Shown here in pieces: positions 1 to 64,000 of a stretch of DNA of 64,000 nt; within the stretch, counting starts at the first letter, position 1, and each line of letters starts with the position of its first letter. Source of the stretch: Ministeria vibrans ATCC 50519 (lineage: Eukaryota; Protista; Filasterea); the NCBI GenBank assembly GCA_943704425.1, contig CALSCP010000141.1:1-64000 (forward strand), given 5' to 3'. The position numbers were made by a program, and so were the translations under genes. The notes beneath the pieces were generated by a model. The model did no database searches, was not told where the DNA came from, and was given only the letters and a program-made list of their open reading frames with translations.

Positions 1-156
1 GGGGGGGGACGAGGGGTTCGGAAGGGTGAGTCAATGGGTGGCGTTGACGGCGACGATGAAGCACGCAAAGGCTGGGCCCGCCATGCCCCAGCTGATGCAG
101 GTGGTGCCCGTGATGAGTGCGTTGCAGCGCAGCAGTAGCAGCACTTGCCCCGAATA
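1..156 (+). CDS. Probable 3' end of a gene starting upstream of the window
   Basis: GC-rich open frame (...MPQLMQVVPVMSALQRSSSSTCPE*) ending in TAA, followed by an AT-rich spacer and a convergent gene; frame not certain. Confidence 0.35.
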
Positions 157-262
157 ATAATAATAATTAGTGAAAAAGTTAAAAGTAATAAAATAATTAT
201 TACTAATAATAAAATAATAGTAATAATTTTTATCATTAAGCCAAGGTTGTAATTTGTATTTT

Positions 263-2209
263 TTAATCTCTGTTCAAAATGTCAAGCACTCTTTTTTTCC
301 ATTTCGAGTGCGCGCTCACAATCTCAAAATGACACTCTGATTCGTTCTTTCTCTTTTCGGCGTGTTCTCTCTCAGTCTCTCTTTTCTCATTTCCACGCAT
401 TTCCGTTTGCAGTTCAAATGGTCTCACAACCGTCTGTCGGTTCTTCCACCCATTTCCCAATCCAAACACTCTCTCTTCGTGCTCCGCTTGCCTTCTCTCT
501 TGTTCCTCTTTTGCTCTCACTCTCTTCTCAATCCATTTTTCCACTCCACAAACACTCATTTCCGCACTTTTTTTGCGCGCACTTTTGCCTGTGTTCGTTT
601 CCGGCGCAAACGTACACTCACTCATTTCCCGTTCCATTTGCGCACTCTTTCCCTTTTCTTCCCACTCCCGCTTTCTCCGATTCCACTCACTCAGTCCCTC
701 AGAGTCTTTTCGACTCGCACTCACTCGACTCTCCGCACCAAACACACGCACTCCAAACTGTGACGCAAAGGGACACGCATGGCGCAGTCGTTCCTCCTCC
801 GCTCTTTGTGCCTCACCCTGTGCGCTGTTTCGACTCGTTTGACTCTCCGCCGCCAATTGAGCGTGAGTGCGTTTCATTTGCGCTGAGCGCCCGTTGATCA
901 CCGGCACATGCGACCACTGTGCATAATACTGTCTTTGCGTGGCGCTTCTATTCTCCCCACTTGGCACAGACAGTTTCTCAGTGCGACTCATACCCGCACT
1001 CGTTCGCACTTTGCGCTGTTTCTGTGTGTCCAACAGTCGCGAGTGTGCATCCAGTTCAGGCTCAAAGGGACACTCAGTGCGCTGTGCCTGTTCTGCATTA
1101 GCTATCGCGACAGCTCTGCGTTCCAGCAGCGCACTCTGTCGCTCACTCAAAGTACTTGTGACTTGACGCGTGACTGCTGTTGTGATGGGTTGGCGCAGCT
1201 GAGACTCTTCTTGCTCTGCCTTTTGCTGTGCAAGTCGTGTGTGCAGTGCCAAACGGTCTTGGTGGAGTTGCGTGGCTCGTTCAAAAAGTGGAATGCGATT
1301 CTCTGGGGGTGGCATGCGTTGATTCGTTTGAGGGTGAAATGGATGTTCGCGGGCAAATTCGTCTTCGAGTTGCGCTGCAATACGCTCGCGGGCCTCCCCA
1401 CGCACCTCCAAGTGAGCCAACAAGCGCTCTTCAGGGTACCGGTGCTGCGGCTCGTCGTGCGTGTGGCCGTAGCGCTTTTCACGTCGCTCGCGTCGTCGCT
1501 GTGCAGCTGCTTCGGCACTCCGGCGCAGTCGTGCGAGATGTAATTCTTCCTCCTGTAGTCGCCGTTGCTCACGCTCCGCGTACGCTTCGGTGCGTGGCTC
1601 ACTCAGACGGGCGGTTGCAAGGAGACGCGTCGAGGGGAGTGAGTTGGAGCGCTGTCGTCGAAGAGCGGGGCGAACAGTGTGCGCTTTGGGAGTCGGTTCG
1701 GGCTCGCTGTAGTCGTGTGTGCGTGCGCGTGATGCCACAGTAGTTTGAAGGAGCGACGATGAGGGTGTGGATGGAGTCGGCGGTGAGGGTGGGGCGACTG
1801 GTGCGGAGTAGAGAGCAAGAGAGCGCTGATGAAAGGTCGACGAGCGCACTGCGTTGGTCGCCTCGTCGAGAATGCGCGACAGTGCTTCGCGTCGGGCACG
1901 ACGGTCGTGTTCTGCGTCGTGAATAGCAGTCGTGAGCGTCGCTTGGAGTCGCCTGTAGGCGCCAGTGCCACTGGAATTCACCTGTGAATATTTGAAAAAC
2001 GAAAAATTGAATTAATTGTTTGTTTGGCGTGAATTGACGCAAATGCGAAAGTTGGAAGGACGAAACTGCAAGGAGGGGTGGTACGTAGATTTGCTTACAC
2101 GCAGAGGATTGGCGCTGTGAGGCCGCTGTGGAGGGTGGGCGGAAGTGCCGACACTCACGACCGTTTCAGAGCTGCTGGCTGTGGCGACAGGGCTGGTGGG
2201 GCGGTTCAT
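263..2209 (-). CDS. Coiled-coil protein with repeated F-x-P motifs (TPX2/FAM161-like microtubule-associated type); 2 exons (2209-2099, 1981-263)
   Basis: 572-aa ORF preceded by a CAG acceptor; upstream exon MNRPTSP...NPLR ends in a phase-0 GTAAGC donor; motifs HPFHPQTN, CPFEPELD, CTFAPETN, RPFEL alternate with E/R-rich helices. Confidence 0.7.
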
Positions 2210-2429
2210 GGTCAGAGTGGAAGCAGCCTAGAAGGTGGGTAGCACGGCAGAGCAGTAGGAGAGAGTGGATATATTATGATTGGGGAAATAACTCAAATAA
2301 GTAAAATATTAATATTAATATTCATTGATATTCATTAATATTCATTGATATTCATTGATGATTCTTACATTGATACTTCATAACAGCTGCATTACAAAAT
2401 AAAAAGAGCCAATTCAATATAAATCCAAA

Positions 2430-3428
2430 TCACGGCCAAGGATGAACTGCATCAATTACACTGCGCAGCTGCTCCAGCAACGCCACTGCCTGAGTGCGCG
2501 GCGCTCGAAACCTGCCACAGTGTCAAAAGAGAAACAAAGTAATAGAGTGAGAGAGAGAGAGAGAGTTGAGATAACATACATACAGACTCAATTAGTGGTA
2601 TCACTTTGGTATCACTTTTGTATCGCTCAATTGGAAGTATCACTCACATTGACCATGAAATCGCTCCCCCTTTGGCTCTCCTGCGCATTCGATAGTGCAC
2701 TTCAATAAACATTTCGTCAATAAAAGACAAAATTTCCGGAGACTCTGCAAAAATCTCCTCAAAAACTTCGTACTAAGTAGAAAACAAGACGTGTCAATCC
2801 ATTTGTTTGTTGTTTTTGTGTGTGTTTGTTTTTTTCTTTTTTTTTCTGCGGTACTTCTCCTCCTTCGATATCAAACTTGAGGATGACAAAGTCGTCTTTG
2901 GTCACATTTGCGTGGGCGAACAGAATAGACTTGAGCGTGGCACAGGGTTCACTAGTACTCCCACTACTGCCACTGTGACATTGCGCTGCCGACTCGACAC
3001 GCACACCCGAGTGGAGGTGAATGTTGCGGTACTGCTTGGAGGAGATGATGGTGCGTGTGTGGTCGAGGATGTCGTTGCGCGCGGGCAGAGTTGTGCGGTT
3101 GTGCTCCAGTTCGTACGCAAAAACACTGTCAATGCGACGCGGATAGTGCTTGAAGAACCAGTCGATGGACGAGCGGAAGGAATGCGATCCAATGTCAATG
3201 TAGACGCTAATAAAGAAGAAGACGATAAGACGTTGCTCTGCAATCAAAACGGGGGCAAACTGTACACTCGTTGTGATTCCATCGGCACTAAAAAATTGCC
3301 AAGCAACAGCGGCAAAATGTGTTCGCGACTCTCAACAAAAATTGTACGGTTGGTGATAAATGGCCTGCGAAACTCGTTCTCGGGATCCAGGTCTACAGAC
3401 AAGCATGGCAGTCAGGTGCGCCAGGCAC

Positions 3429-3509
<81 letters not shown>

Positions 3510-3902
3510 GAAGTCGCGTGTACCTTCTATGTGACAGAAGGTCCTTTCTTCCACTGCTATTCGGTCTCGTAGCAACGTTAGTTCATTGTCGCTTAGAACG
3601 TGCGCCTGTTGTGCAGCAGCCGCTTGTAGACACGAGTCACTTGCATGAGTTGGGACAAACGCGACGTGCTGCGGATCGAGTTTTTTGGAGCTGTTTGTGA
3701 TCTGCTCCAGTAAATGGAGGACAGCGATGTGTTCTACCCTCCTCTTCGCCTTCTCGGGCTCTACAGGTGTGTCTCGACGCACGACTGTACGCGAGATGAC
3801 GTCTGGAATCGATGTTCGCGGCGAAGAGTAGTCAGAAGTGCGGATGAGGACCACCACGGCGGAGACAAGTCCTAGGACGAGAAAAAGTCGTCGTCGTCGC
3901 AT
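2430..3902 (-). CDS. Type II membrane FkbM-like (Methyltransf_21) SAM methyltransferase, 5 exons
   Basis: N-terminal RRRR + hydrophobic anchor; spliced motifs VYIDIGS, VFAYE, DDFVILKFDIEGGEY, IDEMFIEVH and C-terminal VHPWP*. Confidence 0.8.
3432..3504. repeat. (GT)n microsatellite in intron
   Basis: Uninterrupted GT run. Confidence 0.95.
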
Positions 3903-4145
3903 GAAGAATAAATGTCAATTGACAATTCAAGTAATAGTCAAAACTCAATTCTTCATTATATATTAATTATCATAATGCATATATTAGTCTAATATTCTTC
4001 AATCTTCATTGTATATTTGCATTGTACTTTTACCTCCTTGAGTGAACTTTTATGTGACTTTTATCAAGTCCCTCGTATAATATGGTAATTGAATTACCCT
4101 CCTTGTCATTAGTCAAACGACTTAATAAGTTTAATTGTTTGTTCT

Positions 4146-6796
4146 ATGAATCGATTGAATGGCGCACCTTGCATCACACGCCTTGCCGTTGCACTCGCAA
4201 TGGCGACGTGCGCCCTGGCGACCACTGATCTGCTGATCTACGGTGCAACTCCTGCCGGAATTGCTGCTGCCCTTGCCGCCGCCCGGTTTCGTCCTACTGC
4301 CAGCATCCTCATTGTGGAGCCCACCAAACAGATTGGAGGAATGAGTTCGCCTGGTACATTCTCATTGTGTGACATACCCACTCGACAATTCGTAAACAAA
4401 AGAATCACACCCAATTCACCTCCACTCCGCCGCTTTCCCTCTGGTTTCCAGGCGGCATTGGCCTGCGTGACATAGGGTCCATCCCCACCATCAATGGGTC
4501 GATGCTTGCGTGGGTACGTCAGCCATTGCGTTTCAAACGGGTTTCAAACGTTTCTTTGACTCTTCTTCCGCCCTTCTCTCTTCCAGGCGATGCTCAACGC
4601 CGAATACTACCATGTCGACTACCCCGTGTGGCAGCCTGACAACCACGTGGGCGAACAGAACTTTTGGAGACTTCTGAATGCGCAGTCGAACGTTCAGACG
4701 CGCTTGAGCTGCTCACTGGTGCGCGACTCTCTGTCAAGCACCGTCAACGTCACCGAGACGGGCCTCAGGGTCCATCGCACGCGCTCCGAGCATGTCACCG
4801 TGCACGACGGGCGTGTCACCGCCTTGCAAGTTCGCTGCAACGGCAGCAGCACGACCGAGACGCTCACCGCAGAGACGTTTATCGACGCAAGCTACGAGGG
4901 CGACCTTGCCATTGGTGCTGGAGTGAGCTACACGTGGGGTCGAGAGCCTCGCAGTGCCTACAACGAAGTTCTAGCCGGTGTCCAACAGAAAACGCCCTAT
5001 GGTCAATTTGTCCACCAAGTCAACGGTAGGATTTTACAGGAAGTGAACTTGCACACAGAGAACGACACACGAACAATAACAAATTGCCCTCGTTCCAGCG
5101 AGTGATTCTCAGGGTCAACTTCTTCCTGGTGTGGCGCCTGGCACACTTGGCGAGGTTGGTTCGGGCGACGACGGCATGATGGGCTACTCCTTCCGCCTCT
5201 GCACCACGACCAACACAGTAACCCTAGTCCTAACCCCAACCTTGAATCTAATCCTTTTTCTTTTCTTTTTTCGTAGTCCAACCAAGTGCCCTATCCTCGT
5301 CCTCCCCAGTACAATGCAGCTGACTTTGCTCTGCTGGCCAACTTCATTGAGGCGGCAAAGCAGGCCAAAACGAACCCCAATATGCCCTTTGGCACTCTCA
5401 ACTATCGATCATATCCTCCTTCAAACAAGTACACTCTCGCCCGCTCACGCACTTTACACGTCGCTCACTCTATTTTTTTTTTCTCTGTCTTTCTTTTTTT
5501 CTCTTTCAAGGTACGACATTTGCGACTCTGGCGCCGGAATTACAACCGACCTAGCAGGTGGAAATACCGGGTATGTGAATGGGAGTGACAGTGAGCGACT
5601 GGAAATCAAAGCGCGCCATCACTATTATGTCATGGGAATGATGTACTATCTGGCGACTGAGCCGAATGTACCCGATTCAATGCGACGCGTAGTAGAGACG
5701 CACAAACTGTGCAAAGACGAATGGCCCTTAAACGGACATATTCCATTGCAATTGTACGTGCGCGAAGGAACGCGCATTGTCGGCGAACGAGTGATGACGC
5801 AAAATGATGTCTTTGGTGGAAAATGCCTGAATAACAGTATTGGAGTGGGCAGTTGGGGGTATGACATTCACGTGATTCAGCGAAAGGTACAAAAAAAAAA
5901 GCAGAAATGCTTTCATTTCTCCTTAGTGTGGCTCTTACACACTCTTGTTCTTTCTCTCATTTTTTATTCTTGTACTTTAGGCAGTGGTGGGCTCACATGG
6001 AGTCCACGTGGCGTACAATGAAGGGTCGACTGCACCAGGAACACCCATTTCAGGCCACCAGAAGGAATTTGACTTGCCCTACACTCTATTGACGCCGAAA
6101 CGCAATGAAGTGGAAAATCTGCTGGTACCCGTGTGCTCTGCGTCGACGCACGTGACGTTTGCGGGAATTCGTGAAGAGCCGACGCTAATGCAGTTGGGAG
6201 CGGCGGCGGGTGTGGCGTCACTTGTGGCACAGGAGAGTCGCGTTGCGGTGCAAAGTGTATCGGTGGAGACAGTTCAACGCGCGTTGTTGCAACAGCATTT
6301 CTTTGTGCATTGGCCCGCGCGCGATAATTGCTCTGTCGTGCCGCCGAGCGGGCTGCATGATGGCGATGTGTTTGCGGCGTTGTGCAATCCCACGACGCGC
6401 GTACAACAAAAGTGGTCTTTTCACTCGGCAGACGGTACAGTGCGCCAGAGTGCCAATGCGAGTGTGTGTTTGAGCGTGGAGAATAGCCGCGCAGGCGTGG
6501 GTGGTCATGGACAGGCGATTGTGGCCAGGGCATGCGATGCTGCGCTACGCAATGACCAGAAGTGGAGTTTTAAGCAGACGGCTCAAGGTCATGAAATTGT
6601 CTCGGTGGAACCACGCGCATGCCTCAACTACGCCGGCACCTGTTCGTGTGTCAACATCATCAACGAAGCAGCGGCCACCGAGCTGTGGCAGTGCGGTGGG
6701 GGCGGCACTGACGATGTGTGGGCGTTTGACTCACACGTGGGAACAATTTCATCCGTTACGTCCTCTCGCTGTCTTGATGTGTATACCAGCAGATAG
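4146..6796 (+). CDS. Secreted FAD-dependent oxidoreductase (FAD_oxidored/PF12831 type) with C-terminal ricin-B lectin domain, multi-exon
   Basis: Signal peptide; DLLIYGATPAGIAAA; GGMSSPGG; FIDASYEGDL; GREPR..YNE; QLYVREGTRIVG; NLLVPVCSASTHV..IREEP; C-terminal QKW-type repeats with Cys pairs. Confidence 0.85.
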
Positions 6797-6877
6797 TCCC
6801 CGCATTTTTTTTCTGTTCTTGTGATCTACGAAATTTGATTTTTGAGAAGCAGTTTCATCTCTTTCAATAAAAAATAT

Positions 6878-6914
6878 ATAGAAAATCGAGAGGTGTACTC
6901 AATGTCAAAACAAA
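6878..6914 (-). promoter_or_regulatory. Copy 1 of a 37-nt 3'-region element (second copy at 61371-61407)
   Basis: 32/37 identity between copies; predicted 6-bp stem with 7-nt loop on the minus strand. Confidence 0.55.
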
Positions 6915-7078
6915 ACTATATACAAAACAAAGAGCAATCACTTTCAATAATACAATAGACGAATAATAATAATAATAATAATTATTATTATTATGCGTTT
7001 TGGTTTTGTTGTTTTTCATATTTTTCTTAATTTCGCAATCATCATAATAATTATTATTACTGTATTATAATATTAATT

Positions 7079-8150
7079 CTATTCGCTATCGGACGACGGA
7101 GAGAGCGCATCCAAAGTTGCAAACTTGCGACGAAGAGCACGACTCATCATGGGCGTGAGTCCATCGCCGGTCATACTGCTGCGTTGGTGCTTGGAGCGGG
7201 AAGGCGTGCCACCGGGAGAGCGTGAGATGCCGCTGTGTTTGAGTTTGGCCGAGCGGATCTGGTCGAGACTGAACAGAGCCTGAGGGGTATCTGTGGAGCG
7301 TTTGTGGTGGTGGTGGTGGCTGCTGCGGTTGGGTGTTGTTGTTGCGGTGCGCTTTGTGCCTGTGGTGGTGGAAAACACAGCGGCAGGTGGGGGGGGTGGG
7401 GGTGGAGTGGGGATGGCAAGAGGAGTGGTGGTGGCGACGCGGAGAGGGCTCTCCGTGCGGTGTCCCGCCACTGTGTTTGTCAGGTGGTGATGCAACTGCT
7501 GGGCTCGCTCATACTCCTGTTTTTGGAAGCGCTGTTGGTCTGCGTGCCATTTTTCTTGCTGTTGTTGGTAGGTGGTTTGGTTGCGCTCGAGTTCGCGCAC
7601 ACGCTGTTCGAGGGTGTGCAGTCGTGTGTGCAGCGCCGCAACATCCTCGCTGCTTGTCGTTGTGGTTGTCTCGCCGCCTGCAGACTTTCCGTAGAAGAGT
7701 GACTGGATGGCCAGAGAGAAGTAATCGCCAAAGCGACTCTTCATCGACGTAAGAACTCCTGAAAAGATCAATTTGTGTTAGGATCGCTTTCTCTTCACGC
7801 AACTTGACAAAAGTTAACAATAGGCGACGATAAACTGATTGCAAGACACGAATGCGAAATACAATGTCGCTACGCATCAGAGGACGCATCCAAAGATTCA
7901 AATCTCACCGGTTCTTTTGCGCTGCACTGGAATCGCCACGGGCGTCGACGGATCGCCTTCCTCGCGCGTCAGACGACTTATTCTTGAAGACTCAATGGCA
8001 CTGCGCGCAAGAGGCGAGCGAGCCTGTACGATCTTACGGCGTTTTCCAGAGCGTAACACTCCTGATCATTATTTTTGAAAAATAGTATGAGTTCAATTTT
8101 GTAGTCTGTTTCAGTTCAAGTTTACGTGGGGAGGGCGAATGGTTAGGCAT
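7079..8150 (-). CDS. PRR11: Proline-rich protein 11 (PRR11)-like; 5' exons tentative
   Basis: Coiled coil, poly-Pro, then C-terminal RSPGGTP...TGDGLTPMMSRALRRKF, matching the recalled PRR11 signature (RSPGGTP...TGTGLTPVMTQALRRKF). Confidence 0.75.
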
Positions 8151-8509
8151 TAAGTGTTCGGTAATATGAAACGGGTGAACAAGAGAAACAGAGTGAGTTA
8201 GTCATTATTGAATATTGAGCAGTGAAAAGCGAAATATGATCGTTGGTAATGTCACGACTACGATTGATCTCTTCTCTCTCTCTTCACAAGACCTGTGCCT
8301 CTGCCACAGCCATGGCAACATTAAGTTTGCAAGTAATTGGCAGGTATGAGGGCAATTGGCGAGTCGAGACTGCGCTACAGCGGGAAAATCAAGATGAGAT
8401 CGTGTCAAGTATCAAAAGTGCAAAACGATTGAAAAGTGAAAATGAAACCGCTAATGAGTCAAAAAATTGTATACACTGCCTCGTGTGAAATTCTGTTTGT
8501 GCTATACTA

Positions 8510-8836
8510 ATGTCAAGTGCGGCCGCCCCCAAACCCTGCCGCTTCAGCTCGGCCTGTACGCGTGCCGACTGTCCGTATGCGCATCCCCCGGGCCACGTTG
8601 TGGACGGTGAGTCCCCTGCCTGCCCCACACCCCGCCCCACATGCCCACCCGACCCCCGACCCTCCCCGCCCCATCGTCTACCCCTCTGCAAACCGTTTTT
8701 CTCACTTGCATGCTCCTTTTTTTTTTATGTTTTGTGTGTGTCTCTCTCTCTCTCTGTTTCTCTTTTTCTGAAGCTAACGCTGCCAGCAAGGCCCCCAGAC
8801 CTCCCTGCCGCGATGGATTCCACTGCACTCGCATTG
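8510..8836 (+). CDS. Two exons encoding a Nab2-type CCCH zinc finger and the start of a second finger
   Basis: PCRFSSACTRADCPYAHP (C-x5-C-x4-C-x3-H), phase-1 intron, then PCRDGFHCTRI followed by a GTACGT donor. Confidence 0.65.
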
Positions 8837-8886
8837 GTACGTTGGATATGTCGTAACTTTCGTTCGTTGTCAAATTCACTTTTGGT

Positions 8887-8926
<40 letters not shown>

Positions 8927-9020
8927 TATGTGTGTGTCTTTTTTTTGACTCGATCGATTGTGCGTCTCAACTGATTCGTTCGGGTGTGCGTGGATGTGTG
9001 GATGTGGGCGGGCGTGTGCA

Positions 9021-12000
9021 GCAACCCTTGTGGACCGGCGTGCGGTCATGGCCGACCTGGTTCTGCTGGATGGCGAGTGCATCAGCGAAGACGGAATCAT
9101 TTCGGCGCTCAAGGACCGTTACGAGCGCGACGAGATCTACACCAACATCGGCGATGTGGTGGTCTCCATCAACCCCTTCCACCTGCTTGCCATCTACGGC
9201 GAAGAACGTAAGCTACAAAGCACAACAGCAAAACAAACAAAAAAGAAGAAAAAAAAGAAGAAAAAAAAAACACAGAAAAGTTCACAGACTCTGATCTCCG
9301 CTTTGTGCGCCACAGACATGCGCGCGTACAACGTCAAGTCCGACATGGTCTTTAGGCTGTCTCCGCACATCTTTTCGCTGGCCAACGCCGCCTACAGAAA
9401 CCTCAAGGCGTTCCGTACCGACCAGGTCGTGTTGATCACGGGTGAGTCGGGCTCGGGCAAGACGGAGGCCGCCAAGATCATCATGCGCTACCTCGCGAGC
9501 GTGTCGGGAAGCGAGGCACACGCGTCGCACATCAAGGTGCAGCTGCTGCAGTCGAACCCCGTCATGGAAGCCTTTGGCAATGCGCGCACCCTGCGCAACG
9601 GCAACTCGTCGCGCTTTGGCAAGTACATGGACATGCAGTTCAACTATGCAGCCGAGGCGGTCGGCGGCGAGATCACATCGTATCTCCTTGAGAAATCACG
9701 CGTGGTCTTTCAGGTACTGTGTCGGTTTCCTGTCTACCCTTTCCTTCATTGACAAGACGCGTGTTGTGTGTGTATGTGTGTGTCTGTGTGTTTTGTTTCT
9801 TCTTCTTTTTCTTCTTCTCTATTTCCTTTAGGCTGAGGGCGAGCGCTCCTTCCACATGTTTTATTATCTTCTGGCTGGCGCCGAAGAGGGGCTACTTGAC
9901 TTTTTGGGACTGCAGCGAGACGCGGGCGCCTACCAGCTGCTGTCGCGGTCGGGCAGTCACCTGATCGATCAGCAGGATCACGACGCGGGCATGTTCCGGC
10001 GCCTCATCAAGAGCTGTCAGGCTGTCGGGTTCAGCTCCGAGAGCGTCCAGATGCTTCTTGAATTGACTGCGGCCATTCTACACCTGGGCAACGTTGAAGT
10101 GGCGGAGGAGACAACAAGTGACGGTAACGACTACGTCTTCATTCGGCCCAGCGACTCCTTCGGCCACGCCGCCGCCCGTCTCTGCATCACCCCCGAGCAG
10201 CTCGCTACTGCCTTCACCCGTCGCACTGTCTCTAGCTCAGGCGAGTCCTTTCTTGTCTCGCTCACCCTTGATCAGGCCATATTTGCTCGCGGGAGCATGT
10301 GCAAAGCCATCTACGAGCGCATGTTCAAGTACCAAAACAAGAATTATACTAATAATAATAATAATATTAATAATAATTATTATTATAATAATAATAATAA
10401 TAATAATCATAATAATAATAATAATATTAATAATAATAATAACAATAATAACAATAACAATAATAATAATAATAATAATAATAACAATAATAATATAACA
10501 ATAATAATAATAAGAACAATAATAATTTTATTTTGCGCTTGCTCACGAAATGTTCTGTCGTCTTTCTAGACTGATTGTACACACTATCAACCGCAAGATC
10601 AAAGTAGACCCGTCCGTGTGTGTGCCGTCGGACGTGCGTCGTTTGGGCGTGCTTGACATCTATGGTTTTGAGGTGTTTCCCGCCAATGCATTTGAGCAGC
10701 TCTGTATCAACTACTGCAACGAGAAGCTCCAGCAGGTATCTTTTTCTACCATTGTTAACTTTTTCCACCTTATAACGCCCTGTCTTATTATACATACAAT
10801 ACTATTATTTATGGGCAACCTATTCACTCACACGCATCTCCGCTTCCCCTCGTCACACTATAGCTGTTTGTTTCGCTGACGATTGAGCGGGAACAACAGC
10901 TGTACATCTCGGAAGGACTGGACTGGGTCCAGATCGACTATTTCAACAACAAGGCCATCTGTGCGCTCCTTGAGAACACGCCCAATGGCATCTTTCCGAC
11001 GCTCGACGAGCAGGGACTGCTGCAAAACGACAGCGACACCGTCTTCCTGGAGGAGCTCACGTCGCGTAACCAAAACGACCCGCACTATGAGACGCGCAAG
11101 GGAAACAACAAAGAGTTTACTGTCCATCACTATGCCGGCGCAGTCACGTATCAAGTAAGTACATTCACACACTCACACACTAAGCACACACACTAAGCAC
11201 ACATTTAAACATACATCGAGCATCGTTGGGTCTCTCACACTCCTCCTTTTTTTAGATCGAAGGGATGATCCGCAAGAACAACGATACACTGTTCAAGGAC
11301 ATTTCGCGTGCGATGTTCCGCTCTAGCAATGCCACGGTCTCGTCACTCTTCCCCGAGGGCGGTTTCTCCGACGCCGAGCTGATGAAGCGCCCCGTGGGCG
11401 CCGCCATTCAGTTCAAGCGGTCCATCAACGAATTGCGCGCTAACATTGCGTCAAAGCAGCCCCACTACATCCGCTGCGTCAAACCCAATGACGACCAGGC
11501 CCCCCACACCTTTGATTGGACCACCATTGCCATGCAGGTCAATAATAACTGGACGTTGTGTGTGTGTGTGTGTGGCTCGGTCTGATTCTTCAAAAAATTG
11601 TCTTTAGGTGCAATATTTGGGCATGCTTGAGAATGTGCGAGTGGCGCGTGCGGGGTTCGCCTTTCGCGAGGACACAACCTGGTTTGAGATGCGCTACCGC
11701 TGCTTGTGCATTCCTCGCCTCTTCCCCCGCACTCCCGCACACATGACATCCGCAGAGGCAGTTGCGCTGATTCTACACGAAGCCAAGGTACAAGAAGGAA
11801 AAAAAAATAGTATCATTATTCTTAATTATTATTGTGATTGTTGCTTTTTTGTGTGTGTGTGATGGGGTGCGTTAGATTCCGAGCAGCGCGTATGTGGTTG
11901 GACGCACCAAGGTGTTCTTCCGTGAGCCACAGCACATTGAGCAGCTTGAACGACTGCGCGACAAGACCCGCCCCTACATGGTCCGCCTCATCCAGCCTTT

Positions 12001-14423
12001 CTACCGTGGCTGGAGAGTGCGCCGTGAGTACTGGAAGGTTTGCTAACAGTTCATTTCTGAAAGCACGCTCACTCAACTCTGTTTTTTTTTTTTTTTTTTT
12101 TTTTTTTCACCAGATGAGACGTGCGGCAAGAACGATCCAAGTGGCTTGGAAAGTGCGTCGCTACCTCCCTATCTACGAGCCTATGCGAGTGCTCTACCAC
12201 GTAAGCACAGCGTCGTTGAGAGTACATCTCTTCCTGCCTCACTACTGAACATCCACTCCCTCTGTGTAGGCGTACCTTGCATTCACCAAGCTTGGCAAGC
12301 TGAAAGAGGCTTACATGGAGCCTAACGAGTGGACCAAGCCCAACGAGGCCGAGTTTATCACGCAAAATGCAGTACCGCGAGTGGCCGCCTACACCATCCA
12401 ATGGTATTTCGTCGCCATGCGTGCCCCGTGCTCACCCGCACCACACTGACTTGGTTTTTGTAGGGCGTGGCGTAGGTACAAGATGCGTCTGATGGTGAAG
12501 CACATGCTTATGCACATGCGCAGCACCCGTCGGCTTGGATGGGTCAAAGGCAACAAGACAGGTATCTCATTTAAGCAATTCCTTGTTAGCATTAAAATTT
12601 CTGATTGTGATTGTGTTTGTGTCTTAGAAATGGAGTCGTGGCCCGACGCGTGCGGTCCGCGAGGGCAAACCTTTTTGACGCTGATGCAAACGCGATTTGC
12701 GCTTTGGAGCGCACGTGAGTATCGTCGCGCGTGCACTGTGCAGCAACAGGCTATGCTGATCCTCAAGGCACAGTGCAGGTACGCACTCAGAAAGTGCATT
12801 GAACATTTATTAACGCACTTCTTTTTTCAGCGATCTCTTTCTTGGGAATAAGGCCAATTACTACCGATCTATCAACAAAGTGTTCCGACCCAACTCGTTC
12901 AACATCAAAGAAGAGAAAAACTATCGCAAATGGGAGAAACTTTTTCCGGTAGGTGGATACGAAAAGGTCCACTTTGCGAACATAGTCGTCAAAATCAAAC
13001 GGTAAACACACGTCTCACTCTCTCGATGTCACTTTGTTTCTCGTTTCTTCTATATCCTTTTGTCTCTCTCTCTATCTATCTATCACTTTGTTTCTCCTTC
13101 TCTCTCTCTCTCTCTCTATCACTTTGTTTCTCCCTCCTTTCTCTCTCTCTCTCTATCACTTTGTTTCTCCCTCCTTTCTCTCTCTCTCTATCACTTTGTT
13201 TCTCCTTCCTTTCTCTCTCTATCACTTTGTTTCTCCCTCCTTTCTCTCTCTATCACTTTGTTTCTCCCTCCTTTCGCTCTCTATCACTTTGTTTCTCCCT
13301 CCTTTCTCTCTACTCTCAAACTTTCCGTCTTTTAGGTCCGACTTTAAGCGCCACAGTCGCATCCTCACAATGACCAACAAGCACTGTATGTCACCATGCT
13401 GATTTTTTCCCTTGCCTTCACTACTTCCTCACTATTTCCTCCTCTCGTTAGTGTACATTCTCGATCCGTCATTCAAAGTCAAAGCAACGATTCCCTTTGA
13501 CGCCGTTAGCGAAGTCAGTGTCAGTCCTTATCAAGTACGATATTCATTAATGAAGTGAGTGTGCAACTGATTCTATTTCATTGTAATTCTCAGGATAATG
13601 TGTTTGTGCTGCATTTGGACATGAAAGAAATGCACGGCAACCAGGAGCGCAAAGGCGATTTTATGTTCATGTCCGACGTACGCACACATGCACAATAGTT
13701 TTATTATATAAATTACTCGTTGTCTCACGGTGTTTTTTGGTGATAGGAACTCTGTGAGATTATTACCAAATTAAGCATGCAATATAAGTTTGCAACGCGC
13801 TTCCAGCTCAAAATCAACTTCTCGAAAGTCATCTCAGTACGGCTGAAGCCCCCCAACTTTAAACGGATCCGCTTCAGTCTCAGCCGTACTACTCACGTAC
13901 GCACTCATACACAACAAAGGAAACAATTATTAGTACTAATTATTAATATTTTTGGTATTACTCTTTTTGCTACGTGTGTGTGTGTGTGTGTGCAGGTGAG
14001 CTCGTTTATCAACAAAGCAGGCGACATGGAAATGGTCTGTCCTGACACGGCCGAACACATCCTGGCTGCTGACCGTGACACGCTTCGCCGCACCCGCTCC
14101 AACGTAGGACACGACGTTTCACCCCTCGTATCCGTTTTTTTTTTTGCTCACTTTTTGATGTTCCTGTTGTTTAGGAGGCAGTCATTACCAACGGGGCGTT
14201 TGCGCGCAAAGTACCGATGGAGCGCTACGACTCGGTGGTTGGCGATATTGCGGATCTCATGAACGAACAGCAGTACGCTCGTTTTATGGAGGTACACGAA
14301 CGAAAGGACCAGGAGTGACGAATATCTTTTTTTTTTCACCTTCTCTTTTTTCTCTGATTTTAGACTGGAACCCTTCCGCGAAACTTTGAATTCAAGACTA
14401 CCGAAGATGCACTTCTCGAATAG
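9021..14423 (+). CDS. Short-tailed class I myosin (motor, IQ motifs, TH1 tail), about 20 exons
   Basis: [58 protein letters not shown]; IQ motifs; TH1-like [36 protein letters not shown]; TAG at 14421-14423. Confidence 0.92.
10350..10512. repeat. (AAT/AAC)n microsatellite in myosin I intron
   Basis: Trinucleotide run between a GT donor (~10329) and an AG acceptor (~10569). Confidence 0.9.
13020..13312 (+). repeat. Intronic minisatellite, core CTCTATCACTTTGTTTCTC
   Basis: About 8 tandem copies; the same core recurs in other introns. Confidence 0.9.
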
Positions 14424-14494
14424 TACACACATACGAAGATGAATTAGAACAAAAAAAAACAAACAAAATAAGTAACAAAACAAAAAATTCAAAG

Positions 14495-15833
14495 TTAGAC
14501 TGCAATGTAAAGAGAAAAGGTTGTTGGAGTGGCGGTTATGACGGCGAGTAAACCGAGAGAGGAGGTAAGGGCAGTGACGTCGGATAGGGGCGCAGGGAAG
14601 GCCGAGCGGAGAACAAAGGCTTCGACGCCTTGCCATAGGTAGAGGGGTGACGCGGAAGAAGCGGCGACAAGAAGGAATTGAGCGGTGGGAGAGGCAGGAA
14701 GAGCGAGCACACGCGAGGCGGACGTGAGTGTCGTGACGGCACTGCCAACCGTGTTGATGCGGTTACTGCTCCGATCAAAATGGTACGCTTGTGAGGCAAC
14801 GTCATTGCTGCTTGAGGGCGCAGGGCTCGTCCAAAGGTACAGTTGGTCGTCGGCATAGACAAAGTCAATGTGCATCGGTGCATTGGTGGCGCCCTGCTCG
14901 CCCGCGTTCACCAGGGTCGTCAGAGCGCGCTGGGCGAGCACGCTTGCGGCATCCGTCACCTCCAGCACTGTCAGCGATTTGCCCGAGACCACCGCAATAA
15001 ATTGCTGGCCACCACTGGTGGGCGGTGCAACAACCACACGAGCGCCCACAGGCGCGGAAATGGTGCTTGCGGTTGGCGTCAGATTTGTCGAGGAGACGCT
15101 AAGAATGGTGAGGGACTCGCTATAGGACGCCTCGCAGGTGTTCGAGCGTGTTGACGACACTACCAAGTACGTGTTTGCTCCTGAGGGAGTGTGAAACGAC
15201 GTTACGTCGGTGGCGCCTGCAACAACACGTGTCACAACCGACGTGAGCGTCTTGGGTGTGGTGTTCCACTTCCACAGCGTCACAATGTTGCCTTGGCACG
15301 CAGACACACTGCCTGTTGTCGCCACGTAAGTGGCGGTGCCACTTGTAAACACATGCAAGCTGGTAATATTCCCGTGGACACCGGCCTCGTGTGTGAGTGT
15401 CGACACAACCACAGGCGAAGCGGAACCGTCCAGCTTGGCCTTCACCACCGAGTGTCTGCTGGGCTTGCTGGCGAGCTGCTCAACCACCACGAAGTACACG
15501 TCGCGCGACGACGTTGACGTGCCCGCGGTGCCCGTTTCGGCCGTGCTCTCAAGCGCACCCACAAGAACGCTGGCGCTGCTGTCCATGCTGAGCGAGGCGC
15601 GCGTCGCTGTCCACACTTGGCCAAATCCTTTGGTCACTTTCGCCGGCGTCGCCTGCATCGCTTGCGTCACCAACTTGGGCAACTGTACGCTGGCAAGGTC
15701 GTCCATGTCATTCACGAGTTTCGCGACCTGTGCCGCGGTGACTGCTTTGTCTGTGCCGTCAAACGAGACAGTGCCTGTAAGAAGAAAAAAAAAGAATGGC
15801 AGAAGTAAAAGAGCGAAGATCAAAAGAGTTATA

Positions 15834-15866
<33 letters not shown>

Positions 15867-16412
15867 CGAACATTATTTTTGGCTGACAGTGATTGGCATG
15901 GGGCTCATGATCAGCATCCGACGTTGAGGGCGAGGGTGGCATGCCATAAGTAGTGCTTCAGGAGCTGTTTATAAAAACGAGAAAACTGAAACCGCAGAGA
16001 CGCATCCCAAATCGGGAACATGAAACCACGACTGTTCGCCGTTCGCGATGCAGCGGAACGCGCTTCGCATTCCCCCCACAGAGGGTGAGCAAAAGAAGAG
16101 GGAGTGGGGGTTGGGAGGTAGAGGGGGGAAAGGAAGACAGCGTTCGGAGGGTGCAGGAGGGGGAAGGTGGAAGATAAACACCACAGCTCACGCGCCACTC
16201 AGCATCAAACTCCATCGACCAGGTGCATTTTCACCGTCGTATTATAAGGAAACCATGGTGTTACCATCCACAAACAGGTCGGACGGCACTTTGGTCTTGG
16301 CGTCGGGCGACTCAACCACCAGAGCCCCATTGCGAGGCACAATGCCCGAGTTGAGGCGCGCACTCTGCACCAGCGAGATGCTGGCCATGGCAATGAGGAG
16401 TGGCACGCGCAT
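14495..16412 (-). CDS. Secreted beta-propeller protein with EPTP/EAR-like repeats (probably 2 exons, joined across intron ~16259-15777)
   Basis: Signal peptide MRVPLLIAMASISLVQS; phase-1 splice gives DLFVDGTVSFDG; repeats such as TLWKWN...GATDVTSF...YLVVSS and LYLWQGVEAF. Confidence 0.6.
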
Positions 16413-16535
16413 TGTGTACGATAATGATCAAAAAAATATAATTTTTTCTCAAAAAGGAGATGAGTTCGTAGTTATGAACAAATGAAAAGGTTCTATTTTA
16501 CTGATCTCGTTTGACTGACAAATGCACGCAACCCT

Positions 16536-17922
16536 TCAGATAAAGCGTGTCCCTTCAGAGGTCGGCTCAACAACTCTGTGCACATTGGTCTTCTCCTTGG
16601 GTGCCACAAACGCATCCTTGCGTTCGCGCAGCACTCGCATCGTCTCTGCATCGCTTGTGTCCGCCGACACCCCACAGTAGGCGCGCACAGCACTCTCACG
16701 CAACCGCATAAACGGATTGATCTGCTTTTCCAGCCCAATTGCCGAAGGAATTGAGGGACTCGAGAGGTCCAGCTGCTGCTTCACCAGGTCAATCGTCGTC
16801 TTGACCGACTCATTGTCCGGCTCGACCTCAGCGGCAAAGCGCAAATTCGATAGTGTATACTACCGCCCACAAACCAAAAGAGTGTCAGCCAAGCGGCGAT
16901 CGATGTAGTAGTGACTCTCACCTCGTGACCTGGATACACGGCTGTGGTGTCGGGCAGGGACGCGAGCGTCTCGTTTAGCGACTTGTTCATTTGCTCGCCA
17001 GTCCCTTCAAAGAATCGCCCACAGCCCCCCATAAACATTGTATCGCCCGTAAAGACGGCGCTCATGGCGAGTTCTTTGGTGCCGGGAATGTGATAGCAAA
17101 TGTCGCTCGTAGTATGACCGGGTGTTGACAGTGCCTCAATCTCAAGAGAGCCCAGCTAAAGAATAATCATTTTATACGAGCAACGCATCGTGCCCAACGC
17201 AAATACACGACACACAGACACGTGCACCCGACCACCCGCCCACCCACCCACACAGACACACACTCAGCACACTCAGCACACCAAGCACACGCACCAACAC
17301 ATCACACACTCTCTCTCTCACTCACACACACTCACCACTCACCACTCACCACTCACCACTCACCACTCACCACTCACTCACTACTCACTCACCACTCACT
17401 CACCACCCGCTCACTCACTCAAGCCCGCACACAGACGGACCATTCACCCTCATCCATCCAATCCATTTCTCACCATGAATCTGTCGCCGTGCTTCAAAGG
17501 ATGATTCAAGCCTGGAATGCGAGAATCGCCACCGTACACCTTCAGCGTGGGATTCTTCATGCGGCTGATGAAGACCTCGTTGACGCCGCAATGGTCATTG
17601 TGGCAGTGTGTCGAGAGGATCGCCTTGACGTTGAAGCCCTTCTCAGCGACGATGCCCAGCACCTACAACGGAGTCAAGACACCGCACAACACACGCCCAC
17701 CCCTCCCCCTCCTCTCCTACCTCTGTGGCGTCGTGGGCATCAACCAGCGCCGCATCGTACGTCGCCGTATCCACAAGAATGTACGAGTAGTTGTCTGTGA
17801 TCATTCTCGTGTCATTCCCTCTCGGTCCATCACGTCACGCAAATACCTCTCAAGACACCCACTACATAGACGGAGAACCGCCGCATCACGGCTTCCGAGG
17901 CTGTTGTTGCAATCTTCAACAT
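16536..17922 (-). CDS. HAGH: Hydroxyacylglutathione hydrolase (glyoxalase II), multi-exon
   Basis: DNYSYILVD, THCHNDH, TPGHT, FTGDTMFMGGCGRFFEG, VYPGHEY, EKQINPFMR. Confidence 0.93.
17220..17420. repeat. CA-rich / (CACTCAC)n low-complexity tract in intron
   Basis: Tandem CACTCAC units. Confidence 0.8.
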
Positions 17923-18187
17923 GTCGAAAACGAATAAAAAAAGTGAACTCATCACTATTCACTAATCGTACTTCTTTTGCTTTTTCTTTTTGTCAATAAT
18001 GCGATTGTGAATCGAGAGTTAGTTAGTCCATTATAAAATATGAGTTGTCACAGGAAGAGGGAAGTCAATAGTCAGCTCACTCAACAAGAGGATACACAAA
18101 CACTCAATACCGATGAAAAACGGAAACACAATAAGTTCATGGAATCTATTATATTAATACTCATATGTCCCTCTCCTCTCCACATTG

Positions 18188-18487
18188 TTACAAAGACGAG
18201 CCAAGCGCATCGCCCGTTGGGCTCGTCGTCGTCGTGCGCATCATCGACTTTGGCCGTTTCTGCGAGCGACGACTCGACAAACTCCCCGCCTGTGGACCCT
18301 ACCAAAACAACACGATCAGAATCAAATCTTAGACGTCCTCTCTCCTCAACCATACTTCAAGGTTCCGACTGAGTTCCATGAGCAAGTCTTCATCGTCAAT
18401 GGCCACCACCATTGAGTGGTACTGTACAAGCCCTTTGCGCATTCGTTCCCGGCGCCAAATCCCTTTCAGCGTCCGGTCCTCACCACT

Positions 18488-18528
<41 letters not shown>

Positions 18529-21500
18529 AAGTTGAGACTTGCGAAAACAAAGTTACACCTTCGCTCTACCTCTTGTCAATCAAATGGCTCTCTTGAAAAA
18601 GAGTCATCTGGTGTGCCCGCACATCGCTCACCAGTCGCGTCAGCATCCGCAGCAGATCCACATTCACCAGCCCATCCTTACGCACTTTGTTCCCCTACGC
18701 CAACACACACACACATATATATCAGAGCCAATACGCTCATTCATATATCACATATCATCACAAAAGAGAGAGAGGGAGAGAGAAACAAAAATGAATAATA
18801 TGAATTGACATTCGACATCACATTCACTGTACTATTCTTCTCTCTTCTCTTTTCTCTTCCNNNNNNNNGGGGAGGGGGGGGATAAAGTGATGAAGAGAGA
18901 GAAACAAGAGGAGAGGAAAAAAAAAATGAATGGTGTACCTCTTTGAGAAAGTAGAGGTCTTTGAGGACGAGCGGAAAGAAGGGTACAAGGGGTCCTGTGG
19001 CAGCACGCACAGCCGCCCGGTACACACCCATGTTGCGCGACGGATTCATCAGCTGCTCCAGCACCTCCAGTGGACGCGTGTACTTGGGCGTGATGCGCTC
19101 CCACGTTTCCTTCAGCCGTCGCACCGCAGTCGACGACAGTCCGCTAAGCACTGCAAACAGAGAAAGGTAGTCTCCCAAGTCGCTCAGTCGTTTCGCCAGC
19201 TTGACAAACAGTCGGATGAGCTCACAGCGCTTCGAACGACTTTGTTCCGTTACAATCTCAGTCACCACCCAGCGTGTCAGATGATTGAATCGCTCCGCAA
19301 ACGCATCCAAGTGCTGTGTTTGCCGCTTCAGACGCGCTCTGCCTCGCTCCTTCTGCCGCTCCTTCTCCTGCCCTGTGTCTTCGCCGTCCTTCTCTTCCTC
19401 CTCATCGCTCCCTTCGCTGTCCTCGTCGTCGCTGTCCGTCTTGAGTGCACAATCAAACAGCTTGCAGACAAACTCACGCGGACGAATCGTCGCCAACTGG
19501 GCATGTCCACTGCGCACCAGATGCCGCGCAATCTCACGGTAGTCAAAGGACAGCAAAGAGGGAAGTGGGTCGTGATGAGGCAGCTCCTGTGACATGGCAC
19601 GCGCCATCAGCGACGACGCGCTGCTCGAAAAAAAGGGCGTGGGCACCGGCAACTTCTCAAAGCCCGGTTTGCGACGCAAGTAGTAACGGGCATTCAGTGG
19701 CAACGACTGTGCCAGCGACGACGCAAGCAGTTCATCGACTACGTCCACTTGCCCCGAATAGTGCACCATCACTAGCTCGTGGTCGTGCGTCTGCTCTTCC
19801 GTCAGTCCTTGTCGCTCGAGCACTGCCGCCACAAGCACGGGGGCCACACAGCGCGGCCACAGCGGGATAAAGTGGCTCGTCAGGTCTGGATTGTACACCC
19901 GCACCACGTCAATACCCGACTCTTCGTCCGACGCAGTTGTCACCGGTGTTCGTCTCGCTTCGCCCCCTCCCACCTTGAGCACCACTTCTTCCACATCGGT
20001 CGAGTCGGGGGTAACCACGCGCTTAATCTCTGAGAAGCTCGTGCGCTCCGCGCCCTTGAGTTCCGGTCGCGGTGACGGTCGCGGACTACCAACGCTGCCA
20101 CCACCACCACCCGAATTCACACTGTCGCTCTTGGTCTCGCCCGCCACGTCAATATCGTCATCAAGTACACGGTGTGCCTGGTCGCCACTGTGCTGCACCA
20201 GTTTGAGCTGCGAGGCGCGAAAGATGAGCGAGCGCGACAAACTGCCGCGACGCATCAGACCACCGCCGGTGCGCATCGAATCACCACCACCCTTGTCCGT
20301 CGCTCCACTCAACAAACGCGGACGGGCACGGCTCAGCAAAGGCGATACGAATGTGGCCACGGCCGGGCGTGGCGCTAAAGAAGATGTTGTTGTAGTGGTG
20401 GGCGACGACGCAAGCGCCCCCGTCTCGTCCATCACATCATCTTCGGAGTTCACCGACGAGACACTGTGTCGCTTGCGCGCATGTCGCATGGCATCAGCGC
20501 CTCCGCGGTCGCGGCCAATAGGAATGCCAGCCGATGGCGTCCCCCGAGAAGATGGTGACGGTGAAGTTGCGCGAACATTCTCACGTGGAGCGTCGCGGCT
20601 CTCGAGATTGGGAGACTTGATGAGGTGCGACGACGACGACAGCGTCGACTGGTTCGATGGTGTACGAAGCGCCACTGTGTGTTTGGCTGCTAGGAGTGGC
20701 GAAGACGCCGGCGGGTCGGGGGTGGGTGGAGGTGTGACCGAGCGACGTCGACGGCGAAGAAACTTGGGCAAACTCCACTTGGACGACTTGTGGGGTGACG
20801 ACTCTTTCTCGTGCGGTGAGCGCTCGAGCTGTGCCGCAAACGTGACCACTGCCGTCTTTTCGGGCTCGGCGCTCACCAGATGCTCGCGCGGAATCTCGAT
20901 CGTATCCAAAGGCGGTGACGAAGGCTGCAAAGGACTCGGAGACTGTCTCGCATGATGCTGATCACTGCCGTCGCTGTAGCGTCGCACGACGCCTTGTCGC
21001 TGCGACCCAGGCGAGTTTCCTCGAGGCAACAACGAGGCATCAACGCCTTGCGGACTGATGCTGCCGCCGCCAGCATACAGCGACGGTGATGACGACGCCT
21101 GTGCCGTGCCCTGACGTCGCAACCGTTCAACGACGGCAGCGCGCTCACTCTCGCTCAGCGCAGGTTCGACACCAAAAAGCGACATCATGGCCGCCGAGGT
21201 GGGCATCGCACCGAGACGAACGGGCGTAGCACTCACGACACGCAACTGCGCACGCAGCTCCGCCACGTCGATCACGTCGACAGGCGTCAGTTCGGACACT
21301 CGATCAACGACACGAGCGAATCGCTCGGCGACTCCGGGGGCGACAAAGTCCTCGGGATATTCCCACAGCCACTTTTTCAGCAGCGATACCACCTTGGTGA
21401 GGTTTTCGGGCACGTGTTCGTAGAGCGCGTCGGCAAAATCGCACGACTCGGTGTGCATGGGAAGTGTCAAAAGGAAGAGATTTGCAAACTGTCCGTCGGC

Positions 21501-24500
21501 ACTCGTGTCGTGAAAGAGCTCGTACACGAGACGTGCGGGTGTCGCCGAGCGCAACAAAAGCTCGGGCTCGGATGCGGGCGATCGGGTCGACGACGCAACA
21601 CTATTCAAGCTACTGCTACTCGTCGTTGTCGTTGTTGTCACCGTCGTCTTCGGAGACGGTGGTGTTGACGGGGTGCTTTCGGGTGGCGTGCGCACCGCCA
21701 CCTTCTCGTAAATGGCCACGACATGGCCATTCTCTTCGACTTGATGTGTCACGAGTGCACTCTCACGCGCGTGCATCACAACGTCACGTGGGACGCTCGC
21801 ACAGAGCGTTGTTGTGTCACGGCACACCGCCGAGTAGGCTGCCCATTGGCCCTTCACCAGCGCACCCGCCCCAAACGCCTGTCCGTCCGCCAGCGTGTCG
21901 ATCACCTCGCCAGCAAACATGAGATCCACCTTGCCCATCAGCACCACATACCAATCGGCGGTGGCGCAGGTGCTCTCACTGAAGATTTCGGTGCCCTCAA
22001 TATGGTACCACTGGGCCACCATGTCGGCACACACGCGTCGACACACGGACTTGTGCTCGCTCTCAAACGCCGACAGTTGGATCAGCGTCGACACGAGTGT
22101 GCTGACGTCATCTTGCGAGCGTTCTCCAGGCGCCTGCGACAGAATCTGCAAAATGGCATCTTCGCTGTTGTCGACATCGCACAGGTCGTAAAAAAGCGCC
22201 GATGCTTCGTCTTCAACGTCATCCGACAAATGCGACGACGAGGCGTCGGAGAAACCGCGCGTGCGCAGCAGCGCTGAGCTGGTGCCAAACGACGGGCGCG
22301 GCACGGCCAAGCCTTGTTGCTGCAGGCGATGTTCGCGGTGGCGCTGCATGGGCGACGGTGAGGGAGCCAACAGGGCGGACATGGGCGGCGAAGAGGGACT
22401 CGCCGTGGCCATGCCGCTTCCGTTACGTTGGTGTGACGACAGACGGGAGGAGAAAGAAAGCTCGGAGTTTTGGCGACGGGCGCGTGGCGGTGTGACCAGT
22501 ATGGCGGCAACGGGCGCCGAGCGCACAGTCTGCTTGTCGTGCGCAACGCCACTGCTGCTGCGTCGCCTGACGGTTGGCGAAAAGATGGCAGAGAGGGCGG
22601 TGATACTGTCGTCGGGAGAGGCGCCGTCGCCTTGTGCAACACTCTGCCGAGACGACGAGGCTGCCGTGACGACCATGGCGGGCACAAACTTGGCGGGAAT
22701 GCGGATATATGTACAGGGTTCTTCGACGACGAGGGTCGTGGCGCGCACCAGTGCTGCGCCCGCAGGACTCTCCAGACTCGCTCGCGCATCGGCGACACCA
22801 CAGCGGTTTCCCGCACAACGTAGACGCACACCTGCCGTAGCGTGCATCTCCCACATGCTGCCACTAAGCACAATGGCAAACCAGTCGACGGATGGCTGGT
22901 TCTCCTGGGCGACAATGTGTCCTTGTTCAGGTGCATCGACAAACTCAAGGGAGCGACAAAACTCTTCAATGTTGTCACTCGCCACGTCGCACTTGAAGAA
23001 AAGGTCCAGACGTCGAAGAGTATTCTCAATGATGACCAGGTCGCCGGCAGTGCGCTCCGGACCGACATGACGCAGTGCAGCGTAGAACTCGTCGGAGGCG
23101 ACAAACTCCTGTTCGAACGTCGACAACTCCTTCTCCGTCATACTGTTGCGATGGTCAACCAAGTGCGTCTTGCCGTGCAGCAAAAGCAGTGAGGGTGACG
23201 ACGTCTGCTGCTGATGCATCTTGCCCATGGCCGACGAGAGAGACTTGCGCAAACGCGGTGATGGGCCAAGGGCCAAGTTGGACGGTCCATCGACACGCAC
23301 GGTGTCACTTTGGTCTGTCGCGCTGTCGTGATCAACGTCGTCCTCGCAGTTCACCAATTGGATGCCGTGACGCGACATGAGGTGTTGCGAAAGAGGGGCA
23401 ATAATAGGAGTCGGGGCGAGGGTGGCGTCTTCGCCAATGGAGTCGAGTGAGAGGGCGTCGCATGAGGCGCGTTTGGTGTGGCGCGAACGAGGCGACGAAA
23501 GACTCACGGGGGTGGCGCTGCCACTCGAATCGTTGTCAAGCGGGACAAACGGCTCCAATTGGGGTGAGTCGGTGCCTTGGCGCTCCTCATCAAGTGCGTC
23601 CAGCTGCTGTGCCTCCTGGGCAATATCAAGCAGAGAGCGCTTGGAGGACCGATGTTCGCCAACGCCAGTCTGTCGTTGTTGTTGTTGTTGTTGTTGTTGT
23701 TGTTGCGACGCGGCCGTCAACAAGCTATCGTGTGAATGCCACTTATTACGTGTAAGGGTGGAAGGGGACAACGAAGAGCGAGCGCCGTTGGGAGAGGTCG
23801 TGAACAGAGAGGAGGTGGAGTGGTAGACATTTCCGTGGTGAGTGTTCGTGTTCGACTCGGTCTCGGCAACCGCTGCTGCCGAGCGGGCAGTCAACAATAG
23901 ACCGAGTCCGTCAATTTCGCGGTTGTCGTTGTTGTGGTCGTTGTTGTGGTCGTTGTGTTCAAGCGCGTGAAAGGTACGCATGGTCGCTTTCAGAGGCGAC
24001 CGTTGATGCTGACTGGTCGCCGACGAGTCGACTGCTTCGGCGCTACTTGCTGACACCATGTTGGCATTGGAGTGTGCTGCTCCGCCCTCAGTCGACTGAA
24101 CGTTGGGCAGTTGCGCCGTCCGTGCGGCGCCGGCTGTCTCGGTTGTGCCGGAGCGGTGCGAGGCGCGAGGTACTGCTGGCGGCTCCAAATTTGAACTTGG
24201 TGGCGGTAGAACAAAGTTGGGGACCGCTGTAGCGGACGGCGCCGCGGAAGATCGAACGGAAGTGGACTGAGCAACTACGGGCGAGGTTGGCAAGGCGGGG
24301 GGGTGCGTGGTGGTGGGAGAAGCAGCAGTTTTTGCAGTCGATGGCGATCGAGCAGAAGTTTTAAAAGACGGCGGCGAGTGCGCGTTGTCGCCCCTCAACG
24401 ACACGGGCGAGTGCGCCAGTAAGGGCTCTGGAGACATGCCAACGAGTGCGGCGTAGTGCTCTTCGGTTTTGATGAATCCGGTTTTGTCCGACAAGTCAAG

Positions 24501-24791
24501 CGATGAGGTCCTCTCCATCATTACTTCGCTTTGGAGAGCCTCCGCGAGGTGGTCCAGCGGATTGAAGGCCTTGCGTACCACTGCTGGTCGTGACTGGGCA
24601 ATGTGCACAGGCGTGGGTGGGCCACCAACGGCTGGATAAGCGTTGCGTGTTGCATGACTCAAGTCGCTTTCGCCGAGTTTCTCGATCGATGATCGCCCGC
24701 CTGCCGGCCCCTCGCGCGACAACTCTACGGTGGGTGCCACCTGCGACGATGGGCGCGCCGTCGGCGTTGTGTGCTCGTCTATTCTTGACAT
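18188..24791 (-). CDS. Rap guanine-nucleotide exchange factor (two cNMP-like domains, REM, RA, CDC25-type GEF), RAPGEF2/6-like
   Basis: WFAIVLSGSM and WYVVLMGKV..FGAG cNMP-like domains; LRSATPARLV..FLLT..LLKKWLWEYPEDF (REM); VVRVYNPDLTS..LNARYYLRR (RA); RFNHLTRWVVTEI..PFFPLVLKDLYFLKEGN (GEF); three small 3' exons end at TAA 18188-18190. Confidence 0.88.
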
Positions 24792-25194
24792 GATCGCCGC
24801 CCCCCCTCAGACCACTCTCACAGCGATCCAACAGCGCTGTTGGGACCCAAGTAAAAGAGGAAAGGCGTTTCAAGGCTTGCGACCAGCGTGCACACCAGAA
24901 AAAAAAAAAGAAAAAAAAAAGAGCTGAACTCCCAAAGAATGCGCGCGCCACAATGACACGGATTCAGGGGACTGTGCGCACTGCGCCACCCCTGGCGAAG
25001 TATCAACCATCCTGGTGTATGGGTACGACTGACGACTGACGACTTGCGTCCCTCGTCTCTCCACCATCGTTTGTGTCTTTTCTGATCGCCATTCGTTATC
25101 TGAAACTTTTTACTCTTGCCACTTTTTTCTTATCTTTTTTGAGTTTTGCCCCAAAAAAAGAAAGAAGAAATAAAAAAGAGAAAAAAGAGGCGAA

Positions 25195-28100
25195 ATGCAT
25201 CGAAAGACCCTCTTTCTCGCTGTAGCGGCCGCCGTCTTGGCGTACGCTGTGGCTCCTGCCCATTCTGCAGCCGTCGCCGCTGCCGAAGACGACCTGGCCA
25301 GCTCACTGGCCGACCAAATCGAAATCCAACAACTCCCCACCCTCCTTCAAGATGCAGCAGTCGCGCTGTCTGGCCAACTCCCCGAGACGGATCTCACTGT
25401 CCAACGTCGCTTTCTGAGCTCGCGCCGGCGCAGTTCGCGCCGTCGTCGTCGGTACGAGCTGAGTCTCAAAACAGAAGAACAAAAAACAATCAAAACAACG
25501 CTCACCAAAAAAAAAAAAAACATTCTATTGGTTTTCATTTCAACGCTCATGTTTCCNNNNNNNNNNNNNNNNNNNNNNNNNNNNNNNNNNNNNNNNNNNN
25601 NNNNNNNNNNNNNNNNNNNNNNNNNNNNNNNNNNNNNNNNNNTTTTTTTTTTTTTTTTTTTTGCTCTCTTCGTTTATATTATTCGCGCGCAACCCAACTC
25701 CCACACGCCCTCTCGCTCTATGCCCGTTTTTAATAGTCGCACTTTTGACCCATGTGTATCTCCTCCCGTCTCCCCTCCCAGGATCTTCTCCATTTCGCGT
25801 CGTCGAAGCTCGCGTCGTCGCTCGAGCACCCGTCGTCGATTCTTCACCACCCGACGCCGCTTCACCATTGCCCGTCGGCGTCGTCGCTTTGTGTCGCGCC
25901 GTCGCTTTATCACTCGTCGTCGCTTCATCTCGCGCCGCCGTCGTCGTCGTCGTGTCAGCACCCGTCGTCGTGTCGTCTCGCGTCGTCGTGTGGTTACACG
26001 CCGTCGCGCGGCTCAGGTGTGTGTCCCAGGCCAGTACCGTGTGGGTCTGAGCTGTGGCAACTGCGCTGCCGGCCGTTTCACCTCGAGTGGCACCGCCACC
26101 ACCTGTACTCTGTGTGCAGCCGGGCGCTACTCGGGCCCTGTTGCCTCCAGCTGTACCTTCTGTGCCGGCGGCAAATACAGCGGCTCGGGCGCCTCTGTGT
26201 GTCTCAACTGCGCAGCCGGAAAACGCTCGTCCGGTAACACGTGTGTGCCTTGCAGCAGCGGTACCTACTCGCCCGCTGCCGGCCTTGCCTCCTGTACTTC
26301 ATGCCCCACCGGTCGCTACGCTCCCTCGAGCTCCGTCGGCAACTCGGTGTGCTCTCAGTGTCAGGCTGGACGCGCCGCCCTCGCCTCGGGCTCTTCCTCT
26401 TGCTCCACCCTCTGTGGTGCCGGTTTTTACTCGGCGGCAGGCGCCGCCGCTTGTTCTCAGTGCGCTCAAGGCTCCTACTCGACCGGCACACAAAATGCTC
26501 AGTGCACAAACTGCCCGGTGGGTCGCTACGCCGACCTCACAGGCTCTGTCACGTGCAGCCCGTGCGCCCCCGGCTACATCAACAGCGCTGCTGGCGCCCA
26601 GAACCAGTGCAACACCCCGTGTGCCGCCGGTACCTTCTCGGCCGGGGGTGTCTCGATGTGCAGCTCCTGCGCCGCCGGAACGTACAGTGCCTCCGCTGCC
26701 TCGACCTGCCTCACCTGCACTGCAGGTCGCTTTAGCTTCGCCTCCGCCTCGCTGTGCAGCACGTGCGACGCTGGAAGATTCTCGCTTGCAAACCAGGGTG
26801 ATTCATGCAACCAGTGCGGCGCTGGCTCGTACAGCGCTGCCGGCTCCTCCGCCTGTACCCAGTGTAGCGCGGGCTCAGTCACCGCCTCGCCCGGCTCCGG
26901 TTCGTGTGCTCCCTGTGCCCCTGGCAAGTTCCAGGCCACACCCGGTATGCAAATTTGCTCTACCTGCCCTGGCGGCACCTACTCGCTCTCGGGCGCCACC
27001 ACTTGTATCACGTGCGGTGAAGGCACCGTCTCGCTCGCGGGCGCCTCTGCTTGTACCACATGCGCCGCTGGCTACCAAAGTGGCCCGCCCGGCAGCGAAA
27101 CGTGCAAGCCGTGCGAACAAGGCTCCACCAGTGTTGCCCAGTCGTCGTCGTGCACACCCTGTCCGGCCGGAACCGCCGCGCCGCCCAACGGCGTTGGCCT
27201 TTGCATGGCATGTGTCGCCGGAACCTACTCCGCCTCCACTGGAAGCACCACTTGTATTTCATGTCCGCTCGGCACGGCCATGGCTATTGCGGGCGCCACC
27301 ACATGTCACGCGTGTACCGCCGGCACCTACTCCGGCAAACTTCCCGCTGCCACTGTCTGCCAGTCATGCCTAGCCGGTTCCGCCTCGTCCGCCAGCGCCT
27401 CGTCCTGCACCGTCTGTCCTCCGGGCACGTCGGCCCCCTCGACCAATAGCCACATGTGTTCACCGTGCGCCGACGGCTCCTACAACTTCGGCTCGGGCAA
27501 CACAGCCTGCATTCAGTGTCCGGCTGCTCACTTTTGCAACGATGGCGTCATCCAGACTTGCCCGACTGGTCACTACGCTCTTGCTGGTGTCGCAGAGTGC
27601 ACCGCGTGCGAACCAGGTTACATGTGTGTGAATGGAACCCGTCAAGCGTGTCCCGTTGGTACGTACCAGGGCGCTGCCATGGCCACATCGTGCAATTTCT
27701 GCCCCAACGGTCAGTATCAGCCACTGACTGGCCACACCGAGTGTGTCGCATGCCCTCTCGGTAACAGCTGTGTCGACGGAGTCGTGACGCCCTGCATCGC
27801 GTCGACGTACGCCAGCGCTCCAGGCTCCTCTGTGTGCATCACTTGCTCGTCCGGCACCTACACTGACCAGCCCGGCATGTCCACTTGCGCTAGCTGTGCC
27901 AAGGGAAACTTCTGCGTCAACGGCATCTCGTCGCCCTGCGTCGCCGGTACCTACTCGCACCTCAACTCGGCGGGCGCTAGCGTCTGCGACGTCTGTCCCA
28001 TCGGCTCGCAATGCCCCTCTGGTGGCGTCAAATTACCTTGCCCCACCGGCACGCACCAGCCTCTTGCCGGCCAGACGGTCTGTCTCACTTGTACGGCTGG

Positions 28101-31100
28101 CGCCGTCTGCCAGGGTGGCACTGCCGAGGTGTGTCCCGACGGCTTGCACAACCCAAACACAGCTTCCACCGTTTGCATTTCCTGCTCTGTCAATCACGCT
28201 TGCACTCAGGGTGTCATGACGCCCTGTCCCGATGGTTTTTACACGCCGTCGACAGGCGCCTCGTCGTGCACTCCGTGTCCCGCCGGCTCGTACTGTGTCG
28301 CGGGGGTTGGCATTTCCCCGTGCGCTGCTGGCTCCTTCCAGGCACAGACTCAGCAGTCCGTCTGCGAGACCTGCTCGCTTGGCAGCGCTTGTGTCAACGG
28401 TGTTGAGACTCTCTGCGCCGCGGGTACCTACACCAACACGACAGGTGCATCCGCGTGCGAGACATGCTTTGCTCGTCACTCGTGCTCCAACGGTATCATT
28501 CACTTGTGTGACGAAGGTCTTCATCAGCCTGCCGTCGGCGCGTCCACTTGTGTCGCGTGTCCCATTGGTCACTACTGTACCAGCGGTCTCTCCAACCCGT
28601 GTCCGGTGGGCCATTCGTGTAACCTTGGACAACTGTCGCAGTGCCAGCCGGGGACATTTACCGAGACGGAAGGTCAGACCACCTGTGTCGACTGTCCCGC
28701 CGCCCACTACTGTGCCAATGGCAATCGCATCCTTTGCGAACAAGGCCTGTACTCCGCCAACGCTGGTGCCTCCGTCTGCTCGGTCTGTCCCGTCGGCAGC
28801 GCCTGTGTCGACGGTGTTGCCACCGTGTGCCCCGCCGGTCAGCACCAGCCGTCCCTTGGTCAGTGGACTTGCACTAGCTGCCCCGTCTCCTCCTCGTGTA
28901 ACCTTGGCATCGCCACTGTCTGTCCCGACGGCTCGTTCACCAGCAAGATTGGACAGAGCGCTTGCCTTTCGTGCGTCGCCGGTAATCGTTGTACCAATGG
29001 CGCTACGGAGCCTTGCCCCAACGGCCAATACCAGAACATGACAGGCGCGTCCACGTGCCACAGCTGCAACGCAGGCTCGCGCTGCGTCAACGGCCTTGAA
29101 CTGCGTTGCCCCGAAGGCACGCACCAGCCCTTGGGCGGCCAGACCGTGTGCATCGACTGTGCCATCGGCAGCTTTTGTACCGGTGGCAGCAGCCAGGTGT
29201 GTCCCGCCGGGGCATACCAGAGCGCGCCGCGCATGTCCTCGTGCGACTCGTGTCCCATTGGCTTTGCTTGCAACAACGGTGTCGAATCCGCGTGCCTGCC
29301 CGGCTCCCATCAGCCCAACGTTGGCTCGAGTGTGTGCCTCAACTGTGCCGTCGGCCACATGTGTGTGGGTGGTGCCAATCCTCAGACAGTGTGCGCGCCT
29401 GGCTCGTACCAGCCGTCGGCAGGTGCCTCTACCTGCACCACCTGTCCCGCATTGCACTCGTGCGAGGGTGGTGCAACCGCCCGGGTGTGTGGAGCTGGCA
29501 CCTACCAAGATCAGACGGGACAGTCTGTGTGCAAGGAGTGCGCCATCGGCTCGTACTGCATCCAGGCCGTTTCGACACTGTGCCCCGCCGGCTTTTATAC
29601 CGACGTTGTCGGCCAAAGCGTCTGTTCTGTCTGCCCCGTCGGTAGCATGTGCGCACAGGGTATACAGACACCGTGTGCGCCAGGTCAGCACCAGCCGAGC
29701 ACGCAGGCGTCCGTCTGCATCGGCTGCGAGGCCCGCCACTACTGTGTTCAGGGCACTCAAAGCATCTGTGCCGACGGTCAGTACCAGCCGGCCGAGGGTG
29801 CATCGGTGTGCAAGTCATGCGAGGCTCGCTACATGTGTACCCAAGGGGTGCGCACTCTGTGTCCCAACGGCTACTACCAGGAGGCAAGCGAGCAGGCCTC
29901 GTGTGTCGCCTGTCCCGACGGCTACCAATGCTTCAACGGCACGCGCACCATGTGTGCCGATGGTCTTTTCTCCGACGCCAGCACGCAGTTTATTTGTTCG
30001 GTTTGTCCCGCCGCTCACTCGTGCTCCTCGGGCATCAAGGCCCCCTGCGCGGTCGGCTTGCATCAGCCAGCGTCTAGCCAATCATCGTGTCTCTCGTGCG
30101 CTGTCGGCTCGTACTGCCTCGGCGGTGTGAGTACCCAGTGTCCTGAGGGCCTCTACACCAACGGTTTTGGCTCGACTATTTGCAGCTCGTGTACACCGGG
30201 CTCTTTCTGCACCGCGGGTCTTATTGAAGCATGTCCCGCCGGCTCGTACCAGGCCGCTGGCAACGCCACCGACTGCATCACCTGTCCCGTGGAGCACTAC
30301 TGCCCCGCCGGTGCACCAAATGCTATCATGTGTGCGCCAGGCTTCTACCAGACCCAAGCAGGCTCGTCTTCGTGCGACTCGTGCAACGTTGGCTTTGCCT
30401 GCGAAAACGGCATCCAAACTCAGTGTGGCGACGTCGACATGGGCGGCACATACACCAACAAGACTGGCGAGCCGCAATGTCTTGATTGTCCCATCGACGG
30501 ATCCGTCTACTGTACCAACGGTCTCGCGTACCCGTGTCCCGGCGGCTACAACTGCACCAATGGTCTCAAGGAGGACATTCCCGAGTGTGACAGCAACAAC
30601 GGCAAGGGCGACTGCATGCAGCAGTGTCTCGAGCTCATTGGCTCCTACAAGTGTCACTGCGACAACGGCTACTACCTCGTGGGCAACGGTACCATGCCCA
30701 ATGGTTGTGTACTCTCGAGTCAGACCGCACCGCCTACCAACAGCAACCCGGCGACGATTACGTCCGTGACACCCCTCGTGGGTTTGCTCCGCACCGAGAT
30801 GAACATTACGCTCAGCGGCACAAACTTCAACAATCAGCCTGTCATTGAGTGCTTCGTCGAGGCGACCGGTGTTCACGCGGGTCTCCTTGTGGGCCACTCG
30901 GTTGCAGTGGACGCACCTGGCTCGCCCGCCGACAAGCGCGTTTGCTCGATGCCCTACTTTTCGGACGTAAGCCAGGAAGTGACGCTGTCCTTTAGCGGCG
31001 ACGGTGGACATACTTTCTTTACGCAGCCATCAAACACGGACATGGTCTTCACTTACTGGGCTCCCGCTCCGTTTCCTCTCGTCGCACGCTTCAGTGACCT

Positions 31101-34100
31101 TGGCTACACCATTTCCGTTCTGTTCAATTCGTCGGCCGGTCCGCGCACAAACGACATCAACAAGAGCCAGTGCAGTCGCTACTTCTCGGCGAGCACTGTG
31201 GCGGCCCTCGGCGGCTCGGGCGCCACTTGTACCTTCCCTGGCAACGGAAAGGCACCAAGCAACGAGATGCTAATCACGCTCGCCTCGGGCGCCACCATTC
31301 TGCCCGGTGACATGATTACTTTTGCCGCCAGTAACTTTGGCGCTGGTGGTGTTATCGAACCTGGTCAGGCATTTGCTGAGTCCACTAGCGCCTCAGTCGA
31401 GGTGCTGCGTCCCCTCAATCCGACCGTGCCCGACATTGTCCTTGATGGCGCCAACACCATCTCGGCGTGCAACAACCTCGAGTTGACAGTGTACCCACTG
31501 GGTGGCACGGCTGGACGCCCGCTTACATACACATGGCACGTCACCAGTTCGGCCGACAACTGGGGCACCTATGGCACCGATGTCGTTGAGCTGCTCGCCT
31601 CGTCGGATGTCACAACGGGAATTCTTATTTACAACGAGTACCTTGAGTCGGGCGCCAACTACACCTTCGATGTGGTCGCCACGAACATTTTCAATGTGAG
31701 CAGCGATGCCCTCGACACTGTCTCGGTGCTTGTTTCGCCCGATCATGTGCCCTCGGTGACCGTTGTGGGCGACTCGGCGTCGGTGCAGCGAGACGAAGAA
31801 CTTGTCTTTGTCGGTGACCTTGCCATTTCCGTGTGTGCGAACCAGACCAAGACGAGCCAAGTGTACACCTGGAGCATTCTGCCGCATGCCGTGCTGGGTT
31901 CGTCGCGCAATTCGCGCACACTTGCCATCATGCCAGGCGCCCTCAATGTGTCCACCACCTACGAATTGACGCTTACCGTCGACATCGTCGACAACATCAA
32001 CAACATTCTGTTGTCAACCGGCTCCGACTCGACCACCATCTCGGTGGTCTCTGCGTTGCCCGAGGTCATTGTACGCGACGGTTCGCATCGTCTTCAGTCG
32101 ACGTCGCTGCCGCTCCTCGTCGAGGCGGCCTGCTATGATCCCAACGTTGCCGGCGGCGAGTGCAGCTACACTTGGTCTTGTATGTTTACTGCCCGCGATG
32201 CCACCAGCGCCGCACCCTGTGTCGGTGTGGATCTTTCCTTGAACAAGACGGCCGTGATCGAGTTTGAGGCGTCGAGCCTTGCACTCACCGACGGTGGCTT
32301 TTACACCTTTAGTGTGACCGCTTCCAAGGCAGACGGACGGACGTCAACTCCCGGCGCCCCCGGCACTTCCGTCACGATTGAGATTGTCGACGACAACCAG
32401 GCGGCCGGCATCACCATCAACCCGATCGGCGAGCTGTTCACCAAGCCCATTGCCAATTCCAACGAACGTCTCCTGCTCGTCGCCAACACCCAGCTGCCGC
32501 CCTACCTCGAATTGCTCGAGAGCGAGGGTGAAGGCGAGGGTGAATTCATTGGCGACCTTGGTGAGGGCGAAGGCGAGGGAGATGTGTTCATGGGCGACCT
32601 CGACTCAGACTTTTTCAATGCGGAGGGTGTCGTGTACCCCATCACGTGGACCATGGTGAAGAATGCTATTCCCAACTTTGAGCAAGTATTGTGCTCGAGC
32701 GCGACCGACTCGTCGCTGTGCGTCGAGGCGAACTCGCTGCTTCCAGGCGTCACCTATTCGTTCAATGCATCCGCGGCGCGCGGCTGGGCTGTCTACGAAG
32801 TGAGCATCAATGGCATTCCAGCGCTCGCGGCCAAATCAGCGCCGCTGACGGCCACTCCCGTGAGTCCGTCGGTGAGCAAGGGCAACGCTCTCGAGACTGT
32901 CTACACCATTTCGGCCGGCTCGTGGTCGTCGCCGACGGGTGGTCAGCTGTCGTACGTCTTCTCGGTCGGTCCCATGATTGGCGGTACGCGTTTGTCACCC
33001 CAGCTGCCGGTCGGTGGCAACTTCAAGACGGTACTGCCGGCGTCGGTGACGGAAGGCACGACGCGTCGCCGTGGCGAGGATGGCACTATTGAACTGTTTG
33101 TGACGGTCATTGATCGCAAGACGGGCGCCATGAGCAATGGCACTGTCCAAGTGGAGATTCTCAACCCGAACGTGGACGACGGTGGTACCGCCGACGAGAA
33201 CGACGGACCTCTCTCGGCCTTCCTAAACACAACCCTGGCATCCGTGGTGCCCGCCACCAATGTCCACGAGTATCTGGTAGTGGCCGACTCGGCGCTTGAC
33301 ATGATTCGCGAGGTAACCTTTGACGGCGACACTGGCTCCTACACCTGCCCGCCCCAGCTGAGCAACACGCTGGGCATCATTCTGCGCGGTGTCCGCGTCT
33401 GCCTGGCCGTGAGTACTCACACCACCCTCGAGACGGCTCACATTGTCTCGGTGGTGCGCAAAATTAGTTCGCGTGCCAAGTGCTTGAGCGAGGCTCAGCT
33501 GGTCCTGGCCCGCAAGCTGGTCGACCAAGGACTGTTGTTGTGGCAACTGCCGCGTGATGTCTTCCGTGCCGAGGGCGGCATTGTGACGTCGAGCGACATG
33601 AACATGCTCACGATGCAGTCGGTGGTGTCCGTGATGGCGAGCACACTCCACGTGAACACGTCGATGGACCTCGAGGCAGATCCACTTGTGGGTTTGTCAG
33701 CCAACGACTACGACGACGGTGTGGAGGACGCCGGGCGAACGACGCAAAACATTCTGGAGCAGGTGGGACACTCGGCGATGCGCCACTCGTCTGAGAGCGA
33801 GGGCACCATTACGATTGCGAGCGACAACGGTGCCATGGCCGTAACCTTGGGCAGCTTTGTCGCGACGCGCCAGGGCGTGCCGCTGACTGTGGGTGGTGGC
33901 TCATGTCCCACTGAGGCCTGCTACGTCAACGTGACGCTCGACGCGCAGTACTTTGAGCTGCCGGACCTGCTCAACTTTGTGCTCATGATTACGCACTACG
34001 CCGAGACTCCATTTAGCGCGGGCGTGGGCTCTGACGGCGAGCGTCTTGGCTCGGTGACGGGCACATGCGCGACCACACAGTTTACCGACGTGACGCTGCT

Positions 34101-34890
34101 GGCACAAGGTGGTCTTGATTGGACCGCTCTGTCCGTTGTCGACGTCGATGTGCCAATTAACATTTCGATTCCGCTCCTGTCGTGCGCCGACCAAGGCACC
34201 TACTTGTGCCAGTACTACAACGAGTCGTCGAACGAGTGGACGTACGAGTCGGTGGCGTCGCCTGCGCCCAGCACGCCTGGCAGTGTTGTGTGTCAGACGT
34301 CGCATCTGTCGTCGTTCCGCGGCTACCAACAGGCACCGTTACAGACGAGCCGCTCGAGCAGTGGTGGCACAGGCACCGTTGTGGTCGCTGTCATTGTGGC
34401 CATGGTTGGCATTGCTCTGCTCACCCTTATTATTTTGTTTGTGGCTCTGCGTCGCCAGCGTGCCAAGCGAGAGGAATTCAAGGTGGCTGCCCAGACAAGT
34501 CGCGGGTCGATGCACAGCAACGTGAGCAGCACCGGCTCGCTTGGACGCAAGTCGCGGCAGGCACGCGACATTACCCGCCGTCTGTCCGCGGTGGATGTGT
34601 TTGAAGGACCCGACGGCTCCAATGTCAACGAGATTGTCGACGTGCTCATGCAGGGAGACCACGACGACCTGGCCATGGCGGGCGTGACGCAGAGCAACCC
34701 GGCGCGCGGCTTCAACCGTTTCAGTACGCTCGACGACGTGGACACCTTTGAGAACCCGCTCTTCTCGTCGTACGACGATGCCAGCTCAATTGGCGGCGAC
34801 TCGGCCATTGAATACGCCGAGTATGGCGAGTACACGCGCCAGAGCAGCGCCAACTTCACAATGGGTCATACGGAGGATTCGAACATTTGA
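25195..34890 (+). CDS. Giant type I membrane protein: signal peptide, acidic pro-piece, poly-Arg segment, ~1500 aa of GCC2/GCC3-type Cys repeats, EGF, IPT-like, PKD/REJ-like, GAIN/GPS, one TM helix, Tyr-rich tail (intron 25452-25781)
   Basis: Repeats of CxxCPxGxY; EGF CDSNNGKGDCMQQCLELIGSYKCHCDNGY; REJ-like YTW motifs; GPS CQYYN..W..CQTSHLSSF; TM VVVAVIVAMVGIALLTLIILFVAL-RRQR. Confidence 0.88.
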   Translation: MHRKTLFLAVAAAVLAYAVAPAHSAAVAAAEDDLASSLADQIEIQQLPTLLQDAAVALSGQLPETDLTVQRRFLSSRRRSSRRRRRYELSLKTEEQKTIKTTLTKKKKNILLVFISTLMFXXXXXXXXXXXXXXXXXXXXXXXXXXXXXXFFFFFFALFVYIIRAQPNSHTPSRSMPVFNSRTFDPCVSPPVSPPRIFSISRRRSSRRRSSTRRRFFTTRRRFTIARRRRRFVSRRRFITRRRFISRRRRRRRVSTRRRVVSRRRVVTRRRAAQVCVPGQYRVGLSCGNCAAGRFTSSGTATTCTLCAAGRYSGPVASSCTFCAGGKYSGSGASVCLNCAAGKRSSGNTCVPCSSGTYSPAAGLASCTSCPTGRYAPSSSVGNSVCSQCQAGRAALASGSSSCSTLCGAGFYSAAGAAACSQCAQGSYSTGTQNAQCTNCPVGRYADLTGSVTCSPCAPGYINSAAGAQNQCNTPCAAGTFSAGGVSMCSSCAAGTYSASAASTCLTCTAGRFSFASASLCSTCDAGRFSLANQGDSCNQCGAGSYSAAGSSACTQCSAGSVTASPGSGSCAPCAPGKFQATPGMQICSTCPGGTYSLSGATTCITCGEGTVSLAGASACTTCAAGYQSGPPGSETCKPCEQGSTSVAQSSSCTPCPAGTAAPPNGVGLCMACVAGTYSASTGSTTCISCPLGTAMAIAGATTCHACTAGTYSGKLPAATVCQSCLAGSASSASASSCTVCPPGTSAPSTNSHMCSPCADGSYNFGSGNTACIQCPAAHFCNDGVIQTCPTGHYALAGVAECTACEPGYMCVNGTRQACPVGTYQGAAMATSCNFCPNGQYQPLTGHTECVACPLGNSCVDGVVTPCIASTYASAPGSSVCITCSSGTYTDQPGMSTCASCAKGNFCVNGISSPCVAGTYSHLNSAGASVCDVCPIGSQCPSGGVKLPCPTGTHQPLAGQTVCLTCTAGAVCQGGTAEVCPDGLHNPNTASTVCISCSVNHACTQGVMTPCPDGFYTPSTGASSCTPCPAGSYCVAGVGISPCAAGSFQAQTQQSVCETCSLGSACVNGVETLCAAGTYTNTTGASACETCFARHSCSNGIIHLCDEGLHQPAVGASTCVACPIGHYCTSGLSNPCPVGHSCNLGQLSQCQPGTFTETEGQTTCVDCPAAHYCANGNRILCEQGLYSANAGASVCSVCPVGSACVDGVATVCPAGQHQPSLGQWTCTSCPVSSSCNLGIATVCPDGSFTSKIGQSACLSCVAGNRCTNGATEPCPNGQYQNMTGASTCHSCNAGSRCVNGLELRCPEGTHQPLGGQTVCIDCAIGSFCTGGSSQVCPAGAYQSAPRMSSCDSCPIGFACNNGVESACLPGSHQPNVGSSVCLNCAVGHMCVGGANPQTVCAPGSYQPSAGASTCTTCPALHSCEGGATARVCGAGTYQDQTGQSVCKECAIGSYCIQAVSTLCPAGFYTDVVGQSVCSVCPVGSMCAQGIQTPCAPGQHQPSTQASVCIGCEARHYCVQGTQSICADGQYQPAEGASVCKSCEARYMCTQGVRTLCPNGYYQEASEQASCVACPDGYQCFNGTRTMCADGLFSDASTQFICSVCPAAHSCSSGIKAPCAVGLHQPASSQSSCLSCAVGSYCLGGVSTQCPEGLYTNGFGSTICSSCTPGSFCTAGLIEACPAGSYQAAGNATDCITCPVEHYCPAGAPNAIMCAPGFYQTQAGSSSCDSCNVGFACENGIQTQCGDVDMGGTYTNKTGEPQCLDCPIDGSVYCTNGLAYPCPGGYNCTNGLKEDIPECDSNNGKGDCMQQCLELIGSYKCHCDNGYYLVGNGTMPNGCVLSSQTAPPTNSNPATITSVTPLVGLLRTEMNITLSGTNFNNQPVIECFVEATGVHAGLLVGHSVAVDAPGSPADKRVCSMPYFSDVSQEVTLSFSGDGGHTFFTQPSNTDMVFTYWAPAPFPLVARFSDLGYTISVLFNSSAGPRTNDINKSQCSRYFSASTVAALGGSGATCTFPGNGKAPSNEMLITLASGATILPGDMITFAASNFGAGGVIEPGQAFAESTSASVEVLRPLNPTVPDIVLDGANTISACNNLELTVYPLGGTAGRPLTYTWHVTSSADNWGTYGTDVVELLASSDVTTGILIYNEYLESGANYTFDVVATNIFNVSSDALDTVSVLVSPDHVPSVTVVGDSASVQRDEELVFVGDLAISVCANQTKTSQVYTWSILPHAVLGSSRNSRTLAIMPGALNVSTTYELTLTVDIVDNINNILLSTGSDSTTISVVSALPEVIVRDGSHRLQSTSLPLLVEAACYDPNVAGGECSYTWSCMFTARDATSAAPCVGVDLSLNKTAVIEFEASSLALTDGGFYTFSVTASKADGRTSTPGAPGTSVTIEIVDDNQAAGITINPIGELFTKPIANSNERLLLVANTQLPPYLELLESEGEGEGEFIGDLGEGEGEGDVFMGDLDSDFFNAEGVVYPITWTMVKNAIPNFEQVLCSSATDSSLCVEANSLLPGVTYSFNASAARGWAVYEVSINGIPALAAKSAPLTATPVSPSVSKGNALETVYTISAGSWSSPTGGQLSYVFSVGPMIGGTRLSPQLPVGGNFKTVLPASVTEGTTRRRGEDGTIELFVTVIDRKTGAMSNGTVQVEILNPNVDDGGTADENDGPLSAFLNTTLASVVPATNVHEYLVVADSALDMIREVTFDGDTGSYTCPPQLSNTLGIILRGVRVCLAVSTHTTLETAHIVSVVRKISSRAKCLSEAQLVLARKLVDQGLLLWQLPRDVFRAEGGIVTSSDMNMLTMQSVVSVMASTLHVNTSMDLEADPLVGLSANDYDDGVEDAGRTTQNILEQVGHSAMRHSSESEGTITIASDNGAMAVTLGSFVATRQGVPLTVGGGSCPTEACYVNVTLDAQYFELPDLLNFVLMITHYAETPFSAGVGSDGERLGSVTGTCATTQFTDVTLLAQGGLDWTALSVVDVDVPINISIPLLSCADQGTYLCQYYNESSNEWTYESVASPAPSTPGSVVCQTSHLSSFRGYQQAPLQTSRSSSGGTGTVVVAVIVAMVGIALLTLIILFVALRRQRAKREEFKVAAQTSRGSMHSNVSSTGSLGRKSRQARDITRRLSAVDVFEGPDGSNVNEIVDVLMQGDHDDLAMAGVTQSNPARGFNRFSTLDDVDTFENPLFSSYDDASSIGGDSAIEYAEYGEYTRQSSANFTMGHTEDSNI

Positions 34891-35196
34891 GTTTTTACTA
34901 TTATTATTATTCTTATTATTACAACTGTCTTTTTTTATTTTGTTTTTTGAAGAAGAAGACGTACGTAATGTATAGTTAATAGTAGGTCGAAACAGGACTC
35001 AGGGGAGCAAAAACGATTGTTTTTTAATAATAAAAATTTATTATATTTTTTCAATTTTCATTCCTCACAAATCACATTTTTGATTTTTTCACAGATCACT
35101 ACCCATCTCTTGTCCATCCATACACAGCCGGGCACGCACACCGGACACCTCGAATATCCTCTTTCTTCTTCTTCTTCGTCCTTGGTCTTTTTTTGC

Positions 35197-35458
35197 ATGT
35201 CTGCGTCTCCTTCGTCTGTCAGAGTTCTGCGATTGTATCGAGAAATCCTGCGCGCAACTCGACCCGCCCCAGGCCAGGTGTCCGACCATCTGTACATCCG
35301 TCGCCAGGTACGCGCCGTCCGTCGTATGTGCGTGTTTGAGTCTGACAAAAGGTGACTTTTGCAGATTCGCGAAAATTTTGATAACCACGTCGACAAGACG
35401 GACAAAGACGAGATTAAGCAACTTATCAAGGTGAGTGAGTGCACCGACGCTAACCATA

Positions 35459-35495
<37 letters not shown>

Positions 35496-35556
35496 TTACG
35501 ACGGGCATGTGTAGATTGGAAAGCACTTTCTTCAAGTGTCGAAACACATTCTGTAA
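35197..35556 (+). CDS. LYR-motif (Complex1_LYR) mitochondrial microprotein, 72 aa; exons 35197-35307, 35365-35430, 35515-35556
   Basis: VLRLYREILRA...IRRQIRENF...TDKDEIKQLIKIGKHFL; two phase-0 GT-AG introns; missing from the ORF track as a whole protein because it is spliced. Confidence 0.85.
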
Positions 35557-37256
35557 TGGACCGGTGGCTTGCGTCGCAAGTGGTCGCACTTGGCGGCGCC
35601 TACGACCTTGATCTTGTGAGCTACGTGGTGTCTTTGTTTTCTGATGCTGGTGGGGATGACGACGATGACGACGACACGACGGAAATGGCCATTGAAATGC
35701 TCATGGGCCATCTGCCGCCCAGCACACCAGCCGCGTCGGTCGCACAGCTTGTTGATACCTGCCAACGCTACGTCCGGGACCCTGCGTTGATTCCAGAGGT
35801 TCCTCTTGAGGAAGAGAAGGGGCACGATGAGGATGAGGAGGAGGTAGGGCACAGCAACAATGACGACGACGACACCGGCGACGCAACTTGTGTCGCAGAT
35901 GACGATTTGGACGACCGTGACGGTGATGATGATGAGGTGGAGGATGGTAGCTCTGACAGTGAAGACGACACTGACGAGACGGGCGACAGGTTCGACTCGC
36001 CCGACATGGAGTTCCTCCTTGGCATGTTTCCATCGCTCTCACTGGAGGCACTGCACGACGCACTCGTTCGCTCACACGGAAACGTCACCGCCTGCACGGA
36101 CATTCTTCTTTTCAACACCAATACGAACGTGCCCGTCGCGCCAACGACCGCGGCGGGCACCCAGCCGGCCTGCAAGTACTATCTGGCGGGCGAGTGTCTG
36201 CGGGCCGACTGCATGTTCGCCCATGATCTTTCGCAGGTCGCGCCCTGCTCCTTCTTCCAGGCGGGTCTCTGCCTCAAGGGCGATGCCTGCCCCTTTGCCC
36301 ACTTTTACGCGGCACCAATTTCAACTGCAGCCACACCAGCGGTACCCCCTTCCGTCACTGCCCCTTCTCCTTCTCTCACCGAAGACCAATTTCCGTCACT
36401 TCCTTCGACCAAGGGCGCAGCGCCCTTCTCTGCCGCTGCGCCCTCTTCGCCTTCCCCTTCCTACTTGCGTGCCGCATCTCTCTCCAAGATCAGTGCTCTG
36501 CAACAAGCGTACCCATCCGTGCCCATTGCGTCGCTTGAGTCGATTCTGCTGCGCGAGTGTGGAGGTGTGCTCCAACAGGCTGAGAAGCGCATCGCAAACC
36601 TCTTTCCAGACGCAGTACGCTTCTGCACACGCACTGCATCCGACCGTCATGCCGAGACCGAGCGCGTCCGCCACGAGCTGCAAGAGAAGAGGGAACGCGA
36701 GCGGACCCGCGAAGGGCGTGTTGGGGGCACAACGGGAGTGCAGAGTGCTGCGCAAATTGCGCATCTGGTGGCGTGGGTGGACACGGGCGCATCTGTGCAC
36801 AAGTCGTACACGGAGATCCGGGCCGAGTCGAAGCGCACGGCCGAAGCGCGCAATCGATGTCTGCAGCTGGCGCGCGACTGCTATCTGGGCTCGCGTGGGG
36901 CTGCTGCGCGCGAGCACTCGCGCGCCGCACGAGAGCTGGACACGGAGATGCGTGCGCTCGAGGCGTGTGCGGCCGAGCAATTGTTTCGACAGCGCAATGC
37001 GACGTCGCCGGCAAATGTACTCGACCTGCATGGGCTGCACCGGCGCGAAGCCACGCACATCATCGATCTGCACCTGCCCTTGCTCGTATCCCGCTCGCTT
37101 CCCAATCTGCTTCTAATCTGCGGTACGGGACACCACTCACAAGGCGGCCATGCCCGCCTGCGCCCCGCCTGCCGCGCTCATGTCGCTGCACAGGGTTTTA
37201 ATGTCGTCGAGACCTCGCGCGACGGTCGTGGCGGCCTCCTCCTCGTTACCCTTTGA
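35556..37256 (+). CDS. CUE-like + 2x CCCH zinc finger + PAM2-like + DUF1771/Smr domain protein (Cue2/N4BP2/NONU-1-related endonuclease family)
   Basis: FLLGMFPSLS (CUE-like); CKYYLAGECLRADCMFAH and CSFFQAGLCLKGDACPFAH; EDQFPSL; Smr LDLHGLH...ICGTGHHS. Confidence 0.88.
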   Translation: MDRWLASQVVALGGAYDLDLVSYVVSLFSDAGGDDDDDDDTTEMAIEMLMGHLPPSTPAASVAQLVDTCQRYVRDPALIPEVPLEEEKGHDEDEEEVGHSNNDDDDTGDATCVADDDLDDRDGDDDEVEDGSSDSEDDTDETGDRFDSPDMEFLLGMFPSLSLEALHDALVRSHGNVTACTDILLFNTNTNVPVAPTTAAGTQPACKYYLAGECLRADCMFAHDLSQVAPCSFFQAGLCLKGDACPFAHFYAAPISTAATPAVPPSVTAPSPSLTEDQFPSLPSTKGAAPFSAAAPSSPSPSYLRAASLSKISALQQAYPSVPIASLESILLRECGGVLQQAEKRIANLFPDAVRFCTRTASDRHAETERVRHELQEKRERERTREGRVGGTTGVQSAAQIAHLVAWVDTGASVHKSYTEIRAESKRTAEARNRCLQLARDCYLGSRGAAAREHSRAARELDTEMRALEACAAEQLFRQRNATSPANVLDLHGLHRREATHIIDLHLPLLVSRSLPNLLLICGTGHHSQGGHARLRPACRAHVAAQGFNVVETSRDGRGGLLLVTL

Positions 37257-37296
37257 TCACCAACGATGATGACTCCCCATCTCCCTCCACACTACA

Positions 37297-37297
<1 letters not shown>

Positions 37298-37359
<62 letters not shown>
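37298..37359. repeat. (CA)n microsatellite between convergent genes
   Basis: Pure CA run. Confidence 0.95.
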
Positions 37360-37362
<3 letters not shown>

Positions 37363-37410
37363 CCTACATTTTTATCTTGTACTTTTTTTTGTTTGTAATG
37401 TATTTCTTAT

Positions 37411-38193
37411 TCACATGATATCACGAACGCACTCGATCATCTTCTGCGACAGGTACTGCCACCCCTCGTCGTTGTAGTGAACGTTGTTTGGGAGTTGAAT
37501 GGAGCGGGAGGAGTACGAGCCGGTGCCCTGAGGGTCGCATTTGGCCATGACCCACGCGTACAAGTCGCATGTCTTGATCGCACTACCGTAGGGCGCCATC
37601 ACCTTCGAGAATGAGAACAAACGTGAGTTGATGGAAGAGACGGGATTGTGGAACGTGAAAGCACCTCTTGAGCGATTTTGTTGAAGGCAATGACATTCTT
37701 GTTGTGGCGCGGAGGGGTCACAGTCGCATTGGGTACGGGCGTTGTGGTCGACCAAATAAGTTTTGCACCAGTCCTGGTATAGGTGTGGGTTAGAGCCAAT
37801 GAGCACATCAAGTAATACTCTTATGATTCGCATCGTCCACAATTACAACAACACAAAACGTACTTGCTGAGCCGTCGAGTGATCTCACTCAAGAGATGAC
37901 GGTACGTCTCTGGCGCCAGTTGCTCGAGATCTTCGCACAGGTCGTGGAGTCCAAACTGAAAGGAGATGATGTCCCACTGTCGAGAAGGCTCGCCAAGGAA
38001 GGTTGAAAGGCAGTGGACGCCCAAATTGGTGTTCGCGGCATTGCCAGAGTTGTGCACACTCTCAAGCGCAGTCAGGTTGGCAAACACAAGCTGTTTCATG
38101 CCCAGAGAAATGCTGTCTCCAATCATGAGGTACTGGGGCTTGCTCTGCACGGCGGGAGAGCCGGAAGGACTGTGAGCGAAAAGAGAAGCACCC

Positions 38194-38233
<40 letters not shown>

Positions 38234-38491
38234 CACCGTTTTCGGGCTGGAGGGCGTCGTTGGCGTTGGACACTGTGCGTCGGCGCACATGCAGGTGACG
38301 TTGTGTCCACTGGGGCCAATAATGCAAGGGAGCGCCTCGGGGCTTGCTGATCGCAGACAGCGCCAACAGGAATCAGTCGAGAGGTGACAATCCATGTCAT
38401 TGCTGCATCCGTGGCACGTCTGTGCGCCCGCTCCCGCGACCAACAAAGCAACCAAAGTGCTACCGATACTGATAGCCAGGAAGAGGCGCAT
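37411..38491 (-). CDS. Secreted SGNH/GDSL hydrolase with small N-terminal Cys-rich module, multi-exon
   Basis: Signal peptide; IGDSIS, SGNAANT, WDIISFQFGLHDL, WSTTTPVP, DLY, NNVHY. Confidence 0.85.
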
Positions 38492-38598
38492 GGGAGATGA
38501 GAGATTGAGTGATGATTGATCATATGCATATTCATTTCGCTTGTTTCAACTGTCACTTCACTCACTTGACACTTTACACTTATATAAACTGCTTCAAT

Positions 38599-40702
38599 AT
38601 GGCCTCTGTTCCTCCTGTGTGGAACGATATCTCGTCGCAGCGCTGGCGTGAGGTGTCTCCGCTGGCGTCGTCGGTGAGCAGCGATGAGCTGGTGCGCCAC
38701 GTTCTGCAACGCCGCCGCGCACCCCAGTGGCTGCCGCAGAAGCCCACCGACGACGGCGTCCACGTCAGCTTTGCCATGGTTCCCCCGTGTCCTGTTGTTT
38801 CCACTCTCTACAAATGGGAAGTCGACCATTCGCTGGATGAGCTCATCAGCATGTTCGACACGAATTTTTTGGAACAGTACGTCTTTTGACCTTATCCTCT
38901 CCTTTTGCTCACACATGCACGCACGCACGCACGCACGCACCTCTCCCATTCTCACACTGCAGGTCCCCCCTGTGGGATCATACCTTTGTCGAGGGTAAGA
39001 TCCTCGAAGAACTGGTGCCGCAGACGCCCGAGCGCCATGAGATCATTGTGCACACCATGTTCAAAATGCCAATGCCCTTTGCGAACCGCACGCTTCTCTG
39101 GAAGATGGTGCGCCGCCCCATTGACAAGAGCGTCGATGACCAGGGTACGCCACTGTCTTTATTCGCTTCGTCTTATGATTGGGAGGGGTTTTTCTGCTTT
39201 TAGCTGTTGATGGAAGTGTCATTATGGCATGGTGCTCAGTGCAGCACGACGCAGTGCCGACCACGACACGCTACCCTCGCGCGCTGCTGTACCCCTGCTG
39301 CGATGTGTTTGTGCCCTTGTCGGCGAACAAGTGTCGCATCGAACGATTCATCTCCTGCGACGTGCGCATTCCTCTGGCGGATTTTGTCATCAACAAGATG
39401 ATGCGCGGCAAAATGTTCACGACGTACGTCAACGAGACGCGTAGCGTTCGTCGGGCCTTGAAGCAGCTGAAGGACGGGCGCGATGGCAAGGCTGAGGCAG
39501 GTCCCGCAGCCAGTGTGGAGAAAGAAGAGTTTGTCTCGTCCGAGTTGCAGGGCGGCGGAGGCGATGAAGTCGCACACGAAGAGGTGAAGGAGGACAAGGT
39601 GGTGGACGAAACTGTCACCGGTGGTGAAGCCTCGAAGCATGTCGAGGAGGAGGTAGTTGTCACTGCTGAAGTTGCTGCCAAGAAGGCTGAGGAGGCTGCT
39701 GCTGCCAAGAAGGCTGAGGAGGAGGCTGCTGCCAAGAAGGCTGAGGAGGAGGCTGCTGCCAAGAAGGCTGAGGAGGCTGCTGCTGCCAAGAAGGCTGAGG
39801 AGGCTGCTGCTGCCAAGAAGGCTGAGGAGGAGGCTGCTGCCAAGAAGGCCGAGGAGGAAGCTGCTGCCAAGAAGGCCGAGGAGGAAGCTGCTGCCAAGAA
39901 GGCCGAGGAGGAGGCAGCTGCCAAGAAGGCCGAGGAGGAGGCAGCTGCCAAGAAGGCCGAGGAGGAGGCAGCTGCCAAGAAGGCTGAGGAGGAAGCTGCT
40001 GCCAAGAAGGCCGAGGAGGAGGCTGCTGCCAAGAAGGCCGAGGAGGAGGCTGCTGCCAAGAAGGCCGAGGAGGAAGCTGCTGCCAAGAAGGCCGAGGAGG
40101 AAGCTGCTGCCAAGAAGGCTGAGGAGGAAGCTGCTGCCAAGAAGGCCGAGGAGGAAGCTGCTGCCAAGAAGGTCGAGGAGGAGGCTGCTGCCAAGAAGGC
40201 TGAGGAGGAAGCAGCTGCCAAGAAGGCTGAGGAGGAAGCTGCTGCCAAGAAGGCTGAGGAGGAAGCTGCTGCCAAGAAGGCCGAGGAGGAGGCTGCTGCC
40301 AAGAAGGCTGAGGAGGAAGCTGCTGCCAAGAAGGCCGAGGAGGAAGCAGCTGCCAAGAAGGCTGAGGAGGAAGCTGCTGTTGAGCCTGTTGCTGAGGCTA
40401 CTGAGTCCACTGAGCCGTCTGCCGCTGAAACTGTTGAGCCTGTCGCTGAGGCTACTGAGTCCACTGAGTCTCCTGCGGCTGAAACTGCTCAGGCTGTCGA
40501 TGAGGCTACTGAGTCCACTGAGTCGCCAGCCGATGAATCTGCCGAGCCTGCTGGTGACGAGGATGATGAGGCTGCTGGTGACGATGCAGCCGACGAGCCC
40601 GAGGCCAGTGCAAGCTCATCAAACGCCGCCAGCGGCGCTAGTGGCGGCACCAGTGGTGGAGGTGGTGCGAAGAAGCGAAAGAAGAAGGGAAAGAAGAAGT
40701 AA
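38599..40702 (+). CDS. START-like lipid-binding domain + (AAAKKAEEE)x~26 rod + acidic segment + polybasic C-terminus; 3 exons
   Basis: WDHTFVEGKILEEL, FKMPMPFANR, CSVQHDAVP...YPRA, CDVRIPLADFVIN; terminus AKKRKKKGKKK*. Confidence 0.8.
39672..40378 (+). repeat. Coding 27-bp tandem repeat (about 26 units)
   Basis: GCTGCTGCCAAGAAGGC(T/C)GAGGAGGA(G/A) units with mostly synonymous variation. Confidence 0.95.
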
Positions 40703-40779
40703 AGCAACCCCAAAACCAAGATCTAAATATCAAAAATTATTGAATTTAGTCACTCTTTTTTTTAATCAACCGACTCCTC

Positions 40780-41444
40780 ATGAAAAAAACATTGTTCAAT
40801 CCCATTCACGGCAAGCCTTCTCACCCAGCAGCACGCGTTGTTGACTTGGGTGGCGACCCTCGCATCTGGAAGAATTCCATGTCAGAAACCGCTCAAGCGC
40901 TTGTTCCGTCCTTCACGCCTCTCGCGCAGCTCTCCGTCGACGAATACAACGTGGTACGTCATAGTTACAAACAAAAACACCAACTTTCTCCAATTGTCAA
41001 AGCTGAAACGTAAAGAGAAAAGAAGAAGAAAAAAAAGCATCGAACGTGTTCACGACAACGAAAAAAAATGTAAATTGCCGCGCAAATTCTCGCTTTTCGC
41101 AAAAAAAAAATGCGTCCTTTGATAAATTGGTTGTTCGTCAAGTTTGCGCGTGCGTACATCCATTAGTGTCCTTCTTCTCATGTCAGAGACAGCTCCCATT
41201 GCTTTAGCTTTGGAGCACACTCCACCGAATTGAACTAATCATAATCCGAGACGAGAACACACAGACTATCTCAAAACAATATTAATCTCACTCTTAATTA
41301 CGCTCCTAACAGAACATTGAAGGATTCCTTGTGAAAAAGTCCAGCGTCAAGTCCTTCACACGAGGTACCTATTCAAAAAAAGAGCGTGATTATACCTACC
41401 ATACTATTATTATAATAATAAGAAGAAGAATACAACCCATTTAT

Positions 41445-41518
<74 letters not shown>

Positions 41519-43871
41519 TAAATTTATTATTATTATTACTTATGAGTTTTTGTGACGTAGACCCGTCCAAGGGAGCAACCCATCGATTTTCCATGACGAT
41601 TCGTGACAGTGCGCGCGACATTATCAATTTGGTTGTGTGGGCAGGCAATTTGGAGATGCTTGAAGAATGCTTCAGCAAGTGCACAATTGGGGGATGGCTG
41701 TGCTGCTCGGGCTGTCGTATCGCGACCAAAGAGGTGGGCGATCGTGCGGTCTATTCGCCATTCACATCGAGTCTTTACGAAGCGTCCATTCGACTACACT
41801 CGAGCACACTCGTGCTTCCCATCACCTGCGACATTAGCTCGGCAGCCACGGAGCGAGCCAAGGCGTTTCGCTCGCTTGTGCCACCGCAAAGTAGCATGGC
41901 GTCACTCGCGTCCATTTCCGACATCCTTGAACAAAGCATGACGCTGGAGGGCGTACGCTCTGTTTCGGTTTACTGCGTTGTGAAAAAGGTACAAAATACT
42001 ACTAAAAACCCCGAAGAAGAAGACGACGGCCGGCGGAAAAAAAATATTAATATTACATGTTGTATTCTTCTTCTAATTATTATTATTATAACAATAATAA
42101 TAACTGCATTCGTAAAGGTGGGAGAAGCGCAGACAATTAAAGCGCGCGCGTCCGACAAGGTTTACACAAAGCTAGATGTGTCTGTGTTGGACACAACGGG
42201 AAGTACAGTTTTAGAGCTGTGGAATGCAGACACTGCAAATGCCGATGATTGGGTTGCCGGACACACAGGTTAGAATGAGAAATGCAATAATACTAGTAAT
42301 AATAAATAATTCCCATTAACTGGTTTTTTTAGTGCTTCTGTTGATCAACGTCTCAATGAAATACAACTCGTTCCACAAACGCGCACAGCTTTCGTACGGC
42401 CTCCAGTCGTGGGCTGTGCTCTGGCCTGCCTGTCCCGAAGGCGAGACCCTGTACAAGTACGTGCAGAGCAATCAGTCGCTGCTGGAAACAAGTGACGCAG
42501 CCGAAGCGCAGCTGCAAGATCCTCCCAGTACGATAACAAGAAAATTTTAGCATACTTCAACGTTCACGTTGACATACATGTATATGTCTGTGCAGTTTTC
42601 ATTCAATCCTTATAAATATTATAATAATCTTTAATTTTAGTCGAGGAAATTGTCGACGTCAAGTCGTGTCGCTCAGTGTCCGAACTTTCCTCTTCACACA
42701 AAGGTACCTTTATAAAATATAATTATAATAATACTTATTATTATAGCCATGACATCTGCATTTGACAAGACGTAATAATTATAATTATAATAATATTTTG
42801 CACGTGTATTAAACACGTATAATTATTTTAAACGCTTTAATATTATAATAATACAAAAAAAATAATGTAACAATATAATTATAATAATTATTATTATTAT
42901 TATTATAGGCCACCATGATCAGATGCAGTACTTTTCCGTGTGTGGGTTTATTACTGCCGCGGAGACGTCGCGGCTCGCCCAGTTCAAGTGGTAGACATGC
43001 ATTACAAAAAGCCCCGCATACATTTGATCAAATAATTTTCCCATTGTTCCAGCTCGCATTGCAAAGACGAGGTTATGAGCAGCGACACAAAGTGCGCTCA
43101 TTCTGAGTGTATCCAGGCTGAAGCAACTGTCTTGGAGAAGCTTGCGCTGCCGCTCACTATTGCAGATCCAACTGGATCGCTGCGCCTCTTCCTCTATGAC
43201 ACCCTTGTCTCTGATTTGCTCTGCACAACAGTTAAGAATCCAAATAATAATAATTATTAATTTTTTTATCACCATCATCACCAACATACAAAATAAGAAC
43301 AAAAATAATTAATAGTAATAATTTATTATTAATAAAACCATGACTATAATTAATAATAATTATTGTATACTAAATTGAATAATAATAATATTTGATATAA
43401 TAATTATTATTAATAATTTATTATTTTATTAATTTTGTATTATTTTTATTATTAAATTTTTATTATTTTTATTATTTTTATTATTTTTATTATAATACGA
43501 AAGGGAGAGCAAATTGTCCGCATGACAAGAGCCCAATGTGACGATATTGAACAGGCGCTCCCCTTTCAGCCAGTCAAAGTGTGGCTCAAGGTACGCCATT
43601 TGTCATCTCAAAAATAATACAGTGACATAACAACAAGAACAACAACAACAAGAACAACAACAAGATAATAATCATAATAATAATAATAATTACGTCTTAA
43701 TAATAATAATAATAAAAAATAAAAACATATTAAATTATTATTATTAAATCTTGCGTTTTTCACTAGAGTTATGAGAGCAAAGAGGGACATGTGCGACTCA
43801 AGGCACTGCACTGCAAGCGGGAGGCTCCGCACGACGCAGCCGCACACATCACACAGCTCATTCACGACTGA
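40780..43871 (+). CDS. MEIOB: Meiosis-specific OB-fold protein (RPA1 paralog), multi-exon; start could instead be 40879
   Basis: FSMTIRDS..INLVVW, YSPFTSS, CVVKKVGE..VLDTT..LW..W..TVLLLINV..YNSF, zinc ribbon CSHC..CAHSEC, IADPTGSL, all parallel to the recalled MEIOB sequence. Confidence 0.78.
41446..41513. repeat. (AAT)n microsatellite in intron
   Basis: Pure AAT run. Confidence 0.95.
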
Positions 43872-43936
43872 GCAGTCAAAACTGAAATATTTTTTACAAC
43901 AACAAAAAAAGAACAAAAAGAACTTCATACAAAAGG

Positions 43937-46433
43937 TCAATCGTTGCCTTCCTGAACAATCTTCGTCTGCTCATCTGCAGCAGCTTCGTCGTCCTTTCCC
44001 TTCTTTGCCTGTTCGTCCTCGTCTTCGTCCTCGTACTCATCGTAGCTCGTGTCAAAAAGAGGATTAATCTTAGGGATGTCAGTGATGGAGGGCGCGGGAG
44101 CAGCTGCGGGTTTCTCCGTGTCAACGGAATCCGCATCAGTGGAAGTGAGCATTGCATTTGTCTGCACAGGACTCGCCCGACGCTCTTTCTTCTCCTTGCG
44201 ACCCCACTTGAGACTGGGAATGCGTCGCGTCACCGAGGCGAGTGGGTTCTTCGACAACGACGACGACGACGACGACGCCGATGTGCCCACATCACCCGTA
44301 TCCGTCGCCACCTCCGCCTCCGACGACGCACTTGTTCGGCCACTCTTCGTTGACGTCTCCCCCTCCCGCTCTTTTCTCTCCTCCTCCACCGCCACAGGCA
44401 CATACGCTCCTCCACCACCCACCCGTGCCCTCGGCGCCTCCACCTTGTTTTTCTTGTCCACAATCGGGGCCACACTCTCAGGAAACAATCGACAGTGCAG
44501 TGCCCTACAAATCACGCACAAATGATTGATCATTACGATTAGCTTTCTGTCTCTTTTGTGAGTGAGCGAGTAAGTGAGTGAGTGAGTGAGTGTGTGTCTG
44601 TGTGTGTGCGTTGTGTGTGTGTGTGTGCGTTGTGTGTGTGTGTGTGTGTGTTGTACATACTCGATTTCCCGTTCACAATTGGTTGCAAGCGACACTCCAC
44701 AGACCAGTTCCATCACACTACTCGCTTTGTCCAGCAGTATGTGAATATCTAAAACAGCACACACTCAAAAAAGTCAATACAACACACACTTATCGCAATT
44801 GGCCTGACCTGTGTCTGGATAGGACTGGAGTAGTTTGACTGTCATGGCAAAGTCACCATTAATAATATCATCGCGAACCAATCTAACAAACAGAGTGAGT
44901 GACATAAGACACGAATGAGACATGAATGAGACAGTGTGTGTGTGTGTGTTTCTTACATAACCATCGCAGCACAGAGATAGAGCAGAAAGTCGTAGCGATC
45001 AGGGTCGGATATGAGTGAGTCCCACATGCGAATGACGTCGGGCAGATGGAATTCCTGACTGAGCATCAGAGTGACCCACCGAAACGCAAAGAAGTGCGGT
45101 TTGATCCCCTTATCAATCTGAACGAGAGCAAAAGTGAGCAAAAGAGAGGAAAAAGAGAGCAAAAGAGAGAAACACCCAGTAAGGGTGTCGGGTGAGAAAA
45201 GAAAGAAAAAAAAAGAAAATTAATAAAGAAATAGAAAGAAACAGAGTGATAGAGGAAAAAAGAAACAACGTGATAGAGAGAGACACACACACACACACAA
45301 TAGATAATTCGTACAAGGTCGTGCCAAAGGGGTTCGTCTGCCAAGTGAATGATTTTCATAATGCGGTTCATCTGAGCACTGATTCCCACATGTTCATCAA
45401 CATCCAACGCCTAAGTAATCACGCAATCAGCCCAAATCAGTTCAACACACACACATACAGACACACACATACAGACACACAGACACAGACACAGACACAC
45501 ACACAAACACACACACACACAGACAGACACACACAGACACGCAGACACACAGACACACAGACACACACAGACTAGTACTTTGATGAAGTTGTCGCGGACT
45601 TCGCCCATAAGCATGGTGAAGCAGAAAAAGGCGTCTGCCTCGCATTGCATGCGCCACTCGGGCGACGGGTCGTTGGCAAATACAAAGTAGAGGGGCGCCA
45701 GCAGCTCATTCATCCCCTGAATGTAGCGCACGCCCGGGTTCAATTTGGCATACAGGAACAGGATTCGCTCAAGGACTTCCCAGTGCTCTTCGCCCGATGA
45801 ATCACTCTTTGCCTCGGCTGCGCAGCTTCCTGACTCGCTCGCACTCGCTGACGTCGTCGTCGGTGCTGATGCTGGTGCTGGTGTTGATGTCGCCGTCGTC
45901 GGTTCAGTCTCGTGTACGAGCGTGTCTTTGCGCGGCCTTTGCTCCCCCTCGTCGTCGTTGTCATCGTCGTCTTCTTCTTCTACCACCTCCTCCTCTTCTT
46001 CGTCTTCTTCGTCTCCACTCGCCTCCTCACTTACCGGCTGCGACAATGTCGCACTCAACGGGTGAGCTTTGATTCCATCCCACGACCCAAACAGCCCATC
46101 GGTGTCCTCCTCGTCGTCATCGCCAAACAGCGATGCGTTCTTTGCTGACTGCGCTCTATTCTTCTTTGCTTTGGTCTTCTTTCGACCATCGCCCGTCTTC
46201 TCGTCCACCGACGTCGCAGGAGCACCACCAGCACCGGCCGCCGGCCGGCCGCCCGGCCTCTCGTCCCGGCTGAGCGACGACGACGACGCCTTGAGCGTTG
46301 TTCGCTCGACGCGGTTCTTCAGCGAGAACAGCTCGACGTAGGAGCCGTCCTCGCGCGTCAGCGGATGCGGGAAGTGCGTCTTGGTCTGGAAGAACGCAAT
46401 GTCTGGCAGTGTTCTCCGTACATCCTTGTCAAT
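43937..46433 (-). CDS. TBC1D13: TBC-domain Rab GAP, TBC1D13-like; N-terminal part apparently missing
   Basis: QIDKDVRRTLPDIAFFQ, HWEVLERILFLYAKLNPGVRYIQGMNELLAPLY, EADAFFCF, FAFRWVTLMLSQEFHLPDVIRMWDSL. Confidence 0.85.
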
Positions 46434-46591
46434 CTGCGCAAGAACCACACAGACGCCAGAGTGTTTCACTGCGCAATTTCTTGTTGACACCCAACGTCAA
46501 AAAAAAAAAAGAAAAAAAAAAAAAAAAAAAAAGAGATAAGGAGAACGAAAAAACACCGTCTGATGGGTGCGCAAAAGGATGGGCGGGGTAC

Positions 46592-46919
46592 CCTTGAGAT
46601 TGTCGACACGGCCACGGAACCGCTCGACGCCGCAGGACCAGCCGACCGAGTGATCCGCTGCCTTGACAACGGTGCGATTTTTCACCTCCTCCGGTTTGGT
46701 GGCAAACTCGCGTGCCAGCGGCAGCAGGTTCATGCGCGCCTCCATGAAGCCAGGCACGTGGGCGACCGTCAGCAGACCCAAGCCGGTTGGCCCAAAGGCC
46801 TCTTCGATCTGCGCATCAAGGATTTTCGCATCGTCGCTGTCGCTTGGCGCCGACGACGCCTTGACCAGGTCGGCGTACTCGAACGTCACCACTTTGGGCA
46901 CTTTGGGTTCTTCAGACAT
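46592..46919 (-). CDS. First exon of a 2OG-Fe(II) oxygenase-like (DIOX_N type) protein; catalytic remainder not found
   Basis: IEEAFGPTGLGLLTVAHVP...LLPLA..FA...SVGWSCGVE..D.LKG, then a GT donor. Confidence 0.7.
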
Positions 46920-47165
46920 TGCTGTAGAATGTATATTCAGAATGAAACAAAAGTCAAAACTGTGAGGTGCTGAGTGATCGACAGTGGTCAGTGAGCGAGT
47001 CAAAGAGTGAGTGTTACAGAAATAATGCTATAATAATTATATTAATTATTTGTGTTATTCCATCATATTATTAAATTTTCGAATAATTTTCAATCACAAA
47101 CGAAAAGCGACAAAACAGGTAGCTCAGAGAAGAGACTTTCTACGTCATTGAATTTCTTATGTTTG

Positions 47166-50100
47166 TCACTCGGCAAAGGAACCGTAGGCCCCTCCGGCAC
47201 CACCCAAGGACGCTGGTGTTGTCTCAAGCGAGCGTCCCGTGGCACTACGACTACGCTGGCGTGCGTCTGATACCGCCTTATCCTGTAGCGGTGCCGCGGG
47301 TGAGGCCAGAGGCGCCCGCGCATCGACACTGGACACACTGCGTTCGCGACGACTCGGCGACGGTAGCGTGAGTGGTTCATCTTCGGGTACGGGAGTAGAC
47401 GCGGGGGTTGCGGTGCCCGAGGCACGACCAGAGCCAGGCGTCGTGCTGTTGCGCCACGACCAGCGCTTGGAGGGACTCGTCGTGGGAGTGGACGACGCTG
47501 ACGATGGCTCAGGCGACATGGAGCGAGTGGGTCGCCCGGTACTGAGGCTGCGTGCGCGGCCATCGCCAGATGCTTCTGGCACGGCGTTGATTGAGCCGGA
47601 CTGCGCTGCAGCAGCGACCATTTCAAGGGGTGTCTGGGATTGTTGATAGGATTGAAACTTGAGAGTGGGTTCAGTCGAGGAAGGGGCGTCGGTGGAGGGG
47701 AGGGCGGCCGACGGGGCAGGGAGCCCCGAGACGTGGTGTGACGACTGATGCTGATCGGGAATGTCAGTGCGAGACGCCGCCTCGACCACAGACGAGTAGA
47801 TGCTTTTGATGCCTCGTTGCATGCGCGAAAGAAAGGCAGAGCGACCGGACGAGGACGAGGAGGCAGAGGCTGAGGCAGACGAGTGTGACTCGAGAGGCAC
47901 ATTGGTAACGGCACTCTGCTCCGAAACGGGCTGGGGTGTTGCGGCGTCGCGCATCCACGCAGTGCGCTCGGCAAAAATGCGCTCTTTGGCCGAGGGAGCA
48001 CAGAAAAGCAAGTCAATGTACTTGTGCCGAATGAACTACAAGGAGAGAGGGTGTGTGTGGGAGTTTGAGAGTTTGAGAGACGAAAAAGAACAAAGTAGTA
48101 ATAAAAAACAATTAATGAAAGAACATGTGTGATTTATGTGTGCAACATAGAAGTGAACCAATATGAAAGCCCACACCTGTTCACGGTCTTCGCGGGAGGA
48201 CTGTTCTGTCGGGCGGGGCAGGGTAACGGCATGCTCAAGCTCGGCGTTGACGGCGTCGTTGCCCTTGTCCAGCAGTCGTTGAAGGGCCGAGTTTGACCAT
48301 CGATCAAGACGAATGGAGCGTACCTGCGAAATGTGTGTGCCCAGACTGCGGTGGGCGGCCGAGCACTCGAGACAAAGTGTCACGCCAATGCTGATAGACG
48401 CCCACTGCGGCTGGGGCACACCGCAGTCGGCACACTGCTGGTTGCTTGCATTGCTCATGATCACGTCAATCAGGTCGATGGTGTGCCGACGAGGCGGACC
48501 GGTCCGTGCGCTATCACTGGACGCACCGGTGCTGCCGTCGGGCTCATCGCTGCTGCTTATCATACCCGGCGTGCCGGCCGCGGACGACAACGGCAACGAC
48601 ACCGACTGGCCAGACGAGGGCGAGTGGGGCTCGGTGGAGTGCACAGCGGATGTGATAGCCTCACGCAAAGCATCCACCCACAAGGTGCGCATGAGCGAGT
48701 CTTCCGCTTGCAGCACGAGTGTTTTGCGCGGCGAGATCACATGAAAAGTGAAAGGCCGGTCGTTGGGTTCGCTTCCGCCCAGTTTGACAGTCGCAATACT
48801 GAGTGGTACAACACTGCGCGGTTGTGTGTCGCCCCGTCGCCGCTGCAGCGTCAATGTGTTGTGATGAATCGCAGCGTACACATAGCTCCACGACCATCCT
48901 GTGCCCAGCGCCCGTCGCTCGCCTAGGTACACGTAGCCCGAGGGTGGGTCGCCCAGTGTCACAGGGATCTCGCTTACATCACATGCGCCAATGGATTCGT
49001 CCGTGTCAGGACCTGAATGTGCGTCTGCAGTGGGCGAATCACTGACTGCGCTTGCCGATGCGGCCGCAATTGCTTCGGCAATGGCTGGGTCACCTGCGGT
49101 TGCGTCGTCATGGTCGTCAGTAGCTACAATCACTCGGGAAGGACCGCCACCACTACTATTATTACTACTACTAATGCTACTAGTAATACTGCCACTTTGA
49201 GACGCATCCGTCACTGTCGCTGACTGGAGAGCACGGGCGGCCGTGGTTGCGCCTGGAGGGGCGCGCGAGAGTGATGACGACTGTTGTTGTTGTTGTTGTT
49301 GTTGTTGTTGAAGTTGAAGTTTTAGTGCCTGATCGGGCGAGACAAGGTCGTGGGCTTGAAAGCGAATGAGAGCGGCGGTGCGAACACGATCTTCGTTCTG
49401 CAACACGCGCTCCTTCTCCTGCTCAAGCTCAGCCATGCGCGCAGCACGCGACTCCTGCATGGAGCGAAGGGTTCCATAGAGGTCACCCAGGCGCTCCTGA
49501 AGATTGTCGCCAAAGACGCCCGACGAGATGCGGTGGTACGTAAGGCGTGAGGCCATAACATCGAGAAAAATGCCCAGCAGCCAGCTGCCCTTGGCTGAGT
49601 GGAGGCCGTTGAGCGCAACGACGGCATCACAGGTGCTGCGGTGACGCTGACGATCTGACTCATGAAGCTACGTGTAAAGGACGAAACATGGATGGAAGGT
49701 GTGAGCGCAGCCGTCAGCTTGACAAGGCGTCCGTACCTGCACAGCGAGCTCCGAGGCGGCTGCGTAGTCGCGCTGCGGACGACATCCGCGCAACTTGTCG
49801 CGCAGCGCGTCGGTGCTGGCCGTGAGCGACTCGGCGCGCTTCACAGCACCCTTGACCGAGTGGATGTCTCGCTCAATAAAGGCGGCGGGCGCCTCGACAA
49901 GCGCATGGTGCAGCTGCTGCACGAGCATGTCGCGGTGTTCGTCGGCACTGTCAAAGGCCGCCATGAACTGCTCCAGCGCCGCGCGCGTTGGCTTGGCGCT
50001 CGCGTCTTCTGCTGCACATTGCGTGTTTACATACACCTGGACTTCCTTGGTCATCTGCTGCATCGCCAGCGTCTGTTCTCGCTGTGAAATGACATCAACA

Positions 50101-50276
50101 CCAATTTTGCTGCTGCTGTTGTTGTTGTTGTTTCGTACCAAAGCGCGCACATGACGGGACGCCGCCTTTCTCAGCCGTTGAAGATTCTCCTCCAGCTGGT
50201 TGGCGCGCTCTAGCGACTCGTCATACTGGCTGACAAAGGTCGGGGTCGCCTGGGCGCAATCGAATAAAGAAAGCAT
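47166..50276 (-). CDS. BAR-PH-ArfGAP protein (ACAP/centaurin-beta-like) with disordered tail, multi-exon
   Basis: Helical N-terminus (DCAQATPTF...); PH SGYVY..W..FTFHVISPRKTLVLQAED..W; ArfGAP CADC..WASISIGVTLCLECSAAHRSLGTHISQVRS; spliced FIRHKYID. Confidence 0.88.
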
Positions 50277-50419
50277 TTTGACTGAGAAGTGGGAAGTGAA
50301 GAAGATTAGAACATGAAGAAGAAGACGAATTACGTGTCAACTAAGTCAAATATTAGTCAATTGATCATTCGACATTCTTCTGTCTTCATCTCTTTTTCTT
50401 TTCCTCTTCCCTTAGTCGC

Positions 50420-51993
50420 ATGGTGTCTTCACTAGTGTTCCGTGTGGTGTGCACATGGAGCGGCTACGTGTATCCGGCATACTCTTCGTACAAGGCGATC
50501 AAGGTTGAACAAACGATGCTCTCCAACGCCTCCCGCTCACCCTGCGGCGCTCTCTAGTACAAAAACATCAAGGAGTACAACGGGTGGATGATGTACTGGA
50601 TCGTGTTTGCGCTGTGGATCGCTGCCGAGCTGGTCTTCGACTTCTTTGTGTCCTGGCTGCCCTTCTACTACTTTGCCAAGACCGCCTTTGTCATCTACCT
50701 CTCCCACTTTCGCGTACGCAACAACACCCCCCTCCCCCCCACATCTCCTCTCCTCTCTCTACCACCTGCACTTTTTTATTTCCCTTTTTTTTCTCTCCTT
50801 TTTTTTTTCGAAAATGTTTCGTCTCGTTTTTTTTATTCGACCCTCTCGTTCTGTTCCTTCTCTTCACTTCCTGACCGCTCCACCCTCCCCATTGCGCACG
50901 CGCGCTGTATACCGTGGTGCACGTGCGCATGCCCCGAACACACTCCGCTTCCCTCTCAAATCGGCCAATCTTTCTCTCAAGTTCACCTCCAAAGTGTATC
51001 TCTCCTTATTGTTCTCTCTCACCACACCCATTTGGCTTGCTTCAGGGGGGAATTGGACTGTACAAATCTGTGATCCATCCGACCTTCCGGCAGCACGAAC
51101 AAGTGATCGACGAGGCGATTGACAGTGCTGCCAGCGAAATGCGCGTCCAGTCAGTCAAGTACGGACGCATTGCCATGGACTACATTCAAAACATCATTGT
51201 CCACTCGGCAAACCACACCCGCGAGTTTGTTGTGCGGCAAATGCTTGCCCAACAAGAGCGTCGCATGCTCGGCGGCACCGCAGACAACGACGCCGCGTCA
51301 GTGGGCACAGCACGAATTACAGAGTTGTCCGACAACGAAGAAGACGGTGACAAGAGCGCACCGCAGCGTACTCGTGCCATTCGACCAACCTCCCTCAAGC
51401 GCAAGCCATCGTCAAAGAGCAGTGCTACTGCAACAGCAGCTGCGCCGTCCGTGACGACGCGCGCTCAGGCACAAGCCGCAGCAGCCGCCGTCCACCGCCA
51501 GCCTACCTCAACTTCGTTCTTCTCGCGCTTCAGCCTCTCCTCGACCACAAGCACGCCCACCACTGCCACCACCACTGCATCGTCGTCGTCGTCCTCCTCG
51601 GCTGTACCGCGCTCCTCCTCGACATCCTCCTCCGCATCGACATCGTCACGCCGTCTTCCCGAGACGCCCCCTCAACAGTCTTATACGGTGCCCGATGACC
51701 CGCTCACCGACTCGTGGGTAGTCGACGACGAGCTTTTCTACGAGCGTGCCGACGACCTATTTGAAGAAATGGGCTCGCCTCGTGCCCCCAGCGTTCACTA
51801 TGCCAACAGCAAGGCAAACCACCACGACGGCGACCTCAGCGATCCTGTCTCACCTTACGCTGTGCCCGACCAGTCGTCTCGCCTACGTCGTCGTCGTCCC
51901 TCCACCCCCTCCTCCGATAACTCGGCTTTTGACCAACTCAACGACTCAACCTCGCTTGCACCCGATCCGCCAAAGAGTCGCTGGGGTTGGTGA
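50420..51993 (+). CDS. Receptor expression-enhancing protein (REEP1-4 / TB2-DP1-HVA22 family), 3 exons
   Basis: [47 protein letters not shown]; long S/T-rich tail. Confidence 0.9.
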
Positions 51994-52123
51994 TCCGTAA
52001 GAAATATTTTTGTATCAAATTTCAAATGAATGAAGAATAGTCGTCTTGTTGGGACTTCCATTATTATTATTATTATTTAGTATATTAAATATTTAGTCAT
52101 TCTTTTTGACATTTCCATTGGCC

Positions 52124-52682
52124 ATGTCGTTCACCCCTCGCTGGACTGGTGCAATCTTGTTCAACGAGCGAGGGGAGTTCTTGGAGAGCAGGCACGACGA
52201 GGGGGCGGGTGTGGTTGCGGGCCAACTGCTCCGCATTGATCAAGCGCACGTCGCCACACTCGCCCTTGCCGCCACCGAAGCACGCTTTGTCACGGAGCTC
52301 CAGGAAGTCCTTTCGAAGATTGACGGGGTCTTCAGCCACATTCTGGGGCTGCTGCAGACGGCTGCGGTACCGCACAGGCGTCGCACATTCGGTTGTTGAT
52401 GTTTGTTTCATGCAGCACGTCGAAGCGCAGGGACACAGCCCCGAATCGGCGCGTGTGCTGACAGACATCGAGAAGGATCTTTGCGTGCGTCACGCGGAAG
52501 CGATAGGCTTGATCGAGGAGGTGGCGGCGCGATCAGTGAAGTGTCGCGAGATCTGCGACCTAAACGCTGAATACCTCGCCACCATTGTAGACGCCGCGTC
52601 CTTCGATAGCTTCCAACAAAAGCTTGACTTTGAACGCGAGCTTCTTACTCGCCTGCACGCGTTTCTAGGCGTGGACTTGTGA
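52124..52682 (+). CDS. Uncharacterised 169-aa helical protein (intron 52367-52415)
   Basis: Two ORFs joined in phase 0 by a 49-nt GT-AG intron; coding-like composition. Confidence 0.65.
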
Positions 52683-52861
52683 CATTATCCTTTGTACATA
52701 TTACGAATTTATTCAGACTTACTTTGATCGCTCATCGGCCATCGAACCAGTGCTTACACGGATAATAAGTAATTAGTAGTGACTGATTACCAGTCTTTTC
52801 TCACACTTTTCACTTCCAAGCGTCTTTTCATCGCATCTCCCGTCGTCTGACTCGTCTCCCA

Positions 52862-53934
52862 ATGGTTGTGTCGTGGTACGCACGCTGGGCCAATCGTCGA
52901 CCCTCATCTCTCTTTTCCGGTCTACAGCGCACTTGCTCTTGCCTCTGCAAGCGCTCACGAGTCGGTCCAGAGATTCCTTGAAGACACTCTGGGACACCCT
53001 GCCGCCGAGCAGTTTACGGCTTCGTGTGCGGCGTATTTGCCCGAAAAACGACAAGGTTTGCACTGGGCGATCACTTCACTTCGCCGCTCCTCTCCTGCCG
53101 ACTGTTCCTGACCGACCCTGCCATCCATGTAGACGCCAGTGGCAATCTGGCACACCCTCTCTTTGTCATGTCGTACAGCGACGATCTTGATCATGTCTAC
53201 GCCGTTTCAAACGACATTTGTGTTCAGGTATCGTTTTGATTGAAGTTGTGTTTCTCTCTCTATCACTTTGTTTCTCTCTCTCTATCACTTTGTTTCTTTC
53301 TCCCTCCTCTCTCTATCACTTTGTTTCTCTCTCTCTATCACTGTGTTTCTCTCTCTCTCTATCACTTTGTTTCTCTCTCTATCACTTTGTTTCTTTCTCC
53401 CTCCTCTCTCTATCACTTTGTTTCTTTATCCTCTCTCTCTATCACTTTGTTTCTTTCTCCTCTCTCTATCACTTTGTTACTCTCTATCACTTTGTTTCTC
53501 TCTATCACTTTGTTTCTTTCTCCTCTCTCTCTTGCTATTTCTGACGGTCTGTCTAGGCCCACCGTGACTTTGAAGTGTTGGTGACTGGTACCACTCTGAA
53601 GGGATTCTACCGCAAGCTTCATCGTAGCACGACAATTGCCGGCAAGACGTACCATTGTAGCCAGGGCATCCGAGTGCGCCTGGGCCAGGCCATTCTCAAC
53701 GGGGCCGCTCCAGGGTTTGTGCTTCAAGTGGATCACACGGAATCGAGCGAGTGGTGCGACGAGTCTGAGGCAGTCCTGCGCCAGTGGCTTGCCGGCTTAC
53801 CCTCGAGTGTCCTCGCACCCTCGGCCACACTCGACGAGCTCTTTCGCCCCGCCGGGATGGATCGATTGCCTGCCGAGTACTCCCGACGCCACCTTAGCTT
53901 ACAGTACATTGCCGCTCTCGCGGCTGCCCTCTGA
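52862..53934 (+). CDS. MED20: Mediator subunit 20, 4 exons
   Basis: MVVSC..F..C..Y; LFVMSY; AHRDFEVL..LKGFY..GKTY..VRLG..GFVLQVD..QY, parallel to recalled MED20. Confidence 0.72.
53248..53530 (+). repeat. Intronic minisatellite, core CTCTATCACTTTGTTTC
   Basis: About 10 tandem copies; same family as 13020-13312. Confidence 0.9.
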
Positions 53935-54078
53935 ACCCTTGTATGATTTGATAGTGTAAATAAACAATAATGCAATATAAGCCACAAAATGTTTTGAATA
54001 ATCATAAATCAAATTTCATTATTAATTTCCAAAAGGTCTTCTTTGCCGAGGTCCAGAGCCCAGGAAGCAGCAGACGCA

Positions 54079-57000
54079 ATGGGAAAACCTCCAAAGGCCC
54101 CGCCCACCAAACCCAAATCGAGCCGCAAAAACGGAACCGATGAAAACACTGACGCATCGCTCGACATCCGGATCCCTGCCGTCGGCGACCGTGTCTGGGT
54201 CGTTGATCCTACGGATGCGTACAAAATTGCAACGGCGCGCTCGGTCACTCTGTCCTCAGGCGAGTGTATGGTCGAAGTAAGTGTCCGTTGCCATTTCTCT
54301 GCCCTACGCATAATCGCCCGCTCCAACGACTCTCAGCCCCTTTCCTGCTTGCCATCTCACTTGCCCTCATCTTTACACCGGTCCTTGCTGGTCTTTCTTT
54401 CATGAAATGGATGAAACCGAAGACAAACCGCCGCGAAACAATTACCGCTGCTTTGTTCACCCCTCTCATCGCCCCCACGTGCAGGTTGTCGACGACAAGT
54501 ACAAGACGAGCGTGGTGGCGGCGTCTGCCACGAGCCCCGTCAATCCGTCGTCCCAGGACGGCGCCATGGACTCGACGCAGCTCATGTACCTGCATGATCC
54601 GTCGCTGCTGCACAATGTTCGCGTCCGCTACGCACAACAGGACATCCATACCTACACTGCGCACATTCTTGTCGTCATCAATCCTTACCAGCGCCTCAGC
54701 ATCTACGACGCGGTCACCATGCACCGTTACGAAGGCCGTCCCATCGGTGCGCTTCCCCCTCACGTCTTTGCTATGGCAGATCGCGCCTACCGCCAAATGA
54801 AATCTCAACATTGCGATCAGTCGGTCGTCGTCAGCGGCGAGTCGGGTGCAGGCAAAACCGAAACATGCAAGCTTGTCATGCGTTACTTCTCGTTCGTGGG
54901 CCGAGGTGACGCCGACTCGGATGCCTCCGCCTCCATGCGGGATATTGAGACCAAAGTCATGCAGGTACGCTATACTCTCGCACCCTCTTTCCCCGAATAA
55001 TTGTTTTTTGTTTGTGTGCAAGGTGAACCCTGTTCTGGAGGCGTTTGGCAACGCAAAGACGCTGCGCAACAACAACTCGTCGCGCTTTGGCAAGTTCACC
55101 GAGATGCGCTTTGATGGTGCCGCCAAGCTGGTAGGTGCCTCGGTCGAGACGTATCTTCTGGAGAAACCGCGTGTGGTGGCGCCGGCCGAAGGCGAGCGTA
55201 CCTTTCATGTCTTCTATCAGCTGGTGGCGGGTGCGTCGGCTGCAGACCGCGGGCGATGGCACCTCGACAATAACGCGACCGCAAGCGACTTTGATGTGCT
55301 CGCACGCGGACACTGCACTTCCATTGGCGGTGTCGACGATGCCGCGGATTTTACCGAGATGCGTACAGCCCTGGGCACCGTGGGCTTTGCACCGGAAGAG
55401 TGTGCTAGTGTCTTTGACGTAATTGCTGCTCTGTTGCATCTGGGAAATGTGTCTTTTGAAGGCACGGCTGCTCGCTCCGCGACGCCCTCAAGCCGTCTGA
55501 GCGACGTGGGTCGCAATGCCGCAGCGCACGTGAGTGTTCTTCTGGGCATCCGCGAGTCATTGTTGTGCGAGCGACTCACATTACGCATCATCAATGCGGG
55601 TGGACCCAAGGCACGCACACAGGGAAGCCGTAGTGGCGCTGGTGACACTATGAAGATTCCACTGTCACCCTTGGACGCCGAGTTTGCACGCGATGCTCTG
55701 GCTAAGTACATATATGCCCGTCTCGTCTTTCCCTGGCTCGTCCACCGCATCAACTCCTGTCTGCCCCGCGACGACGCCGTCTCGGCCGCCCTCATCGGCA
55801 TCCTTGACATTGCCGGCTTTGAGGTGTTCGAGCGCAATGGCTTTGAACAGCTTTGCATTAACCATGCCAACGAACAGATCCAACAGTACTTTAACCGGCA
55901 GATTTTGCTGCAGGAACAGGATATTTACGAACTCGAAGGGTTACGCTACCGTCGCGTCGAATTTCACGACAACACCACTACCATCGATTTGCTCGAGGAG
56001 CGATCGCAGGGCATTCTGGCGCTGCTCGACGAAGAATGCGTCATGCCCAAGGCAACCGACAAAACCTTCACTAACAAGGTCTGTCTTCGTTTTTCATATT
56101 TCGCGTTTCTAATTTTTTTTCTCTTTTTTTTTGTTCCTACACGCACACACGCTCTCTCTGTCACTTTGCTTGTTTCTCCCTTTTCTCACTTTGTTTGTTT
56201 CTCCCTCCTCTCACCTTGTTTGTTTCTCCCACCTTTCACTTTGTTTGTTTCTTCCTTCTCTCCCTTTGTTTCTCCCTTTTCTCACTTTGTTTGTGTCTCT
56301 CTCCCTCCTCTCTCTTTTCTCTCTTCTGTCTTCCTCCCTATCTTGGTTGCTTTCTTTGGTCGTTAGGTGCACACAATACATCGAGGCTCACCGAGTCTCG
56401 GCCGACCAGATCGCACGTGCCCCTTGAAGGAAGACGATGCGTTTGTGGTGCGCCACTTTGCAGGAGACGTTATGTACGCCACGGCCGGCTTCCTCGACAA
56501 GAACAACGACGCCCTTCACGACAGTCTTCAGGAAGTGCTCACCACAACCGAAAGCGACTTTGTGCGAGTCTTGCTTGATCTCGATGCGAGCGACAGCCAA
56601 GTGGGCGGCGGCCGCTCCCCCTCCAAGTCTGGCCGTGTCAAGTCGGTTGCCCGTCGTTTCCGCACTCAACTTGCCTCGCTCCTTACGCGCCTCAACAGCG
56701 CCCCGTCCACATTCATTCGTTGCATCAAGCCGAACATGCAGCAGGTGCCGCGCATCTTTGACGGGCCCATGGTCATGAACCAGCTGCGTTGCAGTGGCAT
56801 GTGTGCCGCCGTGCGTCTGATGCAGGCGGGCTTCCCAACGCGCTGTCCCTTCGATTCGCTCTTCAGTCGCTACGCCCCGAAAATGCCCTATGCCATTGCC
56901 AATCTAAAGCCAGCTCTGTTTTGTGAGGCGCTTCTTGTTGCACTCGACCTCAGTCCCAAAGACTTTCAGATTGGTCTTACCAAGGTATTCTTTCGACCGG

Positions 57001-60000
57001 GCAAAATGGCCGTGCTCGAGGAGCTCCTCTCGACCGACTCAGAAGAGAAAATCCAGTCTGTTGTGGCCCGTGTCAAACGCTGGCTTGCCCGTCGTCGCTT
57101 TCGCAGCGCCATACACTCTGTGCTTGCCTTTGAGCGCATGCGTCGTCGCCTCGTCGGCATTCGTGCCCTCAAGAAGCTCCAGCGTGCCGTACGCATTGTC
57201 GTTCGCATGCGCCCCTGGTTCCGCATCCTTCGTCGCTCGCGGGCCCGTCTCATGGAACGCCGTCGCGCCGAACAACTTGAAGCGGAGCGCGAGGCCGATC
57301 GGAAGCGGGCCGAGGAGGAGGCAGCGCGTGAATTGGAGGCCCGTCAGAAGCGTGAACTCGAAGAGAAACTCGAGCGCGACCATCGTTTGGCGGAGCTTCG
57401 TCGTCAGCAGGAGGAGGAGCACTCAAAGCGCGCCGAGTACGAGAAGGAGCTGCAGGCGACGCGCAAGGCCGTGTCGGCTTTTGATGGCGAGCGACTCACG
57501 TGGCAGACGGAACGTGAGGGATTGTTGGCGCGGGTCGACGAGGCGGTCGCCCAGGTAGCCACTGCCGCCCAGAACAAGGCGGCGCTCGAGTCACAGCTAG
57601 GCGAACTCCAGAGTGCCAAGGATCAGCTGCAACAGGAGACTACTGCGGCCCAGGCGGCGCGCACGGCTCTTGAGTTGCGTGTGCGCACCATGGAAGAACA
57701 GCGCGAGAGCGAGCTGACACAACGCAGCGAGGACACTTCCGAGATGCAGCGTGCTCTTGACGACGCTATTACGTCACGTCAAGAGCTCGAGTTGCGTCTG
57801 CAAGATGCAGAACAGCGTCTTGGTGCTCAGACGCGCTTGGTCGAGGAAGGGCGTGCGACGATTGCGAGCGAGCGAGAGGAACGCAGTGCCGTCGAGCGGC
57901 TGCTCAAGGTGAGTGAAACAGAGAGAGTTGCTCTGGTGAGTTCGCACGAGGCCGAGTGTGTTGCACACACCCAGCAGCTGGAGATGGTCACTCAGGCGCG
58001 TGTCCGCCTTGAGGGTCGTGCCGAGGAACTCGGCGAACAACTGCGTGAATTGCGCCAAGAGCAGCAAAGCATGCGCGAAGAGTTAGCGGCCGCCAAGTCA
58101 AGTGCGAGCACCGCAACGGAACGCGTGAGCACCCTTGAAGCGCAACGCGCCGAGGAGCAGCGTATGCATCAGATGGAGGCGTCGTCGGTCGACCGTGAGC
58201 TTGGCGTTGCGCTGGCCACTCGCCAAGAACTCGATCTGAAACTTCAGTCGGCACAGCACGAGGCGCACAGAGCACAGGAGACGCTCTCGGCGGTGCGCAC
58301 AGAGCTCGCGTCCGAACACAGTTTGCGGGACGCCAACGATCAGCGTGTTCGCGAACTCGAGTCTCAGCTTGAGTCGATGCGCGGCGAACACCAGCTTGCA
58401 TTGTCGTCGCTGTCACAGCAACTGGGCGTGGCGACCGGCTCGAGCCAGGTCTTGCGAAGTCGCATTGAGGAACTGGAGCGCACTTTGGCAGCCCAAGTCT
58501 CGACACACGACGCACTCACGACCGAAGCAAGTACGCTGCGTGCGCGCTGTGCTCTTCTCGAGAGTCGCAGTGAAACGCTCGAGCGGCAGCGTGCCGAGGC
58601 CCAGACACTCCGCGAGGGCACCGGGACACGTCTGCAAGCGCAGTTGCGTGAGAGCACCAAGCACCGTCTGCGTCTCGATGGGTTGTTGCAGGCGGCGCAT
58701 GCAGCGCATCGCCGTGATGTTGCGCTGCTTGGCCTCCTTCGCTGGCGCGTACAAGTCAAACTAATTGCATTCAATCGTTTACAGGCGGAGAATCATGAGC
58801 AGACGGCTGCATTGATGGCGCGCGTGCACACGTCGGAGGATTTGGCGCGCGAGAAGAGCGCCGCTCACGAGCAGCTGCGTCTCGAGATGGTGGGACTCGA
58901 GCGTCTCAATGCCATCAACATGGAGGCGAGCACACGCGAGGCCGACTGGCAGTTGCAGTCGATGCGGCGCGAGGCGGACGCCATCGCACAGGAGCTCGAT
59001 TTGGAACGGGAACGGTACGCGACGCTTGAAGAGAAGGTGTCGATGCTGGAGCGGGCGCGTCGTGTGCTGCAGTGGCAACAGAGTGCCGAGCGCGCACGCC
59101 TGCAGCGTTCCGAGCAAGAGTGGCGTCAGCGCTGGGAAAACGAGCAGGCGACCGCCATGGCGGCTCTGCAAGAGCGCGACGAGTTGCGACAGCGCGTCGC
59201 AGTTCTTACCGCTGCCATGCCCAAGCGCCGCCGTGAACGCTCACACCAGTCCAAGGGAGGCATGATGGTCCAAGGCACGGGCATTGTTGGACTCGACGAC
59301 GGCGACGACGACCACGGCAACAGCGAAGCAGTGCCGGCGGCCGTTGTAGTCGAACGTGATCAGCTGCGTGCGCGCGTGGCGCGTCTTGAGCAGGAAGCCG
59401 GCACGGCCGAGTCGGAGCGGAACAAGCTTGAGGAGGATGTGGCGCACAACGAGGAGGTGCTCGAGGAACTGCATCGAATGCTACAGCTTGCTGTGGAAGA
59501 GGCGCGACAGCTTCGTGAAAGTGCGGCTGCTGCTGCTGCTGGTGGCAGTGCTGGTGCCGGGGGTCTCCTAGTGGACGCTGCAGGGGGTGGCAGTCGGACG
59601 CAGCGATTGAGCGTGACTGCACCCGGCCAATGCGACGCGTGTAGCTCGTCGCGACGTCCTTTGCACGAGGCGAGTGTACATGGCCACGGCGCCTGCGTTG
59701 TGGCGGCCATCAAGGGATTGCAGTCGTCAAAGGGCGCCACGATGTTGCTGGGGGAGCAAATGGACGAACTCGACGACAACAATGCGACAGCGATTCACGT
59801 TGCGGCCAGCGCCGGCTCCGAAGAGTGTCTGCGTCTGCTGGTGGAGGCGGGAGCGAACCTGGAGCGTCGCGACGACATGAAACGCACAGCGTTGCATCGG
59901 GCCGCCATGAAGGGACACACCAAGGTGGTGGAGCAGCTTGTGCGCATGCGCGTGGCGCTTGACAAGATAGACGAGCGCGGCAAGACGCCCCTTGACATTG

Positions 60001-61292
60001 CAGCCGCTCTTGGACATGTGGACGCAGCGGCAGCTCTTGCCCGTGCCGGGGCCAAACTGGCTGGCGGCAACGGCACACGCGGCTCACCCATGCACGTTGC
60101 GGCCGAAAGGGGCGATGTTGCCATGCTTGAGGCACTGATTCGTGCGGGCGCGAGTGTGAACGATGCGGACGTCAACGGTCGCTCGCCCGTCTACGTGGCG
60201 GCGTCGTACGGCCAAACGGACGCGCTCAAGGTGTTGCTTGAGCACGACGCGACACCCGATGCGCTCGTCGAAGGTGGTCACGCGCCACTGTACGCGGCGG
60301 CCAGTGACGGCCGCACAGGCGTCATGAAGCTGCTGCTTGAGGGCGGTGCCGATCCCAATGCCCACTATGAGGTTGACGGCTGGAACGTGCTGCACAAGTG
60401 CGCGAGTGCGGGCCTTGCCGACTGTGTACGTCTACTGGCCGCGTCGGCGCACGTCAACGCAACGACCAATGACGGTTCGCACATGACTGCGTTGCACATG
60501 GCGGTGCGCGGCCAACACGAGGCGGTAGTCGACTCGCTGCTTGGATGTGGCGCCGAGCCCGATGTGCGTGACAACAACGATCGCACGCCCTTGCACCATG
60601 CGATTCTCATGGGTCATACGGGACTGGTGCGCACCCTGCTGGACAACGATGCGTCGGTGCTGTTGAGGACCAAAGACGGCACAACCACCATGGACATGGC
60701 CGACGACTGTGGTGTGGACGAAATTGTCGAACTCATCGAGACGGCGACGCAGGAGCAGCGCGAATTGCAAAACGAGCTGGACAGCGGTATCAGTGAGGAA
60801 GAGGCGGGTCAGCCGACAAGCGAGTCTGCCATGGACGCGGACGCCCCGTTGGCCACGTCGATTTCATCGGGAACAACAACATCAACAGCAGTGCCCATGC
60901 TCCGGGGCTCGCATCGGCGACGACGACAGTCGATTACGCACACGGGTGCAGGCGTTGGCGCAGCGGCGGGTGGGTCTCGCCGAGAGCGACGAGGATCTGT
61001 CTTCCGTGCTCCAACGACAGTCACACTGCGATTGCACGGACAGACTATAGGCGGAGTGCGTGTGCGCGTGGAGGACACTGTTAACGAGATGCTCACCAAT
61101 GCTTCTATTGCCCTCAAGACACCCGGCGTAAGCGAGAAACACAAACAAACAAAAATTCTATATTTTCGTCTTTTAATTTTCTCTTCTTTCATTTCGCATC
61201 AGGTGACCTACTCAATGCTGGTCGATGAAAGTGGTGTGGCCGTGGACGACACGTCTCTATTGGAACGAGGAGAAATTATCTATGCAACTTAG
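54079..61292 (+). CDS. Myosin VI-like motor with long coiled coil, ankyrin repeats and C-terminal KHA-like domain; 5 exons
   Basis: LMYLHDPSLLHNVRVRY, GESGAGKTE, NNNSSRFGKF, ILDIAGFE, QLRCSGM..LMQAGFPTR..FCEALL..GLTKVFFRPGK (myosin VI-type); multiple TPLH/TALH-type ankyrin repeats. Confidence 0.88.
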
Positions 61293-61370
61293 CTCAGACA
61301 AGTGACACAAATAAAACATTATTATTATTATTATTATTATTGTTATTATTATTACACTATTAGAAAATAA

Positions 61371-61407
61371 ATAGAGAATTGAGAGCTGTACTCAATGTCA
61401 ACTCAAA
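61371..61407 (-). promoter_or_regulatory. Copy 2 of the 37-nt 3'-region element
   Basis: ATTGAG-AGCTGTA-CTCAAT perfect 6-bp stem; 32/37 identical to 6878-6914. Confidence 0.55.
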
Positions 61408-61436
<29 letters not shown>

Positions 61437-61440
<4 letters not shown>

Positions 61441-63616
61441 GTTAAGAGCGACTGGATGACGGACATCATTTGTTGAAGGGCGAGACGTGCCTCGGGGTCA
61501 ACGGACTGGTTCTGGTGCTGCTGGAGCGTGACGATGCTGTTGCGTACAGCGGCCACAAGTGATACGGACGGGGCGGTCGCAGCGCTTGTCGCCGTGGTAT
61601 TGGAAGTTGTGGTACTGAGGCGAGTTCGCTTCTCATCCCTCGAGACGCCCCCATCATCGGGCGTCACTGAAGAATTGGGTCGCTTGAGCGACGGCTGACA
61701 AGCCACTGTTGTGTTCCAAACACGCGCGCGCTCTGCACGATGCTCGGGCGAATCCACAAGGGGCGCGAGAGCACCACCAGTGGGATCGTATGGCTCATTT
61801 TGCACATAGGCCACAAAGACGGGTCGATTGGCTTCGCTTATGAGCGCCGGTGGCAAATCAGTGTACACGGTGTGCTTCATGAAGGTAAACAGACTGGAGA
61901 AGCCAGCGTCGCGCACGAGCCAGGACACGTCGTCGCCTACAAGGCGCGCAAAGAGTGCCTTCCATGCGCCAACAGCACGTTGCTCGGCCGTGCGTGGGCT
62001 CACGCTGGCACGACCACACTGGCCGAGAAACCGCGCAGTGGAAATCCACAGGGGCGCAAAAGTTGAGTCGCGCACAGAGACGTCGGCGAGTGCGGCAAGG
62101 ATGCTGGCGGTGTCGTCGCCCGAGAGACGACACACCATTGTTGGCGTGGCAACAAGGTCCACGCTTACGATAAGAGCGTCAACAAGGGCCGCCTTGGATG
62201 ACGACGAAGCGGATGGACGAGCTAGCATGGCGACACCACGCACCACCAGGTCACAGACCCACTGGGTGAGATGCGCATGAACGTCGTCGGACACATTATC
62301 GGTGACCAAGTTGTCAACTTGGTAGACACGCACAAGGCAAGTGAGAGTGGCACTAATGGTACGGAGGGTTTTTGTCTGGGTGTCATCAAATGAGCCGGTC
62401 GCCGACAGCACACGCCATTGATTTGCCATTTTGTAAGAGAGCGCTACAACGGCCGGAATGAAGGAGCGAGCAAAGGCTGGCGAGAGGGAGACAAGACGGA
62501 CGTGTGTCCAGGCGGCAAGACGACGGGCACCTGAGTGCTTCAGGGCAAAGGATGCCTGGGTGGAGTCATCAAGGGAGCGTAGCAGGCGCGAGAGAAGGGT
62601 CGCCACGAGGAGTTTGTCGTGTGCAACGTGATCGTAGCCCATGGCAAGCAAAAGTCGCACAGCGTGCTCGGCATGTGCCTGCGCTAAATCCGACGACTGT
62701 CTCGAGAGGAGAGAGAGTGCCTCGAGCGCAATAAGTTGCGCGTGTACATGGCCATTAGAGAGAAGCTGCGCAAAGAGACGTCGTTCAACGTGTGCAAAGA
62801 GGTGGGCGGGAATAGAGAGTGCAAGGACACAAAGGGCATGCTCGAGTTCGTCAAAGAGCAGCGGTGAGTCGACGAGCACTGGAACGTCAGCGGCACGTGA
62901 CGCACGTGTCGGCGCAGTGTTGTGCAGGACGTCGAAAAGAGCATCGAATAGCGCCAAGGAGGGTGGCAGGGTGGAAGAAGCAATTGAGACGCCGGGGTCG
63001 GAAAAAAGAGGAATTTTTGTCGACGATTGGGCAAGGTCAATGAGAAAGAGTAAACGAGCCGTGGTGGGAGGTGAAGTGCGGATGAGATGCAAAAAAATAG
63101 GAGCGTGGGCACAAAGGCGCGCAGCTGCCGAAGGCAGGTACTGAAAGGCATCGTTGCGGGCTCCTTGGCTCACGTCACCTTGTGCCTTCCATTCGTAGAT
63201 GCGCAGAAAGAGAGGCAGAAGATGCTGGGTAGCCTCGCCGGCCGTTTGGACAGCCGCATCGGCGGCAGGACACACACTGACCAAGTGCGACACTTTTGTG
63301 AGAAAAAAAGATAAAAAACGGCACGCCTTGAAGGCAGTCTTGTCCTCGGGGGCGGCCGATGCAGCGCGGTCACATGCGGCAAGACAGGTCTCAAAGGCAC
63401 TTGTAAGTCGATCGGTGCCCACGGCGAGAACCGCGCCCAATTGACAGGCGTCGGCCAGACCGTGTTCTCCCGACGGGTCGGCTGACACGAGCTGTCCAAT
63501 AAACTTGACAATGTGTTTCCACACAAGATTGACGAGTGACGAGCCGGAAGTTTCCTCGGCCTCTGCCAAACGAACGAGTAAAGTGATGGCTACAATTGAA
63601 CGTGTTTGATTGCTGT

Positions 63617-63652
<36 letters not shown>

Positions 63653-64000
63653 TTTTTTTGGTACAGACTTACCGTGGCGCACTGCCGCAATTGTGTCACA
63701 GTCAAAGACGGTGCCCACTTCGAGACGTACAAGCATTTCAAGGACACACTTGATCACATCAACAGTCATCTGCATTTGTGTAAAAAAAAAAGGTCCATTG
63801 TGGCAGACGCAAACTCATTACTGTTTTCAACCTTGAGGATTTCATTGACCTGATGGCCCGTGCGCGAAATGACACTGTTGTCCGATGCAAATTTGGAAAA
63901 TGACTATGAAAAAAAAGAAGTAGGAAGATTTGAAGCCAAATTAATAATTAATACGTCTCTAGGAGGACAAAGTGGTACCTTTGTAAATTTGAGAGAACCA
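61437..64000 (-). CDS. FIRRM: FIRRM/FLIP (C1orf112, DUF4487)-like helical-repeat protein; 5' end outside the window
   Basis: LVNLVWKHIVK, KACRFL, VERRLFAQLL, SWLVRDAGFSSLFTFMKHT, resembling recalled C1orf112 motifs; upstream small exons splice in frame. Confidence 0.6.

What the first reader, a model, noticed from the sequence alone, without database searches (positions are those of the whole stretch)
35197..37256. Probable bicistronic mRNA: LYR-motif microprotein stop overlaps the Smr endonuclease start (TAATG)
Seen in sequence: the spliced 72-aa LYR ORF ends at TAA 35554-35556, and the last A of that stop is the A of the ATG (35556) opening the CUE/CCCH/Smr ORF, so there is no intergenic spacer for a promoter or poly(A) site. 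ORF1's AUG context is weak (-3 T, +4 T) and ORF2's is strong (-3 G, +4 G). The spliced ORF1 contains no other AUG in any frame, while the AUGs in the region lie in the introns. Established: this pattern is the leaky-scanning signature; human MIEF1 also carries an upstream LYR microprotein ORF; Smr proteins of the Cue2/NONU-1 type cut mRNA at collided ribosomes. Inference: a mitochondrial LYR factor is co-expressed with a ribosome quality-control nuclease whose level could depend on scanning or reinitiation.
Basis: partly seen in the sequence, partly recalled or inferred. Interest (0 to 1): 0.82.

Follow-up and report, generated by a model that had tools for sequence, protein, structure and literature searches.

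The report
Candidate two-protein mRNA: LYR plus Smr
A small mitochondrial-type LYR protein gene ends on the very base where a ribosome-rescue-type Smr nuclease gene begins. The two are probably read from one messenger RNA, an arrangement already shown in green algae and humans, but only sequence features support it here.

Summary
A three-exon, 72-codon LYR ORF (35197-35556) ends in a TAA whose last A is the A of the ATG opening a 566-codon ORF (35556-37256). That ORF carries CUE, two CCCH fingers, DUF1771 and Smr domains. Homologues in Pythium and Mortierella align from residue 4, so ATG 35556 is the real start.

Features favouring one transcript read by leaky scanning:
- The spliced ORF1 has no other ATG (3.2 expected; 6.5% of coding windows of that size in this genome are ATG-free). 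The three local ATGs lie in the introns.
- No AT-rich 3'-end signature follows the LYR stop.
- ORF1 has T at -3 and ORF2 has G.

Weak points:
- There is no RNA evidence.
- This genome's start consensus is faint. Only -3 purine and -1 C stand out, +4 G does not, and a position matrix does not separate the two starts.
- No LYR ORF was found upstream of 23 distant Smr homologue loci.

Green-algal work (PMC7896298, PMC11291117) already describes LYR proteins on bicistronic mRNAs, ATG depletion before ORF2 and overlapping stop/start codons. This organism appears to be a non-photosynthetic protist without close database relatives.

Verdict: a plausible new member of a known kind. I put a bicistronic mRNA at about 0.55 overall. 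The main rival is two overlapping but separate transcripts.

The parts
34891..35196 (+). Intergenic region between the upstream giant receptor gene (stop at 34890) and the LYR start. It has an AT-rich block (34891 to about 35100, 26-28% GC) followed by a C/T-rich leader. It is the only promoter-like stretch upstream of either ORF.
   Evidence: GC profile. The lowest 60-nt GC here is 0.13. There is a single ATG at 34968, and the last 226 nt are ATG-free (2.8 expected, P about 0.04).
35197..35307 (+). ORF1 exon 1 (37 codons), carrying the L-Y-R motif. The start context is -3 T, -1 C, +4 T.
   Evidence: Pfam Complex1_LYR positions 2-21(32), E = 2.8e-4. Translation.
35308..35364 (+). Intron 1, 57 nt, GTACGC...TTTTGCAG, phase 0. 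It contains ATG 35326.
   Evidence: The acceptor resembles the likely intron acceptor CTTTGCAG that ends 8 nt before ATG 56472 in the same window.
35365..35430 (+). ORF1 exon 2 (22 codons), the middle of the LYR domain with the conserved Phe.
   Evidence: Pfam Complex1_LYR positions 30-51, E = 1.1e-3, colinear with exon 1.
35431..35514 (+). Intron 2, 84 nt, GTGAGT...TGTGTAG, phase 0. It holds (GT)16 at 35463-35494 and ATGs at 35458 and 35507. ATG 35507 opens a 34-codon out-of-frame ORF that runs across the Smr start.
35515..35556 (+). ORF1 exon 3 (13 codons plus TAA).
35554..35558 (+). TAATG: the ORF1 stop and the ORF2 start share one base (35556).
35556..37256 (+). ORF2, 566 codons with no intron. 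It has an N-terminal conserved motif (residues 1-35), an acidic tract, CUE (36000-36116), two CCCH fingers (36168-36302), DUF1771 (36807-36998) and Smr (37020-37253). The Smr domain carries D-L-H at 37023-37031 and G-T-G-H-H-S at 37122-37139.
   Evidence: Pfam. The alignment with eight homologues shows the N-terminal motif shared with Pythium P0001 and Mortierella P0013, and invariant DLHGLH. The region matches the solved N4BP2 Smr domain 2vkc at E = 4e-10. The first 50 codons have coding-type GC1/2/3 of 0.68/0.34/0.64.
37257..37410 (.). Shared 3' region with the convergent SGNH-type gene: a (CA)n run followed by a T-rich stretch. This is the first typical 3'-end signature downstream of the LYR stop.
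   Evidence: The lowest 60-nt GC is 0.23. T-rich words are enriched after stops in this genome.

Best explanation
One RNA polymerase II transcript probably starts in the AT-rich region at about 34900-35190 and ends after 37256. After two small introns are removed it carries both ORFs.

Most scanning 43S complexes would start at the first AUG (35197) and make a 72-aa LYR-motif protein. This is presumably a mitochondrial acyl-ACP-dependent assembly factor of undetermined subfamily. A fraction would pass that AUG, whose -3 base is a pyrimidine, meet no other AUG in 216 nt, and start at AUG 35556. That would make a CUE/CCCH/DUF1771/Smr protein of the Cue2/N4BP2 kind, presumably an RNA endonuclease recruited to ubiquitinated stalled ribosomes.

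Because stop and start share a base, some ribosomes finishing ORF1 may also reinitiate. The amount of Smr protein would then depend on start-codon stringency and on correct splicing of intron 2. Retention of that intron adds an out-of-frame AUG at 35507.

Shown: the anatomy, the domain content, the true ORF2 start, the ATG depletion and the lack of an intergenic signature. Inferred: the single transcript, translation of both ORFs, the route to ORF2 and both protein functions.
For: - The stop/start overlap leaves no spacer.
- ATG 35556 is the genuine ORF2 start. The N-terminal motif aligns with homologues from residue 4, there is no other in-frame ATG upstream, and the coding GC pattern begins at the ATG.
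- There is no ATG in the 216 nt of spliced ORF1 (3.2 expected; 6.5% of coding windows are ATG-free; shuffle P about 0.04). All three local ATGs are intronic.
- The 226 nt before ORF1 are also ATG-free.
- After 28 of 39 long-ORF stops in this genome, a 60-nt window of at most 35% GC occurs within 200 nt. After the LYR stop the minimum is 48%, which is coding-like.
- ORF1 has -3 T, seen in 15% of sampled starts, and ORF2 has -3 G.
- ORF1 is 219 nt, shorter than the median ORF1 of curated algal bicistrons (291-357 nt). Some Auxenochlorella loci also have overlapping stop/start codons, and leaky scanning was shown there in vivo (PMC11291117).
- LYR-motif proteins are recurrent on algal bicistronic mRNAs (PMC7896298).
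- No canonical in-frame acceptor could fuse LYR to Smr.
- No family hits exist on the other strand or in other frames.
- ORF2 has no intron, so an ORF1 stop would not lie upstream of an exon junction. This last point is inference.
Against: - No transcript, TSS, poly(A) or translation data could be reached.
- ATG depletion is only modestly significant. About a third of it is explained once the protein simply lacks internal Met (codon shuffle P = 0.31).
- The start consensus of this genome is weak, and a position matrix does not separate the two starts.
- The exon 2 region dips to 38% GC, the low tail of coding sequence, so an internal promoter is not excluded.
- The genome is compact, with spacers of 150-300 nt, so overlapping transcripts are plausible.
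- No LYR-like ORF lies upstream of Smr homologues in Pythium, four ENA or TARA loci, or 19 metagenome loci. These are all distant, at most about 40% identical, and were screened only with a motif pattern.
Confidence: 0.45

Rival explanations
1. Two overlapping but separate transcription units. The Smr mRNA would start at its own TSS inside the LYR gene, either at 35329-35430 with intron 2 spliced out or at 35510-35555, giving an AUG-free leader. The LYR mRNA would be polyadenylated inside the first part of the Smr ORF. The shared base would then be a by-product of genome compaction.
For: The genome is very compact: 307 nt separate the upstream gene from LYR, and 155 nt separate the convergent stops. 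The exon 2 region is relatively AT-rich, with a minimum of 38% GC. A T-rich patch at 35628-35646 resembles words enriched after stops. The arrangement is absent from other Smr loci. The start-context argument is weak.
Against: There is no intergenic-type AT-rich block between the ORFs, although most gene ends sampled have one. Exon 1 is also ATG-free, which this model does not need. The T-rich patch encodes part of the conserved N-terminal motif.
Confidence: 0.28
2. The same single bicistronic mRNA, but ORF2 is reached mainly by termination-reinitiation at the UAAUG overlap, as in influenza B BM2, caliciviruses and some mycoviruses, rather than by leaky scanning.
For: The stop and start share a base in the pentanucleotide form known from those viruses (the viral precedent is general knowledge). 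ORF1 is short at 72 codons.
Against: No UGGGA (TURBS motif 1) occurs anywhere in the spliced ORF1. Reinitiation does not require ATG depletion, which is observed. Seventy-two codons is long for factor-retention reinitiation without a tethering element (general knowledge).
Confidence: 0.1
3. An operon-like primary transcript resolved by alternative processing. The intron 2 acceptor (35513-35514) or the CTTTCTTCAAG site (35526-35536) would receive a spliced leader or an alternative first exon. That would give a monocistronic Smr mRNA with a 20-41 nt AUG-free leader.
For: Acceptor-like motifs lie within 80 nt upstream of 19 of 39 long-ORF first ATGs, against 27% of background windows. An earlier unverified note (s1-764105) raised the same idea.
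Against: Many of those ATGs are probably in internal exons behind ordinary introns, for example 39224 and 56472. Genes alternate between strands in the window, which is unlike classical polycistronic arrays.
Confidence: 0.06
4. The LYR ORF is not a functional gene (a decaying or chance ORF in the Smr 5' leader), and only Smr is made.
For: The exon-level Pfam scores are each below the cut-off. The subfamily could not be assigned.
Against: Two exons match consecutive parts of the LYR profile and sum to 35.9 bits against a cut-off of 24.8. Both introns are canonical and phase 0, the frame is intact, and GC1/2/3 of 0.58/0.33/0.56 is coding-like.
Confidence: 0.04

Closest known systems
Green-algal bicistronic nuclear mRNAs translated by leaky scanning (Gallaher et al. 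2021, PMC7896298; Duenas et al. 2024, PMC11291117)
   Same: A short ORF1, here 219 nt against medians of 291-357 nt. ORF1 is often a small mitochondrial protein, and LYR-motif proteins occur on five bicistronic loci in those algae. The spacer is tiny or absent, with some overlapping stop/start codons in Auxenochlorella. ATG is depleted before ORF2 and the ORF1 start is sub-optimal.
   Different: This organism is not a green alga as far as can be told. It has no LHC genes, and the best named myosin matches are Capsaspora and Fonticula at 51% identity or less. An Smr ORF2 partner is not mentioned in the main text of Gallaher et al.. There is no transcript or in vivo evidence here.
Human MIEF1 mRNA with its upstream LYR microprotein (MIEF1-MP / L0R8F8)
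   Same: A roughly 70-aa LYR-motif protein is encoded upstream of a larger unrelated protein on one mRNA. This rests on general knowledge and was not checked here.
   Different: The downstream partner differs. Orthology of the two LYR proteins was not tested, because the joined ORF1 protein was not searched, by rule.
Cue2 (yeast), NONU-1 (C. elegans) and N4BP2 (human) Smr endonucleases of no-go decay
   Same: A CUE ubiquitin-binding domain plus a C-terminal Smr domain with the D-x-H motif that is needed for Cue2 cleavage (PMC6598757). The closest solved structure is the N4BP2 Smr domain.
   Different: There is one clear CUE domain instead of two; a second stretch scores only 11.5 bits. Two CCCH fingers and an N-terminal motif are added. 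There is no P-loop kinase domain of the N4BP2/NONU-1 type. The architecture matches the 'CCCH zinc finger and SMR domain-containing' proteins of fungi and oomycetes.
Viral UAAUG termination-reinitiation (influenza B M1/BM2, caliciviruses, hypoviruses)
   Same: The same overlapping stop-start pentanucleotide.
   Different: No TURBS-like UGGGA lies upstream. This is a cellular, spliced gene.

Membership tests
Leaky-scanning bicistronic nuclear mRNA (green-algal type) | Both ORFs on one capped, polyadenylated transcript | not testable with these tools
   No RNA data were reachable.
Leaky-scanning bicistronic nuclear mRNA (green-algal type) | Short ORF1 and very short inter-ORF distance | tested here: met
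   ORF1 is 219 nt spliced and overlaps ORF2 by 1 nt.
Leaky-scanning bicistronic nuclear mRNA (green-algal type) | ATG depletion upstream of ORF2 | tested here: met
   0 observed against 3.2 expected. 6.5% of coding windows are ATG-free and the shuffle P is about 0.04. The leader is also ATG-free.
Leaky-scanning bicistronic nuclear mRNA (green-algal type) | Weak start context at ORF1 relative to the genome's consensus | tested here: inconclusive
   -3 T occurs in 15% of 39 sampled starts, but -1 C is the preferred base, and the matrix score of 0.38 is above the median. The sample is small and noisy.
Leaky-scanning bicistronic nuclear mRNA (green-algal type) | Arrangement conserved in related species | tested here: inconclusive
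   It was not found at 23 Smr homologue loci, but all are distant (at most about 40% identity) and were screened by motif only. No close relatives exist in the databases.
Complex1_LYR / LYRM proteins | Match to the LYR profile, including the L-Y-R tripeptide and the downstream Phe | tested here: met
   Exon 1 matches profile positions 2-32 and exon 2 positions 30-51. Together they score 35.9 bits against a cut-off of 24.8. LYR and the Phe of ENF are read.
Complex1_LYR / LYRM proteins | Assignment to a named subfamily (ISD11, LYRM7, MIEF1-MP and so on) | tested here: inconclusive
   Exon-wise searches of solved structures and the protein atlas gave nothing usable. The joined protein was not searched, by rule.
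Cue2/N4BP2-type Smr endonuclease | Smr domain with the D-x-H motif | tested here: met
   Pfam Smr scores 22.3 bits, just under the cut-off of 25.7, but the region matches the N4BP2 Smr structure at E = 4e-10. DLHGLH is invariant in the alignment. The motif's role is described in PMC6598757.
Cue2/N4BP2-type Smr endonuclease | Ubiquitin-binding CUE domain(s) | tested here: met
   CUE scores 31.3 bits against a cut-off of 21.1 at residues 149-187. A possible second copy scores only 11.5 bits.
Cue2/N4BP2-type Smr endonuclease | mRNA cleavage at collided ribosomes | not testable with these tools
   This needs a biochemical or genetic assay.
N4BP2/NONU-1 subtype | P-loop polynucleotide kinase domain | tested here: not met
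   No kinase family appears among the Pfam hits.
TURBS-dependent termination-reinitiation | UGGGA motif upstream of the stop-start site | tested here: not met
   No TGGGA occurs in the spliced ORF1.

The most novel reading that the evidence does not exclude
LYR microproteins are repeatedly captured as the first cistron of leaky-scanning mRNAs in unrelated eukaryotic supergroups: animals (MIEF1), green algae, and this heterotrophic protist. If so, start-codon stringency, which responds to energy and stress state, sets the ratio of a mitochondrial assembly factor to a second protein. Here that second protein would be a ribosome-collision nuclease, so the translation apparatus would tune its own quality-control enzyme through scanning fidelity.
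Probability: 0.15. Interest if true: 0.65.

Novelty: new member of a known kind. Interest (0 to 1): 0.42.

Why it matters
If confirmed, this would extend nuclear bicistronic mRNAs with an LYR first cistron beyond green algae and animals, to a protist lineage that has no close sequenced relatives. It would also give a natural case in which the level of a no-go-decay-type nuclease depends on leaky scanning. For annotation, it warns that the 72-aa spliced gene is easy to miss, and that the Smr gene has no 5' UTR or promoter of its own in the usual sense.

Tried and rejected
- **Exact-product look-up of ORF2:** nothing on record.
- **Word searches with ORF2, whole and C-terminal region:** only distant homologues at 28-39% identity.
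- **Two metagenome scans:** no close relative. The second gave 19 distant loci, none with an LYR-like ORF upstream. One attempt failed for lack of conserved columns.
- **Context of the Pythium, TARA and ENA homologues:** the neighbours are FKBP, ribosomal L18A and JmjC genes, not LYR. One Logan contig had no DNA.
- **LYR subfamily by exon-wise searches:** blank or spurious, hitting designed proteins.
- **Other LYR loci of this genome (six found):** none shows an obvious second cistron.
- **Scan of 252 kb for small unspliced ORFs ending at long-ORF starts:** 28 hits, mostly exon or noise pairs, so not informative.
- **TGTAA as a green-algal poly(A) signal:** not enriched, 8 of 39. The TGTAA at the LYR stop is therefore not read as a signal.
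- **Fusion by alternative splicing:** rejected for lack of an in-frame acceptor.
- **Coding on the opposite strand or in other frames:** no family hits.
- **A second candidate bicistron noted earlier (SMIM12-like/GGPS1):** located and examined, but the overlapping ATG is out of phase with the next GGPS1 exon and an assembly gap intervenes. It does not count as support.
- **Left out by rule:** the joined 72-aa ORF1 protein was translated only inside a script, to check the frame and count ATGs. It was not sent to any search or fold tool.
- The contig is not human.
Full report
**What is there**

- An ATG at 35197 opens exon 1 (to 35307).
- A 57-nt GT..AG intron follows, then exon 2 (35365-35430), an 84-nt GT..AG intron holding (GT)16, and exon 3 (35515-35556).
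- Both introns are phase 0 and the product is 72 aa.
- Its TAA (35554-35556) shares its last base with ATG 35556, which opens an uninterrupted 566-codon ORF ending at 37256.
- The locus is single-copy in a 29.7-Mb, 2860-contig assembly.

**Are both ORFs real genes?**

ORF1:
- Exon 1 matches Complex1_LYR profile positions 2-32 and exon 2 matches positions 30-51. These are two independent hits in the right order.
- The genome-wide family scan gives 35.9 bits for the two together, against a cut-off of 24.8.
- GC by codon position is coding-like.

ORF2:
- It carries CUE (31.3 bits), two CCCH fingers, DUF1771 (44.4 bits) and Smr. Smr scores 22.3 bits, just under the Pfam cut-off.
- Its C-terminal part matches the solved N4BP2 Smr domain at E = 4e-10.
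- In an alignment with eight homologues the DLHGLH and TG-G-HS motifs are conserved. The D-x-H pair is the one needed for Cue2 cleavage (PMC6598757).
- The opposite strand and the other frames have no family hits.

**Is ATG 35556 the true start of ORF2?**

Yes, as far as sequence can tell.
- The first 35 residues form a motif (W..LG....Y...L.D, then an acidic run) that aligns with the N-termini of the Pythium oligandrum and Mortierella alpina homologues. In Mortierella the motif also starts at residue 4.
- No other in-frame ATG lies between the upstream stop and this one.
- The coding GC pattern (0.68/0.34/0.64) begins at the ATG.

So the zero-length spacer is not an artefact of picking the wrong start.

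**Signature of a single, leaky-scanned mRNA**

I assembled 252 kb of this genome, from the window plus three other contigs, and took 39 long ORFs with a coding GC pattern as a reference set.

*ATG depletion*
- Long ORFs hold 0.0147 ATG per nt, so ORF1 should hold 3.2. It holds none.
- 6.5% of 218-nt coding windows are ATG-free, and a shuffle of ORF1 gives P about 0.04.
- Part of this comes from the protein having no internal Met. With codons kept, 31% of shuffles have no out-of-frame ATG.
- The three ATGs of the locus lie in the 141 nt of introns (Fisher p = 0.06).
- The 226 nt before ORF1 are also ATG-free (2.8 expected).

*Gene-end signature*
- Intergenic DNA in this genome is AT- and T-rich.
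- 28 of 39 long-ORF stops are followed within 200 nt by a 60-nt window of at most 35% GC. The remaining stops are probably followed by introns.
- After the LYR stop the minimum is 48%, like coding sequence.
- Before the Smr start the minimum is 38%, in exon 2, which is the low tail of coding sequence. The region upstream of LYR reaches 13%, and the region downstream of Smr reaches 23%.

*Start context*
- In the 39 starts, -3 is a purine in 69% and T in 15%. Position -1 is C in 44%, and +4 G is not preferred.
- ORF1 has T at -3 but the preferred C at -1. ORF2 has G at -3.
- A small position matrix does not separate them, scoring 0.38 and 1.05, both above the median.

**Alternatives examined**

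*Fusion by alternative splicing.* This is unlikely. The only in-frame AG sites are inside the intron 2 donor, or 190 nt into ORF2 where the conserved N-terminus would be lost.

*Termination-reinitiation.* The UAAUG form suggests it, but no UGGGA element is present, and reinitiation would not explain the ATG depletion.

*A separate Smr promoter inside the LYR gene.* This cannot be excluded.
- A TSS at 35329-35430 with intron 2 spliced out, or at 35510-35555, would also give an AUG-free leader.
- The genome is compact enough for overlapping units. Spacers are 307 nt between the upstream gene and LYR, and 155 nt between the convergent stops.

*A spliced-leader or alternative-first-exon route.* This is a minor possibility.
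- Acceptor-like motifs are commoner upstream of long-ORF first ATGs (19 of 39) than in background windows (27%).
- Many of those ATGs clearly sit behind ordinary introns.

*Intron 2 retention.* It would place ATG 35507 and a 34-codon overlapping ORF in front of the Smr start. Splicing of that intron would therefore matter for Smr output under any scanning model.

**Comparative evidence**

- ORF2 has only distant relatives in the databases: Pythium at 28%, and chytrids, Mortierellomycota and a green alga at 32-40%.
- No close relative turned up in the metagenome collection.
- At the Pythium locus the upstream neighbour is a divergent FKBP gene. At two marine and ENA loci the neighbours are ribosomal L18A and JmjC genes.
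- None of these, nor 19 further metagenome loci, has an LYR-like ORF upstream, by a motif screen.
- The pairing is therefore lineage-specific or at least not ancient. This agrees with the algal finding that a functional relationship between partners does not hold for most bicistronic genes.
- The other five LYR loci of this genome show no obvious second cistron.

**Organism**

- No chlorophyll a/b-binding genes were found.
- A myosin from the window finds Capsaspora, Fonticula and assorted protist transcriptomes at 51% identity or less.
- I read it as a heterotrophic protist without close sequenced relatives, and not a green alga. It is not human.

**What is already known**

- Gallaher et al. 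[quoted passage not shown]
- Duenas et al. 2024 (PMC11291117) report short ORF1s, weak ORF1 start contexts, ATG depletion before ORF2, and overlapping stop/start codons at some Auxenochlorella loci. They also show by in vivo mutation that ORF2 is reached by leaky scanning.
- A 2025 preprint on Cryptosporidium (PMC11761812) reports polycistronic mRNAs there, and its abstract lists kinetoplastids, green and red algae and certain fungi as earlier cases.

The kind is therefore known. What would be new is the lineage and the Smr partner.

**Limits**

- The joined ORF1 protein was not sent to any search or fold tool, by rule. Exon-wise searches did not resolve the LYR subfamily.
- The genome sample could not be enlarged, so the start-codon statistics rest on 39 noisy starts.
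- A second candidate bicistron noted earlier in this genome (SMIM12-like/GGPS1) was located. Its overlapping ATG is out of phase with the next GGPS1 exon and an assembly gap intervenes, so it is not counted as support.

**Verdict**

I put a single bicistronic mRNA at about 0.55: 0.45 with leaky scanning as the main route and 0.10 with reinitiation. Separate overlapping transcripts stand at about 0.28. This is a new member of a known kind, of moderate interest.

Noticed in passing
L055:439-1660 (G000:C322, about 7607-8828): A two-exon SMIM12-like microprotein ORF (ATG 439, donor near 571, acceptor near 989) ends in a TGA (1176-1178) that overlaps an ATG (1175). The next clear GGPS1 exon (from about 1501) is in phase 0. 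With the only nearby donor (1229/1230) it falls in the frame of the microprotein, not that of ATG 1175. A run of N (1277-1286) lies in the intron. Whether this is a bicistron, a read-through or an assembly problem is open.
   Followed up: partly
252-kb sample: window, L012-L030: Polypyrimidine-AG acceptor-like motifs lie within 80 nt upstream of the first ATG of 19 of 39 long ORFs, against 27% of background windows. Several directly abut AT-rich DNA. Many are probably ordinary introns, but 5'-UTR introns or trans-splicing are not excluded.
   Followed up: partly
window 35507-35611: ATG 35507, inside intron 2, opens a 34-codon ORF that crosses the Smr start out of frame. Retention of intron 2 should therefore lower Smr translation.
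   Followed up: no
window 35556-35660: The first 35 or so residues of the Smr protein form a motif shared with the N-termini of Pythium and Mortierella homologues. No Pfam family covers it.
   Followed up: partly
window 36483-36554: There is a possible second, degenerate CUE-like stretch between the CCCH fingers and DUF1771 (11.5 bits, E = 0.25).
   Followed up: partly
window 35463-35494 and 37297-37360: A (GT)16 run lies in LYR intron 2 and a long (CA)n run in the Smr 3' region. (ATT)n and (TAA)n runs are common in intergenic DNA of this genome.
   Followed up: no
window 54921-61292: A myosin gene appears as two long ORFs in the same frame, separated by about 100 nt that include a stop codon. 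This is probably an intron ending at CTTTGCAG, 8 nt before ATG 56472. The best matches are myosin-VI-like proteins with PH domains from diverse protists.
   Followed up: partly
L003, L004, L005, L006, L008: Five further LYR-family loci exist in the genome. By eye, and from memory of the families, they look like SDHAF3, NDUFB9 and NDUFA6 types plus two unassigned ones. None is obviously bicistronic.
   Followed up: partly
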